A stretch of 12,756 bases of DNA from Salpingoeca rosetta (taxonomy: Eukaryota > Protista > Choanoflagellata), in contig JAWQFM010000019.1 in the NCBI GenBank assembly GCA_033442325.1, positions 903,574-916,329 on the forward strand, in the 5' to 3' direction. This document shows, one piece after another, positions 1 through 12,756 of the stretch. Position 1 is the stretch's first letter. Each line of letters starts with the position of its first letter. The notes under the pieces were generated by a model. It was not told where the DNA came from, searched no databases, and saw nothing but the letters and a program-made list of their open reading frames with translations. Position numbers and translations under genes: made by a program.

Positions 1-220
1 GCACCCCAACGTCCCGGTAGGGGGTCGCTGTATGTTCGCCGGCATATGGTGGTGATTTGGTGTTTCTGGGCAAGCGAGGGCTGAGATAAGTCTATGGATG
101 AGGAAAGGCAAGTAACTCTGCCCTAAAGTTAGGTCTTCTCTGACGAAACATGTTGGCGTATATCATTTCACCCAAGCACAGTAGTCGTTGCGTCGCGTAG
201 TCACAATTCACTTTCCAATC
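1..220 (-). pseudogene. Possible degenerate downstream exons (or 3' UTR exons) of the Cys/Asp-repeat gene
   Basis: A good acceptor (TTCTTTTGGGCTTGACAG|, exon starts at 220) is followed by TGT GAC TAC (CDY) and, in a shifted frame, AAC GAC TAC TGT (NDYC). A second acceptor-like site lies near 92. There is no in-phase open continuation. Confidence 0.3.
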
Positions 221-416
221 CTGTCAAGCCCAAAAGAAATCAGTGAAAAGCGCGCGCGCGTGTGCATGTATGTCTGTGTGTGTGTGCGTACGTGTGCGTG
301 TGTGTGCGTGTGTGAACGAGAACGTGTGTGATGTGTGCGCTCCCGGGTAGCAAGCTCGTGTTCCCAGTGACAAGCCAGCAAATGACCTCACAAGCCTATC
401 ATTTGCAAGCAAGCAT

Positions 417-1384
417 TCATAAGACAAACGCACAATCATCGCAGCTGTCGTAGCAGATGTCGCAGCCAGAGTCGCATCCGCTGTAGCAGATATCACAGCC
501 CTCGTCTGAAGTTATGTGGGCAAACACCGCATGCGTCCAAATGTTAGACCACGAATGCCATCCGTTGTACGTTGCCGTGCAACACGGGAGGCTGGGGCAA
601 TGATGCATGGTGTGGCATGTTTGAGCAACGCACCACAGCCTCCGTCGCACGAGGTGTCGCAGGAGTCGTCGCAGGTGGTGACACAGTAATCACAGCTGCT
701 GTCGCAACTGCCTGTAAATGGTGGTAAAAATGAAACAGACCAAAGCGGTGAAGAATGCTGAGTTAAACGACACAAACACACGAGTCAACGGCATCACAAG
801 CGTAAAAGCACGCGCTTGCGGTGTGTGATATGCAGATGGTGCTCGGAAGCACAAGAGAGATTTGCTCTGCACTCACTGTCGCATCCAAGGCTAAAAATGA
901 CGCAGCTGGAATCACAGCTGTCATCACAGCTCGTACAGTTGGTCGAACAGCTCCTGAAGGTCACGGACGTGTGAGACAGCTCATGAGCGGTGGGCAGCAG
1001 TAGAAGGTACAGGAACAGAAGAAGAGAAGACAACAACAAAACCCGAGCAAGCGGCCAACATCGATGCGTGCGAACAGCTCCACGCACGCCTGTCTATGTT
1101 GAACTTACGAGTCGCATCCAGAGTCGCAATAATAATCGCAGCTGGCAAAGAGAAGCAGGCAAAGGAGAAAGAACAGGGGACAGAAGAACATTCGAGCGGC
1201 AACAGGTGAACAGTGTGGGTTCATGCACGTATTGGGTTGCCTTGCAAGCTCAAACAGGACTTACGCGCCAGCATGTTGCACAAGCGTGTGTGTGTGTGTG
1301 TGTTTGGAATGTATGGAGACGAGCTTCCTTACCCGTAATCGCAGCCAGCGTTGCAGTTGTCATCACAGAAGTCGTCACAACCAC
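417..1384 (-). CDS. Core exons of a spliced gene encoding an acidic Cys/Asp-rich (C-x3-C / C-x2-C) repeat protein of unknown family
   Basis: Five exons at 1384-1333, 1141-1109, 953-877, 711-634 and 505-434. Each has a CAG acceptor and a GTAAGG, GTAAGT, GTGAGT, GTGCGT or GTGCGT donor, and the phases match. Joined translation: GCDDFCDDNCNAGCDYGCDYYCDSGCDSSCSTNCTSCDDSCDSSCVIFSLGCDSSCDSSCDYCVTTCDDSCDTSCDGGCDEGCDICYSGCDSGCDICYDSCDD. The 3' end is ambiguous: read-through to TGA at 417-419 (...DDCAFVL*) or a splice to the acceptor at 220, which creates T|GA. Confidence 0.8.
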
Positions 1385-1512
1385 CTGTGTGATGTTACAC
1401 AAAAGCAGCCAAACAGCGTGACTCCTTTTGAGGGCTATGACACACAGAGAGAAGACGTTAGAGTAGGAGGCAAAGGAAACAAGGACATCATGTCTCTAGT
1501 CTGTCAGCAAAC

Positions 1513-2156
1513 CCATCTGCGACAGTGCGTGCGTCGTGGTTGACAGTCTTTCAGAACAGGCGTCCCCATCAGCCACAGAGAGCGTGACTCGAGCAGGGGA
1601 CGGAGACAAGAGGAGAGGACAAGCCACGGTGAACCGCACACGCAGACGTGTTCGTGGGTGTGTGTGTGTGTTTGCATGAATCTGTGATCGAACACGTGTG
1701 CATTGCATATGCGTGATTACGAAAACTGCAAATCAACGCTGCTGGTTTCTTTGGAGTGGACAAGCAGTCACAAATCACACCGTACCAATGAAACATTGCA
1801 TTGAAGTATTGAACTGCCCGTAGTTCTTTCGTTCTCTTGTCTGCAGCAACAGCAACGTGAGGTGAGTAACGGTTGGCGATGGATGACCACGCTCTCCCTT
1901 TCACACGTGCCCAGCTCCAAGGCAGATTTGACTTTGGGATTGAGCGATCCGTTTGCCCATCTTTGTGACGCATGCGCCTAAATTTTCGCGCCATTGGTCC
2001 TCCTCTCAGTCTCTATTTTCTTGTCGACCACAAACCACGCCACTTTCTACCTTCCGTTTCGCTTGGTCGCCTGTTTGCCGTGCTTACTGTCTGGCTGACG
2101 CTGTTGTTGTGGAGCTGTGTAGAGAGAAGTCTTGAACTGGAACCATGCCCCACCAT
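1513..2156 (-). CDS. Putative 5' exons of the Cys/Asp-repeat gene
   Basis: Exons 2156-2088 (ATG...CAGACA|GTAAGC), 1840-1786 (GCTGCAG| ... |GTACGG) and 1587-1513 (weak GAG acceptor, |GTTTGC donor) join in phase with each other and with exon 1384. Translation: MVGHGSSSRLLSTQLHNNSVSQT-TRERKNYGQFNTSMQCFI-VTLSVADGDACSERLSTTTHALSQM-GGCDDF... A competing strong acceptor near 1434 and a hydrophobic stretch upstream of 2156 make the exact model uncertain. Confidence 0.4.
1968..1997 (+). promoter_or_regulatory. Cluster of E2F-consensus site, inverted CCAAT box and CGCATGCG palindrome
   Basis: TTTTCGCGCC at 1983-1992 is immediately followed by ATTGG at 1993-1997, with CGCATGCG at 1969-1976. Motif match only. 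Confidence 0.35.
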
Positions 2157-2793
2157 GTCTGTCGCAAGTGTGGCCGTGAAGTGAAGCACAAGCACAGGAG
2201 TGCGCAAGACGGCACCATCGAGCCATCGTCACACAGGAGGACGACACGCATCATGATACGCAGCAAGCTGACTCTGACACATGGCTCTCGTGAATACGTC
2301 TTCGTTGCTTGCACTGTTGGCGTGTTTGGTTCTTCCTCTTCTTGATGGAGTGGCCTGTGATGATGGCGATTAGCCCTTCAGGCTGCTTGAGTTGTTGAAT
2401 TGCACACGAGTGGCGAAGACCTTGGTCGTTTGGTCGCTATCTCTAGCGTCTCTCCTTCTCTGTTGGGTGTCTTGTCGACGTGTCATAAACGAATAAACAC
2501 CATTATCTCGTTAGGGGAATCAGTTCAGTTACAGAACGGGCGTTATTCGTTTGGGAGTCAGTGCCAGCACACACAACACACGCGTGCATTGAAGAAGTGT
2601 GGGCAAAGAAGAGGGATGGTGCACGCTGTCTGGACGTTGAACTGCATGCAGTCGACACAAGATGCCGGGTGGTCAACGTAAAGGCCTGTGTGAGTGTGTG
2701 GGTCTACTCCACTCGGCAGTCGCGGTGGAACAAAGGAAACAGAAGATACACGAAGCACGCAAACAAAGGTCGATGCAATCGTTCGACACTCAC

Positions 2794-4478
2794 CACATGA
2801 GGTTCATCAAAGGAGGCAGAAATCCGCACACACTAAAGGTAAGGACACAGACAAAGACAGACAGACACACACAGAGACAAAGACAGACAGACACAGAAGT
2901 GCACCATGAAGTAATTGCTCACCCTCCTCTGTCTTTCATGCACACAGATCCATGTGTTTTGTTCCCTACAGCTCCAGCTGAAACCTCTAGCTCTGCGCAT
3001 TCGCCGTGCACGCAGACATGCATATCCTTTGACAAACCAACAAACCAGATCCTTTGACAAACCAACAAACCAGTCTTGAATATGGCGCGTGTAACACGTT
3101 CGGCACATCGACACGCAAGCAATAAGCTTGCCGGCCTGCGGTCCTGTCGACCAATGCTGTCCACACGCTTGCCCATGAGTGAGGCATTGGGACGCAGAGG
3201 CAGGAATGGAGAGAGGACAATAGCAAGGCAGCAGAATGAAAGTGCAAACACAGAGAGGCGCACAACGAGGCGCTGAGACACTGAAGCGAACACACACACA
3301 CACACACACACACTCTCTCTCTCTTTTTATGCTAGCACAAGCATACCCTCCCTCCGTCCTTCTTCTCCTCTGCCTCACTTTGGGCGACGTCGACACATCA
3401 ACGAACATACACCTCCATGAAGGCGCCATTCGAAGCACTGCCGAGAAATCCAAGTGCAGACTGCTCTGCGTTGGCGGATGTACGCAAGGGCCTCAGCGAC
3501 CCAGTTTCGCCCACGTCGTCCAATGGACGGCGGGCGTTGTGACCAAAACTCCACGCGAAGCCGCGTGTGCTTTCGCCATACATGGAGTCGGAGCCGTGCC
3601 ATCGCCATCAACACGTCTTCGTCGCATCTGCTTCCTTTGGCGGACACACGTTGCAGCTTCAGACAGCCGGTGCTGCACGGCACCGGGACGTCTGAGAAGA
3701 GGGCTTGAAGGGAATCGCCGGCCAGCGCACCTTCGTGCGCGATCCACTCGCCCGTGTTGGAGACAAACAGCACGTCCACTGCCTTTGGAAACCACGCGTT
3801 TCCTTTGAAGTCGTTCTGGCATTCTGCTGTTCAAACGAGTTCTTGGTTTGACCACAGGTTGCAGCGATTCAATGTCCATGTATTGGTGCCGTCGTTTGAG
3901 AAGCAAGCGGCGAGCGTCCACGGGTGTGCACTTTCACCTGCGATCTCCACTTCGCATTTCGTCGTCGCCAAGAACGTCTGCAATGCCCGAGTCCACGTCG
4001 CACCTGAGCGAATTCCTGTTCAGCAAGTCTTTCATGCTGGCGATCTCGTCCTGAAGCCTTGCAACGTGTTGTGCAGGCCTTGCACGTCGACGCCGTTCGG
4101 GGTCTGTGGGGTTAATTACCAGCCTGCCGGAATCATCTTCTTTGAGGACAGCGCCCAACACCGCAGTCGGATGCGGTGCCAAGTACTGAAGCAGCAGAGC
4201 CGCTGCCAAGTAGGAGTGTGAAAGGAAGAAAGGAACAGCGTCCACTCTTCCACTGCCTTTGCTGTCGAAAACACCAGCACGCATGTTTGTTTCCTCGCGC
4301 ATTGTTCAATTCTGTTCTTGTTACGTCGTTGAGGTACACGAGGGAGGACGGTGTTTGGTCTTTCTGCTTGAGTTCGCTCACGCTCACGCAAACTTTGCTC
4401 TTGCTTGCAGACTTACAGAGCTTGGGGGGGGGCTGGTCTTTGAGTGAGTGAGACTTGATGTCAAGAAAAGCAAACCAT
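2794..4478 (-). pseudogene. Intron-containing pseudogene of an unrecognised protein
   Basis: Exon-like segments: 4478-4417 (GAAGATGG start context, |GTAAGT), 4202-3379 (pyrimidine-rich ...GGCAG|, |GTGAGG), ~3143-2923 (|GTGAGC) and 2832-2794 (TTTAG|, |GTGAGT). Complex protein-like text (AFLDIKSHSLKDQPPPKLSALLLQYLAPHPTAVLGAVLKEDDSGRLVINP...; EVEIAGESAHPWTLAACFSNDGTNTWTLNRCNLWSNQELV*TAECQNDFKGNAWFPKAVDVLFVSNTGEWIAHE...) is broken by apparent frameshifts near 4473, 3957 and 3460, an in-frame TGA at 3831-3833 and a 25-bp duplication. Confidence 0.55.
3024..3073. repeat. Perfect 25-bp tandem duplication
   Basis: ATCCTTTGACAAACCAACAAACCAG at 3024-3048 and 3049-3073. Confidence 0.95.
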
Positions 4479-5169
4479 CTTCAGCAAGAGAGTGGCCGGA
4501 AAGTGGAGGATGCTGAAAGACTGAAAGAGATGCTCAGGGTGTTTGTTTGTTCACCCTCACCACATCAGCGAGCTGAAGAGCTAAAGCTGTCTCACTCACG
4601 CGAGAAGGCCACGAATTCGCAAATAGTACAACAACTCCTAACAACTCGAACACGCAGAAGAACGAGGCGAACGAAGCAAACCCCATTGACCCGTTCGTTC
4701 GCTGTCCCACCCACCGAGCGCACCGTTGTCTCATCTTCGCCTTTGTTCGATCCACCCAATGGGGACAAACCGGGACAGCCTTGCGGGCTTGCTCACGACA
4801 CACGGGAAATTTTCTCCATTTCTGGTGTTCGTTGCTGCTGTGCTGTTGTTTGTTGCCTAGCGTCCCACACCTTGGCTTTCAGGCCTTTTGTGTGCTTGTG
4901 CGTTGTTTCGCTTGTTGTCCCTCCACCTCTCCTGAGGCTTTCCCCTCAGCCACTCTCTTCCCTTTCTTCCCACATTGCTCCCTTCTTCTTCTTCCTTTCA
5001 TTTCTTCCTCTGAGCCGACTGCTGTCTCTTTGCATTGCTGTCGCACAATTTGCCAGAGCAAGCCTTCATTCACCCTTCCACCCCGAGCACCTGAGCACCT
5101 CCCCGGCGGCTTGACCTGTTGGCTGACGCCAGGACAGAAGACTGCACTGCACACCCAACGCACCCACCC

Positions 5170-5186
5170 ACACACACCCACACACA

Positions 5187-5270
<84 letters not shown>
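5170..5270. repeat. (CA)n microsatellite, slightly interrupted
   Basis: Directly visible run of about 100 bp just upstream of the ATG at 5292. Confidence 0.95.
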
Positions 5271-5271
<1 letters not shown>

Positions 5272-5291
5272 CTGAAAACAACGACGACGAC

Positions 5292-5574
5292 ATGCCATCC
5301 TCCTCCGTTTTCAGGACCGTGGCCATTATGGCGGCGGCGATTGTCCTTGTAACGACGACGGGCGGCTTCCAGGGCGAGGCCAGGCCATGCACGCGTGCAT
5401 GCAAGACGAAGCAAAGGTGAATGAACGCGCCTTCTAGCCTTCTAGCCTCACCCCTCGCCCAAGTGTGCGGACACAGCGATGACGACCTACCGCTGAGCTT
5501 TGGTCACTCATTTTGTCAAAGGTTTGAGCGCACGTGCGTCAAAATGAAGCTTGTGTCTGAGCACAGCCGGAAAG
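5292..5574 (+). CDS. First two exons of a putative secreted or membrane protein gene
   Basis: GACGAC-ATG at 5292. Exon 5292-5416 encodes MPSSSVFRTVAIMAAAIVLVTTTGGFQGEARPCTRACKTKQ (signal-peptide-like), followed by |GTGAAT. Exon 5522-5574 is in phase (RFERTCVKMKLVSEHSRK), followed by |GTATGA. An in-phase acceptor TTCACAG| precedes 5763 (GCALSFRNRSSQAWANTPNT...). Further exons are not resolved. Confidence 0.45.
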
Positions 5575-6909
5575 GTATGAAGGCTTTGCTGTTCCTGCTT
5601 TCATTGCTTGCATGCAAGCATGCGTGTTGTGTGTGTGCGTGCGTGTGCATGTGTGCACTTGGTAGTGCAGCTCATTAGCTCGCTCACAAATGTGCATCCC
5701 TTTCACCACAAGTCGTTCTTGATGCTCGTTGTCTTACTTCTTCCTCCACATCACGTTCACAGGCTGTGCGCTCTCTTTTCGGAATCGCAGCTCTCAAGCA
5801 TGGGCAAACACGCCCAACACAGTGTGCTGCACACGATGGAATGCATGTTCGTTTAAGCTCACACGTGTGCGTGTGTGCGTGTGTGTGTGTGTGTGTCTCA
5901 TCACAACTGGTGCAGCTTGTGAACTGCTCGTGATCGTGCGTGTCGTTTCGTTTGTGTTCTTGTGGGTTACGCGTGGCCGTCCTTGCTCTTGCTGCCAGAC
6001 ATGGCCCTTATTCCGTTGTTGGTGCTGCACCTCCTGCACTCCTGCACTCCTGCACTTGGCTCACGATGTGATGTGTTACTGCCTCCGTTCCATCCGTCGG
6101 TTGTGTTCGATGTAGAACCTTGGGGTATGAGCGACAGATGACAAAAGCGAGGCACTGCTGCGGCTGCTGCGGCTGTCGTTGCTGCTGTCACACCCGCAGA
6201 CTACGAACTGCACCACAGAGGTACACAACCAACCCCGTCTGAATGCATTTGTGCGCGTCATGCCTCTGTCGTTGCTTGTGAGGCTTCAACCACACTCACC
6301 AGCCATCATGCGGTGTTGTGCTTGTGATCCTCCATTGTTGTGCGCGCGTGTGTGCACGTGTGCACGTATCGTCGTGACGGGTCCACCATGCCTAAGTGCT
6401 CACTTGCAGCACTCTTGCTCAATGTTCACTGTTGCACCCTCACCGTTCTCTTCTCTCATGTCATCTTCTCTCGTCTTACAACTCGTCGCCCTTTAAACAC
6501 CCGACACGGGATACGTTCCCACATCCTACCACTCTCGCTGCTGCCACAAGCATGCCGTCGCTTGCTGCTGCTGTCGCTGCTGTGATGCACAACCTGCCCG
6601 ACCTCTGAGGAGCCATGAGCGCAGAATGCTCATCGTTACTTTTGCATGGCCTCCCGCACAGCTGCCTGCTCACCAGTGCAGACACTGGTGACCCCCGAAC
6701 GGCGAGCATGAAGGAGGGCGAGCGAGGGAGGAGCAACAGGGTGGCGAAAGAGGGTGGTGAGGGAGACGCTTCGAGGACACAACCAGCAGCAGCAGCTAGC
6801 GTGCGTGGATGAACACACATACGTAGTTGGTTTGAAGGCTCACCGGGTCAGGGTCATGCGTCAGCAGCAACTGCTGTCCTCTCCTCTCCAGGTATCTGTT
6901 TTGTGTGTG

Positions 6910-6910
<1 letters not shown>

Positions 6911-6988
<78 letters not shown>
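6911..6988. repeat. Perfect (TG)n microsatellite, probably intronic
   Basis: Directly visible; follows a plus-strand donor-like CCAG|GTATCT near 6892. Confidence 0.95.
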
Positions 6989-6990
<2 letters not shown>

Positions 6991-7335
6991 CCTTTCATTT
7001 GCATGCGGTGCCAAGTCTACTCCACCGACCTTGCTCTCTTGCTGTTCTCGTGTTTCGTTGGAGGTGCACAACACTCTCGTCACACCCACTCACGTTGTCG
7101 TTCTTGCGCACTGCCTTCTTTCTGGGCCATTGTCGCCTTTGTCCTTGCACCAGCTCTGCGACGAGGAGGAAGGACGCGTGCTTGTGCCTTGTGGAGCCCT
7201 GTTGCCCCAAGCAAGCAGAAAAACACGCATGCAAACTGCAAACTGCGCAACTGCTGTCGCATTTTGAACACCGACAGCATAATTTATACCCAAGGTACAG
7301 CCTGGGAAATGCACTTTTCACATGCAAGCACGCTC

Positions 7336-7366
7336 GCACACACACACACACACGCATGCATGCACG

Positions 7367-7407
<41 letters not shown>

Positions 7408-7455
7408 ACACACATACACACACACACACACACACACATACACACACACACACAT
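7336..7455. repeat. Interrupted (CA)n microsatellite, probably intronic
   Basis: Directly visible; ends just before the acceptor-like TGTCCAG| at 7461. Confidence 0.9.
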
Positions 7456-7461
7456 GTCCAG

Positions 7462-7875
7462 GTGGTCAGTTGGTTCACATTGTGCACCACTTGACCATAC
7501 GTCTTTGAAGGCGGTGGTGTGGTCGCTGCCGTCCCTGTTAACGCCACTCACGCACAGCTCCTCACGCGTGCACGGAGCATCCGCCACGTTACCTCATCCA
7601 CGTGCGTATGTTGCGTATGTGCGAGTGCGTGTGTGAAAGGGGCACAAGCATACGCGCATTCCCTTCCTCTGCCACGTCGTTCGTCTCACGTGACGGTTTT
7701 GGACGTTGCGATTGTTGTTGTGGTTGCTGTTGGTTGTTGTTTCTGTTATTCTTGTGCTCATGCAGGTACCGCCACGATTACAGTCATCCACACCGGTTTG
7801 GTGACAACGCCACGTGGATGAAGGACGCCTGAAGCGGGCACGCATGTGCGCTGTGCTGCCCAAACATCACGTGAC
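7462..7875 (+). pseudogene. Degenerate coding exons, possibly the 3' part of the gene starting at 5292
   Basis: Exon 7462-7601 (|GTGCGT) and an exon starting at 7766 (CTCATGCAG|) join in phase: VVSWFTLCTT*PYVFEGGGVVAAVPVNATHAQLLTRARSIRHVTSSTYRHDYSHPHRFGDNATWMKDA*SGHACALCCPNIT*. There are three N-x-T sequons but internal TGAs at 7492 and 7830. Confidence 0.35.
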
Positions 7876-7894
7876 ACCCCGAGCACCAGCACCA

Positions 7895-7933
7895 GTAACA
7901 GCAACAACGGTAACAGCAACAACGGTAACAGCA
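7895..7933. repeat. 15-bp tandem repeat, about 2.6 copies
   Basis: GTAACAGCAACAACG x2 plus GTAACAGCA. Confidence 0.9.
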
Positions 7934-8620
7934 CAGCAGAAGCCATGATGCTGTGGTCGCGTGGCTTGCGTTCATGACGTGATGAGATGGAGGCTTCCGT
8001 TTGGATGATGACGGCAATGGGCGATGCGAAGATGCATGATGACAGCAGAGTGGATACCAGAATGGGAAGAACAACAGCCGTCAGCTTACAATGGTGGTGT
8101 GGGTGATGCCCGACGCACCACCATTACCCACCGCCAACGATGCAGTGGCACGCGTAGCAAGAACAGCGTAGCGGTGCACGTTGGTCCATTTCTTTCGTCG
8201 TCTTTGGCACCTTGACCACCACTGCCACCACACCACACCTGGCGCTGACACAAGCCTCGCCAACATCGTTCTCCTTTGCATTCACGGCTTCTTGCCGGGT
8301 CGTGTCTGCTGGCATTTTAAGACCCCAGATCATCACGACGACACCAACAGCAGCATCAACAACGACGACGAAAACAGCGAGCGCAGACACCATGCTGCGA
8401 GGCAGAAGGCAACAACAACCACGATCGCAAGCAACAACAGTAGCACACACACACACACACACACACAACAGCAAGCGACACCCCCATACTCCACCGCCGC
8501 CACCGCCACCACATTACATCACATCGTGTCATTAGACCACCGTGGAGTGGTGTCATTTGCCAAGATGAGGTCGAGGTCGCTGGGAATTGGCAGCGGCACG
8601 TGTATGGATGGATGGTCCCA

Positions 8621-9850
8621 CTACACGCCCAGCTGCATGTGGTGGTGCCGCTGTCCCATTGGGAGGAGGACGTCGACACCGTCATCGTCTTCGTCTTCCT
8701 CATCGGCCTCGTGTCCACCATCATCAACGCTGTCTGTGCACCACGGGCCGTGCACTGCCTCTACATACGGCTGCTGCTGGTGTTGCGGTGTCATCATCAT
8801 CATCGTCATCATTGTCATCATGTCCAAGGGATGTTCCGTGGCTGGCTGCATGAGTCCTGCCACCACGTCCTCCTCCAACAGCAGCAGCGCCGTGTCGTCA
8901 TTGTGACCGCGCGTGTCCTCCTGCTGCTGGTGCTGGTGCCATGGCGACCACATCTCGCGCATGCCGATCAAGGCCTGGGCCATGACCGGGTGCATGGAGG
9001 CGAAGGACGGACGGGTCCGCGGGTGGTGCCTGTGACGATGGCGGCGGCGGTTGCGATGGTGGCGGTTGCGATGGCCGTCATACTGCTGCTACTCAAGCAC
9101 GATGGAGGCACACGGGGTGACACAGCGAGAGGTGAGCATGTGTGGCAGTAGTGTGATTGATTGTGTTGGGTGGAATGGCTGGGTTGGCTTGCCGTCACCT
9201 CTCATATGTGTTTGTGTGTGTGTGTGTTTGTGTACTTGAGGCACGATGATGCTCACACGCGTATGTGCTCACATGCGTATGCTCACATGCATTTGTGTGT
9301 ATGTATGTGTGTATGTGTGTGTGTTTGTTTGCTTGCCAGAAGCAGGCGTCGTACCTGGTGCTGATTGGCGAGCGCGTGTGAGATGCGCTGTTCTTCTTCA
9401 TCTCCAAGCACGTGGAAGCTGCAACCAAACATCCACAGGCCACAGCAACACGGGTCAGCCGTGAATGCTTTGGGGCAACAGCGCATGCAACAGCACAGGA
9501 ATATGCCACGCACACGGTTCCTTCACCTCTGACCTCCACGCCTGAGCCCCACCTCTCAACAACCTCTCCCCCCCGCCTAGCGCACACAAACACGAGTACG
9601 CAGGCGGGTGTGCGTGCGTTTCTGAAGACACGATGGCAACTGTGGAAGAGGACAGGCAAATGTGAGTATGTGTGTGTGTGTGCTTGCTCTCGCTCGCTTG
9701 CCTTCCTCCCTGTTTGAGGCTTCGTGCCCTCGACTGCTGTCCATCTGTTCTCCACCCCTTCCCACCAGCACACACACCGATGTCTACTTTGCTTTGCTTG
9801 TCTTCTCTGTGTACTGTGAATCCAGACTGACGTGCACGCACCAGCAGCAA
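8621..9850 (-). CDS. Four-exon 3' portion of a low-complexity hypothetical protein (His/Arg-rich then acidic)
   Basis: Exons 9850-9778, 9639-9600, 9418-9355 and 9088-8621 have GT-AG boundaries and matching phases: ...VHREDKQSKVDI-VAIVSSETHAHPP-AFHVLGDEEEQRISHALANQHQ-QQYDGHRNRHHRNRRRHRHRHHPRTRPSFASMHPVMAQALIG...GGHEADEEDEDDDGVDVLLPMGQRHHHMQLGV*. The start exon is not established. Confidence 0.5.
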
Positions 9851-10142
9851 CTGAACCGCGAGCCCACCATCAAAGCATCAACCAGCACGCACAATGGCAA
9901 GCGGCAAGCAGCAACAACACCACCTACGCGCAGAAACGTGTCCAAAACACGGGCAACCAACCAACCACCGCAACCACCGCAACCAGCAGTGATACGGCAC
10001 CCAGTGCTCCCTCTTCCACCCGCACACATGTGCATACAAATACCCACACATACCACACAGCGTCAGCATGCACTGCCGCCATCATCACCTGGCTCCTTCC
10101 CCTCCCTCCACCTTGTCTGCATCATCCTTCCAGTTGACCCGA

Positions 10143-10880
10143 TCACATGTACAGCTCCCGCCACTGGAACTCGTCCATATCGTCGGTGTTGACGGCTGCG
10201 GTGCTGCTGTCCTGCGGTGGTGGCAGCGGTGTGACGGCGGGGGTCAACGTGTACCGCGACTGGCGACCGCTCATCACGTCCAGGGTGGCCTGCTGCGCAT
10301 CTTGGATGTTCTTGAGGATGGAGATGAAGGCTGCGGTCTGGTCGCGCAGCCCTTGGTTGAGCGTGCCCTGCGTCCCGACCATCTCGACGTACACGCGCGG
10401 ATCGCGGCAGTGGTACAGCAGCAGCACGGCCGTGTGCTCGGGGGAGACCGTGAACACGTCCATGCTGGCCAGAATGCTCGCCGTGGTGTCGTTGATCCAG
10501 ACGCCGCCTTGGACGAAGTAGCTGTCGTGGACAGCGCGGAGCTGGGCTTGGGTTGGCGCGGTGCTGTGGGCGTGCCTGCTGGCCCACAAGGCGAGGGCCA
10601 TGTACTGGTCGGCGTTGAAGCTGCAGCTGTGCTGCTGCTTGGCGATGCGCTCTGTGATGGACTTGAACGTGGCCAGGCCGCGTGCGTGCTGCTCGAACCA
10701 GGGACGGAAGTGTGTCTGGAGCAGCGCGTCGAAGTGACGCCAGCGACGGTGCTGGTCGATGTACAGCAGCCACAAGTTGATGAAATGGCGGGCGATGATG
10801 TTGCTGCTGGACCTCTCGTGCTCCGGCAGCGGCTGCAAGGACGGGCAGAACGCCATGTGGATGATGCCGGGGATCTCCAT
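10143..10880 (-). CDS. Uninterrupted 245-aa hypothetical protein (MEIPGIIHMAFC...DEFQWRELYM)
   Basis: ATG at 10880 lies directly after the (CA)n tract; TGA is at 10143-10145. By manual count only about 7 of the first ~80 codons end in A/T. The composition is complex and globular-like, and the open antisense shadow frame is typical of real high-GC3 CDS. The CCAG just before C-ATG could alternatively be a splice acceptor, making this a terminal exon. Confidence 0.85.
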   Translation of the reverse strand: MEIPGIIHMAFCPSLQPLPEHERSSSNIIARHFINLWLLYIDQHRRWRHFDALLQTHFRPWFEQHARGLATFKSITERIAKQQHSCSFNADQYMALALWASRHAHSTAPTQAQLRAVHDSYFVQGGVWINDTTASILASMDVFTVSPEHTAVLLLYHCRDPRVYVEMVGTQGTLNQGLRDQTAAFISILKNIQDAQQATLDVMSGRQSRYTLTPAVTPLPPPQDSSTAAVNTDDMDEFQWRELYM

Positions 10881-10884
10881 GCTG

Positions 10885-10906
10885 GTGTGTGTGTGTGTGT
10901 GTGTGT

Positions 10907-10971
<65 letters not shown>
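10885..10971. repeat. (TG)n microsatellite abutting the start codon at 10880
   Basis: Directly visible, with one short interruption (TCTCG). Confidence 0.95.
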
Positions 10972-10974
<3 letters not shown>

Positions 10975-11029
10975 GTGGACAATTGTGGTGGTTGTTGAGC
11001 ATGAGGGGGGGGGGGGAAGGGAGTGGGGG

Positions 11030-11095
11030 GTGAATTTTTTCAATGGCCGGTTTCGTTCATTTTCAGGCTGCTTTTGAACGCGCGGCATCGGCCGT
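11030..11095. promoter_or_regulatory. Putative (bidirectional) promoter
   Basis: Microsatellite-free patch with T-runs about 150-200 bp upstream of the 10880 ATG. It contains TTTGAA (11073-11078) abutting CGCGCGG (11079-11085) and TTTTTTCAATGG. Plus-strand splice signals begin just to its right. Confidence 0.35.
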
Positions 11096-11327
11096 TACTG
11101 TTGCGGTTGTCCTGGTTTTCTTTTATGTTGTTGTGTTCCTGCTGCGAGCGCGCTCCCTGTCGACTTGACGGTGGATGAGCAAACACTTGCCTGCAAGCAG
11201 ACACCCAGCCACTTAACACTCACGTACGTGCGTGCATGCGTGTGTGTGTGTGATCTGGCTCTTGTTTCTGTGTCTGTTGTTGTTGTTGTTGTTGTTGTCC
11301 AACAGCGCGGCGCTGACATGTGTGCGA

Positions 11328-11403
11328 GCGGCTGCCCATCAAGACAGCGACTGCCCATCAAGACAGCGACTGCCCATCAAGATAGCGGCGGCCCATCAAG
11401 ACC
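11328..11403. repeat. 19-bp minisatellite, 4 copies
   Basis: GCGGCTGCCCATCAAGACA, GCGACTGCCCATCAAGACA, GCGACTGCCCATCAAGATA and GCGGCGGCCCATCAAGACC, head-to-tail with no spacers. Confidence 0.95.
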
Positions 11404-11728
11404 AAGACCATGCAACGAGGTATATTGGTGGTGTGTCTGGTCGTGGCAGTGCGTATGGTTGTGTTGTGCACCCTGCTTTCTTGTCGTTCCATGTATCTTC
11501 ATGTTGTTTTGCATGGTGTCCTTGCCACTCCCTTGTCTCACATCTGCGCATGTGTCACCCACCCTGTTCAACCCTGCTTGTGCATGCACCGTTCTCGTTG
11601 TGTGTTGGTGTGTCTTGTTTTACTGTCGCAGGTACCGACATGCATAGCAAGAACAAGAGCCACCACCAGCAGAACAGAGCATCACTGCCACGGCAGCAGC
11701 AGCTGCTGCGTTGAGGATGGATGGCGCG

Positions 11729-12289
11729 TCATTCGAAGGAGGTGATGTGGGGCTTGCCGTAGAAAAACATGAACTGGCCCAAGTAGTGCCGCGGGGACGC
11801 TGGTGATGGCGGTGTTGGTCGTGCTATGGGGTGTGGCTCGGGCATCATGAACTCGCCCAAGTGTGGCGATGGAGGGGGCGAAGGCAGAGCGCGGGGAGGT
11901 GGCACCAGGCGTGCTGCTGCTGCTGGTGGTGGTGGTGTGGCGACAGGGGCTGTCGTGATGGCCGTGCGCTGAGCATCGTTGGGGCGGTTGACTTGAGGAG
12001 AGCGAGGAGGAGAAGGGCGTGGTGTTGGTGGAGCGTGCACGCCATCGTCAGGCTGCTGGTGGTGGTGGTGGTGGTGGCGCGGCTGGGTGTCGGTGTGGTC
12101 GCGGAGTGGTGGCGGCGGGGTGGTCTCTGGTTGCGCTGGGGGGATGGGTTGCGTTGGCGATTGATGACACGAGGGCGATGATGACGGCGACGGTGAGCGC
12201 GGATGCGATGCAGCACGCGGCGGAGAGCGCGACGAAGACGCCGGCGAAAGCGAAGGCGGTCGTGGTCGTGGTTGTGGTTGTGGTTGTGG
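11729..12289 (-). CDS. Putative terminal exon of a Pro/Ser-rich disordered protein entering from beyond the window's right end
   Basis: A 561-nt open frame follows GATCGCAG|: PQPQPQPRPRPPSLSPASSSRSPPRAASHPRSPSP...HHHHHHQQPDDGVHAPPTPRPSPPRSP...HLGEFMMPEPHP...HYLGQFMFFYGKPHITSFE*. A phase-0 upstream exon ending at 12621 (|GTGCGA) has similar composition (...KQPLPKPGRKPSRPSAAHTPGRGQSGMPQSPA). The acceptor is weak, and an alternative Arg/His-rich frame (11845-12336) is also open. Confidence 0.45.
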   Translation of the reverse strand, partial: PQPQPQPRPRPPSLSPASSSRSPPRAASHPRSPSPSSSPSCHQSPTQPIPPAQPETTPPPPLRDHTDTQPRHHHHHHQQPDDGVHAPPTPRPSPPRSPQVNRPNDAQRTAITTAPVATPPPPAAAARLVPPPRALPSPPPSPHLGEFMMPEPHPIARPTPPSPASPRHYLGQFMFFYGKPHITSFE

Positions 12290-12517
12290 CTGCGATCCTC
12301 AGCACCAGCGCGCGTGTTCTGCACATTCGGCGTCACAGGTACGCATGGCGTGGAGGGAAGGTTGAGGGGCGAGAGGGATGAACAAACGCGTTCGTGTGAG
12401 AGTGAGTGTGATGTGTGTGTTTTGGGAGATGTGGACTGTGGTGATGTCTTTGTCTTTGGTGTTCACAGGGCCCTGCGCACATGGCTGCGCACGCCTTGTC
12501 TTGCACCTACGAACGCA

Positions 12518-12608
12518 ACCACACACACACACACACACGCACACGCACACACACACACACACACTTGCAGTCACGCACACACACACAAAAACACACACTC
12601 ACACACAC
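12518..12608. repeat. Interrupted (CA)n microsatellite
   Basis: Directly visible; intronic under either strand's model. Confidence 0.9.
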
Positions 12609-12756
12609 TCTCTCTCGCACTGCAGGTGACTGTGGCATCCCTGACTGACCGCGGCCTGGTGTGTGCGCTGCACTTGGTCGTGACGGCTTGCGTCCTGGTT
12701 TCGGAAGAGGCTGCTTCGTGTGCGATGAAATGATGCTGTTTGCTGACCAGAGCAGA

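Follow-up and report, generated by a model that had tools for sequence, protein, structure and literature searches.

Ladder exons in the window

The window analysed here, a gap-bounded stretch of 12,756 nucleotides of the 55.4-Mb Salpingoeca rosetta genome (G000:C19:903574-916329; public record GL832976.1), carries on its minus strand five small exons that together encode a ladder of regularly spaced cysteines. The copy of the locus in the window is referred to below as C19. In the order of transcription, and with a slash marking exon boundaries, exon 1 (1384-1333, 52 nt) reads x/GT GCDDFCDDNCNAGCDY GG/, exon 2 (1141-1109, 33 nt) reads CDYYCDSGCD, exon 3 (953-877, 77 nt) reads SCSTNCTSCDDSCDSSCVIFSLGCD, exon 4 (711-634, 78 nt) reads SCDSSCDYCVTTCDDSCDTSCDGGC, and exon 5 (505-434, 72 nt) reads EGCDICYSGCDSGCDICYDSCDD and ends in phase 1 at the donor T/GTGCGT (433-428). 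Every one of the five exons is preceded by a [CT]AG acceptor, and the donors of exons 1 to 5 are GTAAGG, GTAAGT, GTGAGT, GTGCGT and GTGCGT, respectively. Phases agree at all four junctions, and a codon-by-codon walk through the joined exons gives 312 nt, or 104 codons without a stop, which comprise 26 Cys, 25 Asp, 18 Ser and 10 Gly and not a single Lys, Arg or His. The original prediction, made from the letters of this DNA, had proposed five exons spliced in phase with these counts of Cys and Asp and without Lys, Arg or His, and all of its numbers hold in this walk.

Cysteines were also predicted to recur mostly every fourth residue, and this is the spacing of 20 of the 25 Cys-Cys intervals in the five exons, the remainder being spaced by three (four intervals) or seven residues (one interval). 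Asp directly follows Cys in 19 of 26 cases, and neither CC nor C-x-C occurs anywhere across exons 1-5. The unit of the ladder is a tetrad, C-[D/N]-x-[S/G/T], in which Cys stands at every fourth residue with an acidic residue directly after it. No stop-free stretch of 25 codons containing at least four Cys pairs spaced by 4 was found elsewhere in the six frames of the window, the exception being frames from (GT)n microsatellites, which read CVCVCV. Codon usage within the ladder is mixed (TGT 10 and TGC 16; GAT 9 and GAC 15), and Tandem Repeats Finder recovers just 2.4-3 copies of 12-nt units from the ladder DNA. The mixed Cys and Asp codons, together with the weak 12-nt periodicity of the DNA, therefore argue that the rhythm is kept at the protein level and did not arise from recent DNA slippage.

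Microsatellites of the (GT)n/(CA)n type are found in the window at 250-337, 1284-1306, 1650-1680, 3290-3330 and 5150-5270, among other places, and the one at 5150-5270 matches hundreds of places in the genome. Many introns and intergenic stretches contain them, both at this locus and at all its paralogues, and they regularly lie just 3' of the GTGCGT donor of the JmjC ORFs described below.

The ladder exons are part of a public gene model

We searched 1.84 billion representative proteins with phmmer, using as query a 54-residue ladder exon from the C29 paralogue, and obtained 84 matches. Among them is 'hypothetical protein PTSG_07438' of S. rosetta (P0052; XP_004990942.1 / EGD77103.1 / UniProt F2UIQ4), a protein of 360 aa whose C-terminal third contains ladder exons 1-5 letter for letter and in order (at ~residues 253-355). 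The gene had originally been described as hidden, and in this respect the description has to be corrected, as the same five exons with the same joins are already present in PTSG_07438 / F2UIQ4. When the window was searched with this protein using tblastn, matches of 100% were obtained for a linker exon, here called exon C (residues 235-252), for exon 4 (residues 307-331) and for exon 5 (residues 332-360).

The N-terminal 234 residues of the model come from two further minus-strand exons within 3459-4284, exon A (4284-~3950) and exon B (~3826-3459), which have no Pfam match. Across the three copies of the locus on C19, C30 and C31, these exons show a pN/pS of ~1 and gaps that are not multiples of three, a pattern that makes their annotated coding status doubtful. 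Exon C (1786-1840, minus strand; TRERKNYGQFNTSMQCFI+G; TRERKNYGQFNTSMQCFIG) has cag as its acceptor, in phase 0, and its phase-1 donor, G/GTACGG, fits ladder exon 1. It contains MQCFIG, the only in-frame ATG upstream of the ladder, and is the homologue of an exon that carries a furin-type site in JmjC-bearing paralogues; the motif reads RERK here.

At its other end, the model reads through the exon-5 donor (417-433, minus strand) into CAFVL and stops at a TGA (419-417), and this stretch corresponds to intron sequence in the paralogues on C30, C31 and C12. Beyond the exon-5 side, 2126 N adjoin the window in both sequence records, and the next public model (444 aa) occupies a short readable piece between two N runs. 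PTSG_07438 is thus probably a fragment cut by the N run, the simplest reading being that, with the remainder of the gene behind that run, gene prediction went on into an intron stop.

Segmental copies and conservation of the ladder exons

Sequence related to the window is found at three other places in the genome. C30:4901-10961 aligns in two pieces, with 94% and 87% identity, and C31:509544-514570 aligns with 88% identity from window position 6 to ~5200. The third, C12:1724747-1725905, belongs to a gene that bears a JmjC domain; it is 96% identical to the window, and so are its ladder exons to those of the window, with the alignment limited to positions 260-1417. Outside this block the flanks are unrelated or only 75% identical to C12. 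The block looks like the product of gene conversion or of an exon-block transfer between a JmjC-bearing and a JmjC-less gene.

All ten splice sites and the reading frame of the five exons are kept in the four copies (C19, C30, C31, C12), and the sole exon-internal indel among them is an in-frame deletion of 3 nt in exon 4 of C31. Substitutions between copies fall at synonymous sites and at the two variable positions of the tetrad, with Cys and Asp retained, and dN/dS in the ladder exons is 0.17-0.29 (~0.2). At the level of sequence, the exon structure and its purifying selection are well established by this comparison, which bears out the prediction that these are coding exons and provides, in C30, C31 and C12, paralogues whose splice sites and frame are intact. 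Since block 260-1417 is close to C12 without its flanks, part of the apparent purifying selection could have been imported by gene conversion.

Upstream of exon 1 (window 1420-2400), the C19, C30 and C31 copies diverge by 1.5-3.9%, compared with 7.6-13.8% in the ladder introns, and at ~1860-2060 they are 100% identical. A CCAAT box and an E2F-like motif (TTTCGCGCC) lie near 1985-2000. This conserved stretch may act as a promoter in both directions, or it may have undergone gene conversion recently.

Continuation of the gene past exon 5

In C30, C31 and C12 the exon-5 donor (T/GTGCGT; G/GTGCGT in C31) joins further ladder exons in phase, of which the first reads CNGNCDYGCDD.CAW and the second TYCDDYCDDGCG. 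In C30 the in-phase chain can be followed from exon 1 via five ladder exons after exon 5 into CYCNPGYYG.. (DDSCDTCTPISCDTGCDSSCYCNPGYYG...), and the continuation in C31 matches the Pfam domains TNFR_c6 (5e-50 and 4e-20), Sushi (1.6e-14) and EGF_CA (5.7e-9). Just downstream of the Sushi/EGF exons of C31 lies a Ty1/copia-like retrotransposon with integrase and RNase H/RT ORFs, partly N (5482-9468 of G000:C31:515000-524999, minus strand).

For E6 and E7, the two exons that come after exon 5 in the paralogues, the window retains no more than decayed relics. The relic of the CNGNCDYGCDD.CAW exon (172-219, minus strand) has a shifted acceptor AG, a replacement of Cys by Trp and a frame-breaking 1-nt insertion, and the relic of the TYCDDYCDDGCG exon (1-35, minus strand) is cut by the window start and has lost its acceptor and Cys codons. 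Continuation across the N run would therefore need a jump to an exon outside the readable sequence, and joint loss of the two relic exons would preserve the phase. On the far side of the N run, C19 carries the same TNFR-repeat ORF on the same strand, open for 549 codons, with pN/pS of 0.49 and 0.52 against C30 and C31 (0.34 between C30 and C31). By homology with those two copies, the C19 product most likely continues into this ORF. In view of the continuation seen in the paralogues, the protein of ~103 residues envisaged in the original prediction is probably not a protein of its own, and represents one segment within a much larger family of proteins.

JmjC-bearing paralogues and the wider family

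The loci with a JmjC_2 domain that we examined lie on C6, C21, C14, C29, C27 and C12. Each has an ORF of ~370 residues with a significant JmjC_2 match (1e-16 in the case of C12); these ORFs are ~50-60% identical to one another, and the iron-binding HxD...H motif is visible in them (PHTD ... GIIH). A GTGCGT-type donor and a (GT)n microsatellite close each ORF, and beyond these the same strand carries 8-14 small ladder exons. The ladder is in turn followed, again on the same strand, by TNFR/ephrin-receptor-like repeats at five loci (C6, C21, C14, C29 and C27); at C12 such repeats were not detected within the stretch examined. The first ladder exon of the paralogues carries a furin-type motif, which reads QERRRRNTVTASYTC (RRRR), RVRR, RTRR or RDKR, and exon C of the window aligns with these linker exons and with P0083. 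The latter is encoded by one uninterrupted 1539-nt ORF on JGI metagenome contigs and consists of a signal peptide, a JmjC_2 domain (5.8e-15), the motif RRSRR, a ladder and a C-terminal membrane span.

Signal peptides are also present in the small ladder proteins P0055, P0075 and P0088, the last encoded on a compact TARA scaffold, and the JmjC ORF of a relative (P0090) begins with one. A further group of ladder proteins (P0059, P0086, P0087 and P0089) shares a conserved head and a 'AIGWSERLAAAA' tail. Membership of the ladder in a paralogous family and its extracellular domain context are thus both evident, as far as sequence comparison goes. The original prediction had suggested that the ladder may be a metal/Ca2+-binding or disulfide-stapled extracellular repeat, and an extracellular role of the disulfide-stapled or Ca2+-binding kind is indeed the most plausible, in view of the joining of the ladder to TNFR_c6, Sushi and EGF_CA domains in the paralogues and with the signal peptides of ladder proteins elsewhere.

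The repeat is not confined to this locus: the ladder is found at no fewer than ten loci in the S. rosetta genome, that is, at least ten, and ladder proteins occur in marine and other metagenomes. At the DNA level, the pattern TGYGAY-N6-TGYGAY-N6-TGYGAY is found at 152 places in the genome, many of them microsatellites, compared with 23 for the reversed control. A protein search of the same genome with the 54-aa C29 exon gave only three places, which is attributed to composition correction. The C29 ladder exon itself (G000:C29:560670-560831) is absent among its own 84 matches in the 1.84 billion representative proteins, and of these 84 only PTSG_07438 can be placed at S. rosetta loci, so that public gene models seem to lack the ladder exons of the other paralogues. 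Gene prediction seems to miss such tiny exons elsewhere.

The strongest matches to the ladder exon (P0001-P0051) are long C-E-x-x / C-x3-C arrays (SCETGCEVSCETGCE...), mostly in metagenome proteins of 600-1400 residues. Some of these proteins start like phage tail/host-specificity proteins, and P0003 has a weak Phage-tail_3 match. These Cys-Glu arrays probably represent a ladder of phage tail fibres that arose by convergence or is distantly related, and we know of no description of it.

The JmjC-less copies and the start of the gene

Neither the window nor its C30 and C31 copies show a detectable JmjC domain. A tblastn search of the whole window, which has N on both sides, with the JmjC ORF of a paralogue gave E>3, alignment of P0052 with a six-row JmjC profile using hhalign gave a probability of 8%, and a tblastx comparison of the upstream region 1839-4700 with the JmjC loci returned nothing meaningful. 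Exons A and B were considered as a possible JmjC remnant, and this was rejected, as the BLASTP matches had E values of 0.11-0.9 and were out of order, and the hhalign probability was the 8% given above.

For the C19/C30/C31 subfamily a start codon with a signal peptide was not found. A candidate first exon lies upstream of annotated exon A at 4686-4600 on the minus strand (MGFASFASFFCVFELLGVVVLFANSWPSR/GTGAGT), with a phase-0 consensus donor. Its ORF is kept in C31 and its GTGAGT donor is missing there, and it is a possible signal-peptide first exon. Another candidate at 1490-1447 (MMSLFPLPP..) was rejected, as C30 carries an insertion of 2 nt that breaks its phase.

The only signal-peptide-like ORF nearby is at 2281-2373 on the plus strand, opposite to the ladder exons, where MALVNTSSLLALLACLVLPLLDGVACDDGD runs into a 'CDD' start; C31 has a stop right after ..LPLLD, and the segment that contains this ORF (2167-2853) is tandemly duplicated in C30. 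It may be a first exon of the ladder gene that was left stranded or became inverted, or an unannotated divergent gene may begin here.

Interpretation of the ladder

The reading that we favour, with a probability of roughly 70%, is that the five exons are coding exons of PTSG_07438 and that the ladder is a recurrent small-exon module of a family of receptor-like surface proteins. The full form of such a protein would consist, in order, of a signal peptide, a JmjC_2 (MINA/NO66-type) Fe/2-oxoglutarate oxygenase, a furin-type site and the ladder, after which TNFR/GCC-type cysteine repeats, Sushi and Ca-binding EGF domains would follow. C19, C30 and C31 are segmental copies without a detectable upstream JmjC domain, with the furin motif of the window decayed to RERK. 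We take the ladder to be extracellular, with oxidised Cys, because every readable context is secretory, and its most likely role is that of an acidic spacer outside the cell, stapled by disulfides. Its cysteines would be oxidised to disulfides, probably between neighbours four residues apart, its Asp residues would create a strongly acidic and possibly Ca2+-binding surface, and the whole would form a stiff rod or spacer that separates a distal head from the TNFR-type repeats.

It is also conceivable, though in our judgement improbable, that C19 is a decaying, non-functional copy: a 5'-truncated duplicate without a JmjC head, a signal peptide and two ladder exons, in which recent gene conversion from C12 mimics constraint. 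Such a history would account for the identity of 96% to C12 over exactly 260-1417, as compared with 92% and 87% to C30 and C31, and the decay of E6 and E7, the pN/pS of ~1 and non-3n gaps in exons A and B, the degraded furin motif RERK and the lack of a detectable JmjC domain all point in the same direction. However, all three JmjC-less copies have kept their splice sites and frame at an exon divergence of 8-16%, and the downstream ORFs of 549-774 codons have no stop or frameshift despite ~70-130 substitutions, with pN/pS of 0.34-0.52; phase is also preserved if E6 and E7 are lost together.

We regard as quite unlikely a stand-alone small cytosolic Cys/Asp-rich protein, acting as a metal-thiolate buffer like metallothionein or phytochelatin and ending at CAFVL TGA (419-417), which would have its start where the public model places it (360 aa) or else at the exon C ATG (MQCFIG..), giving ~113 aa without a signal peptide: the public model does end at CAFVL, the in-frame ATG of exon C is the first one downstream of the 100% conserved stretch with the CCAAT and E2F-like motifs (~1860-2060), both exons after exon 5 are decayed in the window and no signal peptide was found, but in C30, C31 and C12, which splice in phase from the exon-5 donor, the CAFVL stop lies in an ordinary intron, constraint is evident in the TNFR ORF past the N run, CxC/CC clusters and a Pfam metallothionein match are absent, and all other ladder contexts are secretory.

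For the window itself the result of the preferred reading, a spacer module in receptor-like surface proteins, is modest, with PTSG_07438 being probably an N-cut fragment with a doubtful N-terminus. The ladder as such is compact, extreme and widespread, yet without a family name or a solved structure, and, standing in a fixed place after a secreted JmjC oxygenase and a site of convertase type, it is the obvious candidate for a substrate or working part of the surface-protein family predicted in 2010. A bolder proposal, which we hold to be a long shot, is that the ladder is a built-in substrate of the secreted JmjC head, with the Asp/Asn beside each Cys being hydroxylated. A parallel would be AspH, an unrelated enzyme, and the beta-hydroxy-Asp/Asn of EGF domains. 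If this were true, the ladder would form a rod that binds Ca2+ and is stapled by disulfides, copies without JmjC, among them the gene in the window, would be modified in trans, and the closest relatives of animals would possess a new class of system for post-translational modification outside the cell. The JmjC-less locus in the window would be a potential natural control, as a ladder without its enzyme.

Comparison with known families and systems

No Pfam family scored above its cut-off on the ladder, whether single exons, longer paralogous exons, P0052 or the metagenome ladder proteins were used, and sub-threshold matches to C_tripleX, SCIFF, New_glue and TIL were dismissed as noise. A PDB sequence search with the 54-aa ladder exon gave 0 matches at E up to 10. 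The ESM Atlas yielded no feature match and a model of its own with a pLDDT of 0.34; its structure neighbours (RlmD, GH2, pentapeptide) had TM scores <0.5 and were considered meaningless. AlphaFold2 modelling of P0052 from a 10-row alignment gave a pLDDT of 40.7, with the ladder <50 and no confident fold. Literature searches on PTSG_07438 and on Cys/Asp-rich or CXXXC repeats produced nothing relevant. The view that the repeat belongs to no named family is thus upheld, with the sub-threshold C_tripleX as the Pfam result, an empty PDB search and no paper found.

In terms of Cys spacing, the ladder is the same as C_tripleX (PF02363), a C-x3-C-x3-C repeat of nematode proteins, which scores 14.5 bits on exon 4, 7.5 bits on exon 3 and <=17 bits on the longer paralogous exons, against a gathering score of 22.9; the ladder is Asp-rich, whereas C_tripleX is not. 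The C-x3-C rhythm is also that of the cysteine-rich domain of minicollagens and NOWA (CxxxCxxxCxxxCxxxCC), which is extracellular and disulfide-linked. In contrast to this closed unit of six Cys ending in CC, the ladder has no CC, is acidic, contains tens of Cys and is open-ended across exons. With metallothioneins and phytochelatins it shares a very high Cys content and, as in (gamma-Glu-Cys)n, an acidic residue beside Cys. Unlike in metallothioneins, there are no CxC/CC clusters, and the context is secretory, multi-domain and of disulfide type; no Pfam metallothionein match was found at E up to 10 with the exons or P0052. The lack of CxC/CC clusters and the secretory context make a metallothionein-like role unlikely.

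As a working analogy we use thrombospondin type-3 repeats, which are likewise acidic and Cys-stapled segments of an extracellular kind, with Asp-rich Ca2+-binding loops, disulfide staples and little secondary structure. Their motif, DxDxDGxxDxxD, has a longer period and differs from that of the ladder, which has no TSP_3 match in Pfam.

The closest precedent for the domain context comes from Iyer, Abhiman, de Souza & Aravind 2010 (NAR 38:5261; PMC2938197), where receptor-like extracellular MINA/NO66 JmjC proteins were predicted in Monosiga. Their architectures combine JmjC with GCC2/3, Ig, disintegrin or Sushi domains as well as SH2 or tyrosine-kinase tails; unnamed Cys-bearing 'MSD' domains were also reported, and hydroxylation of surface proteins was proposed. 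The C-D-x-x repeat as such is not described in the text of that paper. The window, C30 and C31 differ from these receptors in having no detectable JmjC domain. The six JmjC-bearing paralogues of S. rosetta, by contrast, resemble them, with JmjC_2 directly upstream of the ladder in all six and TNFR/GCC-like repeats in five.
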